Source of the DNA: a virus
Lineage: Duplodnaviria; Heunggongvirae; Uroviricota; Caudoviricetes
Virus record (IMG/VR): IMGVR_UViG_2541047968_000015
Span: 1 to 10,718 of that record
DNA length: 10,718 bases
Strand: one strand, 5' to 3'
Shown here: positions 1-10,718 of the stretch, in pieces
How the letters are laid out: every line of letters begins with the position of its first letter
Position numbering within the stretch: position 1 is the first letter of the stretch
The notes under the pieces: model-generated
The model's database searches: none
What the model saw: the letters and a program-made list of their open reading frames with translations, nothing else
What the model was told of the DNA's origin: nothing
Made by a program: the position numbers and the translations under genes

Positions 1-339
1 TGCAGCACGACGGTATAAGCCCCTGGACTCCAGTTCTTCCGCCTGGCGGGTCAGGCACAAAATCACCCTGGGATCGTTAGTGCCGACATAGAAATTGCGC
101 ACAGGTATGGTTTCAAGAACAGGTTGCAGTTTCTCCTCCTGCGATATCTCAGCCTGGTGTGGGAAATGTCTGCGTGTTTTCCCTTCACAACAGTGAGCCA
201 CACGGCCACTCTGACGTAACTTGCTTGCTGACTGCAGAACGCACTGTCGTGAGTAACCAGCAAAAGCATCCGCAATGTCACCTGAAGTACACCCCGGATG
301 GGCTTCAATGAATTTCTGTACATCGTTCATCAGACTCAT
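1..339 (-). CDS. Hypothetical protein, 3' end beyond window start (113 codons in window)
   Basis: Not in the ORF track. Hand translation of the minus strand from ATG (339-337) is open to position 1: MSLMNDVQKFIEAHPGCTSGDIADAFAGYSRQCVLQSASKLRQSGRVAHCCEGKTRRHFPHQAEISQEEKLQPVLETIPVRNFYVGTNDPRVILCLTRQAEELESRGLYRRAA. A GGGGG Shine-Dalgarno and the upstream gene's TGA stop sit directly 5' of the ATG (AGGGGGTGAtcATG). Function not recognised. Confidence 0.5.
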   Translation of the reverse strand, partial: MSLMNDVQKFIEAHPGCTSGDIADAFAGYSRQCVLQSASKLRQSGRVAHCCEGKTRRHFPHQAEISQEEKLQPVLETIPVRNFYVGTNDPRVILCLTRQAEELESRGLYRRAA

Positions 340-341
340 GA

Positions 342-1325
342 TCACCCCCTGAATCCTGTCGGGATCTGGCTGTAGTCCACGTTGTCGTAACTGGCTTTGA
401 AGTACGGGTCCTCGCGTCTGGCTGCAGATACCGCAGGAACTTCCCAGGATTCTTCGAAATGACGATCCGGACCAAAGAACGTGACAGCCTGTTTCACAAA
501 TTGTGTGCCGCTATTGCCCATCGCAGATACCCAGCCCGCGTAGCGTTTCACACCTTCCAGCATGGCTTCGGGGTTTACCCCCTCGTTCAAACGGGCTTTC
601 CAGGCTTTGAAGGCTGCTGATTTTGAATTGCCACCAGCACGTTTGGGATATTCCTGCCAGGCCTGTTCAAATTCCGGTGAATATTCCTGTCGGGCAGAAC
701 GCGCTGGCGCAGACGCGTCAGCGGATGCATCAATAGTGTTTTTAGTCTCCGTTGTAATCTCTGTAGTAATCTCTGTATTTGTATCAACATTCGGCGTATC
801 CCCTGTTCCGTTATGACGTCGGGGGGTGTTCCGTTTTAACGTAATAGCTGTATCGCTGATTGCATTATTGCTGTTACTTTCTGGCGAAACAGAAGAAGGT
901 GTGGTGATGGCCGCAATTGCCTGTGGGTTGATCCCGACAAACAAAATATTGCTGCATTTCACCCCATCGAGCATTTCCACCGTGCGTAAATCCAGAGTAA
1001 TAAACCCTGCATCGCGCAGACGCTTCAGCGCATCTGCGGTTTCCCTTTTCCCGAAACCAAACTGCTCAGCAAACGCCTGGTAGCTTCTTTGCAGTTTGTC
1101 GCCCTGAAAACGCTTGCGATATCCCAGCAACGCTCCGGTGTGCTCATCCCTGACCTCTGTCGGGCGGTACCAGTAAACGATCTCTGAAAGCAGAGCGATA
1201 GCCGTCGCATCCGGACGCCCACTGGGTAGTCGAATATATTTCCACCAGGTCGCAGGTGTAACATTGCCGGAAATATTAATTTGACCAATAGCCATAACTT
1301 CCGGTGTGGGGGCGTAACGGCTCAT
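342..1325 (-). CDS. Phage replication initiation / replisome-organiser protein (O-like)
   Basis: 327-aa ORF with AGGAGG 4 nt upstream of the ATG. The C-terminal region (FEQAWQEYPKRAGGNSKSAAFKAWKARL ... GTQFVKQAVTFFGPDRHFEESWEV) has the W/K-rich signature I associate with phage replication-initiator families. The ATG overlaps the upstream gene's stop (ATGA). Position in the cro-side operon matches lambda O or Rac ydaU. Confidence 0.75.
   Translation of the reverse strand: MSRYAPTPEVMAIGQINISGNVTPATWWKYIRLPSGRPDATAIALLSEIVYWYRPTEVRDEHTGALLGYRKRFQGDKLQRSYQAFAEQFGFGKRETADALKRLRDAGFITLDLRTVEMLDGVKCSNILFVGINPQAIAAITTPSSVSPESNSNNAISDTAITLKRNTPRRHNGTGDTPNVDTNTEITTEITTETKNTIDASADASAPARSARQEYSPEFEQAWQEYPKRAGGNSKSAAFKAWKARLNEGVNPEAMLEGVKRYAGWVSAMGNSGTQFVKQAVTFFGPDRHFEESWEVPAVSAARREDPYFKASYDNVDYSQIPTGFRG
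754..777. repeat. Perfect tandem direct repeat, 2 x 12 bp (gtaatctctgta), inside the replication gene linker region
   Basis: Seen directly: 754-765 and 766-777 are identical. It encodes the TEITTEITTE linker of the replication protein. A 9-bp direct repeat tgttccgtt lies nearby at 805-813 and 828-836. Confidence 0.7.
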
Positions 1326-1621
1326 ACAACCTCCTTCCGCGGCATGAGAATTGTGTAGCCACGCGCAGGTTGTAGTCTGGCTTTTGCATCAATAGTAAGC
1401 GTTGCAATTTTTCGGATATGAAGATAACCAGCTCTTTCCAGTGCCAGGGTTTCCCTGAATATCGCTTGCTTAGAACAACAGCAGAAATCAGCAAGCACCT
1501 GATGATCAATAACTCTCTCGCCTTCACCGTCTGAAGAACCCGACATCAAAACACGCAACATAATCAGGCGCTGAATCGGGTTATCGAAAGCACATCCGCA
1601 CACAAACTGAAAACAGTTCAC
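1322..1621 (-). CDS. Hypothetical small protein (99 aa)
   Basis: ORF with GTG start overlapping the upstream stop (GTGA) and its own stop overlapping the replication gene's ATG (ATGA), so it is translationally coupled within the leftward operon. No family recognised. Confidence 0.5.
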   Translation of the reverse strand: MNCFQFVCGCAFDNPIQRLIMLRVLMSGSSDGEGERVIDHQVLADFCCCSKQAIFRETLALERAGYLHIRKIATLTIDAKARLQPARGYTILMPRKEVV

Positions 1622-1842
1622 GCCACACCTCCCAGACGCTTAAACATTTTTCCGGAGCAAAAGGCTATAAGCGGCATACTGACGCGGTAATTACGGCCCA
1701 GCGGTTCACAAATCACCTTCTGACATTCACGGTCAACCAGGCTAACACGTAGAACATGCCCTGCAGGCGTGGTGTACCACTGACCCGGACGAGGACAACG
1801 GAAAGTATGATTGGTAAACCGTTTGAAAATATTCCGGATCAT
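1618..1842 (-). CDS. Hypothetical small protein (74 aa)
   Basis: ORF whose ATG (1842-1840) overlaps the Rha-like stop (ATGA); coupled within the leftward operon. No family recognised. Confidence 0.5.
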   Translation of the reverse strand: MIRNIFKRFTNHTFRCPRPGQWYTTPAGHVLRVSLVDRECQKVICEPLGRNYRVSMPLIAFCSGKMFKRLGGVA

Positions 1843-2384
1843 TTGCGCCCCCTTACCTCTGAAGGGTTCAGCGACAAATTTATGAGACTGGCCAGTAGCG
1901 CCGCGTCGTTGATGCGGTCATACAGACTTACAGCCAGCGGGGATTCGGCTTTTGCCAACATGGGATAAAGCTGCTGCAGCCAGACCTTGTGGATTACCGA
2001 CAGGTGGGAGTAAAGCACGCTGGCGTTATCTGCGGCATCGCTCAGCGTGGATGGCTTTGAAAGCAGTTTTTCCATCTGGTTAAAGGCATTGATGTATGCC
2101 TCTTTGAACTGGGCAGCACGTTTACCCGTGAAACCCATAGCAAGAAACGCAAAGCCGTCGCGGGTTATTTGATAGCAAGGTAGTTTGCGGCCTGTGCAAT
2201 CGGTGTAATCACTCACCGAAAAATTGCGGGCAGTGAATGATGCGGAACATTCAAGCGTGCGGATCTTTTTCAGTACATCGTCATGACGTTTGGAGAAGAA
2301 GTTGGCAACAGCCAGGGATGAAGTAACAGCCTGACCATCAACGATGGCAATTTCAGGTTGAGTGAGGGTTGGGATCGTAGCCAT
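1839..2384 (-). CDS. rha: Phage regulatory protein Rha-like (pRha domain), 181 aa
   Basis: Internal ATG at 2384-2382 preceded by GGAGG with an 8-nt spacer. The protein starts MATIPTLTQPEIAIVDGQAVTSSLAVANFFSKRHDDVLKKIRTL ... YQITRDGFAFLAMGFTGKRAAQFKEAYINAFNQME, matching the Rha family signature (F.KRHD.VL..IR ... DGF.FL.MGFTGK.A..FKE.YI.AF). The ORF track merges it with a 201-codon upstream in-frame extension. Confidence 0.8.
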   Translation of the reverse strand: MATIPTLTQPEIAIVDGQAVTSSLAVANFFSKRHDDVLKKIRTLECSASFTARNFSVSDYTDCTGRKLPCYQITRDGFAFLAMGFTGKRAAQFKEAYINAFNQMEKLLSKPSTLSDAADNASVLYSHLSVIHKVWLQQLYPMLAKAESPLAVSLYDRINDAALLASLINLSLNPSEVRGRK

Positions 2385-2987
2385 GATGGCAGCCTCCGTA
2401 TGCAATGGATAACTTCCACCACCGGAAACGCCAATTTCGCTGGTGGTGAACTGAGCAGGGTTGGCGTAACCGGCGCATACGGAAACCGGCGCACCTTTCG
2501 GTGCCCCCACCCAGCCCACCATAATTTGGGTATAGCTGAGTTGTAGCAACAAAAAAGACGCTAACGCGCCAATTGTCGCCGTATGCAATTCCAGGACGCC
2601 AATCCCGACACCCGCTTTATAAGGTGCCTGAACAGTGTAACGTCCCGGAATGGCAGAATCAATGTGCTGGTGGTCCTTCACACTCAACAAAATCACGCCT
2701 GAATTTCCACAAAGGACTAAAGCACTCATGCTGGTAGTCTTTGCGAAGATAGATAACGCGCTGTGTTTCTGGCTCCCAACGAATAACATGGACATAAAGC
2801 CCTCTTCCGTCACGAAACCAGCGGTTAAGTTCCTGCACAACTCGCCCCCCACAGTCAGGTAAAGTTCTCTGTGGTTACTTACAGCCAGGTGATTTGGTAA
2901 TCTGCATTCATGCCGTAACAACAGGTGTTCAGCGACGCTGACCACCAGCTGTTGCGACAAACGGTTATTTGCCGTTAAACTATTCAT
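2385..2987 (-). other. In-frame open segment (201 codons) between the YdaT-like and Rha-like genes; coding status unresolved
   Basis: ATG at 2987-2985 overlaps the YdaT-like stop (ATGA) and the frame runs without a stop into the Rha ATG. The translated sequence is low in charged residues (about 11 percent), rich in S/L/A/G/V, and matches no family I recognise. Could be a real N-terminal domain, a separate or fused gene, or a fortuitously open frame. Confidence 0.3.
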
Positions 2988-3541
2988 GCGTTAGTTTCTC
3001 CACAACCAGAAGCAATCGACGCCACGACGCCCGGAGCTGCACACTCGCGGGCGTTACTATTTTCTGGAGCGCAGAAGATTTTGTAGACCAGTGCTGCATG
3101 CTCCTGGAGCTTCGAAATTGAGAGGTACAGCTCGTCGTTAATTGCTGTCTTCTCATGCGGTTCCACTACACCGTCTTCGATTGCTGAACGAATCTGTCTG
3201 GAATAACTGCCGATCTGTTCAATGACTTCCAGCAGACGCTGGTTAATATCGGCGTTGTCCACATCCTCGACGTCAGGAAGAGACACAAAGACGCCATTTG
3301 CAGACTGCGCCACAGCGTCAGCAATGAAGTGAGTTCCACCAGCACGTTGTAAAATCATTGCCCATCCCAGCGGGAAAATCTGATCGCCATCTGCACGAAG
3401 GCGGTTGAATAATGCGTTCTCTGTTACATCCAGCCACTCAGCAGCTTCAGCGTAACCCCCCGGCAACGCCGCGATAGTTTTTCTGACAGCTTTCACGTAC
3501 CACTCAGGCTGTTTTTCCACTTTCCAGTGATGATTACCCAC
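2984..3541 (-). CDS. CII-like / YdaT-like regulatory protein (185 aa)
   Basis: ORF with GTG start (3541-3539) preceded by GGAGG with a 6-nt spacer, overlapping the end of the cro-like gene. Its position directly after the cro-like gene matches lambda cII or Rac ydaT; the family assignment is by position and weak recollection only. Confidence 0.55.
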   Translation of the reverse strand: MGNHHWKVEKQPEWYVKAVRKTIAALPGGYAEAAEWLDVTENALFNRLRADGDQIFPLGWAMILQRAGGTHFIADAVAQSANGVFVSLPDVEDVDNADINQRLLEVIEQIGSYSRQIRSAIEDGVVEPHEKTAINDELYLSISKLQEHAALVYKIFCAPENSNARECAAPGVVASIASGCGETNA

Positions 3542-3794
3542 GGCTTACCTCCTGTTCCTGTGGTTTAAACCCATTCTGGTTTTGGCTAGATTGAAAACGT
3601 GCCGGATAAAGAATCTGCATTTCGCTGATTTCACCCTTAAAAAAATTGGCCAGACGTTCTGCAAGATCGATAGATGGAATTTGTTCCAGTCTTTCAATAC
3701 GACTCAGCGTCGCTGGATTGACCTGAACGCCCGCAGCAACATGCTGCAAAGTAAATCCGTGCGCCTTACGCACATTCCGTAATGGTGATTGCAT
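3534..3794 (-). CDS. cro: Cro-like HTH (XRE-family) transcriptional regulator, 86 aa
   Basis: ORF with ATG at 3794-3792 and GGAGG 5' of it. Helix-turn-helix motif (GFTLQHVAAGVQVNPATLSRIERLEQIPS). Divergent from the repressor gene across a 97-bp operator region. Confidence 0.8.
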   Translation of the reverse strand: MQSPLRNVRKAHGFTLQHVAAGVQVNPATLSRIERLEQIPSIDLAERLANFFKGEISEMQILYPARFQSSQNQNGFKPQEQEVSRG

Positions 3795-3891
3795 ATAACC
3801 TCCACATATTGCGTGATGAGCATATTATTTCACGCAAATATTTTGCGCAAGTTGATTTGCTTAACGCGCAATAAAGAAATGTAATAAACGC
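3795..3891. promoter_or_regulatory. Divergent immunity-region promoter/operator segment (PR-like for cro; cI promoter unresolved)
   Basis: Minus-strand promoter candidate: -35 TTGCGC (complement of 3845-3850), 17-nt spacer, -10 TAATAT (complement of 3822-3827). Inverted repeat TTGCGTGA-N13-TCACGCAA at 3809-3837 overlaps the -10 and start region. Palindrome TTGCGCAA at 3843-3850. A 15-bp TTGC-N7-GCAA site at 3857-3871. Confidence 0.6.
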
Positions 3892-4584
3892 ATGAACATA
3901 GGAAACCGAGTCAGACAACTTCGCCAGGCGAAGAACATGAAAATCGCCGATCTCGCTGAAGCAATAGGAGTGGATGCGGCGAATATCTCACGCCTGGAAA
4001 CAGGTAAGCAGAAACAATTCACTGAACAAGCCCTGAGTAATATTGCCAGGAGCTTAGGTGTTGATATTGCTGATCTCTTTACCTCAGACGTCAAAAGTAA
4101 TACTGTATGTAAAAACAGTATTAGTGAGGATGTTGCGCAGGTGAAGGATGTATTCCGTATTGAAATGCTGGATGTCAGTGCCAGTGCGGGAAATGGCCTT
4201 ATCCAGGGCGGTGATGTCATTGATGTGATTCATGCCATTGAATACAGAACTGATAATGCTGTATCGATGTTTGGTGGACGACCAGCAAATCACATTAAAG
4301 TTATCAACGTTCGTGGGGACAGTATGTGTCCAACCATTGAGCCAGGAGATCTCATCTTCGTTGATATCAGTATCAATCAGTTTGATGGGGATGGTATATA
4401 TGTATTTGGTTTTGATGATAAAATTTACGTCAAACGACTGCAAATGATACCTGATAAACTGCTGGTAATTTCTGATAATCAGATTTACCGCGAATGGGGA
4501 ATTACCAGCGAAAACGAACATCGGTTTATGGTCTTTGGAAAGGTCTTAATCAGTCAGTCACAAACCCTTAAGCGACACAATTAA
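3892..4584 (+). CDS. cI: cI-like prophage repressor, N-terminal HTH plus C-terminal S24 (LexA-like) peptidase domain, 230 aa
   Basis: N-terminal HTH (MKIADLAEAIGVDAANISRLETGKQ). C-terminal S24 signature with catalytic Ser in GDSM (VINVRGDSMCPTIEPGDLIFVD) and downstream Lys (IYVKRL). Divergent from the cro-like gene. Confidence 0.9.
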   Translation: MNIGNRVRQLRQAKNMKIADLAEAIGVDAANISRLETGKQKQFTEQALSNIARSLGVDIADLFTSDVKSNTVCKNSISEDVAQVKDVFRIEMLDVSASAGNGLIQGGDVIDVIHAIEYRTDNAVSMFGGRPANHIKVINVRGDSMCPTIEPGDLIFVDISINQFDGDGIYVFGFDDKIYVKRLQMIPDKLLVISDNQIYREWGITSENEHRFMVFGKVLISQSQTLKRHN

Positions 4585-4605
4585 CCCCCTACCTCAACAT
4601 CAATT

Positions 4606-4630
4606 AGCCACCAGAAGGTGGCTTTTCATT
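4606..4630 (+). terminator. Rho-independent terminator downstream of the repressor gene
   Basis: Perfect 7-bp stem AGCCACC (4606-4612) / GGTGGCT (4617-4623) with loop AGAA, followed by TTTCATT. Confidence 0.8.
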
Positions 4631-4640
4631 ACCCACCAAA

Positions 4641-4694
4641 TTGCATATCTCGCAATAAAAACACTTGCATAATGCGCAACTTCATTTTATCTTT
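4641..4694 (+). promoter_or_regulatory. PL-like operator pair and candidate rightward early promoter
   Basis: Two 15-bp TTGC-N7-GCAA sites (4641-4655 ttgcatatctcgcaa; 4665-4679 ttgcataatgcgcaa) share the half-site motif of the cro/cI intergenic sites. Candidate -35 TTGCAT (4665-4670) and weak -10 TATCTT (4688-4693) with a 17-nt spacer. Promoter hexamers are weak; the operators are the firmer observation. Confidence 0.45.
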
Positions 4695-5123
4695 CTTTCC
4701 AGACCTACAAACAAGGTACTAACAAAATTTGGTTGTAACACGGCGTATGGCACATGCGTCGTTAGCGGTCTGGGGACGTTAAAGGGGACAATCCACTCCT
4801 TGCTCGGGCAAACAAACCAGGTAGCCGGAATGTGCAAGTCAATGAGGATGCTGATAAGACGCCTAACCAGCGTGGCGATTCGGTTTGACGCCTGGGAAGA
4901 GACCAGGACGCAACGATGAGAGCATTTATGGAGCCGCGACAAAGTGTGGTGCCGTAACTGGCTAAGTGCTCTCAGCGTTGTGGTGAATGCGCAGGCTGAT
5001 GCGCGAAAGACATTGCAGCTATTGCGGAAAAGAGCTGTTCGGCGGGGCAATTAAACGCCCGTGAGAGTCTGAAATAACCGCAAGCCGGAGATCAGCACCG
5101 GTCACCACAACAGCCACTGCTTT

Positions 5124-5170
5124 GGCGGTACCAGTTTGTACACTTGCTTCCGGCTGGTACCGCTCTTTTT
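5124..5170 (+). terminator. Hairpin with T-tract (candidate intrinsic terminator or attenuator) in the leader of the rightward operon
   Basis: Perfect 10-bp inverted repeat GCGGTACCAG (5125-5134) / CTGGTACCGC (5154-5163) with a 19-nt loop, followed by TCTTTTT (5164-5170). The loop is long for a canonical terminator. Confidence 0.45.
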
Positions 5171-5259
5171 ACAAAACAGAGAAGAGCATCACCGGACGAC
5201 GGGCTCATAACCCAATCCATCCGGGCGGCTGCCACCGCAGGTGTTCTTCTCTGTTTTGT
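5171..5259. repeat. Perfect 15-bp inverted repeat with 59-bp spacer, immediately upstream of the RdgC-like RBS
   Basis: ACAAAACAGAGAAGA (5171-5185) and its exact reverse complement TCTTCTCTGTTTTGT (5245-5259). The left arm abuts the T-tract of the preceding hairpin; the right arm ends about 22 nt before the GAGGAAAA Shine-Dalgarno. Confidence 0.7.
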
Positions 5260-5293
5260 GGAGAAACTAATACATTGTGCAGAGGAAAATAGA

Positions 5294-6211
5294 ATGAAAT
5301 TACCAAAATTTCGTAACGCAATTGTGTACCGAGCAACATTACCTAGTATACAGGCTATTGAAGGTCATCTTCTCGAACTCCCTTATTCTGAAATCGGGGA
5401 AACAGAATTTTCACGGTCCTCTTTTGTAGAGAATCCTGTCACTGGTGAACTGGTAACTCCGATATCTGGTGGGTACGCAATGGTAATCCGTCATGATCAG
5501 AAAATAATTCCCCGACATGTCGTCATGAAAGAAGCTAATTCTCGAATCCAAACAATCGAAAATATGTCCGGGAATAAATTAAAGCGTGCCGAACGACTGG
5601 CCATTATTGATAACGTACGAGTAGATCTATGCAAACAGGCATTTGTTAAGTCTACTCTGATTCTTGCATTGTACAGCACTGATGAGAAATTATTGGTAAT
5701 CAACACAACCAATAAAATAATAGCCGGTATGGTATGCGCAATGCTGATTAAGGTTGTCGGTTCAGTGAAAACAGAAACAATCAACATCAGTGATATCAAG
5801 AATGGACTGACTACACGCCTGAATAACTACATCAATGGTGCAGCCAATGCATTTGAAGGATTCACTGTCGGAAATTATATTCAGCTATCACGCTACGCAG
5901 ATCAAAAGGAAATTATTCGCTACTCAGCTGAGCATGAGTCAATTCAAAGCGAACTGGCCGATAGCCTTAGTAGTAGTTTCACTGCTGATAAAATGGAGTT
6001 ATCCGGTTGCGGTGTGACCTTCATTCTTACCGAAAATTTCCATTTTTCGCGCATCAATACTCAATCTCAGACATTTAATGATGAAGATGATAAAGCATTC
6101 CAGTGGCGTCATCAGACTGGCGCTGACCTTTTCCAATTCAGCAAGGTAGTTAATTTGATGTGTGACCTTCTTTCTTACAAAGAAGATAAAAGCCAAAATC
6201 CAACAACTTAA
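5294..6211 (+). CDS. RdgC-like recombination-associated DNA-binding protein (305 aa)
   Basis: ATG at 5294 preceded by GAGGAAAA. The N-terminus MKLPKFRNAIVYRATLPS parallels RdgC (MLWFKNLMVYRLS...), and further blocks (AMVIRHDQKIIPRHVVMKEANSRIQTIE; LILALYSTDEKLLVINTTNKIIAGMVCAMLIKVVGSVKT) align with my recollection of E. coli RdgC. The track's TTG-start extension (5144) is rejected. The gene is noticeably AT-rich relative to its neighbours. Confidence 0.8.
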   Translation: MKLPKFRNAIVYRATLPSIQAIEGHLLELPYSEIGETEFSRSSFVENPVTGELVTPISGGYAMVIRHDQKIIPRHVVMKEANSRIQTIENMSGNKLKRAERLAIIDNVRVDLCKQAFVKSTLILALYSTDEKLLVINTTNKIIAGMVCAMLIKVVGSVKTETINISDIKNGLTTRLNNYINGAANAFEGFTVGNYIQLSRYADQKEIIRYSAEHESIQSELADSLSSSFTADKMELSGCGVTFILTENFHFSRINTQSQTFNDEDDKAFQWRHQTGADLFQFSKVVNLMCDLLSYKEDKSQNPTT

Positions 6212-6215
6212 AAAA

Positions 6216-6259
6216 ATTGCAGCAATCATCCCATGTTAAATGGGCTGGATTGCTGCAAT
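6216..6259. repeat. 12-bp perfect inverted repeat (ATTGCAGCAATC / GATTGCTGCAAT) with 20-bp spacer between the rdgC-like and HD genes
   Basis: Arms at 6216-6227 and 6248-6259. The spacer contains a nested CCCAT/ATGGG mini-hairpin. An A7 run (6209-6215) precedes it, so on the minus strand it reads as stem plus U-tract. Confidence 0.6.
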
Positions 6260-6301
6260 CAAAATTCAGAGCGGTGCAGCGCATATAACGTGGAGAACAA
6301 A

Positions 6302-6838
6302 ATGTCATTTATTAAAACTTTTTCCGGGAAGCATTTTTATTATGACAAGATAAATAAAGACGACATCGTGATTAACGATATCGCGGTTTCCCTTTCAAAT
6401 ATCTGCCGCTTTGCCGGTCATCTTTCTCACTTCTACAGTGTCGCCCAACATGCGGTGCTTTGCAGCCAGCTGGTGCCGCAGGAATTTGCTTTTGAAGCGT
6501 TAATGCATGATGCAACAGAAGCGTATTGCCAGGATATTCCCGCTCCACTGAAACGCCTTCTTCCTGACTATAAACGGATGGAAGAAAAAATAGACGCCGT
6601 AATCCGTGAGAAATACGGGTTACCCCCGGTTATGAGCACGCCTGTGAAATATGCCGATCTCATCATGCTGGCAACCGAACGCCGCGATCTCGGGCTTGAT
6701 GATGGCTCTTTCTGGCCAGTACTGGAAGGTATCCCGGCAACAGAAATGTTCAAAGTTATTCCACTGGCTCCGAGCCATGCCTACGGGATGTTTATGGAGC
6801 GCTTTAACGAGTTATCGGAGTTACGCACATGCGCATGA
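6302..6838 (+). CDS. HD-domain phosphohydrolase (YfbR-like 5'-nucleotidase fold), 178 aa
   Basis: ATG at 6302 preceded by GGAGA. Metal-binding HD signature: H in VAQHAV, HD in EALMHDATEAY, and downstream D in ADLIMLATERRD. The track's longer start at 6233 lies inside the inverted repeat and is rejected. Confidence 0.75.
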   Translation: MSFIKTFSGKHFYYDKINKDDIVINDIAVSLSNICRFAGHLSHFYSVAQHAVLCSQLVPQEFAFEALMHDATEAYCQDIPAPLKRLLPDYKRMEEKIDAVIREKYGLPPVMSTPVKYADLIMLATERRDLGLDDGSFWPVLEGIPATEMFKVIPLAPSHAYGMFMERFNELSELRTCA

Positions 6839-7440
6839 ATGTTTTCGAAATGGAAGGGTTTCTTCGCGGGAAATGTGTACCACGAGATCTGAAAGTGAAT
6901 GAAACAAATGCTGAATATCTGGTGCGTAAATTTGCTGAAGCGGAGGCCAAGATTTTGGCTCTGTCCGAAGACCAACAGAAATCGATTGAGTCAATTAAGC
7001 AGGCTGATGCAGCTGTTAAGTTGGCACACGAGAAGTTTTCGGCGCTGGCGGCGGAGAATGCGGGGCTGAAACACGCAATGGCCGTAACTCTTGAGCATGT
7101 GTCGGTCACGGATGCAGGGCAGGCTGGTGTTGCTGCAATGATTATCAACGATGCCCTGCACCACAGCGAAACTCCAGCCACCGATGCTTTCCTGGCTGAA
7201 ATTCGTGCGGAAGCACGCAACGAGGGGATTAACTATACCGCAAGCCGTCTTGCTGCTGCTTTCAATCACGGATTTATCAATAAGTCTTTACGTGAAGTTT
7301 TCGACGTTACACGCATGATTCTGTCAGCGAAAGAAGAGTTGGCTAATGAACCACACCCGATTGATGGCCTGTCCGGTGAATATGCGGAGAAATCCCTAGA
7401 AGAATGGGCGGAACAGATTCGCAAAGGAGGCAACCAGTGA
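6829..7440 (+). CDS. Hypothetical coiled-coil protein of the Ea22-like accessory region (203 aa)
   Basis: ATG at 6829 with GGAG 8 nt upstream, overlapping the HD gene stop. Ala/Glu/Lys-rich heptad-like N-terminal half. Family uncertain. Confidence 0.65.
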   Translation: MRMNVFEMEGFLRGKCVPRDLKVNETNAEYLVRKFAEAEAKILALSEDQQKSIESIKQADAAVKLAHEKFSALAAENAGLKHAMAVTLEHVSVTDAGQAGVAAMIINDALHHSETPATDAFLAEIRAEARNEGINYTASRLAAAFNHGFINKSLREVFDVTRMILSAKEELANEPHPIDGLSGEYAEKSLEEWAEQIRKGGNQ

Positions 7441-7661
7441 GCGGAAAAAGAATGACTAACAGAGAGCTTGTCGATGCCGCGATTAAGCTTGCTGGTGATT
7501 TTTATTCAATGATGGGGTACACGCATCGCCCAGGCTTCAAATATTGGGAGTCTCCTCACCCGCAAGAGCAACTGGTATTTCAAATGGCCTGCCGTGCTTT
7601 TGAGGTTATTTGCGGTTCTGATGTGATGGACGCCGTTGCCGACTTGGAGGATGAAGAGTGA
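7437..7661 (+). CDS. Hypothetical small protein (74 aa, GTG start)
   Basis: GTG at 7437 overlaps the upstream TGA (GTGA) with GGAGG 6 nt upstream. The track's longer 7404 start lacks an RBS. An in-frame ATG at 7452 is an alternative start. Confidence 0.6.
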   Translation: MSGKRMTNRELVDAAIKLAGDFYSMMGYTHRPGFKYWESPHPQEQLVFQMACRAFEVICGSDVMDAVADLEDEE

Positions 7662-8023
7662 GCGAGATTAACTATCAGGCACTGCGTGAGGCAGCAGTAG
7701 CAATTGAAACAGTGGCAACGCCTCAAAAATTGCAGGCGTTTCGGATGAAGGTCACACCGTCGGTGGTACTGGCGCTGCTGGATGAAATTAAGCGCCTGGA
7801 GGACACAAATATTGATGCTATGTGCCGAATTGCAGAACTGGAAGCGAGGGAAGTCGAGTTACCGGATGGCTACGAACCCCGTATGGGCCACCCAATAAAT
7901 AGCGGTGAGCGGGTGGTAATGATGCCGCACCACTTTGGTGGATGGCTGGACCGCTTCGACGTCGAGCACGCATTGCAGGCAGCGGGGATCAAATTCAAAA
8001 CAGCGGGGGTTGAGTACGAATGA
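7658..8023 (+). CDS. Ead/Ea22-like protein (121 aa)
   Basis: GTG start overlapping the upstream stop (GTGA) with GGAGG 7 nt upstream. The N-terminal motif INYQALREAA resembles the conserved start of Ead/Ea22-like proteins as I recall them. Confidence 0.6.
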   Translation: MSEINYQALREAAVAIETVATPQKLQAFRMKVTPSVVLALLDEIKRLEDTNIDAMCRIAELEAREVELPDGYEPRMGHPINSGERVVMMPHHFGGWLDRFDVEHALQAAGIKFKTAGVEYE

Positions 8024-8253
8024 TTGAGGGTATTAGCAATAAATCGTTGAACACAGCATGTGTCGACGGTGGGTTGTTGTACAAAGTGACGTTTACGCAA
8101 ATCGACAACGAAGATAACGCATTCACTGTGATTTACACGTCGCCAGCGATGGCGCAGAAGTGGGTGGATCTGCACAGGCTATGTGGTTTTCGTGTTGAGT
8201 GGGGGTGCTATGAGATGCGATGCAGATGGCATCATCGGGGGGATGAAAAATGA
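8020..8253 (+). CDS. Hypothetical small protein (77 aa)
   Basis: ATG overlaps the upstream stop (ATGA); G-rich stretch upstream. No family recognised. Confidence 0.55.
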   Translation: MIEGISNKSLNTACVDGGLLYKVTFTQIDNEDNAFTVIYTSPAMAQKWVDLHRLCGFRVEWGCYEMRCRWHHRGDEK

Positions 8254-8627
8254 GCACTACGCTTGAGCAATGGCTGGAACAGCAGCACGGCAAAATTGAT
8301 GTTGATTGCGGCTGTGTGAGCACTGAAACGCTTATGCACTGGATGCGTGTGGCGTATGAGGCTGGCAACTCTCCGGTAACTCCGGAGAGTTGGATAAGCT
8401 GTAGTGAGCGAATGCCAGAAATGGGAGAGCGACAATGCTATGTGTTAGCTGCTGACTTTAAAAACAACTACCCACCAAACATCCCCAACACTCAGGTCGG
8501 CGTATATGGCGACTGGTTTAATGATGGCAAGCCCACTTGGGATGACGGTGATGGCGAAGACCTGTATCTCAAGGAGGTAACCCACTGGATGCCGCTGCCA
8601 GAACCGCCGCAAGAGGTGAATCAATGA
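8250..8627 (+). CDS. DUF551-like phage protein (125 aa)
   Basis: ATG overlaps the upstream stop (ATGA). The C-terminal motif ...GDWFNDGKPTWDDGDGEDLYLKEVTHWMPLPEPP matches my recollection of the DUF551 signature (HWMP.P.PP). Confidence 0.65.
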   Translation: MSTTLEQWLEQQHGKIDVDCGCVSTETLMHWMRVAYEAGNSPVTPESWISCSERMPEMGERQCYVLAADFKNNYPPNIPNTQVGVYGDWFNDGKPTWDDGDGEDLYLKEVTHWMPLPEPPQEVNQ

Positions 8628-8707
8628 GCTGGCCTGATGCAATCGTAACTCTGGGGGTGGTATTCGCAGCAGCGTTTGTTGTGTTCTCGATTTGTCGATG
8701 GGGATAA
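8624..8707 (+). CDS. Candidate 27-aa single-pass hydrophobic peptide
   Basis: Hand-translated: ATG at 8624 overlaps the DUF551 gene stop (ATGA), giving MSWPDAIVTLGVVFAAAFVVFSICRWG then TAA. It exactly fills the gap before the next gene. Below the ORF-track size cutoff. Confidence 0.35.
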   Translation: MSWPDAIVTLGVVFAAAFVVFSICRWG

Positions 8708-8711
8708 CCAC

Positions 8712-8954
8712 ATGTTCGCTTTGATTCAACGCGGGCAGATATACACCGATAGTGCTGGCTACCCGATAAAAATTGTTCGCTGCATAAACAACACTGTGTT
8801 GTACAGAAGAATGGATGGGCGAACACAGTCGGTAAAAATAAACGATTTTAATGAACTGTTTGAACGGATCGATCACCAGGAATACCGACAAATTCTGGCA
8901 GAAACAGAGCAGGAAGCTCATCTGAAAAAATTACGAGCCATGAAAAGGAAGTAA
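8712..8954 (+). CDS. Hypothetical small phage protein (80 aa; possibly DUF4222-like)
   Basis: ATG at 8712 with GGGGA 7 nt upstream. The track's TTG start at 8676 overlaps the small peptide ORF and is rejected. The pattern IQRGQIYTDSAGYPIKIV...VLYRR...F resembles small DUF4222-type proteins, but this is a weak recollection. Confidence 0.55.
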   Translation: MFALIQRGQIYTDSAGYPIKIVRCINNTVLYRRMDGRTQSVKINDFNELFERIDHQEYRQILAETEQEAHLKKLRAMKRK

Positions 8955-8957
8955 ACA

Positions 8958-9104
8958 ATGAATAAAGCATTTGAACAATGGGTCCACCAGCGTTACGGCA
9001 ATCGCTATGACCTGACGCGAGATGTTGACGGTTTCTACTGTCGTGAAATTGTGAAACGAATGTTTGAAGTGTGGTGCCACTGCCGTGGGCTGAGTGTTGT
9101 GTGA
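8958..9104 (+). CDS. Candidate small Cys/His-containing protein (48 aa)
   Basis: Hand-translated: AGGAAG 8 nt upstream of ATG 8958, giving MNKAFEQWVHQRYGNRYDLTRDVDGFYCREIVKRMFEVWCHCRGLSVV then TGA at 9102-9104. It fills the gap before xis. Below the track cutoff. Confidence 0.45.
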   Translation: MNKAFEQWVHQRYGNRYDLTRDVDGFYCREIVKRMFEVWCHCRGLSVV

Positions 9105-9112
9105 GGTAATGC

Positions 9113-9349
9113 ATGGGCAATGTGATTCAACTGGCTCCCAATGAATGGGTTTGTGAAAGCGTTCTAATCGCAATTACCGGGCTCAAACCAGGCACAATTC
9201 TTCGGGCCCGGAAAGAATGCTGGATGGTTGGAAGAGAGTATATTCACGTATCACCAGACGGTAATCCAAAGCCTTCCAGTGAATGTATGTATAACAGAAA
9301 AGCAATAGGTGCCTGGGTCGCTTCAATGAAAAACAAACAACCTGGGTGA
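9113..9349 (+). CDS. xis: Excisionase-like protein (78 aa)
   Basis: Immediately upstream of the integrase. The segment ILRARKECWMVGREYIHV parallels lambda Xis VRRWVRECRIFPP..GREYLFH. GAGGT lies upstream of the ATG. Confidence 0.65.
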   Translation: MGNVIQLAPNEWVCESVLIAITGLKPGTILRARKECWMVGREYIHVSPDGNPKPSSECMYNRKAIGAWVASMKNKQPG

Positions 9350-9404
9350 TTTAATGCCATGAAGTATGTAAGCTCGTATCGCTCTTGGGCGTCTGGAGGT
9401 ATCA

Positions 9405-10718
9405 ATGGATAAAGTCAAATATCCAACAGGCGTCGAAAACCACGGCGGCACATTACGCATCTGGTTTAATTTTAAAGGTAAACGTGTCAGGGAAAATCTT
9501 GGTGTCCCTGACACTGCCAAGAACAGGAAGATCGCCGGGGAACTGCGGACATCGGTATGTTTTGCCATCCGCACAGGAAGCTTTGATTATGCTGCACAGT
9601 TCCCTGACTCCCCCAACCTTCAGGCTTTTGGGGTAAGTAAAAAAGAAATTACGGTGAAGGAACTTGAAGAAAAGTGGCTGGATCTGAAACGAATGGAAAT
9701 CTCTGCAAATGCATTCAATCGCTATGAATCCGTTGCAAGAACGATGGTTTCGAAAATTGGAGGCAGTAGACTGGTGTCATCGGTAACCAAAGAGGAATTG
9801 CTGTATATCAGGAAAGATTTGCTAACCGGGTATCAGAATTCAACGAAAAACAAAGCAGCAGCAAAAGGACGGAGCGTCGTTACTGTAAATTATTACATGA
9901 CGACAATCGCTGGAATGTTTCAGTTTGCTGCAGATCACGGTTACTTAGAAGCAAATCCCTTCCAGGGAATTAAGCCTCTTAAAAGAGCCAGGGCAGAGCC
10001 AGATCCGCTAACTCGTGACGAATTTATTCGCCTGATAGATGCTTGCCGACATCAGCAGACGAAAAACCTGTGGTCATTGGCTGTGTACACAGGAATGCGT
10101 CACGGTGAACTGGTCTCCCTGGCCTGGGAAGATATCGATCTGAAGGCAGGAACAATTACCATCAGGCGCAATTATACGAAACTTGGTGAGTTCACTCTAC
10201 CGAAAACTGAAGCAAGCACAAACAGGGTTGTGCACCTTATCCAGCCCGCTATCAGTGTCCTGAAAAATCAGGCTGAAATGACAAGACTGGGTAAGCAGTA
10301 CAACATCAAGGTGCAACTACGTGAATATGGACGTTCAGTGAACCATGAATGTACTTTCGTGTTTAACCCTCAAGTGGTTAGAAAAAGCGAACAGGTAGGT
10401 TTTGTCTACAAAGTCGATTCTGTAGGTGACTCATGGGAAACAGCCATTAAGCGTGCAGGGATCAGGCATCGAAAGGCATACCAGTCACGACACACTTATG
10501 CGTGCTGGTCATTATCTGCCGGAGCAAACCCAAGCTTCATTGCCAGCCAGATGGGCCATGCAAGTGCCCAGATGGTATTCAATGTATACGGAGCATGGAT
10601 GACTGACAGCAATGCAGAACAGATCGCAATGCTGAATCAGAAGCTGACAGATTATGTCCCAATGATGCCCCATAGTCACCAAAGTGACACCAGAGGCTTA
10701 TTAAAATCAGTAAGTTAA
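9405..10718 (+). CDS. int: Tyrosine site-specific integrase, IntR/Rac-type with N-terminal arm-binding domain (437 aa)
   Basis: GGAGGT 5 nt upstream of the ATG. N-terminus PTGVENHGGTLRIWFNFKGKRVRENLG is typical of the arm-type DNA-binding domain. C-terminal catalytic region has RHTYACWSL ... MGHASAQMVFNVYGAW with the Tyr nucleophile. The stop codon coincides with the window end. Confidence 0.9.
   Translation: MDKVKYPTGVENHGGTLRIWFNFKGKRVRENLGVPDTAKNRKIAGELRTSVCFAIRTGSFDYAAQFPDSPNLQAFGVSKKEITVKELEEKWLDLKRMEISANAFNRYESVARTMVSKIGGSRLVSSVTKEELLYIRKDLLTGYQNSTKNKAAAKGRSVVTVNYYMTTIAGMFQFAADHGYLEANPFQGIKPLKRARAEPDPLTRDEFIRLIDACRHQQTKNLWSLAVYTGMRHGELVSLAWEDIDLKAGTITIRRNYTKLGEFTLPKTEASTNRVVHLIQPAISVLKNQAEMTRLGKQYNIKVQLREYGRSVNHECTFVFNPQVVRKSEQVGFVYKVDSVGDSWETAIKRAGIRHRKAYQSRHTYACWSLSAGANPSFIASQMGHASAQMVFNVYGAWMTDSNAEQIAMLNQKLTDYVPMMPHSHQSDTRGLLKSVS

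Follow-up and report, generated by a model that had tools for sequence, protein, structure and literature searches.

In phage lambda, the initiator gene O itself contains the replication origin, in the part that encodes the linker, where it is crossed by transcription from the early promoter, and consists of phased, dyad-symmetric iterons followed by an AT-richer segment. The N-domain of O and the iterons together provide specificity as one module, and recruitment of the helicase system is the task of the C-domain. [quoted passage not shown] The Rep boxes of plasmid pSK41 are found centrally in rep; the linker encoded there is dispensable, and the CTD is host-specific (PMC5703833). Iterons of RepA_N plasmids are semi-palindromes converging on an A-tract (PMC7145576). 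The DUE of the RK2 and F plasmids depends on the sequence of its 13-mers and not on AT content alone, and the winged-helix Rep protein binds one strand of it (PMC4081077).

The stretch of DNA analysed here (10,718 nucleotides, hereafter the window) is from a lambdoid E. coli prophage, and a gene for a replication initiator closes its cro-cII-Ash/Rha early operon (Table 1). The encoded protein matches phrog_270, 'replication initiation protein', with an E value of 5e-75. It has no Pfam family at E<=0.01, the sole match at E<=10 being a weak one to HTH_36 (E 0.055), no NCBIfam family match and, in a PDB sequence search, no solved relative. An initial annotation of the sequence had called it O-like, a description that we do not retain: judged by these searches it shares no sequence homology with lambda O, and its modelled fold appears closest to a RepA_N plasmid initiator. 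The first set of homologous proteins consisted mostly of fragments and was used solely for the structure alignment. The confidently modelled N-domain ends with residue 141 (position 903), and the C-domain module, which matches phrog_26426 and phrog_1701, begins near residue 197 (position 736). The repeats at 742-843 are therefore in the linker-coding part of the gene, where the initial annotation had placed them.

Table 1. Positions of the initiator gene, its neighbour and the repeated elements in the window
Feature	Position	Strand	Basis
Replication initiator gene, 327 aa	342..1325	minus	ORF list and translation
N-terminal domain, aa 1-141, extended winged helix, presumed iteron-binding module	903..1325	minus	confident model
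C-terminal domain module, presumed helicase/replisome recruiter	342..736	minus	DNA identity and phrog matches
ORF99, small wHTH protein	1322..1621	minus	overlaps rep start codon; phrog_4617, E 2e-29
Iteron 1, TACGTTAAAACGGAACA in gene sense	827..843	minus	direct repeat; 1 mismatch to family dyad ACGTTnnAACGT
Iteron 2, GACGTCATAACGGAACA, 23 bp past iteron 1	804..820	minus	direct repeat; includes first 9-mer
Iteron 3, degenerate, TACGCCGAATGTTGATA, 22 bp past iteron 2	782..798	minus	sequence reading
Junction GATACAAA	778..785	minus	counterpart of family-wide GAC(A/G)(A/T)A (~70 aligned loci)
Two perfect copies of family-wide 12-mer TACAGAGATTAC, proposed melting/single-strand recognition element	754..777	minus	
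Third 12-mer, degenerate, AACGGAGACTAA, 8/12 positions	742..753	minus	Tandem Repeats Finder array reaches 746

On the plus strand, positions 754-765 and 766-777 both read GTAATCTCTGTA. This perfect 2 x 12-bp tandem, already noted in the initial annotation, was also detected by Tandem Repeats Finder as part of the top array of the window (746-777, period 12, 2.7 copies, score 50), and none of 200 shuffles of the window yielded a perfect tandem duplication with a unit of at least 12. A 9-bp direct repeat had been annotated as well. The pair is real, but the coordinates given for it (805-813 and 828-836) were one base off and only 8/9 identical; the exact 9-mer TGTTCCGTT is found at 804-812 and 827-835, and the similarity extends to 16 nt with 88% identity (804-819 vs 827-842), 23 bp apart. 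As a dozen comparable pairs occur in 1.1 kb, the 9-mer pair alone is within chance; what gives it significance is the comparison across the family.

In the reading direction of the gene, the linker-coding part contains three semi-palindromic iterons (843-827, 820-804 and 798-782) with spacings of 23 and 22 bp, followed by the TACAGAGATTAC array (777-742); the segment 785-754 reads GATACAAA and then TACAGAGATTAC twice. Both kinds of element are confined to 742-843 in the window. Autocorrelation of the iteron zone is highest at a lag of 23, iteron 1 keeps the register of the iterons in relatives from Xenorhabdus, Arsenophonus and Rosenbergiella, and iteron 3 agrees in 15/21 bases (manual count) with TACGTTGAAACGTAAGACAAA, the iteron that closes the series in the Xenorhabdus relative, at the same place before the 12-mer array. 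Of the repeats annotated initially, the 9-bp pair is part of this 22/23-bp-spaced iteron set, and the 12-mers are a separate family-wide element beside it. The window has few iterons, three in number with the third degenerate, and they are weaker than in the family on average, with an identity of 0.39 at lag 23 vs a family mean of 0.51. Within +/-160 bp the 12-mer array is the least stable and most AT-rich 20-mer. Since it is only 65% AT, it is not a classical strongly AT-rich DUE, in agreement with the earlier remark that a strongly AT-rich flank is missing.

Relatives of the N-domain with 38-65% identity were found at 80 genome loci and in Geobacillus, Acinetobacter and Bacillus phages, covering at least six phyla, and the family amounts to 2447 clusters at E<=1e-10 (~2400, clustered at 50% identity). 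The bipartite layout of iterons and 12-mers first became apparent in five distant phage homologs. Among 82 diverse loci, 73 have TACAGAGAWTAC (<=1 mismatch) just 3' of the N-domain, at a density of 3.2 per kb vs 0.026 per kb elsewhere (~125-fold). It is on the coding strand in every case, with 0 copies on the opposite strand of the 82 loci. Immediately 5' of the array, alignment of about 70 loci revealed the junction GAC(A/G)(A/T)A, and the best autocorrelation lag in the DNA preceding the array is 22 or 23 bp in 62/70 non-redundant loci, whereas lags are scattered in control coding DNA. The iteron cores vary by clade while the 12-mer is constant. The AT content of the array exceeds the locus mean by 8-13 percentage points (73 loci), and the iteron zone is enriched in GC. 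Geobacillus phage PT9.1, whose 38-kb genome is complete, has iterons and 12-mers in its rep gene only. A 16-kb Vagococcus plasmid carries the same N-domain with the same DNA elements; the plasmid search returned no pPR9-type or staphylococcal plasmid relatives among its matches.

The reverse test, starting from the DNA element, returned at least 119 IMG/VR contigs with a double 12-mer, and all of those listed carry it within a long ORF. Among the 119 listed, 86 ORFs encode this N-domain and about 26 encode one of two remotely similar N-domain types, which share an xxIxYW helix and a wHTH; the remaining ORFs are cut at contig ends. In E. coli, where the N-domain and linker segment is present in 321/5426 complete genomes as a prophage class, the 12-mer copy number ranges from 1 to 5 among prophages otherwise 97-100% identical in the N-domain. 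A variable repeat number with conserved domains is what the initial annotation had suggested looking for. Absence or scrambling of the repeats in homologs, which it had named as speaking against its proposal, is the opposite of what was found: in many phyla the elements are still present in homologs with as little as 38% protein identity, and their synonymous positions are fixed.

The locus resembles the lambda origin in that the candidate origin is located in the linker-coding part of a lambdoid early-operon initiator gene, where early transcription would cross it, with phased, dyad-symmetric iterons followed by an AT-richer segment, and in that the N-domain and the iterons would act together as the specificity module. 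It differs in that the initiator has no Phage_rep_O match (Pfam, NCBIfam), in its three 17-nt iterons at 22/23 bp, of unrelated sequence, vs four of 19 bp in lambda, in the sequence-conserved 12-mer array that makes up its AT-rich part, and in that no P-like gene follows the initiator gene. With the staphylococcal RepA_N replicons pSK41 and pTZ2162 it shares a winged-helix N-domain, presumed here to bind DNA, repeated boxes central in its own gene, and the combination of a conserved N-domain with varied, exchangeable C-domains. The semi-palindromes converge on an A-tract in both, as seen for TACGTTAAAACGG and GACGTCATAACGG in the window and TACGTTGAAACGTA and CCCCAAAAAATGGGG in the family. A sequence match of the window initiator to Pfam RepA_N (PF06970) was not obtained even at E<=10, and two additions are seen in its modelled N-domain, a conserved helix at the N-terminus (LLSEIVYWYRP) and an inserted beta-hairpin. 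Furthermore, the family spans many phyla and is mostly phage-borne, and a 12-mer array is not mentioned for RepA_N origins in PMC5703833 or PMC7145576.

In SPP1 the linker of gene 38 also contains repeats followed by a tandem array, of AT-rich 9-mers. Both C-domains match phrog_1701 at ~190-305, and in the Geobacillus relative the initiator gene is followed by G39P-like and DnaB-like genes. In contrast, the window C-domain does not match Pfam Phg_2220_C, and the repeat sequences are unrelated to those of oriL. G38P was also considered as a homolog of the N-domain and rejected (BLASTP E 0.77, hhalign probability 0.2%). The RK2 (TrfA) and F (RepE) origins have 22-bp-phased iterons beside an unwinding element that contains several tandem repeats with a fixed sequence, and by this analogy their 13-mers appear to be the best functional model for the TACAGAGAWTAC array. 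These plasmids have Rep_3-type initiators with two WH domains and origins outside the rep gene, though, and their 13-mers are not conserved across phyla.

From the comparative evidence we consider the region 742-843 to be very probably the cis-acting replication origin of this lambdoid prophage, placed within the prophage's own initiator gene in the stretch that encodes the linker. This supports the initial suggestion of a candidate origin inside the gene, as in lambda gene O. The cluster could instead be a regulatory site bound by the initiator, with the true origin elsewhere in the prophage, and autorepression, a transcriptional roadblock in the early operon, handcuffing for copy-number control or an incompatibility determinant are possible roles for such a site. 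We regard this as unlikely, even if the iterons of plasmids are known to have control functions too, the iterons of the window are few and degenerate, and the window covers only 10.7 kb of the prophage, so that a second origin outside it is conceivable. SPP1 moreover has two initiator-binding regions (PMC6316719). On the other hand, the complete Geobacillus phage relative is without a second iteron or 12-mer cluster, phased iterons beside an AT-enriched repeated element are the layout of an origin, the N-domain and the iterons seem to travel as a unit (see below), and a cluster within the gene is the origin in lambda, SPP1 oriL and pSK41 (PMC6316719, PMC5703833). No DnaA box was found in or near the initiator gene, no promoter or terminator signals above chance in 1-1700 and no Rfam family match in the region; the cumulative GC skew of a complete relative was monotonic and uninformative.

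DNA identity of about 93% to phages mEp460, SfV, cdtI and Stx phages reaches as far as position 736, and past this position no phage-record DNA match was obtained. In a Stx1 phage, DNA homology covers the C-domain and continues to position 776, the end of the array, and is lost at the iterons and the N-domain. Homology to mEp460 ends at 736, and mEp460 has its own iterons and its own array with a 12-bp period at the same place. Across the family, C-domains of several kinds accompany this N-domain: DnaB_2 in phages of Bacillota, unrelated ones in those of Acinetobacter, and two variants of the C-tail in E. coli. As far as can be read from these boundaries, the N-domain and the iterons move as a single cassette, which would explain the mosaic structure of these rep genes, and the C-domain module is exchanged independently of both.

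The Stx1-converting phage combines the same 12-mer array with a remotely related N-domain. By profile comparison the Stx1-type N-domain and the third type are related only weakly (probability 33-56%), and the mEp460 wHTH is at least as similar. The mEp460-type initiators have a related wHTH, the same C-domain and the same host, yet a different 12-bp-period array. On this evidence, the 12-mer need not track the N-domain superfamily strictly.

The exact coincidence of the end of homology between the window and the Stx1 phage with the array could also mean that the 12-mers have no direct role in initiation and are a hitch-hiker, or a patch of homology for swapping the N-domain and iterons on one side and the C-domain on the other, their copy number changing through unequal exchange. 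We find this highly improbable: recombination across phyla cannot keep 10/12 positions near-invariant together with strand polarity and an iteron-adjacent place in hosts of 28-64% GC, and the array is placed like the DUE repeats of known iteron origins (PMC4081077).

Codon usage points to conservation of the 12-mer as DNA and not as peptide. Most copies are in one reading frame (111/126), so that the peptide may be under constraint as well as the DNA, and 15/126 are outside this frame; at one locus (L141), for instance, neighbouring 12-mers are 13 nt apart and in different frames, encoding NTENT and YREY. All in-frame copies use GAG (90/90) and ACA (108/108), at loci of 28-64% GC. In contrast, the N-domain codons of the same loci are GAA in 62% (GAG 38%) for Glu, and all four Thr codons are used there (ACA 33%). 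The iteron period of 22/23 bp is not that of a peptide repeat. In view of a 12-mer-like sequence next to iteron 1 (841-852), we also weighed whether the iterons are flanked by a second such element, and rejected the idea because the matching 'xIT' codons at the end of the N-domain vary synonymously among relatives, which is conservation at the peptide level. These codons served as the internal control for the 12-mer test. That the repeats are just a low-complexity, slippage-prone peptide linker (TEIT) without function as DNA is hardly credible, in spite of an in-frame array that codes for (TEIT)n, copy number steps in multiples of 12 bp and a majority of family copies in one frame, since the DNA is unchanged in copies read in other frames, the 90 Glu and 108 Thr codons show 0 synonymous variation whereas the codons concerned make up 38% and 33% in the flanking domain, the peptide-conserved 'xIT' at these loci is free to vary synonymously, and the adjoining 22/23-bp repeats are not peptide-compatible.

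Taking 742-843 as the origin, we propose the following model. Dimers of the winged-helix N-domain would bind the three iterons, which at this spacing of about two helical turns are expected on one face of the DNA. The resulting nucleoprotein complex may then destabilise the segment of lowest stability in the region, the adjoining TACAGAGATTAC array. The near-invariant sequence of the array suggests sequence-specific reading, plausibly of one strand in single-stranded form, comparable to the action of TrfA and RepE on the DUE 13-mers and of DnaA on DnaA-trios. DnaA is known to read these trios as a single strand. The exchangeable C-domain would subsequently bring in the replicative helicase. 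This would be the helicase of the host, as a phage helicase or loader gene is absent from the 341 bp of the window 3' of rep and also from the DNA 3' of rep in close relatives with the same arrangement (L001, L002). We also discarded the idea that the 12-mers form a hairpin or cruciform, because folding of the region as a single DNA strand gave no structure of significance (z -0.54).

More tentatively, and with somewhat less than even confidence, we speculate that TACAGAGAWTAC is an undescribed, sequence-specific 'melting box' of a trans-phylum superfamily of winged-helix phage and plasmid initiators, in which a conserved surface of the initiator would read one strand of the box and the iterons alone would carry replicon specificity. 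A published description of the 12-mer motif was not found in the literature, and a full-text search for the 12-mer sequences gave unrelated primer and shRNA matches only. If the speculation is correct, the motif would provide a one-line origin diagnostic for thousands of uncharacterised phages, prophages and plasmids, and the sequence of an unwinding element would be conserved from Enterobacterales to Chloroflexota.

In-gene origins are already known (lambda, SPP1, pSK41), and for the present family of ~2400 clusters without a Pfam model we found no described origin. Searches for published origin mapping returned none for this prophage or any family member, and the literature on origins of phages, DnaD-like proteins and replisome organisers gave analogues and nothing on this initiator family. 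For a common class of E. coli prophages, the analysis supplies a model of the origin that can be tested and that may equally be applied to the Acinetobacter, Bacillus and Geobacillus phages and to many uncultured lineages. It is unusual that the element on the unwinding side is almost invariant across phyla while the iterons diverge. Such an arrangement would separate 'specificity' from 'common mechanism' within one origin, and predicts a conserved protein-DNA contact, possibly to single-stranded DNA. Potential uses are the annotation of origins by motif, the prediction of incompatibility groups from the iteron type and replicons with shifted host range.

Finally, the small ORF99, directly upstream of the initiator gene, is a distant relative of the mEp460/SfV-type initiator N-domain (BLASTP against mEp460 Rep, E 7e-6). 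The sequence upstream of it is similar to that of the mEp460 rep start, and its position is the same.

The window, 10.7 kb long, comes from a lambdoid E. coli prophage and is its early and immunity region. The 327-aa Rep matched phrog_270, 'replication initiation protein', with an E value of 5e-75, and sequence searches yielded no Pfam family, NCBIfam family or solved relative for it. Many E. coli chromosomes hold near-identical DNA, and 321 of 5426 complete genomes contain the segment encoding the N-domain and linker.

Features of the prophage region and of the repeats inside rep
Feature	Coordinates	Strand	Remarks
cI-like repressor gene	3892-4584	plus	HTH and Peptidase_S24; faces leftward operon
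cro	3534-3794		leftward operon
CII/YmfL-like gene	2984-3541		leftward operon
Ash/Rha gene, 382-aa ORF	1839-2987		leftward operon
Two small ORFs			between Ash/Rha gene and rep, leftward operon
rep, 327 aa	342-1325	minus	end of listed leftward operon
RdgC, Ea22-like, DUF551 and integrase genes			other side from leftward operon
Iteron 1	843-827	minus	
Iteron 2	820-804	minus	23 bp from iteron 1
Iteron 3, degenerate	798-782	minus	22 bp from iteron 2
Two perfect 12-mers and one degenerate	777-742	minus	after iterons

The initial annotation had described a perfect 2 x 12-bp tandem at 754-777 (plus strand, GTAATCTCTGTA), which is borne out by the sequence, and a 9-bp direct repeat pair, which is real but was placed one base off, the exact 9-mer lying at 804-812 and 827-835. 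A tandem duplication like that at 754-777 arose in none of 200 shuffles, and Tandem Repeats Finder extended the array to 746-777 (2.7 copies). The 9-mer pair lengthens to 16 nt with 88% identity and a spacing of 23 bp. Read in gene sense (minus), the region runs ...TACGTTAAAACGGAACA CCCCCC GACGTCATAACGGAACA GGGGA TACGCCGAATGTTGATA CAAA TACAGAGATTAC TACAGAGATTAC AACGGAGACTAA..., and the 12-mers translate to (TEIT)n in the interdomain linker. Iterons and 12-mers occur within the window at 742-843 only; the iterons are few (three) and weaker than the family average, with an identity at lag 23 of 0.39 versus a mean of 0.51. The array is the most AT-rich and least stable 20-mer within ±160 bp, its AT-richness (65%) being only moderate. 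Among 84 scorable E. coli-type loci, the exact 12-mer was present in one, two, three, four or five copies in 1, 69, 12, 1 and 1 loci, respectively, the flanks being otherwise unchanged. A 12-mer with two mismatches, TACAGCTATTAC at 841-852 (minus), adjoins iteron 1 upstream. It is probably a chance match; 'xIT' codons about 50 nt further upstream vary synonymously in relatives, and 12-mer-like matches at the end of the N-domain are for that reason attributed to the peptide.

Residues 8-141 of Rep are 43-55% identical to 'DnaD-like' initiators from phages of Geobacillus, Acinetobacter, Bacillus, Eggerthella and Exiguobacterium. The linker-coding DNA of four distant phage homologs contains the same two elements, namely three to four direct repeats with a dyad core and 22/23-bp spacing, exemplified by GGGGTGTGACGTTAGAACGTCA (x4) in the Geobacillus phage, TCCTACGTTAGAAAGTACCACCC (x3) in Acinetobacter IME-AB2 and CCTCCTACATTAGAACGTAAGA (x3) in Bacillus Athena, directly followed by two to four tandem copies of TACAGAGA(A/T)TAC. 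For a wider comparison 80 loci with an N-domain identity of 38-65% were fetched from one-genome-per-species contigs, covering Enterobacterales, Acinetobacter, many Bacillota, Chloroflexota, Atribacterota, Armatimonadota, Desulfobacterota and others. The 12-mer (at most one mismatch) was found within 450 nt past the N-domain in 73 of 82 diverse loci, in two or more copies in 43 of them, and never on the other strand; its density past the N-domain was 3.2 per kb, versus 0.026 per kb over the remaining 234 kb. For 62 of 70 non-redundant loci, the 110 nt before the array matched themselves best at a lag of 22 or 23, while best lags in control coding DNA were scattered. The iteron cores differ by clade (TACGTTnnAACGTA, CATGTAATcAATTACATG, TGGCGCcacaGCGCCA, GCCCTnnAGGGC, CCCCAAAAAAnGGGG); the 12-mer, nearly invariant at 10 of its 12 positions, and the junction GAC(A/G)(A/T)A are shared by every clade. 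Family-wide, the AT content of the array exceeds the locus mean by 8-13 points, and the iteron zone is GC-richer. The family comprises 2447 clusters (50% identity, E ≤ 1e-10). In three representative proteins of 640-730 aa (P0043, P0047 and P0049) the N-domain profile matched two separate stretches, which would mean a tandem duplication of the putative origin-binding domain.

With a period of 22/23 bp, the iterons cannot be peptide repeats. That the 12-mer is conserved as DNA is shown by copies read in different frames, by fixed codons and by a freely varying control. In several lineages neighbouring 12-mers lie 13 nt apart, so that identical DNA is read in different frames, as in the comparison locus L141, where TACAGAGAATAC-A-TACAGAGAATAC is translated to NTENT and YREY; altogether 15 of 126 copies fall outside the common frame. 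In the in-frame copies Glu is always GAG (90/90) and the first Thr always ACA (108/108). These loci (28-64% GC) use GAA for 62% of Glu in their N-domain, and each of the four Thr codons for 20-33% of Thr. Synonymous sites of 'xIT', a peptide-conserved motif at the end of the N-domain, vary freely in these loci.

Scanning IMG/VR for the exact double 12-mer gave at least 119 contigs, and among the matches listed it lay inside a long ORF in all 119. The N-domain of these ORFs was of the window type in 86 of 119, of the type of the Stx1-phage 'protein O' in 20 and of a third type in about five, the remaining ORFs being cut by contig ends. The latter two types have the xxIxYW helix and wHTH in common with the window type, to which profile comparison relates them only weakly. 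Of the 38 kb of a complete Geobacillus phage, only the rep gene contains iterons and 12-mers. Plasmids also carry the N-domain, and in the rep gene of a 16-kb Vagococcus plasmid both iterons and 12-mers are present. The N-domain also heads plasmid proteins of 500-690 aa, some annotated 'DnaA-like', in Chlamydiota (Protochlamydia pPNK, L174), Rickettsiales (Megaira, L175), Deinococcota (Deinococcus, L176) and Cyanobacteriota (Nostoc, L177); there the 12-mer is single-copy, diverged or not found.

The N-terminal 590 bp of rep had no DNA match in 50,697 phage records; the C-terminal DNA (332-736) is about 93% identical to rep of mEp460, SfV, cdtI and many Stx phages. The match to mEp460 extends no further than 736. 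Homology to a Stx1 phage runs from the C-domain through 776, the end of the array, and then breaks, the Stx1 phage having its own CCGCGG-type 23-bp iterons and N-domain past this point. The N-domain and iterons are therefore one exchangeable specificity cassette, and the C-domain another. Within E. coli this N-domain and linker come with either of two C-terminal tails, and DnaC-like and DnaB-like genes lie downstream of one tail. In the Stx1a-converting phage Stx1_14040 (L172, 1500-1630) three 23-bp CCGCGG-core repeats precede four TACAGAGAWTAC-type 12-mers; its 'replication protein O' has an N-domain only remotely like that of the window, and DnaC-like and DnaB-like genes follow. The mEp460/SfV-type rep differs from the window rep in its N-domain and shares its C-domain and host. 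At the position of the window repeats, the rep linker of mEp460 (L171, 1600-1790) has its own repeats spaced about 21-24 bp (GGTAGTGCAGGAGATTCAC-like), followed by a 12-bp-period array of about four copies of GAACCAGTCAAA, making the linker repeats of this type a parallel candidate in-gene origin. ORF99 (1322-1621, minus) overlaps the rep start codon and is missing from one relative (L004). Distantly homologous to the wHTH N-domain in initiators of the mEp460/SfV type (phrog_4617; BLASTP E 7e-6), it lies where rep of that type begins and resembles a relic, or a separate wHTH, from the arrival of a new N-domain and iteron cassette before the shared C-domain.

A confident model of the N-domain (pLDDT 91.4, pTM 0.84) has the fold of an extended winged helix, with a further helix at the N-terminus and an inserted beta-hairpin. 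The comparisons establish the anatomy of the locus, its conservation at the DNA level and its modularity. We infer that the repeats within rep form an origin, in which N-domain dimers would occupy the phased iterons and the bound complex would open the adjoining 12-mer array, which is probably recognised by its sequence, perhaps in single-stranded form. A helicase would then be recruited by the C-domain, and it would be that of the host, because neither the window nor its close relatives of the same arrangement, L001 and L002, have a helicase or loader gene after rep. A second origin may lie outside the window. The literature searched, which includes few subscription journals, contained no experiment on any family member, and an older description may exist.

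A comparable function is suggested by analogy with several known systems. The pSK41 Rep binds four boxes centrally in its own gene, its origin-encoded linker being dispensable and its C-domain host-specific (PMC5703833), and the iterons of RepA_N replicons have a semi-palindromic form that converges on an A-tract (PMC7145576). Pfam RepA_N gave no sequence match to Rep, which may still belong to that group. The SPP1 oriL, within gene 38, combines direct repeats with an AT-rich unwinding element (PMC6316719), and TrfA and RepE each bind a single strand of the 13-mers repeated in their unwinding elements, the sequence being important in each 13-mer (PMC4081077). Unlike all of these, the window locus has a cross-phylum invariant 12-mer array. 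By sequence Rep does not belong with lambda O, and its N-domain is unrelated to that of SPP1 G38P. The C-terminal part of G38P and the window C-domain, which also matches phrog_26426, both match one and the same stretch of phrog_1701; Bacillota relatives have DnaB_2 as their C-domain. As at lambda ori, early-promoter transcription would cross the site at 742-843.

Inside the Ash/Rha ORF, C4 antisense RNA (RF01695, 80.7 bits, 2439-2526, minus) and isrK (RF01394, 58.9 bits, 2551-2627, minus) both scored above the gathering score. These matches suggest P1/P7-type antisense control of a Rha-domain antirepressor, and the 382-aa ORF may in reality be leader RNAs and a shorter gene. The cI-like repressor gene contains a 9-bp tandem repeat at 4212-4241 (TGATGTCAT x3.3, 76% matches).

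Follow-up and report, generated by a model that had tools for sequence, protein, structure and literature searches.

A probable P4 eta-like nested reading frame across a small-RNA immunity cassette upstream of a Rha-family gene

The 603 bp that precede the Rha-family gene in the 10,718-nt stretch of phage DNA analyzed here (the window) are probably the upstream part of a nested gene resembling P4 eta, laid over an RNA-immunity cassette of the type represented by P1 c4, P4 CI and Gifsy-1 IsrK. Judged by Rfam and Pfam matches and base complementarity, most of this DNA is taken up by two small-RNA genes, the target sequences, a promoter-like site and a DUF4222 gene read in a different frame. The initial annotation had described a 201-codon open frame joined in frame to the Rha gene, and this is borne out: a single open reading frame (ORF) runs from 2987 to 1839 on the minus strand, to which all positions given below refer unless stated otherwise. 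For its upstream part, four possibilities had been raised: that a novel domain or gene has been fused to Rha, that the product is a hydrophobic protein, that a gene has decayed at a mosaic junction, and that the DNA is non-coding. None of them is right by itself. Our comparisons indicate that the 201 codons are not a novel or folded domain; they would serve as a path for ribosomes.

Small RNAs, targets and the Rha gene

The C4/CI-type antisense RNA gene (2439-2526) matches the Rfam family RF01695 over its full length (1-87) with 80.7 bits (E 5e-15), which is above the curated threshold (gathering score 45). It carries a loop sequence a' (CCGUAUGC, 2482-2475) and a single-stranded sequence b' (ACGCCAA, 2467-2461). 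Its three-helix structure is kept among 42 relatives, in which 97.6% of the cells pair, compared with 36-50% when the partners are slid. Covariation is pronounced as well, with 15 of the 27 pairs changed on both sides and none of 500 shuffles reaching the observed values.

Upstream of C4, an IsrK/seqA-type small RNA is predicted at 2551-2627 (RF01394; 58.9 bits at a gathering score of 50, E 7.7e-11), again above the curated threshold. It contains the target sequences b1 (UUGGCGU, 2602-2596) and a1 (GCAUACGG, 2586-2579) and possesses an intrinsic terminator, with a stem at 2570-2557 followed by six U residues at 2556-2551, that was recovered by a terminator scan. A second pair of targets, found through its complementarity to b' and a', lies at 2393-2434 and consists of b2 (UUGGCGU, 2434-2428) and a2 (GCAUACGGA, 2403-2395). 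Since a' is complementary to both a1 and a2, and b' to both b1 and b2, the predicted C4 target pair is present in two copies, one inside IsrK and one over the Shine-Dalgarno sequence of the Rha gene (GGAGG, 2397-2393), which a2 overlaps. In other phages, we found 29 variants of the loop; a matching a2 (at least 7 nt), situated at the ribosome-binding site of the gene downstream, accompanies 100% of them, compared with 2.3% of non-self pairs, and a matching a1 is present in the upstream IsrK in 66%, compared with 3.9% of non-self pairs. E. coli relatives that differ in a' carry compensating a1 and a2 sequences. In the minimum-free-energy fold of the 258-nt leader, the a2/b2 region pairs with C4 (z -5.55).

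A promoter-like site for the small RNAs was recognized by eye at 2634-2662, where TTGATT (2662-2657) and TACACT (2639-2634) are spaced by 17 nt and the 5' end of IsrK follows 7 nt downstream. It overlaps the stop codon of the DUF4222 gene, is conserved even where the upstream gene differs, and lies at the same place as the isrK promoter of Gifsy-1. A promoter scan with a threshold of 9 of 12 consensus positions found none, TTGATT-17-TACACT scoring 8 of 12.

The first gene past the RNA cassette encodes a 181-aa Rha-family regulator (1839-2384; Pfam PF09669, E 5e-31; TIGR02681), and the PHROG names over this stretch include 'Rha-like transcriptional regulator' and 'anti-repressor'. As noted previously, it has a ribosome-binding site and an ATG of its own, GGAGG standing 8 nt before the ATG at 2384. 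The gene takes the position of kil in P4, icd/ant in P1 and anrP in Gifsy-1. We discarded the notion that Rha is a homologue of Gifsy-1 AnrP; BLASTP revealed no similarity between the two, and AnrP is an ORF6N protein.

The two Chi octamers reported on the plus strand (2439-2446 and 2666-2673) are exact, and a third one in the segment, on the minus strand at 2942-2949, had been missed; six are present in the whole window, compared with 0.28 expected from shuffles. Chi was rejected as a functional feature since neither plus-strand octamer is conserved in relatives. The first, the complement of CCACCAGC, is situated at the 3' end of the C4 match just past the closing stem, where many relatives have CCACCAGU; the second lies in the last DUF4222 codons (Gly-Pro-Pro-Ala-His) and is absent from the relative L117 through changed bases. 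The 9-bp repeat ACCGGCGCA was confirmed with just two copies in the window, at 2469-2477 and 2485-2493 and not at 2466-2474 and 2484-2492 as first given. From these positions and the Rfam structure line, the two copies (2469-2493, plus strand) contain the arms of C4 hairpin 2, 3' and 5' respectively, the hairpin core being the palindrome CCGG, and we dropped the repeat as a binding site or iteron on these grounds. Both the Chi sites and the repeat are best read as by-products of the sequences that form the C4 stems and the end of DUF4222.

The long frame and the genes that share its DNA

The long ORF comprises 382 codons, from the ATG at 2987 to a stop at 1839; codons 1-201 (2987-2385) form the leader, and the Rha gene contributes the other 181. 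The ATG is preceded by GGAG 9 nt upstream and overlaps the TGA stop codon of a ymfL-like gene in an ATGA motif (2984-2987), a junction identical to that of ymfL/ymfM in the e14 prophage of strain K-12. A coupling of the start codon to the stop of a 'YdaT-like' gene had been proposed; the overlap is there, and the name was loose, as the gene product corresponds to Phage_CP76 in Pfam and to YmfL in RefSeq. Translational coupling at this site is predicted from the sequence arrangement only. Two findings support a meaning for the in-frame continuation into Rha and for the ATGA overlap: the frame is stop-free in every diverged relative of this module type, and its layout is that of eta/kil in P4.

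Between the stop codon of the ymfL-like gene and the start of DUF4222 lies a spacer (2839-2983) that has no Pfam match and is read by the long frame alone (codons 2-50). Its 34 variable sites are spread 6/13/15 over the codon positions, and the sole indel seen there, in relative L117, measures 6 nt, so that the long frame is kept. Next follows the DUF4222 gene, with 59 codons and a GTG start (2659-2838; RefSeq; Pfam PF13973, 51 bits at a cut-off of 27), which is wholly contained in the long ORF in a different frame. Variable sites are distributed 12/11/37 over its own codon positions, i.e., 37 of 60 are third positions, and 37 of the 60 lie on the second codon position of the long frame. The single-protein search for DUF4222 relatives returned only copies with 95-98% identity, and the diversity test rests therefore on few lineages. 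The e14 copy of K-12 is 64% identical without a gap, compared with 34% for the long frame. The substitution pattern and this identity indicate that DUF4222 is the coding frame within 2838-2659. The codon-usage score of DUF4222 in its own frame is only 0.14.

The openness of the long frame exceeds chance by far, in the window as well as across relatives. The frame is stop-free in 14 of 14 lineages with less than 85% identity and each other frame is open in 0 of 14, counts that overstate independence because the lineages share ancestry. When stop sites are considered, 22 distinct leaders have none in the long frame as opposed to 12 and 12 in the other two, and 40 upstream segments have no distinct stop site in the long frame as opposed to 17 and 22. 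In relatives the open stretch includes the poorly conserved spacer between IsrK and C4, and the IsrK-to-C4 distance differs among them by 3, 39 and 45 nt, all multiples of three. When DUF4222 is recoded synonymously, the long frame escapes stop codons in only 3-4% of trials, and both DUF4222 and Icd-like genes use codons that spare the overlapping frame (odds 2-4%). At loci where an out-of-frame Icd-like gene comes next, the frame is open across this gene and on into the following one. Across 78 C4 loci, the frame of the downstream gene is open back past IsrK in 44 and closed in 27. On the basis of the stop-codon counts, indel lengths and recoding tests, we abandoned a spurious ORF over non-coding RNA as the sole explanation.

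The amino acid sequence follows a different pattern. Variable sites in the C4 part of the frame fall 26/29/29 over the codon positions, with no third-position bias. The long frame appears to be kept open by selection, with its amino acid sequence not conserved as such. An analysis of codon usage and positional GC, suggested with the initial annotation, was weak and uninformative: the long frame scores 0.10 per codon, where most window genes score 0.1-0.4, and this value fails to separate it from non-coding DNA. The paucity of charged residues that had been remarked upon is confirmed, since D, E, K and R make up 10.9% of the 201 residues and 20-23% of three neighboring proteins. Whether related prophages have a stop between the two parts depends on the module. 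In Gifsy-1, the leader ORF has 45 codons, is bounded by stops and does not share the frame of the antirepressor gene; modules of the P4 and E. coli type have no such stops.

Several in-frame start codons are candidates for the long ORF: ATG 2987, ATG 2795 or 2789, GTG 2696 and AUG 2522. The RefSeq start calls disagree: one genome has GTG 2696, another has ATG 2789 with DUF4222 flagged as a pseudogene; in phage Ayreon, the whole frame has been annotated. AUG 2522 lies in the 5' end of C4 and opens a 46-codon segment (2385-2522) that is homologous, by alignment, to orf45 of Gifsy-1; it has a stop on neither side and runs in frame into Rha.

Alternative readings and proposed function

It had been stated that the upstream translation matches nothing, which proved wrong. 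Residues 117-212 match the Pfam family Phage_ASH (PF10554) with 63.2 bits at a cut-off of 26, and the long ORF also matches phrog_821, phrog_6928 and phrog_1170. One might conclude that a folded N-terminal domain, either Pfam 'Ash' or a new one, is fused to Rha as part of the regulator, all the more since phrog_821 spans residues 61-382 as a single family and proteins combining Ash and Rha have been noted in Stx phages (PMC8951638). We regard such a domain as very improbable. The stretch behind the Ash match (2639-2352) is exactly that of IsrK, C4 and the a2/b2 targets, and the conservation beneath it tracks RNA pairing and not codons. An obsolete 'cI protein' ORF over the CI RNA gene of P4 belongs to the same Pfam family, whereas P4 epsilon does not, and the same 'domain' precedes unrelated downstream genes of 77, 120, 64 and 181 aa. 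The first 116 residues of the long ORF have no match in Pfam and overlap DUF4222 out of frame, and the low content of charged residues also argues against a folded domain. The Pfam 'Ash' match is best understood as the RNA cassette in translation, its conservation not stemming from selection on a protein.

Slimmer still are the prospects of a gene for a division inhibitor of the YmfM type, or of what a mosaic junction has left of it in decayed form, that ran into Rha after the loss of its stop codon. The start codon and the ATGA junction are those of K-12 e14 ymfM, BLASTP reports 34% identity (E 1e-9), phrog_1170 (the YmfM family) matches residues 47-98, and overexpression of ymfM causes filamentation (bioRxiv 10.1101/2020.11.19.390815). 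However, this similarity is limited to the overlap with DUF4222, where the substitutions are synonymous for DUF4222 and not for YmfM; full-length similarity is absent, the 34% identity being interrupted by gaps and the frame continuing for 270 codons past the position of the ymfM stop. Past the overlap, the frame is maintained and not decayed. Since e14 possesses neither IsrK nor C4, ymfM looks like a truncated form of the long frame and not like its ancestor.

A leader that is non-coding, made up of the RNA cassette and DUF4222 only, is the more serious contender, although we consider it unlikely. The long frame would then be an accident of G+C-rich, RNA-constrained DNA, and ribosomes would begin no earlier than ATG 2384 or, at the very most, AUG 2522, which is the situation in Gifsy-1. 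The missing amino acid-level constraint and the low codon score are in keeping with such a leader, as are the conflicting RefSeq start calls and the fact that in the window itself none of the three frames is interrupted within the 138-nt C4 segment. Moreover, Gifsy-1 and the 27 loci with a closed frame lack the long frame, from which it follows that the RNA cassette works without the long ORF. An accident does not sit well with a frame that is open, IsrK-C4 spacer included, in all of the diverged lineages in which the other frames are closed, with length differences in multiples of three, or with DUF4222 and Icd-like codons that spare the overlapping frame. Furthermore, a passage in PMC10111431 presents P4 eta as a precedent studied by experiment.

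We therefore favor the P4 eta-like nested gene, and the known systems suggest how it might operate. By homology with them, we infer that the long frame is translated, that RNase P and Rho act in processing and termination, respectively, and that Rha is an antirepressor. In the lysogen, a promoter inside the long ORF would produce the short IsrK together with some read-through RNA, which would be processed to stable C4. C4 could then pair with a2/b2 and block ribosome entry at Rha, and the untranslated RNA would be prone to termination, so that Rha and the downstream replication genes would be switched off; IsrK, bearing the same target sequences, could compete for C4. Upon induction, transcripts would come from the early promoter that precedes the cro-like gene, and ribosomes that finish the ymfL-like gene could restart at ATG 2987 and read through the cassette. 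Translation of this RNA would preclude both C4 pairing and termination and would yield a long Ash-Rha protein along with downstream expression.

In a wider sense, lambdoid prophages of E. coli may hold a 'ribosome path' ORF, open yet free in its amino acid sequence, that overrides RNA immunity; we advance this tentatively, as an idea just short of an even chance. The course of such a path leads from the ymfL stop out of frame over DUF4222, then over promoter, terminator and two small-RNA genes into the next gene. If true, neighboring genes choose codons that keep the frame of a third party open, Pfam Ash is the shadow of a ribosome path, and ymfM of K-12 is a truncated relic whose phenotype possibly stems from an unannotated DUF4222 ORF in the cloned fragment. 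Frame maintenance without amino acid constraint would offer a comparative example of translation mattering more than its product. The segment is present in 1,462 of 5,426 complete E. coli genomes (about a quarter) under inconsistent annotations, among them 'ash family protein', 'Rha family phage regulatory protein', 'immunity region' and a DUF4222 pseudogene. Treating the segment as an RNA immunity cassette that carries a read-through ORF would correct these and account for an Ash 'domain' in Pfam that has no assigned function. It would also predict that, beyond the cI-like repressor, a second layer of control acts on Rha and the replication genes through RNA, and the many specificity classes could mediate cross-talk or exclusion between co-resident prophages.

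Comparison with known systems

The cassette recurs in several phages with different arrangements of the following gene. In APSE-7 (LR794151; PMC7313666), isrK and C4 are annotated in the same order before an antirepressor-type BRO-N gene; the frame of the BRO gene is closed 10 codons upstream of its start, however, and there is no eta-like ORF. In Gifsy-1, three elements align with the window, namely IsrK including the terminator, the C4-type RNA (STnc1160), and the leader ORF whose AUG belongs to the 5' end of C4; an antirepressor-like gene likewise comes next. Pairing in cis of IsrK with the C4 region corresponds there to the inactive 'structure A' (PMC4825925), and orf45 is translated, as shown by SPA tagging, and coupled to the antirepressor (Hershko-Shalev et al. 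2016, PMC4825925). Unlike the segment studied here, which is stop-free on both sides and in frame with Rha, the 45-codon leader ORF of Gifsy-1 has a stop two codons before its AUG, ends with a stop that overlaps the anrP AUG, and is out of frame with anrP. In addition, AnrP is unrelated to Rha, and the Gifsy-1 locus follows a Q-like antiterminator gene and is not in an early operon.

In e14 of K-12, ymfM ('cell division inhibitor YmfM', b1148) resembles the long ORF in that its start codon overlaps the ymfL stop and its frame relative to the embedded DUF4222 ORF is the same. It differs in that it ends after 112 codons, short of the DUF4222 stop by 20 nt, IsrK and C4 are missing, and the similarity of the proteins is 34% and confined to the overlap.

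The immI operon of P1/P7 reportedly carries the c4 antisense RNA, icd and ant. As far as the Rfam families (RF01695 and RF03163) allow a comparison, c4 and the RNA described here share a' and b' elements directed against two sets of targets, the first upstream and the second covering the ribosome-binding site of the gene that follows. The specificity variants with their matched targets parallel the heteroimmunity of P1/P7, and other loci with the cassette carry Icd-like genes. In contrast to P1/P7, neither icd nor ant is present in the window, where Rha follows directly, and the model for the a1b1 element (RF03163, c4-a1b1) reaches 20.4 bits where its gathering score is 46.7.

The closest counterpart of the long ORF is P4 eta, which overlaps kil as a nested gene; a passage in PMC10111431 that refers to Forti et al. 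1999 (J Bacteriol 181:5225) states that RNA immunity is overridden when the long ORF is translated. The P4 ORF (8812-8168) has 214 codons, with three Met codons at 16-18, and crosses seqA, CI and seqC into Kil, its terminal 65 aa being Icd-like. Differences concern the gene that follows, which is the 181-aa Rha (TIGR02681, PF09669) here and the 65-aa Icd-like Kil (NF033153) in P4, the approximately 120 extra codons upstream of IsrK that overlap a whole DUF4222 gene in another frame, and the host element, which is not a satellite but a lambdoid, e14-like prophage with an early operon (cI-like, cro-like, ymfL). A mechanism elucidated in the satellite P4 only would thereby be extended to ordinary lambdoid prophages and to out-of-frame gene overlaps. 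In both elements, an IsrK/seqA-type RNA is followed by a C4/CI RNA and by a target over the ribosome-binding site of the first downstream gene. In both, the long ORF begins upstream of the internal promoter or, in the window, of the promoter-like site, abuts the stop codon of the upstream gene and passes over the two RNAs in the same frame, which is also that of the first downstream gene. Both products match Pfam Ash and phrog_6928, and the junction with the downstream protein reads '...EAAIMATT' in P4 and '...EAAIMATI' here.

The C4/IsrK cassette upstream of rha

The initial annotation had described a Rha-like gene whose reading frame continues upstream for 201 codons. This 382-codon ORF is indeed present on the minus strand, from an ATG at position 2987 to a stop at 1839, and its ATG shares bases with the TGA stop of the preceding gene (Phage_CP76 in Pfam, YmfL in RefSeq), giving ATGA. 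The Rha domain occupies residues 222-307 (Pfam), and Rha possesses, as had been proposed, its own GGAGG (2397-2393) 8 nt 5' of the ATG at 2384. The leader is also as poor in charged residues as had been noted (10.9% in the 201 upstream residues vs. 20-23% in neighbouring proteins). Its translation had been thought to match nothing, but residues 117-212 match Pfam Phage_ASH above the cut-off; the suggested check of codon statistics proved uninformative. The Phage_ASH match covers nucleotides 2639-2352, which comprise exactly IsrK, C4, and the stretch to the first Rha codons. On sequence grounds, the Pfam Ash "domain" is the translated RNA cassette. Directly 3' of Rha lies a 74-codon ORF (1618-1842, minus strand) with an ATGA on the Rha stop and the N-terminus MIRNIFKRFTNH.

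The cassette contains members of two Rfam small-RNA families on the minus strand: isrK at 2627-2551 (58.9 bits; curated threshold 50) and the C4 antisense RNA at 2526-2439 (80.7 bits; curated threshold 45). The 3' end of the isrK match is a stem followed by U6, an element also reported by the terminator scan. Two C4 segments, the hairpin-2 loop a' (CCGUAUGC, 2482-2475) and the single-stranded b' (ACGCCAA, 2467-2461), each have two complementary sites on the same strand, one in IsrK (UUGGCGU at 2602-2596; GCAUACGG at 2586-2579) and one downstream (UUGGCGU at 2434-2428; GCAUACGGA at 2403-2395). The last of these and the Rha Shine-Dalgarno sequence have GGA in common. A promoter-like site, TTGATT-17-TACACT (2662-2634, minus strand), agrees with the consensus at 8 of 12 positions and was missed by the promoter scan.

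The C4 loop varies (e.g., GUUGAC, GAUAAC, UUGAUC) among E. coli relatives whose remaining sequence is about 92% identical, with compensating changes in both targets. A pattern scan of viral contigs, in which targets were defined as complementary stretches of 7 nt or more, yielded 29 distinct loop variants; a matching downstream target was found for all 29 vs. 2.3% of non-self combinations, and a matching upstream target for 66% vs. 3.9%. Across 42 distinct sequences, 97.6% of the cells of the Rfam C4 structure pair (36-50% when the partners are slid), and both sides have changed in 15 of 27 pairs. The 258-nt leader folds far more stably than shuffled sequences (z -5.55), and its predicted fold pairs the C4 region with the Rha ribosome-binding site. 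We regard it as almost certain that the cassette is of the kind known from P1/P7 c4, P4 CI with seqA and seqC, and Gifsy-1 IsrK.

The two plus-strand Chi octamers reported for this segment (2439-2446 and 2666-2673) are in place, and the leader region carries a third on the minus strand (2942-2949). The one at 2439-2446 is complementary to CCACCAGC, which directly follows the closing stem at the 3' end of the C4 match and is replaced by CCACCAGU in many relatives; that at 2666-2673 falls within the final DUF4222 codons and is missing from the related locus L117. With further copies at 631-638, 3336-3343, and 8984-8991, the window holds six Chi in 10.7 kb (4 minus, 2 plus; 0.28 expected from dinucleotide shuffles), a density exceeding the average of the E. 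coli genome by a factor of about 2-3. The 9-bp direct repeat is likewise real, although its copies lie at 2469-2477 and 2485-2493 rather than a few bases away as first placed; they contain both arms of C4 hairpin 2, and their CCGG core is palindromic.

An overlapping gene and a frame kept open

Within the leader, a 59-codon DUF4222 ORF (2838-2659, minus strand; 51 bits vs. 27; RefSeq-annotated) is read in a different frame from the long ORF, such that its third codon position is the second of the long frame. Among relatives, 37 of 60 variable sites in this interval fall at the DUF4222 third position. Between the window and the E. coli K-12 e14 prophage, the DUF4222 frame is 64% identical and ungapped, whereas the long frame is 34% identical and gapped. 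Judged by these substitutions, the coding frame of this interval is DUF4222.

We initially viewed the long ORF as an artefact; stop counts, indel lengths, and recoding tests overturned this view. Between the AUG within the 5' end of C4 and the start of the downstream gene, 22 distinct leaders contain no stop in the long frame and 12 distinct stop sites in each of the other two; 40 distinct 150-nt upstream segments (spacer, IsrK, promoter) contain none vs. 17 and 22. When clustered at 85% identity, all 14 lineages, P4 included, keep the long frame open, and none keeps either of the others open. Among lineages with an open frame the IsrK-C4 distance differs by 3, 39, or 45 nt, and the sole indel in the upstream spacer of L117 is 6 nt long. 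The window and the relatives L117, L063, and L107 all have the long frame open over DUF4222, but random synonymous recodings of DUF4222 leave it open in only 3-4% of trials. In sister loci, the Icd-like gene begins one base earlier and is consequently out of the long frame, which nevertheless stays open over this whole gene and then for 56-288 codons into the next; by synonymous recoding, this would occur by chance in 2-3% of cases for the 81-codon type (L013, L054, L106, L108) and in about 20% for the 64-codon type (L034, L047, L099, L110). Variable leader sites are spread over the codon positions 26/29/29. What appears from these comparisons to be preserved is translatability and not protein sequence, and we consider it reasonably probable that the long frame is translated. 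In comparative terms, the segment is a clear example of an ORF on which selection acts through its translation, not its product.

In L013 and L054, the gene joined after the Icd-like gene appears to encode an integrase, and the resulting frame has 416 codons. In L045, the eta-like frame extends without a stop for more than 700 codons on the 5' side of C4 and is thus continuous with a large upstream ORF.

An identity of the long ORF with the YmfM protein was rejected when the tests for YmfM failed. The e14 gene ymfM ("cell division inhibitor"; NC_000913.3, record 1203822-1204180, locus L125 3323-3681) starts at an ATGA junction identical to that of the window's long ORF and contains, in another frame, an unannotated 59-codon DUF4222 ORF with a TTG start (L125 3502-3681). 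The substitutions separating this region from the window are silent in DUF4222 but not in YmfM. In the published pBAD construct, the cloned ymfM ORF covers the DUF4222 ORF save its last 6 codons, and we found no frame-specific controls in that preprint (bioRxiv 10.1101/2020.11.19.390815); the filamentation could therefore stem from either product.

Annotation and modularity of the cassette

PF10554 matches the obsolete P4 "cI gene product (AA 1-137)" ORF over the CI RNA, whereas P4 epsilon, which derepresses the helper and is likewise called Ash, matches PF25738 (NC_001609; spans compared, 8168-8584 and 7888-8175). A survey of P4-like satellites that used PF10554 as the epsilon marker (bioRxiv 10.1101/2021.03.30.437493) therefore probably detected the eta/CI region. 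Since the segment occurs in 1,462 of 5,426 complete E. coli genomes, identifying the RNA cassette corrects a widespread annotation problem.

Near-identical DNA in three public records (L001, L002, L003) is annotated inconsistently: one genome has an "ash family protein" starting at a GTG inside DUF4222, another a "Rha family phage regulatory protein" from an upstream ATG with DUF4222 flagged as a partial pseudogene, and phage Ayreon a 278-aa "immunity region" CDS. The two small RNAs are annotated in none of these records.

E. coli MS7163 (L002, NZ_CP026853.1) carries tandem IsrK-C4-Rha modules (2192-2377 and 3055-3243) of differing loop specificity (targets GCAUACGG and UCGCACAUG), the second Rha being a partial pseudogene in RefSeq; L107 and L042 have several modules each. 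In the tandem-module locus L131, the MIRNIFKRFTNH N-terminus runs directly into the second IsrK-C4 cassette (MIRNIFKLFTNRHQHIDSAIPGRY...), which suggests a recurrent recombination joint just 5' of the internal promoter. Alignment of window 2300-2384 with L001, L007, L081, and L117 shows that alternative downstream genes (the 181-aa Rha, a 77-aa protein without known family, and others) replace one another at a mosaic break about 8-10 codons into the gene, past a conserved MAT(I/V)P(T/A)LT; the cassette hence travels with the start of the gene under its control.

Proposed operation and relation to known systems

Sequence and comparison establish the RNA elements with their complementarities, the overlapping gene, and the maintained frame. 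By analogy with homologous systems, the cassette most likely operates as follows. In the lysogen, the internal promoter-like site would yield IsrK, the bearer of decoy sites, together with some read-through RNA that would be processed to C4. C4 would cover the Rha ribosome-binding site, and the untranslated RNA would terminate, so that Rha and the downstream replication genes would be silent. Upon induction, early transcripts would carry ribosomes that restart at the ATG at 2987 and read through the cassette, thereby overriding RNA immunity and yielding a long Ash-Rha form.

In 78 C4 loci, the frame of the downstream gene is open past IsrK in 44, past C4 in 7, and closed in 27. Gifsy-1 is among the closed loci; its 45-codon leader orf45 is homologous to the window leader but lies out of the frame of the antirepressor gene anrP, with one stop two codons 5' of the AUG and another overlapping the anrP start. 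Orf45 is translated, is required for anrP translation, and is conserved at the nucleotide rather than the protein level (PMC4825925). The window leader was also tried as an orf45 of this type, and the tests for that type failed. In APSE-7, both RNAs are likewise annotated, ahead of a BRO gene, and CI and seqA homologues have been noted in PICIs inside Bro-network genes, Phage_ASH included (PMC10111431).

Both Rfam matches (isrK, C4) were also obtained in satellite phage P4. There, an ORF of 214 codons (8812-8168), with Met at positions 16-18, runs across the isrK/seqA and C4/CI matches, with an Icd-like protein of 65 residues as its C-terminal part; it corresponds to eta (197-199 aa) and kil (65 aa), the nested gene pair described by Forti et al. 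1999. Summarising that work, PMC10111431 describes a constitutive promoter within eta whose transcript is soon terminated via CI/seqA interactions and processed to CI, with Kil translated upon read-through and eta translation stopping termination. The window shares the layout of eta/kil, down to the junction ("...EAAIMATIPT" vs. "...EAAIMATTLT" in P4). It differs from P4 in having Rha in the place of Kil, in its lambdoid early-operon context, and in the extra out-of-frame gene within the long ORF.

Follow-up and report, generated by a model that had tools for sequence, protein, structure and literature searches.

Predicted 15-bp TTGC/GCAA operators on both sides of cI in a lambdoid prophage related to phage mEp460

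The TTGC...GCAA palindromes that lie on both sides of the repressor gene of this prophage are, with a probability that we put at about 0.8, the operators of its CI protein in a lambda-type OR/OL switch of a widespread immunity type. This reading comes from a comparative analysis of the sequence of the window, by which we mean the whole stretch of 10,718 nucleotides, together with its relatives. The operator would be a 15-bp palindrome, TTGCG-N5-CGCAA, with TGC/GCA as its core and A or T as the outer base, and, by analogy with lambda, the same palindrome is probably also an operator of Cro.

The window is the immunity and early region of a lambdoid prophage. It is about 99% identical to the lambdoid phage mEp460, with 99.2% identity over bases 3400-5200, a segment that also shares 91-98% identity with Stx2k- and Stx2a-converting phages, ECOR13 prophages and Shigella phage SfII. 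The sites are framed by the following genes and terminator:

1839-2987, minus strand: ORF of 382 aa, Rha/Ash antirepressor
2984-3541, minus strand: ORF, CII-like CP76/YmfL gene
3534-3794, minus strand: cro-like gene, 86 aa, Pfam HTH_3 (E 5.8e-10)
3892-4584, plus strand: cI repressor gene, 230 aa, N-terminal HTH and C-terminal S24 autopeptidase
4606-4623, plus strand: intrinsic terminator after cI (stem of 7 bp, then a run of T); the SfII annotation also has a terminator here
rdgC through int at 9405, plus strand: early-left genes

Counterparts of the cro-like gene are annotated as Cro in SfII and in Stx2a phages, and the recognition helix of the product keeps the SR-E..Q core, the same as in CI. 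The cI product matches Peptidase_S24 (5.8e-19) and HTH_3, HTH_26 and HTH_31 in Pfam, and its sequence contains Ala99-Gly100 (A99-G100), Ser144 within GDSM and Lys181 within VKR; with this Ala-Gly site and Ser/Lys dyad, CI would belong to the LexA-like S24 type of self-cleaving repressors. Several records (mEp460, Stx2a_1447, 1720a-02 and phiNP) use an internal ATG at 3937, which would give a protein of 215 aa and drop HTH helix 1. Because the N-terminal 15 residues, comprising helix 1, are conserved in all relatives, we place the cI start at 3892.

In lambda, a CI protein with an N-terminal HTH and a C-terminal S24 autopeptidase is encoded opposite a divergent cro, palindromic operators lie over PR and PRM, a second operator cluster follows cI and its terminator over the leftward early promoter, and the cI message made from PRM is leaderless. 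The window resembles lambda in its HTH and S24 domains of CI, in the divergent cro, in the gap of about 97 bp and in its back-to-back promoters, which would start roughly 77-82 bp apart; the predicted operators likewise overlap PR and PRM, the second cluster lies after the cI terminator at PL, and cI is probably leaderless. The 97-bp gap between the divergent genes is conserved in length and in its promoter hexamers (11 phages, 112 distinct sequences); a small divergent HTH gene and a short gap with back-to-back promoters of predicted start, as in a lambdoid switch, are both found here.

The first-pass annotation had proposed that a single motif recurs in the cro/cI gap and after the cI terminator, and the strings on which it relied are all present: TTGCGTGA at 3809-3816 and TCACGCAA at 3830-3837 with 13 nt between them, the palindrome TTGCGCAA at 3843-3850, the TTGC-N7-GCAA sites TTGCTTAACGCGCAA (3857-3871), TTGCATATCTCGCAA (4641-4655) and TTGCATAATGCGCAA (4665-4679), and, on the minus strand, TTGCGC (3850-3845) and TAATAT (3827-3822) separated by a 17-nt spacer, a pair supported by the conservation of T-12, A-11 and T-7. 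Exact TTGC-N7-GCAA occurs four times in the window against 0.58 expected, a count that none of 200 shuffles reached. Three of these copies sit in two short non-coding stretches on either side of cI, and the fourth, at 2185, lies in coding DNA and has a poor weight-matrix score. A motif search over the full related phage mEp460 (44.5 kb) returned six copies against 1.55 expected, three of them flanking cI and three scattered singles. The one-mismatch class as a whole shows no enrichment in the window (12 against 8.4); it includes TTGCGTGATGAGCAT (3809-3823), a fourth site that had gone unrecognised as a unit, its left end having been matched instead to an arm further away. When a position weight matrix (PWM) built from relatives only was applied to the window and to the whole mEp460 genome, the same four 15-mers came out on top in both, at 4665 (20.8 bits), 4641 (19.0), 3857 (16.5) and 3809 (14.3), with the next-best 15-mer anywhere in either at 12.7 bits or less. 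By chance, 0.17 hits of at least 14 bits would be expected in the window and 0.76 across the mEp460 genome, against the four obtained.

To follow the sites across relatives, we compared the cro-cI gap and the post-cI region of 11 annotated phages, whose CI DNA-binding domains are 38-100% identical to that of the window, and added about 240 IMG/VR contigs, scoring 112 distinct cro-cI gaps (88 distinct N-terminal domains) and 182 distinct post-cI regions. Among the 11 phages, the 15-mers of the gap begin at -83/-84 (-82 in Morganella) and at -35/-36 from the cI ATG, and the first of these sites is found in 111 of the 112 distinct gaps and the second in all 112. Across these gaps information content is maximal on the TTGCG and CGCA(A/T) arms and low in the 5-bp centres; it is low over 3824-3842, a stretch that includes the TCACGCAA arm, and maximal again on TTGCGCAAGTTG and on the T..AAT six bases 5' of the cI ATG. 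Beyond cI, an adjacent pair of sites lies 40-65 bp past the stop codon in 180 of the 182 distinct regions, with centres 20-24 bp apart. Among repressors at least 98% identical to one another, the variation between 39 post-cI haplotypes is confined to the centres of the sites, the spacer between them and the flanks. The proposal that the shared motif is the signature of OR and OL is thus supported by fixed positions, an arm-invariant footprint, uniqueness in the genome and covariation with the repressor HTH, to which we return below.

The elements of the cro-cI gap are these:

3809-3823, no strand: predicted operator OR1, TTGCGTGATGAGCAT, PWM 14.3-15.1 bits, over the PR -10 edge and start
3822-3827, minus strand: predicted PR -10, TAATAT, with conservation peaks at T-12, A-11 and T-7 in 112 sequences
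3850-3845 (-35, TTGCGC) and 3827-3822 (-10, TAATAT), minus strand: predicted PR, 17-nt spacer, start about 3815
3830-3837, no strand: TCACGCAA, lineage-specific, within the PR spacer, not part of a conserved operator
3836-3850, no strand: degenerate OR2 position, AAATATTTTGCGCAA, with the CGCAA/TTGCG core alone left
3843-3856, no strand: near-invariant block TTGCGCAAGTTGAT, maximal information content (112 gaps), holding the PR -35 TTGCGC
3857-3871, no strand: predicted operator OR3, TTGCTTAACGCGCAA, PWM 16.5-16.8 bits, over the predicted cI promoter -35
3857-3862 (-35, TTGCTT) and 3880-3885 (-10, TGTAAT), plus strand: predicted PRM, 17-nt spacer, start at the A of the ATG, 3892
3879-3893, no strand: weak operator-like 15-mer ATGTAATAAACGCAT, PWM 6.6-9.4 bits, over the PRM -10, start and ATG

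Several predicted copies of the palindrome therefore lie in the gap over both promoters, as in lambdoid phages generally. OR1 spans about -8 to +7 of the putative PR, its final AT being also part of the -10, and CI bound there would cover the -10 edge and the start and block rightward, cro-ward lytic transcription. OR3 has invariant arms and a variable centre among relatives. The PRM -10 (TGTAAT) lies 6 nt 5' of the cI ATG, every group preserves the T..AAT and its spacing from the ATG, and the hexamer carries a non-canonical G at -11; a Shine-Dalgarno sequence before cI is absent in all relatives, and the cI mRNA is probably leaderless, with PRM starting at the A of the ATG. A start at that position, together with OR3 over the PRM -35, implies that occupancy of OR3 should shut cI down, as would happen when Cro, or CI in excess, covers the -35 of this maintenance promoter. 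A generic promoter scan listed none of PR, PRM and PL, because their -35 hexamers match at just three of six positions.

In lambda the operators are of 17 bp, three in each cluster at 23-24 bp, and OR2 is placed at -42 of PRM for positive autoregulation. The cro-cI gap of the window has no third canonical operator, the position at -56 scoring -2.6 bits and the lambda-like position at -42 scoring 2.2 bits. With this low score for the 15-mer centred at -42 of PRM, lambda-style activation is not evident, and OR3 should act as a repressing site for cI. The 15-mer ATGTAATAAACGCAT, which lies 22 bp centre to centre from OR3, fits a relaxed pattern in 147 of 239 loci, and its standing as an operator is uncertain.

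As a separate observation, positions 3807-3873 form an imperfect dyad with arms of 32 nt, 72% complementary and centred at 3840, which spans the whole cro-cI control region of this lineage. Within it OR3 is the mirror image of OR1, and around the centre two half-sites, CGCAA (3833-3837) and TTGCG (3843-3847), point outward.

Three elements were predicted in the post-cI region:

4641-4655, no strand: predicted operator OL2, TTGCATATCTCGCAA, PWM 18.2-19.0 bits, member of the adjacent pair present in 180 of 182 regions
4665-4679, no strand: predicted operator OL1, TTGCATAATGCGCAA, PWM 20.2-20.8 bits, the top score in both the window and the whole mEp460 genome
4665-4670 (-35, TTGCAT) and 4688-4693 (-10, TATCTT), plus strand: predicted PL, 17-nt spacer, start about 4700

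OL1 and OL2 are 24 bp apart, and the first 6 nt of OL1 would be the PL -35. The centres of OR3 and OL1 lie at about -28 of PRM and PL, respectively, and that of OL2 at about -52. TATCTT is found 17 nt past the TTGCxx of the proximal site in seven of eight annotated relatives and in 134 of the 180 distinct regions with an adjacent pair, and in ENT47670 the OL pair lies upstream of an N-like gene on the same strand. A second cluster of predicted operators is thus found beyond cI over an early-left promoter, again as in lambdoid phages; OL1 and OL2 would cover the -35 and upstream region of PL, which would drive the early-left operon towards rdgC and int. It counts against this model that PL would initially read about 450 nt of non-coding DNA. 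The ORFs in 4665-5235 have no match to any protein family, and according to one paper SfII, SfV and SfIV lack an N gene.

The non-coding stretch just downstream of the putative PL, 4727-4990 on the plus strand, is a conserved element in its own right, annotated in mEp460 as a minus-strand ORF of 122 aa. If it were a gene, this ORF (4682-5050) would run head-on into PL, and we rejected it as one: it belongs to no Pfam or PHROG family, and its "protein" matches are DNA-level homologues beside tRNA genes. Unannotated DNA homologues of 4727-4990, 73-98% identical, lie in P1, right after tRNA-Ile, and in phiv142-3, right before tRNA-Arg; further homologues occur in cdtI, Stx2c phages, SPN1S, Tyrion and RCS47. 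Six copies fold into a consensus with 45 pairs, 11 of which show compensatory double changes. ARAGORN found no tRNA in the stretch and Rfam gave no match even at E<=1, on which grounds a tRNA-encoding stretch was rejected, and 4727-4990 is a candidate for a structured RNA of a new type linked to phage tRNA genes.

A further copy of the palindrome lies within cro:

3759-3773, no strand: candidate intragenic operator GTGCGCCTTACGCAC, in cro codons 8-12, PWM 9.3 bits, about +50 from the predicted PR start

In 134 of 171 distinct relatives this position holds xTGCG-N5-CGCAx, in many of them as a perfect consensus operator. Third-position entropy over cro codons 7-30 ranges from 0.68 to 1.94 bits except at codons 8 and 11, with 0.11 bits each, which are fixed as TTG/GTG and TCG/GCG; these are the sole two third positions within the core arms, a coincidence with a chance of 1 in 276. 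The structure and promoter scan of the window also flagged the palindrome as a hairpin. We disfavour an RNA hairpin or terminator, given that the outer bases are not kept complementary and that the arms keep the operator's own sequence. The site is a probable fifth operator, judged by this pattern of constraint, about 50 bp downstream of the PR start. HK022 provides a precedent: a further CI operator, about 300 bp downstream of OR, adds to its immunity, and looping between OL and OR has been demonstrated (PMC8053113), whereas the present candidate lies about 50 bp past the PR start, inside cro.

Which protein would read these sites was addressed through the covariation of the arms with the repressor HTH. 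Every 15-mer upstream of cI with perfectly complementary 4-nt outer arms was listed, with no sequence presupposed. Repressors whose helix 3 starts with AAN, GAN or QAN are accompanied by TTGC arms in 119 of 120 distinct regions, (S/G)-D-VGN repressors (ENT47670, Yersinia and Morganella types) by ATGC/TTGC sites and none with ATGT/TTGT, and W-D-VGN repressors (Fels-1 type) by ATGT/TTGT sites and essentially none with xTGC; the 15-bp geometry is common to all three HTH types. This covariation constitutes the strongest in-silico evidence that the palindromes would be operators of the immunity repressor. CI and Cro are not distinguished by it, both genes being inherited together and sharing the SR-E..Q helix core.

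We take CI to be the probable binding protein. A different binder, be it Cro alone, the CII-like YmfL/CP76 protein, the Rha/Ash antirepressor or a host factor, seems improbable to us. Any co-inherited regulator, such as Cro, would covary with the CI HTH too, and the recognition-helix core of Cro is similar; yet the sites occur on both sides of cI at fixed distances from its start and stop codons and overlap each of the three promoters over which a prophage repressor needs control. Moreover, the CII-like and Rha genes vary or are absent in phages that keep the sites, and a host factor would not switch specificity with the phage repressor.

The first-pass annotation had described the operators in another way, as a heterogeneous set composed of a 29-bp inverted repeat, TTGCGTGA-N13-TCACGCAA, the 8-bp TTGCGCAA and the N7 sites, which would require a repressor that reads half-sites at variable spacing. 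All three elements exist, the whole gap is the 32-nt imperfect dyad centred at 3840, and the right arm is retained in the closest lineage (SfII, Stx2a_1447). That arm is nevertheless replaced by unrelated sequence in ST64B, Klebsiella, Eeyore and phiNP despite the same repressor type, and has low information content: its position holds TCATACAG, CCACGCTG or TGTGTAGT in the ST64B, Klebsiella and Eeyore phages. The conserved 15-mer at 3809-3823 fully accounts for the left arm, and one would not expect a rigid HTH dimer to recognise half-sites at spacings as different as -2, 7 and 21 bp, which leaves such a mixed set very improbable. The 29-bp repeat is therefore real as a sequence and does not hold as an operator unit, being unconserved beyond the closest relatives, with its left arm part of 3809-3823 and its right arm in the PR spacer. 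In the same way, TTGCGCAA is indeed a palindrome, and we read it instead as the PR -35 together with the half-site remnant of a third operator, which relatives retain intact. At this OR2 position, -56 from the cI ATG, many relatives have an operator of 12-15.5 bits, against -2.6 bits in the lineage of the window; the third OR operator, over the PR -35, would thus be intact in many relatives and decayed to a half-site here. The conservation of 3843-3856 beyond the need of a -35 hexamer is only partly explained.

Finally, that promoter elements alone are conserved, with TTGCxx as a -35 and the GCAA partners incidental, is hardly credible: the left halves of 3857-3871 and 4665-4679 and the TTGCGC at 3850-3845 do fall on -35 positions, but CGCAA is near-invariant in promoter spacers, where sigma-70 imposes no sequence, OR1 lies at a start site, OL2 upstream of a -35 and one copy in cro under synonymous-site constraint, and the arms change with the repressor type.

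If the palindromes are the operators of CI, the architecture is not a copy of lambda. The window has two strong predicted OR sites, two OL sites and one extra site in cro, and, unlike in the tripartite lambda clusters, the two OR sites are 48 bp apart with the middle one decayed. The predicted operator is of 15 bp (TTGCG-N5-CGCAA) and not 17 bp, and, in further contrast to lambda, there is the candidate site within cro and no N gene was recognised. Without a middle operator (-2.6 bits), tight repression of PR from one site would need some further, hypothetical aid, for instance from looping or from the site in cro. It is conceivable, as a tentative extension that we hold to be doubtful, that the switch is wired unlike that of lambda, with one full operator each on PR and PRM, negative-only autoregulation of a leaderless cI, a cro-embedded operator, and tight repression through cooperation, by looping or roadblock, of OR1, the intragenic site and the OL pair about 0.8 kb away, plus a natural series of three specificities (TTGCG, ATGCG and ATGTx) on one protein scaffold. 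Cooperativity and OL-OR looping may both be part of the switch.

The overall design is shared with lambda, 434, P22 and HK022, among which the CI of HK022 is the closest in sequence (43% identical over residues 19-228). HK022 shares with the window a palindrome of 5+5+5 layout, two copies of TGAACTTATGGTTCA being present in its cro-cI gap and one overlapping the cI ATG, and its OL-OR distance is about 700 bp, compared with about 800-850 bp in the window. The half-sites differ, HK022 having TGAAC (TGAAC-N5-GTTCA) where the window has TTGCG, and a search for WTGY-N7-RCAW in 5.5 kb of HK022 found none. HK022 also uses put RNA and Nun, for which no equivalent was identified in the window; Rfam is uninformative for a put-like RNA, because the put region of HK022 itself has no Rfam match either.

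The 434 repressor offers a second comparison, since CI has a short HTH of the Cro/C1 type and the proteins of solved structure that come nearest to it in sequence, at E about 2e-4, are a 434-derived design and ClgR; no solved structure of a close relative bound to DNA was found, this E value being that of the best match. The 434 operator is ACAA-N6-TTGT, with its centre read indirectly, and in the palindrome of the window the outer 4-5 bp are likewise conserved and the centre is loosely specified. This palindrome differs in length (15 bp against 14 bp) and in its bases, and the sequence similarity of the proteins is marginal.

The e14 element of E. coli K-12 (YmfK/YmfT) is a neighbouring lambdoid module with a YmfL-type CII-like gene in common and a similar gene order. 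Its YmfK is unrelated in the DNA-binding region, its palindromes are TGTAC...GTACA, and TTGC-N7-GCAA is absent from 8 kb of e14; with repressor and palindromes both different, we rejected e14 as the same immunity type. The predicted half-site matches neither that of HK022 nor that of e14, and is not known from lambda, 434 or P22. A 2025 paper describes the operator specificity of this repressor group as unknown, and our literature search found no published operator for mEp460, ST64B or SfII, nor a TTGC/GCAA operator.

Two side observations concern other elements. A conserved early-left leader element distinct from that at 4727-4990, AACAGGCAGGACGCCCACGAAGTAGCC...GATGATTCG, is common to e14 (at about 5090-5180), ST64B, SfII, Eeyore and phiNP despite their differing repressors, and follows PL in the latter four; its hairpin stem changes compensatorily (CCCGG/CCGGG, CCTGG/CCAGG, CCGGT/ACCGG), and no Rfam family was found for it. 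The other observation concerns the Rha/Ash ORF at 1839-2987 on the minus strand, in which Rfam detects a C4 antisense RNA (80.7 bits) and isrK (58.9 bits):

2439-2526 and 2551-2627, minus strand: Rfam RNA matches within the Pfam Phage_ASH region of the ORF

The same C4/isrK pair lies in sb41 of ST64B, and the layout resembles P1 immI and the Gifsy isrK control of an antirepressor. Either the 382-aa ORF is over-called or the C4 and isrK RNAs are embedded in coding sequence.

Altogether, this is an ordinary lambda-type switch, but one of an immunity type whose binding sites, here predicted, had not been described. The finding leaves the understanding of such switches unchanged, its less ordinary aspects being the decayed middle operator, the intragenic operator and the natural three-step specificity series. 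The immunity type is common: repressor relatives were found in at least 488 IMG/VR stretches, and it occurs in Stx2a- and Stx2k-converting E. coli phages, the Shigella serotype-converting phage SfII, Salmonella ST64B and Klebsiella prophages. For these phages, the predicted operator and promoter map should ease footprinting, reporter and induction-threshold work and would allow homo-immune and hetero-immune prophages to be predicted, and the family may offer orthogonal repressor/operator pairs with a traceable change of specificity.

What the first reader, a model, noticed from the sequence alone, without database searches (positions are those of the whole stretch)
4631..5293. A ~660-bp ORF-poor structured leader between the repressor terminator and the first rightward gene
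Phage early regions are normally densely coding, and this position is where lambda carries N (or rexAB upstream of it). Here no frame has a start with an RBS and a plausible protein; the two track ORFs are rejected, and the longest ATG-initiated + strand peptides are 24-30 aa without a convincing RBS. The segment instead begins with repressor-operator-like sites and ends with a hairpin plus U-tract and a long perfect inverted repeat just before the rdgC-like RBS. This fits an RNA-based control element gating the rightward operon down to xis/int: a put-like antitermination RNA as in HK022, an attenuator, or a prophage sRNA. The alternative of a highly divergent small N-like protein cannot be excluded.
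Basis: partly seen in the sequence, partly recalled or inferred. Interest (0 to 1): 0.7.

Follow-up and report, generated by a model that had tools for sequence, protein, structure and literature searches.

The report
Chain of tRNA-like phage RNA genes
The 660-base "gene-free" stretch after the prophage repressor gene is a repressor-controlled array of four conserved, folded, non-coding RNA modules, two of them tRNA-shaped; the same modules sit among tRNA genes of many unrelated phages and appear in no RNA catalogue I could search.

Summary
Window 4631-5293 has no conserved ORF. It starts with two operator-like sites and ends with a strong terminator and a long hairpin just before the rdgC start codon (ATG 5294).

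The segment is more than a leader. It is a tandem array of structured RNA modules on the + strand:
- D1 (4738-4915): five helices, including a pseudoknot.
- TL1 (4919-4972): a hairpin.
- TL2 (4979-5109): a tRNA-shaped scaffold. A 7-bp acceptor-like stem stacks on a 5-bp T-like stem, next to a D-like hairpin. The two loops are complementary, and a variable "cargo" replaces the anticodon arm.
- An intrinsic terminator (5125-5170).
- TL3 (5171-5259): an armless mini-tRNA-like fold with a CAU anticodon-type loop.

D1, TL2 and TL3 each show compensatory base changes well above the controls. Each module recurs separately in tRNA gene arrays of P1, epsilon15-like, T1-like and Ackermannviridae phages. 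The TL2 5' block occurs in 117 species genomes across Proteobacteria and beyond.

There is no Rfam, ARAGORN, Pfam or literature match, and no similarity to HK022 put.

Function is inferred. The most likely reading is stable tRNA-like RNAs made early after induction and processed like tRNAs. A cis-regulatory role for the terminator plus TL3 remains open.

The parts
4606..4623 (+). Terminator hairpin of the repressor (cI-like) gene
   Evidence: Terminator scan; it follows the S24/HTH repressor ORF 3892-4584.
4641..4679 (.). Two operator-like palindromes TTGC-N7-GCAA (4641-4655 and 4665-4679)
   Evidence: Pattern search: 4 in the window against 0.58 expected, and 0 of 200 shuffles reach 4. The same motif lies at 3857-3871 in the cI-cro region. 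ST64B has the equivalent pair at the same place.
4665..4693 (+). Putative PL-type promoter (-35 TTGCAT 4665-4670, 17-nt spacer, -10 TATCTT 4688-4693; start near 4700)
   Evidence: Read from the sequence. It is too weak for the consensus scanner. ST64B has TTGCGC-17-TAATTT in the same register. This is inferred, not shown.
4738..4915 (+). Module D1: about 178-nt structured RNA with hairpin H1, long-range helix H2 enclosing variable hairpins, the invariant segment GGUAGCCGGAAUGUGCAAG, an H3/H4 pseudoknot and hairpin H5
   Evidence: 79 distinct homologues, reduced to 27 representatives. Structure test: 98.1% of cells paired; 58 cells changed on both sides against 17.7 +/- 3.6 in shuffles (0/500); covariation score 0.280 against 0.126, and at most 0.07 when partners are slid.
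4919..4972 (+). Module TL1: hairpin closed by AGAGCAUU / AAGUGCUCU around a variable interior
   Evidence: Fold z = -3.7. The closing strands are conserved while the interior differs between phages. In swi2 and Magnus the interior carries a true T-arm, GGUUCGAxUCC. Covariation evidence is weak.
4979..5109 (+). Module TL2: tRNA-shaped scaffold. Acceptor-like stem 4979-4985/5103-5109; D-like hairpin 4989-5004 (loop AGGCUGAU); cargo 5005-5083 (three-way junction); T-like hairpin 5084-5102 (loop AGAUCAGCA)
   Evidence: 91 distinct versions with cargo of about 40-200 nt. Structure test on 80 scaffolds: 95% of cells paired; 95 cells changed on both sides against 21.6 +/- 3.8 (0/500); 13 pairs carry compensatory changes. 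The 7-bp stem is fully paired in 84 of 90 versions. The single-sequence fold gives the same architecture. In phiV10-type phages a real tRNA-Arg starts exactly at the GTGG of this module.
5125..5170 (+). Intrinsic terminator: stem GCGGUACCAG.../...CUGGUACCGC followed by UCUUUUU
   Evidence: Fold z = -4.8. A hairpin plus T-run of varying sequence sits immediately before TL3 in nearly all homologous leaders.
5171..5259 (+). Module TL3: armless mini-tRNA-like fold. About 20-bp closing stem, an anticodon-arm-like hairpin (GGG/CCC stem, loop CUCAUAA 5204-5210, CAU 5206-5208) and a small third hairpin
   Evidence: Fold z = -7.3. Structure test on 39 distinct versions: 95.9% of cells paired; 53 cells changed on both sides against 18.1 +/- 3.2 (0/500). 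The G-U pairs fit only the + strand. The core matches a slot directly after tRNA-Asn and tRNA-Arg in Klebsiella phages, where it has a 6-bp acceptor stem and an encoded CCA.
5260..5270 (+). Conserved tail GGAGAAACUAA; homology with other phages ends at 5270 (mosaic joint)
   Evidence: The tail is present after TL3 in about 45 distinct contexts, while the downstream genes differ.
5283..5296 (+). Shine-Dalgarno (GAGGA) and ATG 5294 of the RdgC-family gene
   Evidence: Sequence; Pfam RdgC, E = 5e-31.

Best explanation
The segment is a repressor-controlled (PL-type) transcription unit whose main products are RNAs, not protein.

On derepression, the + strand is transcribed from about 4700 through a tandem array of structured modules: D1, TL1 and TL2. 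Most transcripts then end at the intrinsic terminator (5125-5170). Read-through transcripts continue into TL3 and on to rdgC...xis-int.

TL2 and TL3 are tRNA-derived shapes, and D1 keeps company with them. The same modules occupy tRNA slots in phage tRNA arrays elsewhere.

The most likely mechanism has three steps:
1. The precursor is cut by the host tRNA-maturation enzymes (RNase P at the acceptor-like stems, plus 3' trimming) into stable small RNAs.
2. TL2 acts as a chassis that displays a variable cargo RNA. In relatives the cargo mimics a 16S rRNA helix or a tRNA body.
3. These RNAs act early in lytic growth as mimics or decoys for host factors that handle tRNA or rRNA.

Shown here: non-coding status, the folds with covariation, modular mobility, tRNA-array association, the operators and the terminator.

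Inferred: the promoter position, processing by RNase P, stability of the products, decoy function, and the balance between termination and read-through.
For: - Not coding.
- Structure and covariation: D1; TL2; TL3. Whole-region fold z = -5.4; module folds.
- The G-U pairs fit the + strand only.
- tRNA-like geometry of TL2: 7 + 5 stacked pairs, a 4-bp D-like stem with an 8-nt loop, and complementary loops GCUGAU/AUCAGC.
- A real tRNA-Arg replaces TL2 at the same nucleotide in phiV10-type phages.
- TL2 lies in line with co-oriented tRNAs, sometimes 3-12 nt from them (L014, L075, L111, L318).
- D1 is directly followed by tRNA-Arg in 26 of 125 contexts and directly preceded by tRNA-Met(CAU) in 17.
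- A version of TL3 with an encoded CCA follows tRNA-Asn and tRNA-Arg.
- Cargo that mimics host RNA: 16S nt 237-283 and an anticodon-arm-less tRNA.
- Operators and terminator.
- The same layout, repressor gene followed by TL2 on the same strand, occurs in 61 of 255 contexts, including 26 from diverse bacterial genomes.
- RNase P is known to process non-tRNA phage RNAs such as C4 (PMC11143913).
Against: - No expression, processing or stability data exist for any module. Everything after 'it folds and is conserved' is inference.
- ARAGORN and the Rfam tRNA model do not recognise TL2 or TL3.
- Only 8 of 90 TL2 versions encode NCCA after the stem.
- The T-like loop has 9 nt and lacks the T-Psi-C sequence.
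- The window's own cargo matches no known RNA.
- The fixed order of terminator, TL3, GGAGAAAC tail and first-gene RBS looks more like a cis-regulatory device than a free RNA gene.
- The TL2 and TL3 alignments were anchored on exact patterns, which fixes part of each sequence, and the cargo was replaced by AAAA. The loop-loop pairing therefore could hardly vary (one compensatory case).
- The shuffle controls ignore phylogeny. Only the slid-partner controls account for it.
Confidence: 0.6

Rival explanations
1. Cis-acting transcription control. The structured RNA, or part of it (D1/TL2 upstream, or TL3 downstream of the terminator), acts on the transcribing polymerase or on the terminator. It would gate expression of rdgC...xis-int in a phage that has no N gene, working like HK022 put or an attenuator. 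This could coexist with the RNA-gene reading.
For: - The segment lies immediately downstream of the operator-controlled promoter, where lambda has nutL and N.
- A strong terminator stands between the promoter and the first gene.
- The order of terminator, TL3, conserved tail, small hairpin with a UGCAG loop and SD is fixed in about 45 contexts, although the first gene varies.
- The two commonest homes of TL2 are the leader after the repressor gene and the leader before the lysis genes. Both are classical antitermination sites.
- There is no N-like ORF.
- CGCUCUUUUUA at 5161-5171 resembles boxA. This comparison is from memory and is only a lead.
Against: - The modules occur where no such gating is needed: inside tRNA arrays of virulent T1-like and Ackermannviridae phages, between head genes of phiV10, and before ban in P1.
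- There is no similarity to the HK022 PL-nun region.
- The window holds no second copy on the PR side, whereas put and nut come in L and R pairs.
Confidence: 0.22
2. One large ornate RNA. D1, TL1 and TL2 (about 370 nt, or about 520 nt with TL3) fold and act together as a single big phage RNA, analogous to GOLLD or ROOL, with variable peripheral inserts.
For: - The modules are contiguous, with conserved junction sequences (CAAC..AGAGCAUU; UCUCAGCGUU/UCUUUCCGUU).
- The pattern is conserved cores with variable inserts.
- The RNA is encoded in phages near tRNA islands, and a tRNA can sit in place of TL2. GOLLD is described the same way (PMC12286853).
Against: - Each module also occurs alone: D1 alone in P1, TL2 alone in many contigs, and TL3 alone after tRNAs.
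- No long-range pairing between modules was found.
- The Rfam GOLLD and ROOL models do not match.
Confidence: 0.1
3. Decaying remnant. The segment is the eroded relic of a tRNA gene array, or recombination scar tissue between mosaic modules, with no present function.
For: - TL3 and TL1 look like degenerate tRNA pieces.
- The region is strongly mosaic.
- K-12 CPS-53 has lost it.
Against: - Compensatory changes maintain helices in D1, TL2 and TL3.
- 20-nt blocks are invariant across bacterial classes.
- A match is present in 2838 of 5426 complete E. coli genomes.
Confidence: 0.05
4. Protein-coding. A small divergent N-like or other peptide is encoded here, for example the database-annotated 122-aa or 47-aa minus-strand ORFs.
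For: mEp460 and others annotate hypothetical proteins here. The 47-aa ORF matches phrog_3651.
Against: - The ORFs are broken by frameshifts and stops in most homologues, and there is no codon-position bias.
- There are no Pfam hits.
- Indels are not multiples of three, and the substitutions are compensatory in RNA helices.
Confidence: 0.03

Closest known systems
Transfer RNA and phage tRNA gene arrays
   Same: TL2 has a 7-bp closing stem stacked on a 5-bp stem-loop at its 3' side and a 4-bp stem with an 8-nt loop at its 5' side. It sits in line with co-oriented tRNA genes, and a true tRNA-Arg replaces it at the same nucleotide in phiV10-type phages. TL3 carries a CAU anticodon-type stem-loop, and in its array version it has an acceptor stem plus CCA.
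   Different: TL2 has no anticodon arm, and a 40-200-nt variable cargo takes its place. The T-like loop has 9 nt and lacks GTTCRA. The D-like loop lacks the GG. The two loops can form 6 Watson-Crick pairs. CCA is rarely encoded. Neither ARAGORN nor the Rfam tRNA model detects TL2 or TL3.
C4 antisense RNA of phages P1/P7 (Rfam RF01695)
   Same: It is an RNA of temperate enterobacterial phages with a closing stem around two hairpins. The second hairpin has the GCCGG...CCGGU form and the 3' strand ends ...UCACCAC, as in TL2. It is a known RNase P substrate (PMC11143913). A genuine C4 lies elsewhere in this window.
   Different: The C4 model does not match TL2. C4 has a 17-bp closing stem, no cargo and different loops. 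It acts as an antisense RNA on its own operon. The sequence resemblance was judged by eye only.
GOLLD and ROOL large phage RNAs
   Same: They are large structured RNAs of unknown function encoded in phages and prophages, often near tRNA islands. They have conserved and variable parts, and tRNAs are sometimes embedded (PMC12286853).
   Different: There is no sequence or structure match. The hosts differ (Proteobacteria here). The present modules also occur singly.
HK022 put RNA and lambda nut/N antitermination
   Same: The position is the same, directly downstream of the repressor-controlled leftward promoter and ahead of a terminator. The element is RNA, and this phage has no N gene.
   Different: There is no similarity to the HK022 PL-nun region. 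put consists of two stem-loops of about 70 nt (own knowledge). No paired copy exists on the PR side. The modules occur in non-leader contexts.
Engineered 'tRNA scaffold' for expressing recombinant RNA in E. coli (own knowledge: Ponchon and Dardel 2007)
   Same: The design principle is the same. The acceptor, D and T parts of a tRNA are kept as a chassis, and the RNA of interest replaces the anticodon arm so that it is processed and stabilised like a tRNA.
   Different: That scaffold is man-made and uses a canonical tRNA. TL2 is natural, non-canonical and untested.

Membership tests
tRNA | Cloverleaf recognised by tRNA finders or covariance models | tested here: not met
   ARAGORN finds 0 genes in the window. 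The Rfam tRNA model gives no hit in 4500-5400 even at E <= 10.
tRNA | 7-bp acceptor stem coaxial with a 5-bp T stem, plus a D stem-loop | tested here: met
   In the TL2 scaffold the acceptor-like stem is 98.4% paired, the T-like stem 98.0% and the D-like stem 99.1%, all with compensatory changes.
tRNA | Anticodon arm and encoded or added 3' CCA | tested here: not met
   TL2 has a variable cargo instead of an anticodon arm, and NCCA follows the stem in only 8 of 90 versions. TL3 has a CAU anticodon-type hairpin, but the window version has no CCA.
tRNA-like RNase P substrate | Cleavage by RNase P at the 5' end of the acceptor-like stem | not testable with these tools
   This is inferred from geometry and from array position only.
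HK022 put antiterminator RNA | Sequence or structure similarity to putL/putR | tested here: not met
   blastn of 4631-5293 against the HK022 nun-cI-cro region gives a best E of 0.16.
HK022 put antiterminator RNA | Copies in both early operons (L and R) | tested here: not met
   No repeat of any module elsewhere in the window. The PR side has overlapping cro/CII-type ORFs.
HK022 put antiterminator RNA | Suppresses downstream terminators in cis | not testable with these tools
   Needs transcription assays.
Lambda N / nut system | N-like protein gene next to PL, with boxA-boxB | tested here: not met
   There is no conserved ORF. Only a boxA-like string, CGCUCUUUUUA, overlaps the terminator U-tract (by eye).
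Any Rfam 15 family (including C4, GOLLD, ROOL, tmRNA, riboswitches) | Covariance-model match | tested here: not met
   At gathering thresholds the only hits are C4 at 2439-2526(-) and isrK at 2551-2627(-). In E-value mode, 4500-5400 gives only noise.
Intrinsic (Rho-independent) terminator | GC-rich stem-loop followed by a U-tract | tested here: met
   13-bp stem plus UCUUUUU at 5125-5170, z = -4.8. The equivalent hairpin plus T-run is conserved in position in homologues.
Repressor operator set of a lambdoid immunity region | Repeated palindromic site shared between the PR/PRM and PL regions | tested here: met
   TTGC-N7-GCAA at 3857, 4641 and 4665; 4 in the window against 0.58 expected. Binding itself was not tested.
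Protein-coding gene | ORF conserved in homologues with a codon-position substitution bias | tested here: not met
   (ORF integrity 18, 3, 9, 0 and 9 of 32; flat codon-position counts).

The most novel reading that the evidence does not exclude
TL2 is a natural, pan-proteobacterial phage 'tRNA chassis'. An almost invariant tRNA-shaped frame, matured by the host tRNA machinery, would let phages express and stabilise interchangeable cargo RNAs. Examples seen in relatives are a 16S rRNA helix mimic and a tRNA body; other cargos are unknown aptamers. These cargos would act as decoys against host defence or translation factors. D1 would be a second new RNA class, a ribozyme or sensor that accompanies tRNA-like genes. 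The neighbouring tag modules in relatives would be a rearranged phage tmRNA.
Probability: 0.25. Interest if true: 0.9.

Novelty: new variant of a known kind. Interest (0 to 1): 0.74.

Why it matters
If correct, a large class of phage "intergenic" DNA is in fact a set of conserved RNA genes. It is present in over half of complete E. coli genomes, in P1, in Stx-converting phages, and in prophages of more than 100 bacterial species.

These RNAs have a tRNA-derived architecture that current annotation tools miss. Annotators sometimes call spurious proteins over them.

The TL2 frame is almost invariant across bacterial classes while its cargo is hypervariable. That points to a universal host partner and a modular way for phages to deploy RNA mimics.

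This bears directly on current questions about phage tRNAs, anti-defence RNAs and large phage RNAs of unknown function. It is easy to test in mEp460, P1 or Stx phage lysogens.

Tried and rejected
- Rfam at gathering and at E <= 10: nothing in the segment.
- ARAGORN: no tRNA or tmRNA.
- Pfam and PHROGs on all ORFs: only phrog_3651 on a non-conserved 47-aa ORF, judged a spurious family.
- HNH or zinc-ribbon pseudogene idea (the HCSYCGKEL string): only sub-threshold zinc-ribbon hits on a 25-aa ORF and no conservation.
- HK022 put homology: none.
- phi80 M3 RNA, a known RNase P substrate: it is the oop homologue and unrelated.
- K-12 CPS-53, as a model with public RNA-seq data: it lacks the RNA region.
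- Literature: searches for the core sequences found 0 papers. Searches on tRNA-like, tmRNA-like and phage tRNA cluster terms found nothing describing these modules. Pas sRNAs (Zhu, Shabalina and Storz, bioRxiv 2026) lie in the late region, and no sequences were available to compare.
- A tag ORF in the window's D1 (GCAAACAAA...): not conserved in frame, so rejected.
- My first register for the D1 pseudoknot was wrong (27.8% paired). The corrected register gives 100%.
- RNAalifold's long-range GCACAU/AUGUGC helix in D1 competes with hairpin H1. Only H1 has covariation, so the alternative cannot be judged.
- Complementarity between the TL2 cargo and the rest of the window: nothing beyond chance.
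Full report
**1. Observation**

The window carries a lambdoid immunity region:
- a cro-like HTH gene (3534-3794, minus strand);
- a cI-like HTH plus S24 peptidase repressor (3892-4584, plus strand), ending with a terminator hairpin at 4606-4623;
- an RdgC-family gene starting at ATG 5294;
- further on, an integrase.

No convincing gene lies between 4631 and 5293. The start of the segment holds two TTGC-N7-GCAA palindromes (4641, 4665), and a third lies between cI and cro. That is 4 in the window against 0.58 expected by chance.

The end of the segment holds a 13-bp hairpin followed by UCUUUUU (5125-5170, z = -4.8) and a long hairpin (5171-5259, z = -7.3). The whole stretch 4727-5270 folds 30 kcal/mol better than dinucleotide shuffles (z = -5.4).

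**2. Not protein**

ORFs of up to 122 aa exist on both strands, and some databases annotate them. None has a Pfam match.

In 32 full-length homologues the five longest ORFs are intact in only 18, 3, 9, 0 and 9. The rest carry frameshifts of -7, -6 or +10 nt and internal stops. Variable sites are spread evenly over codon positions (30/35/29; 57/45/49).

The one PHROG match (phrog_3651, on a 47-aa minus-strand ORF) therefore looks like a family built on ORF calls across conserved RNA.

**3. A mosaic of conserved non-coding modules**

blastn finds the whole segment in mEp460 (99%), Stx2a, Stx2k and Stx2c phages, cdtI, 2H10 and Ayreon. Sub-segments turn up in quite different phages and places:
- Window 4740-4983 lies between head genes and a tRNA-Arg in phiV10-type phages.
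- Window 4727-4904 lies directly after trnI and before ban in P1.
- A 40-nt core around 4964-5010 is more than 90% identical in a T1-like phage, a 157-kb Klebsiella Ackermannviridae phage, and phages of Erwinia, Edwardsiella and Cronobacter.
- Window 5123-5270 is in SfV, SfII, ST64B and others.

Among complete E. coli genomes, 2838 of 5426 have a match.

**4. Module D1 (4738-4915)**

A scan of viral contigs with the invariant 19-mer gave 79 distinct versions, reduced to 27 representatives below 93% identity.

I tested a structure of five helices:
- hairpin H1;
- long-range helix H2, which encloses variable hairpins;
- hairpin H3, whose loop pairs downstream as H4, forming a pseudoknot;
- hairpin H5.

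Of all cells, 98.1% are paired. 58 cells changed on both sides, against 17.7 +/- 3.6 in shuffles (0/500). The covariation score is 0.280, against 0.126 in shuffles and at most 0.07 when the 3' partners are slid by 1-3 columns.

Invariant G-U pairs would be A-C mismatches on the other strand, so the RNA is the + strand.

RNAalifold proposes an invariant long-range pairing, GCACAU/AUGUGC, that competes with H1. Whether this is a switch or a tertiary contact cannot be told.

**5. Modules TL1 (4919-4972) and TL2 (4979-5109)**

TL1 is a hairpin closed by AGAGCAUU/AAGUGCUCU. Its interior differs between phages (z = -3.7). In swi2 and Magnus the interior contains a canonical T-arm.

TL2 is the most striking part. 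A viral-contig scan with 20 nt of its 5' block returned 125 instances and 91 distinct versions. All share 5'-NNNGGUGAAU-GCGC-AGGCUGAU-GCGC and AA-GCCGG-AGAUCAGCA-CCGGC-CACCNNN-3' around a cargo of about 40-200 nt that is unrelated between versions.

On 80 scaffolds, with the cargo replaced by AAAA, 95% of cells pair. 95 cells changed on both sides, against 21.6 +/- 3.8 (0/500), and 13 pairs show compensatory changes. The 7-bp closing stem is perfect in 84 of 90 versions, with 27 different strand combinations.

The geometry is that of a tRNA without its anticodon arm:
- a 7-bp stem directly stacked on a 5-bp 3' hairpin;
- a 3-nt linker;
- a 4-bp 5' hairpin with an 8-nt loop.

The two loops, GCUGAU and AUCAGC, are complementary. 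They could replace the D-loop/T-loop elbow. The search pattern fixed the D-like loop, so this pairing is almost untestable; I found one compensatory case, ACUGAU/AUCAGU.

The strongest single argument for tRNA kinship comes from phiV10-type phages. There the D1-TL1 homology runs up to ...GCGUUGUGG, and a genuine tRNA-Arg(UCU) begins at that GUGG.

**6. Terminator, TL3 and tail**

In homologous leaders a hairpin plus T-run always sits immediately before TL3, although its sequence varies.

TL3 has three parts:
- a closing stem of about 20 bp;
- a hairpin with three G-C pairs closing the loop CUCAUAA, an anticodon-arm look-alike with anticodon CAU;
- a small variable third hairpin.

On 39 distinct versions, 95.9% of cells pair. 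53 cells changed on both sides, against 18.1 +/- 3.2 (0/500), and slid controls give at most 0.065 against 0.180.

The same core occurs directly after tRNA-Asn and tRNA-Arg downstream of Q in Klebsiella phages. There it has a 6-bp acceptor stem (GGCCUG/CAGGCC) and an encoded (A/G)CCA, making it an armless mini-tRNA in a tRNA array.

After TL3 comes a conserved GGAGAAACYAAC, and usually a small hairpin with a UGCAG loop. Then follow the SD and ATG of a first gene that differs between phages. Homology to the window ends at 5270.

**7. Where the modules live**

- In 125 TL2 contexts from viral contigs, about 25 have co-oriented tRNAs within 1 kb, some only 5-12 nt away.
- D1 is followed by TL1 plus tRNA-Arg in 26 of 125 contexts, preceded by tRNA-Met(CAU) in 17, followed by TL2 in 22, and followed by TL3 in 38.
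- The exact TL2 5' block occurs in 117 species-representative genomes: Enterobacterales, Aeromonas, Pseudomonas, Halomonadaceae, Moraxellaceae, Xanthomonadales, many Burkholderiales, Thauera, Gallionella, Methylophilaceae, some Alphaproteobacteria, and MAGs of Geobacteraceae, Acidobacteriota and Phycisphaerales. 87 of 119 instances have the 3' block within 450 nt and nearly always 7 of 7 pairs. In a Massilia genome, TL2 abuts a tRNA-Gly and is followed by tRNA-Pro.
- Clustering the neighbouring ORFs of 255 contexts shows two habitual homes. One is downstream of a cI-type repressor on the same strand (61 contexts, 26 from bacterial genomes), as in this window. The other is upstream of a lysozyme, the late leader (29 contexts).
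- ST64B has the same layout, with a different first module and a TL2 variant that lacks the complementary loops.

**8. What the cargo can be**

The window's cargo (5005-5083) folds as a three-way junction. One compensatory change is seen in a relative (CGGGGC/GCCCG to CAGGGC/GCCUG). It matches no Rfam family.

In other phages the cargo is recognisable. One is a copy of the 16S rRNA helix at nt 237-283 (Rfam SSU, E = 1e-5 and 2e-7). Another is a tRNA body lacking only the anticodon arm (tRNA model, 34 bits). This is the basis for the mimic or decoy idea at the family level. It says nothing direct about this window's cargo.

**9. Mechanism: shown and inferred**

Shown:
- non-coding status;
- three covariation-supported folds on the + strand;
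- operator motifs;
- a canonical intrinsic terminator;
- modular mobility;
- tRNA-array association.

Inferred:
- a PL-type promoter (TTGCAT-17-TATCTT, start near 4700), read by eye;
- co-transcription of the modules on derepression;
- maturation by RNase P and the 3' trimming enzymes. RNase P does process non-tRNA phage RNAs such as C4 (PMC11143913);
- stability of the products;
- action as mimics of host RNAs;
- termination of most transcripts at 5170, with read-through feeding rdgC...xis-int.

How polymerase passes the terminator, and why TL3 is locked between the terminator and the first RBS, is unexplained. This is the main reason to keep the cis-regulatory rival at about 0.2.

**10. Comparison with known systems**

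The segment is not a member of any Rfam family, is not a tRNA by the standard detectors, and is not a put homologue.

In shape and context it is closest to:
- tRNAs;
- the RNase P-processed C4 RNA, by architecture and some sequence features judged by eye;
- GOLLD and ROOL, by lifestyle: large phage RNAs near tRNA islands with unknown function.

TL2 resembles the engineered tRNA scaffold used to express RNAs in E. coli (own knowledge).

Full-text searches for the core sequences and for descriptive terms found no description. The library does not cover all journals, so prior description cannot be excluded.

**11. Caveats**

- The TL2, D1 and TL3 sets were collected with exact sequence anchors, which fixes part of each alignment.
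- The cargo and the third hairpin were cut out of the TL2 and TL3 alignments.
- The shuffle control ignores relatedness. The slid-partner control keeps it, and it is clearly lower in all three cases.
- No expression data were available.

**12. Verdict**

This is a real, strongly conserved and apparently uncatalogued set of structured phage RNAs. The "operon-specific leader or put-like" reading is too narrow and unsupported by homology.

Noticed in passing
L003 (phage P1) ~340-470; L006 (swi2) ~1745-1840; L005 (Klebsiella phage Magnus) ~1700-1810; about 20 IMG/VR loci: tmRNA-like 'tag modules'. A conserved leader (GUUUUCGU..GCGACUUUGCGG..UUUAGAAACUGACCACAAAGAUAAAU) is followed by 10-codon ORFs: ANDDLMMVAA*, ANDDVVLMAA*, ANEEMYLAVA*, ANDEQFLAVA* and others. 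The nucleotides vary while the peptide type is kept. In P1 the module lies in the ban operon, right after the dicF-like terminator. I found no canonical acceptor pairing, and Rfam gives only sub-threshold tmRNA hits. The window does not contain this module.
   Followed up: partly
L106 4600-4646, L117 624-670, L095 3978-4026: The TL2 cargo in other phages is a copy of the 16S rRNA helix at nt 237-283 (Rfam SSU, E = 1e-5 and 2e-7), or a tRNA body lacking only the anticodon arm (tRNA model, 34 bits).
   Followed up: partly
window 2439-2526(-) and 2551-2627(-), inside ORF 1839-2987(-): Strong Rfam hits to C4 antisense RNA (80.7 bits) and isrK (58.9 bits) lie inside the part of a 382-aa ORF that Pfam assigns to the Phage_ASH domain (aa 117-212). 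A Rha domain follows. RNA genes and an annotated protein domain occupy the same stretch and strand.
   Followed up: no
window 5092-5235(-): phrog_3651 (unknown function) matches a 47-aa ORF that is not conserved among homologues. This PHROG is probably built from ORF calls over the TL2 3' end, the terminator and the TL3 RNA.
   Followed up: partly
window 5256-5270(+) and 3005-2991(-): The 15-mer TTGTGGAGAAACTAA, the conserved tail after TL3, recurs on the other strand just upstream of the start of the 382-aa Ash/Rha ORF. It may be a shared RBS or junction motif in both early operons.
   Followed up: no
L005 3571-3785; L003 1571-1690: The STnc100 sRNA family (RF02076) scores above threshold in Klebsiella phage Magnus and below threshold in the P1 ban operon. 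These phage regions are dense islands of several RNA genes.
   Followed up: no
L006 1911-2285: ARAGORN calls a 'tmRNA' in swi2 with tag AKAVRLRKCSFRCGECAG*, by joining TL1/TL2 sequence to the 3' half of tRNA-Met. This is almost certainly a false call, caused by the tRNA-like modules.
   Followed up: partly
L128 (Salmonella phage ST64B) 1828-2642: ST64B has an unannotated gap of about 800 nt at the same position, with the order cI, terminator, operators, RNA modules, terminator, TL3. Its first module is divergent, and its TL2 variant has loops (GCUCAG / AGGCA) that are not complementary.
   Followed up: partly
L434 (E. coli K-12 CPS-53) 5247-5605: K-12 keeps homologues of the early-left genes (yfdP-yfdT, torI) but not the RNA region. 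The yfdO-yfdP spacer instead holds short direct repeats (GATTTTGACGGGTCAGA-like).
   Followed up: no

Follow-up and report, generated by a model that had tools for sequence, protein, structure and literature searches.

A Y-shaped leader RNA carrying a look-alike of the initiator tRNA anticodon arm in the early-left operon of N-less lambdoid prophages

Shortly before an rdgC-like gene in a lambdoid prophage of E. coli, a terminator-like hairpin runs without a gap into a perfect 15-bp inverted repeat, and this arrangement raises the question of what the repeat is: a fold in the messenger, a site for a dimeric protein on the DNA, or the two ends of a very small inserted element. An initial annotation, made from the letters of the sequence, named all three and suggested that the pair of hairpins gates an accessory/integration operon. 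Here we follow up that locus within the window (the whole stretch of DNA analyzed, 10,718 nucleotides in length), for which E. coli strain SW070917 offers a match of 99.7% identity over the 1.3 kb searched (4600-5900).

The surroundings of the locus are those of a lambdoid control region. A cro-like gene on the minus strand (3534-3794) is followed by an XRE/cI-like repressor gene on the plus strand (3892-4584), a terminator 3' of the repressor gene (4606-4623) and a putative OL/PL on the plus strand (4641-4693), recognizable by TTGC-N7-GCAA palindromes at 4641-4655 and 4665-4679. This pattern has four matches in the window against 0.58 expected, the further two lying in the cI/cro intergenic region (3857-3871) and at 2185-2199, where an operator context is not obvious. 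We infer a rightward PL with a -35 element TTGCAT (4665-4670), a -10 element TATCTT (4688-4693) and an RNA start near 4700, hexamers that a consensus promoter scan did not call. From about 4700 to 5294 there is no credible ORF; with PL placed in this way and no ORF before rdgC, both hairpins would therefore end an untranslated early-left leader of ~430 nt. The leader gives way to a GAGGAA ribosome-binding site (5282-5287), which the repeat precedes by 22 nt just as first described, and to the rdgC-like gene with its ATG at 5294 (site and gene together 5282-6211, plus strand), annotated by RefSeq as RdgC in the 99.7% identical genome. The early-left operon then continues in the order rdgC, yfdR ... 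xis, int. By its position, the hairpin pair could indeed gate this accessory/integration operon.

The first of the two hairpins (hairpin 1, 5124-5170, plus strand) is present exactly as a 10-bp stem with a U-tract that abuts the repeat. Its arms GCGGTACCAG (5125-5134) and CTGGTACCGC (5154-5163) are complementary at 10/10 positions, in the RNAfold structure the stem counts 13 pairs (5124-5136 / 5152-5164, -21.2 kcal/mol), and TCTTTTT (5164-5170), directly 3' of the stem, supplies the U-tract on the plus strand; on the minus strand no U-tract follows the hairpin. A hairpin of this type, with a GC-rich stem and 5-7 U adjoining the second hairpin, is kept in 40 of 45 representative relatives. The stems themselves (GGCGGUACCAG, GUCGGCGUC, GGCGGCAUC, CUGGCGG and UGCCCA in different lineages) are unrelated in sequence, which argues for selection on the terminator structure. 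By the criteria of structure and U-tract, hairpin 1 is thus a predicted conserved intrinsic terminator, as the initial annotation had supposed, and, unlike hairpin 2, an ordinary feature. It is missing in L263, L288, L196 and L257, lineages that nevertheless carry hairpin 2, and in L263 and L288 hairpin 2 starts ~25 nt past a promoter that has operators of the same type. The occurrence of hairpin 2 without hairpin 1 in some phages indicates two separable modules rather than one switch, and hairpin 1 is, judging from these genomes, dispensable for hairpin 2.

Upstream of both lies a further leader domain (4977-5111, plus strand), closed by a helix of GUUGUGGUGA (4977-4986) and UCACCACAAC (5102-5111), an inverted repeat matching at 10/10 positions. 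The ends of this domain are homologous to an STnc100-like domain of SfV, e14 and ST64B, with the middle replaced in the window. STnc100 is, like its relative PasD, a prophage sRNA (bioRxiv 10.64898/2026.05.13.724894), and in SfV the 216 nt that end in hairpin 1 match the Rfam family STnc100 (RF02076) end to end, with hairpin 1 of SfV aligned to the STnc100 terminator helix, at 39.5 bits and E = 2e-7, below the gathering score of 47. The domain upstream of hairpin 2 likewise matches end to end in the other two relatives, with scores of 39.5, 35.1 and 29.2 bits across SfV, e14 and ST64B, ST64B and e14 being the weaker. The window itself has no STnc100 match at E up to 10, and we reject it as a member of the family, since matches occur in the relatives only and all of them fall below threshold. 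Furthermore, at least one STnc100 copy is located 75 nt downstream of the stx2 operon, in the late region rather than in a PL leader (PMC12370729); together with the sub-threshold matches, this makes the leader domain at most a distant STnc100 relative. Hairpin 2 is not part of STnc100. An AgvB-like anti-sRNA was considered for the upstream CACCACAAC, which resembles the GcvB target motif, and was set aside: AgvB belongs to the PR' moron region and has no relation to this element.

The second hairpin (hairpin 2, 5171-5259, plus strand) begins with the repeat itself, ACAAAACAGAGAAGA (5171-5185), whose exact reverse complement stands at 5245-5259 with 59 nt between them. It is the only perfect 15-nt inverted repeat in the window (loops of 3-100 nt), and 0 of 300 dinucleotide shuffles contain any, in agreement with the earlier statement that a 15/15 match at this spacing is beyond chance. 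As folded, the stem (P1, 5171-5190 / 5240-5259) comprises 20 bp in the window, including G-U pairs, and RNAalifold extends it to 21 in the family; in a folding model, pairing of the hairpin 1 U-tract with GGAGA (5260-5264) could lengthen it to 25 bp. We rejected this pairing as the reason for the conservation of GGAGAAAC, which is equally well kept in L263 and L288, where the U-tract is lacking, so that the pairing is not the cause. The plus-strand fold of 5115-5275 has a free energy of -72.4 kcal/mol with z = -8.4, compared to z = -4.8 for the minus strand, and hairpin 2 (5163-5268) folds at -51.2 kcal/mol. Far from being a loop, the 59-nt 'spacer' forms two hairpins of its own, which makes hairpin 2 a Y-shaped RNA around a three-way junction, with an irregular arm (P2, 5192-5224, plus strand) and a short arm that reads GCGG CUGCCA CCGC in the window (P3, 5225-5238, plus strand). 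Of the ~90-nt stem-loop first proposed, the RNA stem stands, and it covaries; the loop is really two hairpins, and the stem is longer.

That this structure is maintained by selection on pairing can be seen in an alignment of 42 distinct hairpin 2 sequences (A3). Pairing holds for 94.5% of its cells, but for 36-48% when the partners are slid (36-53% over all slid controls), and the covariation score, 0.03-0.06 in the slid controls, rises to 0.179. Nine pairs, with 76 cells, are changed on both sides in this alignment (9-10 pairs overall), and RNAalifold recovers the same structure on its own. A second set of 59 distinct sequences, retrieved with baits from the arms only and aligned to a covariance model (R1, which scores the window at 117.2 bits), gives the same covariation figures and four compensated pairs in lower P2, in an alignment that, being fitted to R1, leans towards the structure of the model. 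P1 is free of indels and constant in length in all members; P3 varies from ~14 to 41 nt (length differences of +2, +3, +4, +19, +23, +26 and +27 nt), and in three of its four pairs both partners have changed. No part of hairpin 2 is better conserved than the apex, while P1 and lower P2 accumulate compensated changes. Co-variation of the arms in homologous prophages had been named by the initial annotation as its own decisive check, and compensated changes are what the relatives contain. The perfection of the 15-mer is, for its part, a peculiarity of the lineage of the window, as most lineages carry a conserved single mismatch at P1 pair 11 (34/42 and 59/59 sequences in the two sets). Hairpin 2 is a plus-strand RNA with a conserved Y-shape, made of a P1 stem, an irregular P2 arm and a variable P3 arm.

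The same alignments bear on the two DNA-level readings. A dimer site, a cruciform or the ends of a miniature inserted element would account for the perfect 15-bp inverted repeat and for the sharp homology boundaries of the unit; however, the arms change in sequence and stay complementary, most members hold the conserved mismatch, and the non-Watson-Crick cells on the plus strand are G-U in 70 cases and A-C in 22. G-U (A-C in DNA) is thus common on one strand only, an excess that identifies the RNA as the plus strand, in operon sense. The element is moreover found as single copies, in one constant leader context and with no target duplication seen. We reject a miniature inverted-repeat element, because the unit always lies in a lambdoid PL leader and its flanks CTCTTTTT and GGAGAAAC are not repeats, and we regard a function at the DNA level, whether as protein site or as inserted element, as almost certainly wrong.

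Nor does a protein-coding function find much room here. Open frames cross the unit in many relatives as well as in the window (5122-5292 on the plus strand, 5092-5235 on the minus strand), and public records annotate ORFs over it, namely ymfH in K-12, where the element lies in prophage e14 within that ORF, and hypothetical proteins in mEp460 and cdtI; a ymfH clone additionally has a phenotype as a trigger of retron-Sen2. The length differences in P3 (+2, +4, +19, +23 and +26 nt), however, break any frame, the substitutions are compensatory for RNA pairing, a terminator sits within the supposed ORF, and different records annotate their ORFs on opposite strands. The ORFs annotated over the element, with ymfH of E. 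coli K-12 among them, are unlikely to be genes, and we see barely any likelihood that the region serves as coding sequence.

The unit (5122-5270, mosaic) is widespread, occurring in 2811 of 5426 complete E. coli genomes (52%) and in 62 phage records, among them SfV, SfII, SfIV, mEp460, cdtI, the Stx2c, Stx2a and Stx2k phages, ST64B, phiNP and LLS. Distant copies are present in Citrobacter, Kosakonia, Enterobacter and Mixta genomes. A genome-wide scan with a degenerate pattern returned mostly chance matches, with eight true loci established via nhmmer, and a metagenome scan added six close relatives. Across all loci examined for gene order (e14, SfV, ST64B, phiNP, LLS, mEp460, a Stx2c phage, O157:H7 and another E. 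coli), the succession of repressor, leader, element, first early-left gene and int is constant, and none of them has an N-like gene at the early-left position. There is one copy per phage, in all of these loci and in the complete SfV genome, and 1-5 per bacterial genome. No family for hairpin 2 was found in Rfam, and none of six strings that are its signature turns up in the searchable literature; hairpin 2 is a widespread structured RNA that had not been described before.

At its 3' boundary (5258-5270, plus strand) the module reads GUG-GAG-AAA-CUAA, with GGAGAAAC at 5260-5267, such that a start codon and an SD-like GGAG overlap at the foot of P1. All aligned relatives keep GGAGA, and GTG or ATG precedes GAG in 46/46 sequences (the window and 45 relatives). 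Homology to most relatives stops at window positions 5270-5271, just past GGAGAAACUAA, and the first gene after the element varies among them, being YfdP-like, one of two RdgC types, xisE or another. A module that is portable and independent of the gene behind it points to a role at the level of the operon, rather than to an operator for one gene. The NUG at the boundary opens a short ORF (MEKL...) in most relatives, usually ending at or near the ribosome-binding site or start of the first gene; we rejected it as a coding unit, since it is indistinguishable from chance and its peptide is not conserved.

The most conserved part of hairpin 2 has a familiar shape. At the apex of P2 (5197-5213, CGACGGGCTCATAACCC), three G-C pairs (5201-5203 / 5211-5213) close the loop CUCAUAA (5204-5210), and this apex is identical to the E. 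coli tRNA-fMet sequence CGTCGGGCTCATAACCC at 16 of 17 positions, 14 of them consecutive, a similarity reached by 0 of 2000 shuffles. The tRNA query itself matches annotated tRNA-Met at 100% in the listed genomes and at 99% or more in all 5426. The P site and IF3 read the initiator anticodon and its three G-C pairs, according to work by Hartz, Gold and colleagues and by RajBhandary and colleagues. To survey the loop, 168 distinct members were retrieved by baits from the P1 3' arm only, with P2 not used. Of these, 165 (98%) have CAU at the anticodon positions and 157 (93%) have GGG/CCC as the apex stem. The prevailing loops are CUCAUAA (68.5%), CUCAUUC (22%) and UUCAUAA (3.6%), and deviant ones occur in a few structurally intact lineages (CCCAUCA, CCCACCA, CUCCUAA, and CCCUAAC in one). 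Loop positions 6-7 vary in ~27% of the 168 members, so that what is conserved at the apex is the anticodon and the G-C pairs, not loop positions 37-38. An anticodon-arm mimic reproduces the stem-loop of one tRNA and keeps it in relatives, and P2 does both; as far as sequence and predicted fold can tell, P2 presents a copy of the initiator-tRNA anticodon arm, with a 7-nt loop carrying CAU.

The likeness ends with that arm. We reject a tRNA gene or a mimic of the whole tRNA, as ARAGORN finds none, Rfam gives no tRNA match and there is no cloverleaf. We also set aside a pairing partner for the CUCAUAA loop within the window: TTATGAG sites occur there at chance level only, and beside them there is one 12/14 complement, inside yfdR.

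Mimicry of a tRNA arm in a leader has a precedent in the thrS operator of E. coli, in which an mRNA leader mimics the anticodon arm of tRNA-Thr. In both cases a leader hairpin copies the anticodon stem-loop of one tRNA, and thrS thereby shows that control by mimicry exists. Hairpin 2 differs in that it mimics initiator tRNA-fMet and has no link to a synthetase gene, in that its mimic is carried atop a 20-bp stem, ~85 nt from the gene start, and in that it is phage-borne and portable between first genes. Mimicry of tRNA-fMet by an mRNA of bacteria or phages has, to our knowledge, not been described.

A copied anticodon arm could also be there to be attacked. P2 might serve as a decoy or sensor for toxins such as VapC/MvpT that act on the anticodon arm of tRNA-fMet, either protecting the phage or coupling operon expression to toxin activity, and the presence of that very stem-loop in P2 is what such a role calls for. 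tRNA-fMet is a cleavage target of the Salmonella and Shigella VapC (PMC7180214), the hosts of SfV, SfII, SfIV and ST64B are Shigella and Salmonella, and PL leaders are made early. On the other hand, the element reaches 52% of E. coli genomes and extends to several genera, whereas VapBC is sporadic, and a single leader copy makes a poor stoichiometric decoy. The site of VapC cleavage is reported to adjoin anticodon loop positions 37-38 (Winther and Gerdes, 2011). The CUCAUUC loop of 22% of members alters exactly these positions, near the reported cleavage site, but keeps CAU. A decoy or sensor thus seems to us a slim prospect.

The position of the element invites comparison with the PL leader of lambda, in which nutL and an RNase III site stand before N. 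The map position is the same, the long duplex of P1 is predicted to suit RNase III and the window contains a boxA-like string; the leader of hairpin 2, in contrast, has neither a boxB-type hairpin nor an N gene. Hairpin 2 could accordingly be pictured as a nut-like site for a phage RNA-binding regulator that has gone unrecognized, with the invariant P2 apex taking the part of boxB, the leader position that of nutL, and CGCUCUUUUUACAA, at the junction of hairpins 1 and 2 in the window, that of boxA (CGCUCUUA / UGCUCUUUAACAA). Yet that string belongs to the terminator stem and P1 and is not conserved, relatives having GCCCUUUUU or GCACUUUUUU in its place, no small arginine-rich ORF was found beside the element, and the loop is one of 7 nt rather than a GNRA-like pentaloop. 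We consider such a site very improbable. Two narrower candidates were rejected: a lambda-type nut, for which there is the boxA-like string in the window only, no pentaloop hairpin and no N-like ORF in the leader, and the boxA/ops resemblance of CGCUCUUUUUACAA and GGCGGTAC, which is not conserved across the family.

The put RNAs of HK022 offer a second comparison, as they too are structured RNAs in the early-operon leader of an N-less lambdoid phage, with irregular conserved helices, and hairpin 2 is, like them, promoter-proximal in some members. Hairpin 2 might then be a processive antiterminator RNA that binds RNA polymerase during elongation and renders it resistant to Rho or terminators over the 5-kb early-left operon; put itself suppresses terminators via the zinc-binding domain of the polymerase beta' subunit. 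The absence of an N homologue from these phages would fit such a role, as would the invariant irregular arm with its bulges; a put-like mechanism has in fact been proposed for LLS, a carrier of the element (PMC12315714), and in L263 and L288 the element stands just downstream of PL, as putL does (PMC9378689). Hairpin 2, however, shows no match in sequence or structure to the HK022 PL/PR region, where R1 was run over positions 20000-34000; putL was located in HK022 and similarity to it is absent, and we reject identity with put. Furthermore, the element is a single copy with none in the PR operon, in contrast to the putL and putR of HK022, and its Y-shape spans 106-133 nt, compared to two stems in ~70 nt. 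Hairpin 2 is usually downstream of a terminator and not upstream of those it would have to suppress: in most members the closest terminator precedes the element, and convincing intrinsic terminators downstream of it in the window were not found. Antitermination of the put kind is therefore improbable, if somewhat less so than the nut-like and decoy roles.

P1 by itself suggests another role. The chief function of hairpin 2 may be that of an RNase III processing site or of a 5' stabilizer, in which P1 is cut or is 5'-protective and parts the untranslated leader from the coding portion of the mRNA, as happens in the lambda N leader or T7 early mRNAs, the tRNA-like apex being due to ancestry or chance. 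With about two helical turns of constant length, P1 has the ~20 bp or more of double-stranded RNA expected of an RNase III site; its conserved position 11 mismatch in most lineages (34/42, 59/59) is of interest as a single mismatch is typical of single-cut RNase III sites, the module is independent of the downstream gene, and an A/U-rich single strand, AAACUAA, follows 3' of the stem. But RNase III sites need no invariant apical arm, and the apex is nonetheless the most conserved part of hairpin 2; the match to tRNA-fMet, moreover, is far beyond chance. As the main function of hairpin 2, processing or stabilization strikes us as unlikely, though deserving of more weight than antitermination.

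We instead lean, tentatively and at rather less than even confidence, towards a terminator gate followed by an initiator-tRNA-mimicking control element that acts on the early-left operon mRNA. Most transcripts from PL, together with read-through from the repressor gene, would stop at hairpin 1 and leave rdgC-xis-int silent. In the transcripts that pass hairpin 1, hairpin 2 would fold and act in cis on the entire operon mRNA, whichever gene comes first. P2 would engage readers of the initiator anticodon arm, the likeliest being the 30S P site with IF3; alternatively, P2 would pair directly with a start codon. In either event, the outcome would be ribosome loading that is set at the operon start, and the P1 duplex could possibly act as an RNase III or stability determinant in addition.

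Several observations weigh against this proposal. The partner of P2 is a guess. The loop CUCAUUC of 22% of members breaks the rules for tRNA loops at position 37, which speaks against mimicry, as do the deviant loops of a few structurally intact lineages. Along the chain, ~45 nt lie between the apex and the NUG/GGAG and ~85 nt between the apex and the start of rdgC, with a rigid 20-bp helix intervening in both cases. The invariance of P2 below the apex additionally suggests a binding surface larger than the anticodon arm alone. Taken a step further, hairpin 2 would be a virus-encoded mimic of the initiator anticodon arm that works via the translation-initiation machinery, a reading that we hold to be possible but doubtful. 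It comes in two versions: hairpin 2 might dock in the 30S P site beside its own NUG/GGAG, in an IRES-like or ribosome-trapping manner, or it might mask start codons in cis.

The element occupies the position at which N-less lambdoid phages decide on the expression of genes for recombination, excision and integration, and hairpin 2 bears on the question of how the early operon of these phages is controlled. The copy of the anticodon arm yields hypotheses that are concrete and cheaply testable. If the proposed control is true, N-less lambdoid phages would gain a previously unknown control of their early-left operon.

The first ~80 nt of the transcript predicted from PL, the inferred early-left promoter (~4665-4693, + strand), fold into a three-way junction (window 4698-4775, + strand; z = -3.0). 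At the same place, just 3' of PL, e14, SfV, ST64B and phiNP carry a different two-hairpin element of ~65 nt, ACAGGCAGGACGCC...GGATGATTCG, with compensatory changes in its second stem. The position of this element is like that of put, the cis-acting antiterminator RNA of HK022, and the element could be what allows polymerase past the terminator hairpin (5124-5170, + strand). Further along the leader, upstream of its STnc100-like helix (4977-4986/5102-5111), lies an additional 18-nt inverted repeat (4911-4928/4963-4980, 89% complementary). Very few E. coli genomes share region 4600-4970 of the window.

Recombination has apparently touched the Y-shaped RNA that follows the terminator (5171-5259, + strand) in one relative, and its 3' flank in the window. 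In an IMG/VR contig (2609459834_000002; L264), the 5' arm of the closing stem P1 is window-type and the 3' arm is that of another lineage, a combination that introduces mismatches into the stem; this contig seems to have arisen by recombination, with the crossover falling within the Y-shaped RNA. In relatives, a third hairpin, also co-varying, separates GGAGAAAC from the first gene (e.g., GGCGGUGGCAGCCGCC or CGACCUUGCAGGGUCG; 3172-3210 in the relative L005); the window lost this hairpin at a recombination junction (~5270), and the rdgC ribosome-binding site stands in its place.

Within yfdR (6233-6838), CGGUUAUGAGCACG (6627-6640, + strand) is complementary at 12 of 14 positions to the tRNA-fMet-like P2 hairpin (5200-5213), where ~0.07 matches of this kind would be expected by chance; both sites lie on the same transcript. 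Elsewhere, C4 antisense RNA (2439-2526, 80.7 bits) and isrK RNA (2551-2627, 58.9 bits), both on the minus strand and paired likewise in ST64B, fall within a 382-aa ORF (1839-2987, minus strand) that RefSeq annotates as a Rha-family regulator and whose start is probably over-extended.

ORFs annotated over the Y-shaped element, on either strand depending on the record, are probably not genes; these include ymfH of K-12 e14 (L002 3363-3674), where the loop is mutated to UUAAUAA, and mEp460_036 (L477 3493-3636). According to bioRxiv 10.1101/2020.06.22.160242, a ymfH clone triggers the retron-Sen2 toxin RcaT; the Y-shaped RNA might be responsible for this.

Follow-up and report, generated by a model that had tools for sequence, protein, structure and literature searches.

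A phage RdgC homolog and YfdR at the probable head of the early-left operon of an N-less lambdoid prophage, behind a structured leader RNA

Introduction

Chromosomal RdgC is a ring-forming homodimer with a basic pore that binds double-stranded DNA non-specifically and inhibits RecA. The put RNA of phage HK022 consists of two adjacent stem-loops of about 70 nt, and is present in related forms, putL after PL and putR after PR.

It was noted in 2025 that lambdoid early-left regions can carry an RdgC homolog at the end nearest cI. A recent study (PMC12315714) proposed that rdgC is part of the cI transcript, suggested a RexA-like role for phage RdgC from the structural similarity between RexA and RdgC (PMC11077077), suggested that N-less lambdoid phages use put-like RNA, and described a phage class with "no Rec module, high Chi". 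In E. coli K-12, YfdR has weak nucleotide affinity and binds domain I of DnaA in competition with DiaA and DnaB, and, acting with YfdQ and with either YfdS or YfdT, it inhibits initiation; the YfdQRST effect was seen on overexpression only, and its authors concede that it may be an artefact (PMC4776307). No functional characterisation of a phage RdgC homolog was found in the literature that we searched.

We analyzed a stretch of 10,718 nt (IMGVR_UViG_2541047968_000015), hereafter the window, in which an earlier note, made from the sequence alone, had proposed an RdgC homolog and an HD-domain hydrolase as the first genes of a repressor-controlled operon, with putative effects on host recombination or nucleotide pools.

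Results

The region behind the repressor gene

The window is an E. coli lambdoid prophage of the SfV/e14/mEp460 type, N-less, Rec-module-less, and rich in Chi sites (6 observed vs. 0.28 expected), a count in keeping with the "no Rec module, high Chi" class. Pfam and phrog profile scans found no exo, bet, gam, recET, or erf between rdgC and int, and the replication module within the window matched an O-like replication protein only, with no helicase or loader matched. The following features lie at and behind the repressor gene:

3892..4584, plus strand: cI-type repressor gene, HTH and S24 peptidase (Pfam Peptidase_S24, HTH_3; phrog_4)
4606..4630, plus strand: intrinsic-terminator-like hairpin and T-run closing the cI transcript (terminator scan)
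4641..4679, no strand assigned: two OL-type operators, TTGCATATCTCGCAA (4641-4655) and TTGCATAATGCGCAA (4665-4679), of the palindromic form TTGC-N7-GCAA
4665..4693, plus strand: candidate early-left promoter read from the sequence, -35 TTGCAT (4665-4670), 17-nt spacer, -10 TATCTT (4688-4693)
4700..5293, plus strand: leader of the early-left operon, non-coding and mosaic, about 600 nt, with segments common to other phages

PGAP labels the repressor an XRE family regulator. In the cI-cro gap the operator palindrome recurs at 3857-3871, and a one-mismatch copy lies at 3809. As in a lambda-type early-left operon, the operators behind cI (4641 and 4665) are of one type with that between cI and cro (3857) and overlap the putative promoter. 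The paired sites 3′ of cI are kept in relatives with 58-71% cI identity, and the order of terminator, operators, and -35/-10 after cI is kept across six immunity variants, with an equivalent hairpin and T-run 20-50 nt past cI. The promoter geometry (TTGCGT-17-TATCTT) is also present in loci L061 and L095. We infer this promoter, because its consensus score of 8/12 falls under the scan threshold.

The cI terminator and the OL operators precede rdgC, an order that speaks for rdgC as a gene of the early-left operon and not of the cI transcript. That rdgC and yfdR form the promoter-proximal end of a cI-repressed early-left operon belongs to an explanation that, taken as a whole, we consider moderately probable. 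The earlier placement of these two genes at the head of the operon thus stands in so far as they are the first convincing protein-coding genes past cI, with same-type operators in front of them, but the genes do not lie directly behind the promoter: the leader, with a terminator-like hairpin and a conserved structured RNA, lies between. No N-type antiterminator was found as first gene, and 4700-5293 holds no conserved coding ORF.

The RdgC-like protein, YfdR, and the downstream gene

Three genes follow the leader:

5294..6211, plus strand: rdgC-like gene, 305 aa (Pfam RdgC; PGAP name rdgC; fold)
6302..6838, plus strand: yfdR, HD-domain protein, 178 aa (phrog_318, E = 2e-111; identity with K-12 YfdR)
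6829..7440, plus strand: gene overlapping the yfdR stop, with a YfdS-like N-terminus (sequence comparison with YfdS)

The RdgC homolog at 5294-6211 was confirmed by profile and by fold. The gene has a Shine-Dalgarno sequence (AGAGGA, 5281-5286), and its product matches Pfam RdgC (PF04381, residues 6-280, 108.4 bits vs. a cutoff of 25) and phrog_724 (E = 4e-77). The AlphaFold2 monomer model (pLDDT 86) has the full-length RdgC fold with base, centre, and tip domains and aligns with E. coli RdgC 2OWL_A over 305 columns (TM 0.82, rmsd 2.9 Å, E = 8e-19). None of six NCBIfam RdgC models (equivalog and subfamily) was reached when used for orthology with chromosomal RdgC (best 91 bits vs. at least 227), and with scores so far under these cutoffs the activity of the protein may have diverged.

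The second gene is indeed of the HD family and ends at 6838, but it is no unknown small hydrolase: its product is YfdR, identical to the K-12 protein at 174 of 178 residues (98%). Its start was also revised, both PGAP and K-12 placing it at 6302, and the ATG at 6233 that had been taken as the start is an upstream in-frame ATG. The metal-binding residues of the HD superfamily are present (H50, H69-D70, and D78), and an HD-domain protein in the PDB, 2GZ4, was matched (E = 6e-14); the Pfam YfbR-like score (24.0) was slightly under its cutoff (25.9). Homology searches therefore placed neither protein in an unrelated family, and both assignments hold. In the product of 6829..7440, residues 1-45 match YfdS at 89% identity, with the remainder unrelated; its family, cluster c0, comprises 64 downstream ORFs, after yfdR or rdgC, across loci.

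These results bear on the RexA-like reading, by which the RdgC-like protein would be a lysogen function expressed with cI and acting in exclusion or in the bias between lysis and lysogeny. The gene does adjoin cI and has the same orientation, the fold of RexA resembles that of RdgC, and the AT-rich composition of rdgC is moron-like. All immunity variants examined, however, have the terminator and both OL operators in the interval from cI to rdgC, and the leader RNA and the slot of rdgC are common to ordinary early-left genes. The match to RdgC extends to the tip domain, while RexA was absent among the 50 PDB matches listed, and no rexB-like partner was identified among the neighbouring genes scanned; the neighbours are yfdR and the YfdS-like gene. 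We regard a RexA-like function as improbable.

An exchanged AT-rich cassette

The replaced segment was delimited by comparison with mEp460:

5271..6259, plus strand: exchanged AT-rich cassette with rdgC, in place of mEp460 yfdP and yfdQ (blastn breakpoints, composition profile)

The markedly AT-rich composition previously noted for rdgC was recovered, with G+C of 0.38-0.41 over about 5250-6450 vs. 0.50-0.55 on either side. Low G+C coincides with the breakpoints, which blastn places at 5270/5271 and 6259/6260 between flanks that are 94-95% identical to those of mEp460; such exact breakpoints, together with the low G+C, bear out the suggested modular acquisition. In 76 viral contigs, the slot behind the leader RNA holds yfdP (44), rdgC (11), or yfdR directly (7), and in most relatives it is filled by yfdP-yfdQ. 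The rdgC cassette is sporadic in E. coli (about 20 of 5426 genomes, ~0.4%). Distant homology between the RdgC-like protein and YfdQ was rejected (hhalign probability 0.1%; YfdQ model without an RdgC match), although not absolutely, because the quality of the YfdQ model is no more than moderate (pLDDT 75). That model had no significant PDB match, and a literature search on PDB 9o7m (YfdQ, 36 chains) found nothing.

Alternation of non-homologous cassettes at a fixed promoter-proximal site, with a sporadic distribution, is what would be expected if the first-gene slot carried alternating anti-defence or trigger-masking proteins, so that the RdgC-like protein would protect phage DNA or neutralise a host immune sensor instead of tuning recombination; overexpressed host rdgC was listed among the triggers of a retron toxin/antitoxin system (bioRxiv 10.1101/2020.06.22.160242). 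Against this stands the broad occurrence of the family, with RdgC-family matches in 185 phage records and homologs widespread in virulent as well as temperate phages under recombination-associated annotations. We hold a counter-defence role to be quite doubtful.

Linkage of rdgC and yfdR

The co-occurrence check proposed in the earlier note gave a divided answer. Linkage is frequent, yfdR being the next or next-but-one gene after rdgC in 43 of 96 loci (identity to the window proteins 47-100% for RdgC and 54-100% for YfdR), but not obligatory: in a large Klebsiella-type clade without yfdR, rdgC is followed by a YfdS-N-like gene and then by a ParB-like gene. The yfdR genes mostly adjoin yfdQ, and <1% of those in E. 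coli adjoin rdgC. The two genes are thus neighbours that can be exchanged, not a fixed pair, which makes the finding largely ordinary.

A tighter coupling can be imagined, in which the RdgC-like protein stands in for the YfdQ that YfdR and the YfdS-like protein would require, serving as the DNA-binding platform of a trio that blocks DnaA-dependent initiation at oriC. In front of yfdR, rdgC fills precisely the place of yfdP-yfdQ, the order rdgC-yfdR is kept in pairs diverged to about 50% identity, the YfdS-N-like gene always follows, and inhibition in K-12 needs yfdQ, yfdR, and yfdS or yfdT (PMC4776307). Yet RdgC and YfdQ share no profile or fold similarity by the comparison above, the rdgC loci of the Klebsiella-type clade lack yfdR, and yfdR occurs with neither partner in seven contigs. 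The rarity of rdgC beside yfdR in E. coli also speaks against such a unit, as does the spacing, since 90 nt separate rdgC from yfdR while yfdR overlaps the following gene. We think such a trio unlikely.

A conserved RNA in the leader

Within the leader we delimited three elements:

4901..4988, plus strand: degenerate paralog of the long-stem leader element (weak covariance-model match, 10.6 bits)
5124..5170, plus strand: conserved GC-rich hairpin, GGCGGTACCAG / CTGGTACCGC, then TTTTT; terminator-like (compensatory changes)
5162..5268, plus strand: conserved three-way-junction leader RNA directly upstream of rdgC (covariation, covariance model, fold)

Segments of the leader recur in unannotated DNA of the phage P1 ban operon and in many unrelated phages, and in mEp460 minus-strand "hypothetical" ORFs overlap its covarying RNA helices. 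ARAGORN and Rfam found no tRNA gene and no Rfam match in the leader.

The element at 4901-4988 has conserved flanks and a variable apex, and in locus L171 the flanks hold a complete copy with a tRNA-like hairpin; the covariation test of its stem failed, with too few diverged homologs. The hairpin at 5124-5170 is part of the minimum-free-energy fold and shows compensatory arm changes across loci. Its loop takes a 50-nt insertion in L095, and since this is tolerated its function as a terminator is uncertain.

The three-way-junction RNA has a long stem P1 (~22 bp), a hairpin P2 ending in GGG-CUCAUAA-CCC (5201-5213), and a variable hairpin P3. RNAalifold on 5162-5268 gave 35 pairs, 9 of them changed on both sides; 98.4% of cells were paired vs. 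42-58% with slid partners, and the covariation score was matched by 0 of 500 shuffles. Covariance model R1 scored 117.6 bits and the fold z-score was -6.7. The window contains this RNA once in full, and the PR operon lacks it. The apical hairpin of P2 resembles the anticodon arm of initiator tRNA, and diverged relatives of the RNA occur in the tRNA-containing P1 ban operon and, in Klebsiella phage GZ7, just behind a tRNA gene.

Several identities were considered for this RNA and rejected. As a tRNA it was rejected with ARAGORN, which called none in the window nor at the element in 54 loci scanned, and as a known Rfam family with no match at E ≤ 1. It does not resemble the HK022 put element: HK022 22000-31500 gave no covariance-model match, the topology differs, and blastn-short against the HK022 PL/PR region returned chance 9-11-mers only. 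The Pas sRNAs of EPEC prophages were judged unrelated because they adjoin structural genes. A GATAAT promoter directly upstream of the RNA in some loci was also rejected; in L095 the motif lies inside an enlarged loop of the conserved hairpin, 3′ of an inserted ORF. The 3′ side of the long stem contains a boxA-like UGCUCUU(U), but the positions of this motif vary with compensatory changes, so it is the pairing that is conserved and not a boxA sequence, and we regard the motif as a weak lead.

Discussion

On the early-left reading, inactivation of cI would release transcription that probably starts near 4700, from the promoter overlapped by two operators. The transcript would cross the structured 600-nt leader and enter an exchangeable gene slot right behind the leader RNA, occupied here by an rdgC of the phage clade. 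By inference from its family, the RdgC-like protein would coat DNA and restrain RecA loading or activity early after induction or infection, the steps concerned possibly being RecFOR-dependent loading, strand exchange, and the co-protease function. YfdR and its translationally coupled YfdS-like neighbour probably damp initiation at host oriC, which would suit a phage with only an O-like replication protein matched. The two proteins would thus act in parallel on host DNA transactions and not as an obligate pair. Beside the low NCBIfam scores, the weak match of the candidate promoter to consensus, and the doubts about the K-12 overexpression effect, two further points sit uneasily with this account. 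A terminator-like hairpin stands between the candidate promoter and rdgC, with no antiterminator identified, and RecA inhibition seems hard to reconcile with a Chi-rich phage that presumably relies on recombination by the host.

Phage RdgC homologs in the position of rdgC, as well as YfdR, have already been published, so novelty is low. The placement of rdgC behind the cI terminator and the OL operators nevertheless bears on the published RexA-like hypothesis, and the natural swap between rdgC and yfdP-yfdQ could reveal the roles of these cassettes and whether YfdR needs a partner for the DnaA block. The leader RNA is the more interesting by-product: strongly covarying as it is, it may explain early-left control in N-less lambdoid phages. 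A bolder proposal, which we think rather unlikely, is that it represents a new class of cis-acting leader with a copy of the initiator-tRNA anticodon arm, gating the early-left operon of these phages, whether by antitermination, by RNase processing, or by translational control, with the slot behind it as a dedicated exchange site and RdgC-like and YfdP/YfdQ proteins as interchangeable partners of YfdR in the takeover of host replication and recombination.

Comparison with known systems

The phage protein equals chromosomal RdgC of E. coli and P. aeruginosa (2OWL and 2OWY) in length and matches it in fold over the whole chain, but it is only 18-19% identical, is encoded by an AT-rich gene in a prophage early operon, and falls in a separate clade of Enterobacterales prophages. 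It shares the phage-encoded RdgC family with P1/P7 HrdC and the phrog_724 members of Vibrio, Pseudomonas, and Klebsiella phages, the nearest sequenced phage homolog being 67% identical and P1 HrdC about 22%. With lambda RexA, encoded in the cI transcript, it has in common an RdgC-related DNA-binding fold and a gene beside cI on the same strand (PMC11077077, PMC12315714); the window gene differs in its full RdgC architecture and in lying beyond the cI terminator and OL, where a RexA-like gene would be expected within the cI transcript, upstream of OL/PL and with a rexB partner.

The leader RNA, like HK022 put RNA and the hairpin of the lambda N leader, is a structured RNA at the head of an early operon, here in an N-less phage, but it forms a three-way junction and not two stem-loops. 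A close arrangement is the yfdP-yfdQ-yfdR-yfdS(-yfdT) cluster of CPS-53, SfV, and mEp460, with which the window shares yfdR and the N-terminal module of YfdS. It differs in having rdgC for yfdP and yfdQ and in keeping only the first 45 residues of YfdS; K-12 CPS-53 has lost the leader RNA, whereas mEp460 and SfV have the window's operon position, flanking DNA, and leader RNA as well.

Setting of rdgC and yfdR in the prophage

A lambdoid E. coli prophage of SfV/e14/mEp460 type makes up the window and has the following features.

342-3794, minus strand: replication, Rha/antirepressor, ymfL, and cro-like genes
3892-4584, plus strand: cI-type repressor gene
4606-4630, plus strand: terminator-like hairpin and T-run from a terminator scan, 22 bases 3′ of the cI stop
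4641 and 4665: two exact operator-type palindromes, TTGC-N7-GCAA
from within the palindrome at 4665: candidate promoter read from the sequence, −35 TTGCAT, 17 nt, then TATCTT
4901-4988: degenerate second long stem, related to helix P1 of the leader RNA
5124-5170, plus strand: GC-rich hairpin and T5 run, with compensatory changes in its arms
5162-5268, plus strand: three-way-junction leader RNA, 107 nt, directly 5′ of rdgC
5294-6211, plus strand: rdgC, 305 codons, preceded at 8 nt by the Shine-Dalgarno sequence AGAGGA
6829-7440, plus strand: YfdS-like gene that overlaps the yfdR stop and retains just the first 45 residues of YfdS

After cI, the plus strand carries rdgC, yfdR, the YfdS-like gene, and genes for Ead/Ea22-like, DUF551, and DUF4222 proteins, excisionase, and integrase. 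No exo/bet/gam, recET, or erf gene was found between rdgC and int. Nor did we find an N-like gene in the window. Chi octamers (GCTGGTGG) number six in the window against 0.28 expected (at 631, 2439, 2666, 2942, 3336, and 8984), four of them on the minus strand. This excess fits the published class of Chi-rich lambdoid phages without a Rec module, which also lack N and possibly use an RNA antiterminator (PMC12315714). The AT-richness noted for the rdgC-like gene was confirmed (G+C of 0.38-0.41 across ~5250-6450 vs. 0.50-0.55 on either side).

Within the minus-strand “Rha family” CDS (1839-2987, 382-387 codons), Rfam recognized C4 antisense RNA (80.7 bits, 2439-2526, minus strand) and isrK (58.9 bits, 2551-2627, minus strand), and the recognizable Rha portion begins near MATIPTLTQ. 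As annotated, the CDS probably runs too far, across an antirepressor module that is P1 immI-like and RNA-controlled.

The RdgC-like protein and its transcript

The identification of an RdgC homolog at 5294-6211 is borne out by profile searches (Pfam RdgC: 108.4 bits, cutoff 25; PHROG 724: E = 4e-77). The AlphaFold2 model (pLDDT 86) superposed along its entire chain on E. coli RdgC (2OWL: TM 0.82, rmsd 2.9 Å, 19% identity) and likewise on P. aeruginosa RdgC; the remaining fold matches were weak and of the Iml3/Chl4 kinetochore type. The protein scored 91 bits with the NCBIfam RdgC models, far under every one of their cutoffs (at least 227), and is a member of the RdgC family but not an ortholog of chromosomal rdgC. 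Its relatives form a prophage clade in Enterobacterales and beyond. Among sequenced phages, 185 have an RdgC homolog (HrdC in the case of P1/P7), the nearest of them just 67% identical. Five distant members of the phage clade (P0110, P0111, P0115, P0118, and P0120; ~37% identity) have a C-terminal fusion to FtsK-gamma (PF09397), which would give the RdgC ring sequence-specific DNA recognition.

A few lambdoid phages have RdgC homologs immediately left of cI, and these have been suggested to lie in the cI transcript, as rexA does, because RexA has an RdgC-like fold (PMC12315714; fold in PMC11077077). In the window, a terminator and two operators separate cI from rdgC, which argues against this suggestion and assigns rdgC to the early-left operon. 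The cI-cro gap contains the operator motif as well (at 3857, plus a copy with a single mismatch at 3809). Furthermore, five relatives with cI 58-71% identical keep the order of cI stop, terminator, and two operators 22-24 bp apart, and the geometry TTGCGT-17-TATCTT is common to two comparison loci (L061 and L095). The operators between the cI terminator and rdgC are thus of the cI-cro type, and the repressor control proposed earlier for rdgC and yfdR holds, with the promoter and start site putative. A RexA-like function in the lysogen, which the shared fold would favor, seems highly doubtful; no RexA chain was present among the 50 listed structure matches of the model.

yfdR and the YfdS-like gene

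The HD gene ends at 6838, as first read, but does not start at 6233: that ATG is an upstream in-frame codon, and the annotated start is equivalent to 6302, the RefSeq start codon in K-12 and in an essentially identical locus. The 178-aa product matches K-12 YfdR at 174 of 178 residues, and by this identity can be taken as effectively the same protein. K-12 YfdR has an HD domain with a nucleotide affinity far below that of YfbR; its binding to DnaA depends on Phe46, and it inhibits initiation in vivo only in multicopy with yfdQ and yfdS or yfdT (PMC4776307).

Nearly every locus compared has the YfdS N-terminal module 3′ of yfdR or rdgC, and yfdR is translationally coupled to this downstream neighbor and not to rdgC. 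The 45-residue module (MRMNVFEMEGFLRGKCVPRDLKVNETNAEYLVRKF...) heads proteins with unrelated C-termini (6829-7440; loci L004-L099), and its genes overlap the preceding stop codon, which is that of yfdR or, where yfdR is missing, of rdgC.

Recurrence of the pair and cassette exchange

rdgC and yfdR stand side by side repeatedly, though not obligatorily. In a set of 96 loci with an RdgC of this clade, yfdR is next or next but one after rdgC in 43, at RdgC identities to the window protein from 47% to 100%. The co-occurrence in other prophages that the earlier note proposed as a check was found, but not as a fixed pair: a large Klebsiella-type clade has rdgC, a YfdS-N-like gene, and a ParB-like gene without yfdR, and the neighbors differ again in Rosenbergiella, Edwardsiella, and more distant loci. 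An obligate RdgC-YfdR-YfdS unit would account for the 43 loci but not for the Klebsiella-type clade, and we consider it unlikely.

Up to 5270 and from 6260 onward, the window runs collinear with phage mEp460 (94-95% identity); between these points, 989 bp with rdgC replace 1376 bp with yfdP and yfdQ. Part of the region was matched by 3359 of 5426 complete E. coli genomes, with coverage of at least 80% in only 18. Two further listed matches (77% coverage) also have rdgC-yfdR, and those listed at 57% coverage have yfdQ-yfdR. RdgC and YfdQ showed no detectable homology by profile comparison (probability 0.1%) or fold search. A YfdQ structure has been solved (PDB 9o7m), whose 36 chains imply a large assembly; we found no paper on it in the literature searched.

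A structured leader RNA

The ~600 nt between the candidate promoter and rdgC lack convincing coding capacity; in mEp460, the two “hypothetical proteins” annotated here on the minus strand overlap covarying RNA helices. This leader is a mosaic of segments common to other phages: 4727-4904 matches, at 78% identity, an unannotated stretch of phage P1 that separates trnI from ban in the C1-controlled ban operon, a 40-nt segment at ~4965-5008 (GUGAAUGCGCAGGCUGAUGCGC and flank) recurs at ~90% identity in many unrelated phages (HK620, T1-like, Vi01-like), and 5121-5290 is common to SfV, ST64B, phiNP, LLS, and others. In some Klebsiella-type relatives, an inserted 119-codon ORF (L095 5431-5789) separates PL from the leader RNA, and there the loop of the conserved hairpin upstream of the RNA measures 50 nt.

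For 33 distinct sequences, RNAalifold returned a three-way junction of 35 pairs, nine changed on both sides, with 98.4% of alignment cells paired (42-58% with partners slid by 1-3 columns). The covariation score was attained by none of 500 shuffles, and the single-sequence fold had a z-score of −6.7. Helix P1 is a stem of ~22 bp, and Klebsiella-type relatives retain this long stem alone; P3 is variable and tolerates insertions; P2 is a hairpin ending in GGG-CUCAUAA-CCC, which we take to be the anticodon arm sequence of E. coli initiator tRNA. Neither Rfam nor ARAGORN recognized the element. A covariance model built from it found two diverged copies in P1, within the ban operon, which contains tRNA genes (69718-69833 and 70005-70083; L003 1209-1324 and 1496-1574), opposite in strand to the CDSs plp and upl, which may be spurious annotations, and one copy in Klebsiella phage GZ7 (L100 2509-2574), immediately 3′ of a tRNA-Arg gene; it found no match in the HK022 put region. 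In 76 viral contigs with the element, the next gene was yfdP in 44, rdgC in 11, and directly yfdR in seven, so the RNA marks the operon head, with an exchange slot behind it. That this slot holds a counter-defense cassette strikes us as improbable.

Proposed function and relation to known systems

Every protein activity in this phage is inferred. In the most likely reading, loss of repressor would lead the early-left transcript to supply first two separable host-directed functions. RdgC restricts the loading or the activity of RecA (Drees et al. 2006 and Moore et al. 2003, cited in PMC11077077), and the ring-type DNA-binding RdgC-like protein would do likewise. YfdR with its YfdS-like partner would disturb DnaA-DiaA/DnaB contacts. 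No helicase or loader was found in the window’s replication module, its sole identified member being an O-like replication protein, so freeing DnaB and quieting oriC would be a plausible benefit to the phage. Restraint of RecA sits uneasily with the presumed dependence of a Chi-rich phage on RecBCD and RecA; one possibility is that RecFOR-type loading would be suppressed and not the RecBCD pathway.

The gene identities, the RdgC homologs at this lambdoid early-left end, and the properties of YfdR are already in the literature or routine annotation, and as a whole the finding is modestly interesting. Useful refinements are the clean rdgC/yfdPQ swap and the evidence from the operators that speaks against the cI-transcript idea. 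The part of the locus most deserving further study is the leader RNA, with antitermination, RNase III processing of the kind seen in the lambda N leader, and translational control as candidate roles. The layout downstream of cI is that of lambda OL/PL.

Follow-up and report, generated by a model that had tools for sequence, protein, structure and literature searches.

Bacterial small membrane proteins such as AcrZ, MgtS, MgrB, KdpF, CydX, and PmrR have fewer than 50 residues and possess one transmembrane helix with almost no soluble part. Known members act by packing against the helices of larger membrane proteins. They are under purifying selection, and they belong to a known class that is systematically missed by gene callers. 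Type I toxins (Hok/Gef, TisB, DinQ, ShoB, Ibs, and Ldr) are also short, hydrophobic products, with lengths of 19-50 aa. Fremin et al. reportedly predicted small-gene families in bulk from phage genomes in 2022.

The exo-xis genes are driven by pL and are among the first genes to be transcribed, within minutes of infection, and in Stx phages the transcription of ea22 exceeds that of N (PMC10834534). The exo-xis region influences prophage induction, and hence Shiga-toxin production, and its gene content has been called "dark matter" (PMC10834534). The exo-xis proteins Orf60a, Orf61, Orf63, Orf73, Ea22, and Ea8.5 are soluble and 60-180 residues long. In this they are unlike the peptide described below, and no 27-residue membrane peptide was found in the portions of the exo-xis literature that were searched. 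The mini-gene has in common with the genes of these proteins its operon, its early timing, and its place among mosaic, dispensable accessory genes.

The window (the whole stretch of DNA that was analyzed, 10,718 nucleotides) contains on its + strand the early-left operon (pL, exo-xis) of a lambdoid E. coli prophage. DNA that is 99.5% identical is found in several E. coli chromosomes, where it adjoins yecN and cmoA. The genes of the operon and the elements in and around the mini-gene are as follows.

3892-4584, + strand: CI-like repressor gene
After the CI-like repressor gene and before 7658, + strand: RdgC-like gene, YfbR-like nucleotidase gene, and hypothetical genes
7658-8023, + strand: Ea22-like gene
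8020-8253, + strand: hypothetical gene
8250..8627, + strand: short DUF551 (EaA/Ea22-CTD-like) gene, the upstream neighbor (Pfam DUF551, E=1.2e-20)
8612..8619, + strand: Shine-Dalgarno site AGAGGTGA of the mini-gene, 4 nt before its ATG, read directly
8624..8627, + strand: ATGA start/stop overlap with the upstream gene (ATG 8624-8626 over TGA 8625-8627)
8624..8707, + strand: putative 27-codon micropeptide gene encoding MSWPDAIVTLGVVFAAAFVVFSICRWG, with its TAA stop at 8705-8707 included
8630..8701, + strand: predicted transmembrane helix, codons 3-26 (W3 to W26), from AlphaFold2 and hydropathy
8700..8704, + strand: GGGGA ribosome-binding site for the DUF4222 gene, within the final codons of the mini-gene (W-G) and 7 nt before ATG 8712
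8712..8954, + strand: DUF4222 gene, the downstream neighbor, starting at ATG 8712 (a RefSeq CDS; Pfam DUF4222 from residue 4, E=6.7e-16; phrog_285 aligns with 1-80)
8958-9104, + strand: 48-aa gene
9113-9349, + strand: excisionase gene
9405 onward, + strand: integrase gene

A sequence-only reading of this DNA had proposed that a hydrophobic mini-protein fits exactly into an intergenic gap of an "accessory operon" and is coupled to the upstream gene. The fit is as described: the gap holding the mini-gene has 84 bases, the ORF runs from ATG 8624 to the TAA at 8705-8707, and the next start, ATG 8712, follows that stop with a spacing of 4 nt. The layout for coupling also stands, while the operon is corrected to the early-left (exo-xis) operon. 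From this layout the ATGA overlap is predicted to serve termination-reinitiation coupling. The Shine-Dalgarno site is embedded in the final codons of the upstream gene (Q-E-V-N-Q), and the placement of GGGGA inside the end of the mini-gene recurs in the relatives examined. Overlaps of 4 nt (GTGA or ATGA) also join the preceding genes at 7658, 8020, and 8250, and the mini-ORF therefore follows the operon's own layout. No promoter-like site was found in 7600-9500 and no terminator-like site on the + strand near the mini-ORF; Rfam gave no meaningful match there (one sub-threshold chance match, E=0.6). In two near-identical genomes, RefSeq treats the CDS equivalent to 8250..8627 as a pseudogene that lacks its N-terminus.

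A competing frame on the + strand, a TTG-initiated 12-codon extension of the DUF4222 frame (8676..8711), was rejected, as the sequence-only reading had anticipated in calling it the less likely of the two. In 18 related loci this frame has no alternative start, and in other allele contexts the start is missing or lies at another position. The frame is interrupted by stops inside the mini-gene in all 25 unique sequences. RefSeq uses ATG 8712, the Pfam and PHROG profiles align from the first residues, and the TTG extension is not conserved; ATG 8712 is thus the true start of the DUF4222 gene. The mini-ORF itself is not significant in one sequence alone, because the chance that 26 further codons remain open after an ATG is about 0.29, or (61/64)^26. 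The case for a gene therefore rests on comparison with relatives.

Homologs occur at 64-86% nucleotide identity and fall into about 10 allele groups (14-36% nucleotide difference). They are carried by the lambdoid/Stx phages 933W, VT2-Sakai, and ArgO145, by PhiR phages, and by P1-like phage-plasmids, and also by the lytic myovirus Av-05 (Vequintavirinae). The block of homology extends from the Shine-Dalgarno site to the stop codon, limits that a mobile module the size of a gene would be expected to have. Although the flanking genes differ, the ORF retains its start, its stop, and its length of 27 codons. The mini-gene usually follows a DUF551 or Ea22-type gene, and its upstream neighbors include DUF551 genes, Ea22 fused to DUF551, and several genes without a Pfam match. 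Most relatives have GGAGGTGA at the same spacing as AGAGGTGA in the window, even behind unrelated upstream genes. Among 85 distinct contexts, the upstream junction is the ATGA overlap in 55, a 1-nt overlap in 13, and a 14-nt overlap in 7; in 10 contexts a gap of 35 nt separates the end of the upstream ORF from the ATG of the mini-gene. The ATGA overlap noted in the sequence-only reading is thus present both here and in the majority of contexts. Downstream neighbors vary as well and include DUF4222 genes, hok/sok, a hairpin facing a convergent toxin-antitoxin pair, and other small genes.

Integrity was assessed in two samples. The first consisted of 80 loci fetched through the DUF4222 protein or gene alone; the mini-ORF was present in 50 of these and intact in 50 of 50, and the remaining 30 loci have a different upstream junction without the mini-ORF. 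The second was collected with an exact 21-nt anchor, CCGCAGGAGGTGAATCAATGA, that covers only the Shine-Dalgarno site and the start. It yielded 117 usable copies, 115 of which have exactly 27 codons and which together encode 21 distinct peptides. The remaining two are one premature stop (L212) and one stop-loss. Stop-loss and frameshifted forms also occur in the protein database, and a 24-aa variant on plasmid p50EVA-2 has ATA in place of ATG. Disrupted forms are rare in the two locus samples and over-represented in that database, because gene callers report the ORF only when it is accidentally lengthened. Most of the intact length variants are in frame: phage SJ46 has an in-frame 3-codon deletion that leaves 24 aa, and some alleles contain in-frame hexanucleotide expansions encoding (Ala-Met)n or (Ala-Val)n.

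The substitution pattern among allele groups points to selection on the encoded peptide. When pairs of allele groups are summed, the ORF frame has a pN/pS of 0.42, versus 0.92 and 1.50 for the other sense frames; of the five frames other than that of the ORF, four have values of about 1 or higher. A neighbor-joining tree combined with parsimony counted 39 synonymous changes out of 101 (0.386 versus 0.251 expected, p=0.0018), and the synonymous excess is confined to the mini-ORF frame, with none in the other frames. These values supply what the sequence-only reading had proposed as a check, namely conservation of the frame with synonymous variation. The mini-ORF frame is open in all 25 unique sequences, and each of the other two sense frames contains stops in all 25. 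Among 51 distinct peptides, M1 is invariant and W3, P4, A6, G11, A15, R25, and W26 are nearly so. Codon 2 encodes Thr, Ser, or Asn in 51 of 51 peptides and starts with A (AGC, ACC, ACT, AAT, or AAC) in 25 of 25 unique nucleotide sequences, which preserves the upstream TGA. Taken on the sequence comparisons, 8624..8707 is very probably a translated, selected gene for a membrane helix.

The same data bear on whether the block might be no gene at all and the ORF a by-product, either of non-coding DNA that is conserved as a recombination linker or an RNA element, or of a gene on the opposite strand. Some support for this idea comes from the mosaic genomes of lambdoid phages, in which boundary sequences are known to be conserved, and from the fact that a 27-codon ORF alone is not improbable. 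In addition, the sixth frame, which is antisense, is open in 25 of 25 unique sequences with a pN/pS of 0.40. That value mirrors the sense frame because wobble positions are shared. Neither the start nor the ends of the antisense frame are conserved, and in most cases it lacks an ATG; an antisense gene over the mini-gene was rejected on these points. The invariant ATG, the conserved Shine-Dalgarno site, the fixed stop, and the restriction of length changes to in-frame ones are signatures of coding, and no Rfam match speaks for an RNA element. A non-coding or antisense origin of the conservation is accordingly regarded as very improbable. The 158-aa antisense ORF in the window (8445..8921, - strand) spans three unrelated modules and was rejected as a gene. 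From stop to stop, antisense ORFs in the relatives measure 34-263 codons for all open antisense frames and 37-151 codons for the frame that is always open.

A different proposal makes the ORF the C-terminal end of the DUF551 protein, to which a programmed -1 frameshift or a fusion of the frames would add it as a membrane anchor. Relative to the upstream gene, the mini-ORF does lie in the -1 frame, and NCBI labels many fragments "DUF551 domain-containing protein, partial". The junction GTG AAT CAA TGA has no slippery heptamer, however. At least six C-terminal sequences that are unrelated to one another occur among the upstream genes, and in 10 contexts the upstream ORF stops 35 nt short of the ATG. 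Full-length DUF551 proteins in the peptide's own database cluster end in ...PPQEVNQ without the peptide, no DUF551 match (PF04448) was found in the peptide, which has a frame different from that of the DUF551 gene and its own start, and a fusion would need neither the conserved M1 nor the conserved Shine-Dalgarno site. The idea fails because the upstream genes are so varied, the ATG and Shine-Dalgarno site are conserved, and a slippery site is missing; the chance that it is correct is taken to be minimal.

Translation of the ORF could also matter while its product does not: an inert peptide would be made as ribosomes are passed from the upstream to the downstream gene. The tight packing on both sides and the downstream ribosome-binding site in the final codons of the ORF suit such a relay, and similar coupled small ORFs are common in the intergenic regions of enterobacteria (PMC11188072). 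The 'Entero67K' small ORFs of that study resemble the mini-gene in being short, hydrophobic, conserved, and unannotated and in often overlapping a neighbor by 1-4 nt (PMC11188072). Against a relay, the amino acid sequence is under purifying selection, and the length, the hydrophobic core, and the end residues are conserved. The ORF also persists where the DUF4222 gene is absent or replaced by something unrelated: a hairpin lies downstream of it in ArgO145, hok/sok in 933W, and other genes in Av-05 and the P1-like elements. The relay idea fails on the selection of the peptide sequence and on the retention of the ORF without the downstream gene, and it is rated as quite improbable.

The absence of annotation claimed in the sequence-only reading extends to 15 of 15 annotated copy-carrying records inspected, including two 99.5%-identical RefSeq genomes. 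These records comprise RefSeq E. coli chromosomes and a plasmid, Stx1/Stx2 phages, 933W, ArgO145, Av-05, PhiR phages, and P1-like elements. In 12 of the 15, the last 4 nt of the upstream CDS fall within the ORF; in the Stx1 phage record the CDS reaches 1 nt into the second ATG, and the two records with a 24-aa variant show either a TAATG overlap or loss of the ATG. The mini-gene is likewise missing from the reference annotations of 933W, Stx2a_WGPS2, and ArgO145. The default lower limit of Prodigal is 90 nt, and the mini-gene falls below that limit. Some alleles are in GenBank as "hypothetical protein", "bacteriophage protein", or "putative prophage protein", and peptide fragments in NCBI are mislabeled as partial DUF551 proteins. 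The exact 27-aa sequence of the window has no entry of its own in a collection of 15 billion proteins. It is contained in a 40-aa N-extended call, P0076 (427 contigs), in which the frame is open upstream.

Searches for named relatives of the peptide in Pfam, NCBIfam, PADLOC, and PDB sequences gave no significant match. Its best score against KdpF (TIGR02115) was 14.7 bits versus a cut-off of 26.85. Two alleles matched PHROG families phrog_4612 and phrog_35838 weakly (E=0.019 and 0.085) and the window allele matched neither; these families may have been built from N-extended calls of the same ORF. A weak minus-strand match to the peptide near sokW in 933W shows no nucleotide inverted repeat and was put down to chance. 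No description of the 27-aa peptide was found in a literature search, nor was the peptide found in the portions of the PMC11188072 supplements that were searched. The Sakai EHEC ribosome-profiling catalogue gave no match; entries in its part 1 of 9 are at least 93 bp, and judging from that part an 84-bp ORF probably could not appear in the catalogue. The cryptic prophages of K-12 (Rac, CPS-53, DLP12, e14, and Qin) contain no homolog, in searches whose positive controls worked. This lack of a homolog in K-12's five lambdoid prophages is probably why K-12 small-protein studies never met the peptide. The gene is dispensable to many phages, since those five prophages and the 30 of 80 DUF4222 loci described above are without it.

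The sequence-only reading had predicted a single transmembrane span, and both hydropathy and structure prediction agree with it. The hydrophobic stretch that it quoted is present, and residues 6-24 of the window peptide have a GRAVY of 2.63 and no charged residue. Across 15 tabulated peptides this core has a GRAVY of 1.85-2.76 and is uncharged in all. Nearly all alleles have flanking charges, -1 at the N-end (acidic) and +1 at the C-end (arginine). AlphaFold2, given a 24-sequence alignment led by the 40-aa N-extended form P0076, predicted one helix over residues 16-39 of P0076, which correspond to residues 3-26 of the peptide, with a pLDDT above 90; the means for the final two 10-residue blocks are 97 and 92. 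The model thus suggests that the 27-residue product is essentially a single membrane-spanning helix. The conserved tryptophans are 23 residues apart, about the thickness of one bilayer, and would sit at both membrane interfaces. By the positive-inside rule, the N-terminus would be out (periplasm) and the C-terminus in (cytoplasm).

Two conserved stripes of small residues run along the helix, G11/A15/S22 and A6/A13/A17/C24. A single conserved helix face is not significant: the helical conservation moment that was observed is matched or surpassed in 3356 of 10000 shuffles. Conservation around the helix would be in keeping with a homo-oligomer, or with partner helices that bury the peptide between them. 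Two other classes of product were considered and rejected. A lipoprotein or secreted peptide would be expected to have a positively charged n-region and a lipobox, [LVI][ASTVI][GAS]C, or a signal-peptidase site; the N-end here is acidic (MSWPD), F-S-I in front of C24 is no lipobox, and only three residues follow C24, which is F in allele B. A holin would be expected in a lysis cassette, with a length of at least about 60 aa and a charged C-terminal tail, whereas the mini-gene encodes 27 aa with a tail of three residues and is found by xis/int in the early-left operon.

The size and hydrophobicity of the peptide match those of type I toxins, and this raises the possibility of a membrane-damaging product, either of the type I kind (TisB, DinQ, or Hok) or a minimal holin, that oligomerizes and depolarizes or permeabilizes the inner membrane. 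As a consequence, the host would be slowed or other phages excluded. Conservation all around the helix and the two stripes would suit a homo-oligomeric bundle, and in 933W-like phages the mini-gene is often directly upstream of hok/sok loci, which it adjoins often in Stx phages. Yet the core of the helix contains neither polar nor charged residues with which a pore could be lined. The strong ribosome-binding site and the operon coupling are the opposite of the tight translational repression of type I toxins, and the mini-gene lacks an antisense RNA, a promoter of its own, a structured leader, and any promoter-like or Rfam signal nearby. Its position outside the lysis cassette further argues against a minimal holin. 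Damage to the membrane is therefore considered unlikely.

The best analogy appears to be with the bacterial small membrane regulators AcrZ, MgtS, KdpF, and CydX. Like them, the peptide is small, consists of one helix with almost no soluble part, evolves under purifying selection, and has escaped gene callers, and a helix-helix contact in the membrane is probably common to both. The peptide differs from AcrZ, MgtS, MgrB, KdpF, CydX, and PmrR in having no sequence relationship with them, in being phage-borne, and in being coupled in an early phage operon. The best overall explanation, and a reasonably likely one, is a micropeptide of the inner membrane that is expressed early and exerts its effect within the membrane. 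Ribosomes that end the upstream gene at the TGA would restart at the overlapping ATG, aided by the strong Shine-Dalgarno site, and those that end the mini-gene would be released 4 nt before the DUF4222 start. From this anatomy, the peptide would be made together with its neighbors early after infection or induction; a quiet lysogen probably does not produce it, because the early-left operon turns on at infection or induction. It would then insert in the inner membrane as a single-pass helix, where its conserved small residues (G11, A15, and S22; A6, A13, and A17) may pack against another copy of itself or against the helices of larger host or phage membrane proteins. Since the peptide has no soluble part and no polar core residue, action within the membrane is most likely. 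That it modulates a membrane protein rather than damages the membrane is held tentatively, at close to even chances. "Host interference", the function suggested in the sequence-only reading, is plausible.

A more specific version of this explanation is that the peptide is a dedicated phage "intramembrane inhibitor" of one host membrane machine, made within minutes of infection or induction. It is a speculative version with a rather small chance of being right. Its target may be the FtsH/HflKC protease complex, which sets CII levels, or a sugar-transporter channel used for phage DNA entry. If so, the lysis-lysogeny decision would be shifted or superinfecting phages would be excluded, and the (Ala-Met)n and (Ala-Val)n expansions would tune the length of the helix. 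The mini-gene would also be the smallest functional gene of the exo-xis "dark matter", shared by Stx phages, P1-like plasmids, and lytic phages. Apart from this speculation, the mini-gene is a new, uncurated gene of a known kind (small membrane proteins) and not a new kind of system, and no surprising mechanism is attached to it yet. It adds to the exo-xis region a conserved membrane component that is widespread and carried by Shiga-toxin phages, and it offers a clean example for better small-gene annotation rules.

The gene is common in E. coli. DNA like that of the window allele (allele A) is present in 947 of 5426 complete E. coli genomes, with 149 places on plasmids, and related DNA is in at least 17% of complete E. 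coli genomes. A profile search led by a 45-aa N-extended entry over 5.8 billion proteins returned 123 clusters; among the 120 clusters listed, none has a functional name and the sources are Escherichia, Shigella, or Salmonella, except for one metagenomic "Bacteriophage sp.". A scan of contigs from one genome per species found only Escherichia and Shigella, plus two tiny contigs from Acinetobacter and Xanthomonas. Spread beyond the Enterobacteriaceae is not supported because these two non-enteric matches look like contamination. At the peptide level, matches were found in 94 phage records and 226 plasmids, with Escherichia dominant, some Salmonella, and two Klebsiella. The matched plasmids are mostly non-mobilizable, and the copies that were opened, together with the listed plasmid records of ~92-120 kb, look like P1-type phage-plasmids.

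In the window, four successive junctions of the operon, at 7658, 8020, 8250 and 8624, share a 4-nt start/stop overlap (GTGA or ATGA), which suggests from the sequence that the accessory genes joined there form a chain with translational coupling. In near-identical genomes, RefSeq labels the DUF551 coding sequence equivalent to window 8250-8627 as a pseudogene with a "missing N-terminus" and places its start 21 nt later than the start of the window ORF. The window ORF may be an intact short DUF551 protein rather than a remnant since it has its own ATG, which overlaps the stop of the preceding gene (ATGA, 8250-8253) in the manner of its neighbors. Two further reading frames lie around or downstream of the mini-gene:

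8445-8921, minus strand, 158-aa antisense ORF covering the end of the DUF551 gene, the mini-gene and the start of the DUF4222 gene
8958-9104, 48-aa gene between the DUF4222 and excisionase genes, annotated only as hypothetical

The antisense ORF, as a unit, is not conserved elsewhere, and the hydrophobic sense codons of the mini-gene keep its frame open there as a side effect. The 48-aa gene is matched over its full length by phrog_3871 (PHROG, E=3.5e-35) and accompanies DUF4222 in several phages.

The prophage of E. coli strain EC9682 (L181) differs from the window upstream of about 7600 (window about 1-7600) but is 99.5% identical to it elsewhere. Where the window carries RdgC-like and YfbR-like nucleotidase genes, EC9682 carries SPFH and ORF6N genes, a typical mosaic exchange inside the early-left operon.

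The micropeptide itself varies in length. In some alleles, in-frame hexanucleotide repeat expansions, (Ala-Met)n or (Ala-Val)n, lie midway along the predicted helix and give proteins of 29-35 residues (P0065, P0072, P0075, P0080, P0081, P0089, P0102 and P0107), several of which occur on more than one contig. These expansions could represent slipped-strand variation in helix length. P1-like elements encode a 24-residue variant, MSWPEAFAIVGVAMAIAAIFIFWG, which has an in-frame 3-codon deletion and lacks arginine:

L182, 1001-1075, Salmonella phage SJ46
L183, 1001-1075, E. coli plasmid p50EVA-2

On p50EVA-2 and plasmids like it, ATA replaces the ATG start and an ATG 7 codons upstream in the same frame becomes open, reflecting either decay or a shifted start.

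In 933W-like Stx phages, a hok/sok type I toxin locus lies 150-300 nt downstream of the mini-gene. The regions concerned are:

L085 (phage 933W), 1501-1950
L179, 1201-1651
L180, about 1211-1660

In one database protein (P0134), a deletion joins micropeptide residues 1-15 to Hok-family sequence.

E. coli phage alleles of the mini-gene also appear on very short contigs from non-enterobacterial assemblies and in a phage record named for a non-enterobacterial host:

L092, Acinetobacter idrijaensis JQCU01000559.1, 369-nt contig
L094, Xanthomonas pisi NZ_JPLE01000323.1, 431-nt contig
PP818812.1, "Actinobacillus phage vB_Apl-pPE4"

All three seem to reflect contamination or mislabelling and not true spread; the peptides on the two contigs are identical to those of L176, an E. 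coli P1-like phage, and of 933W.
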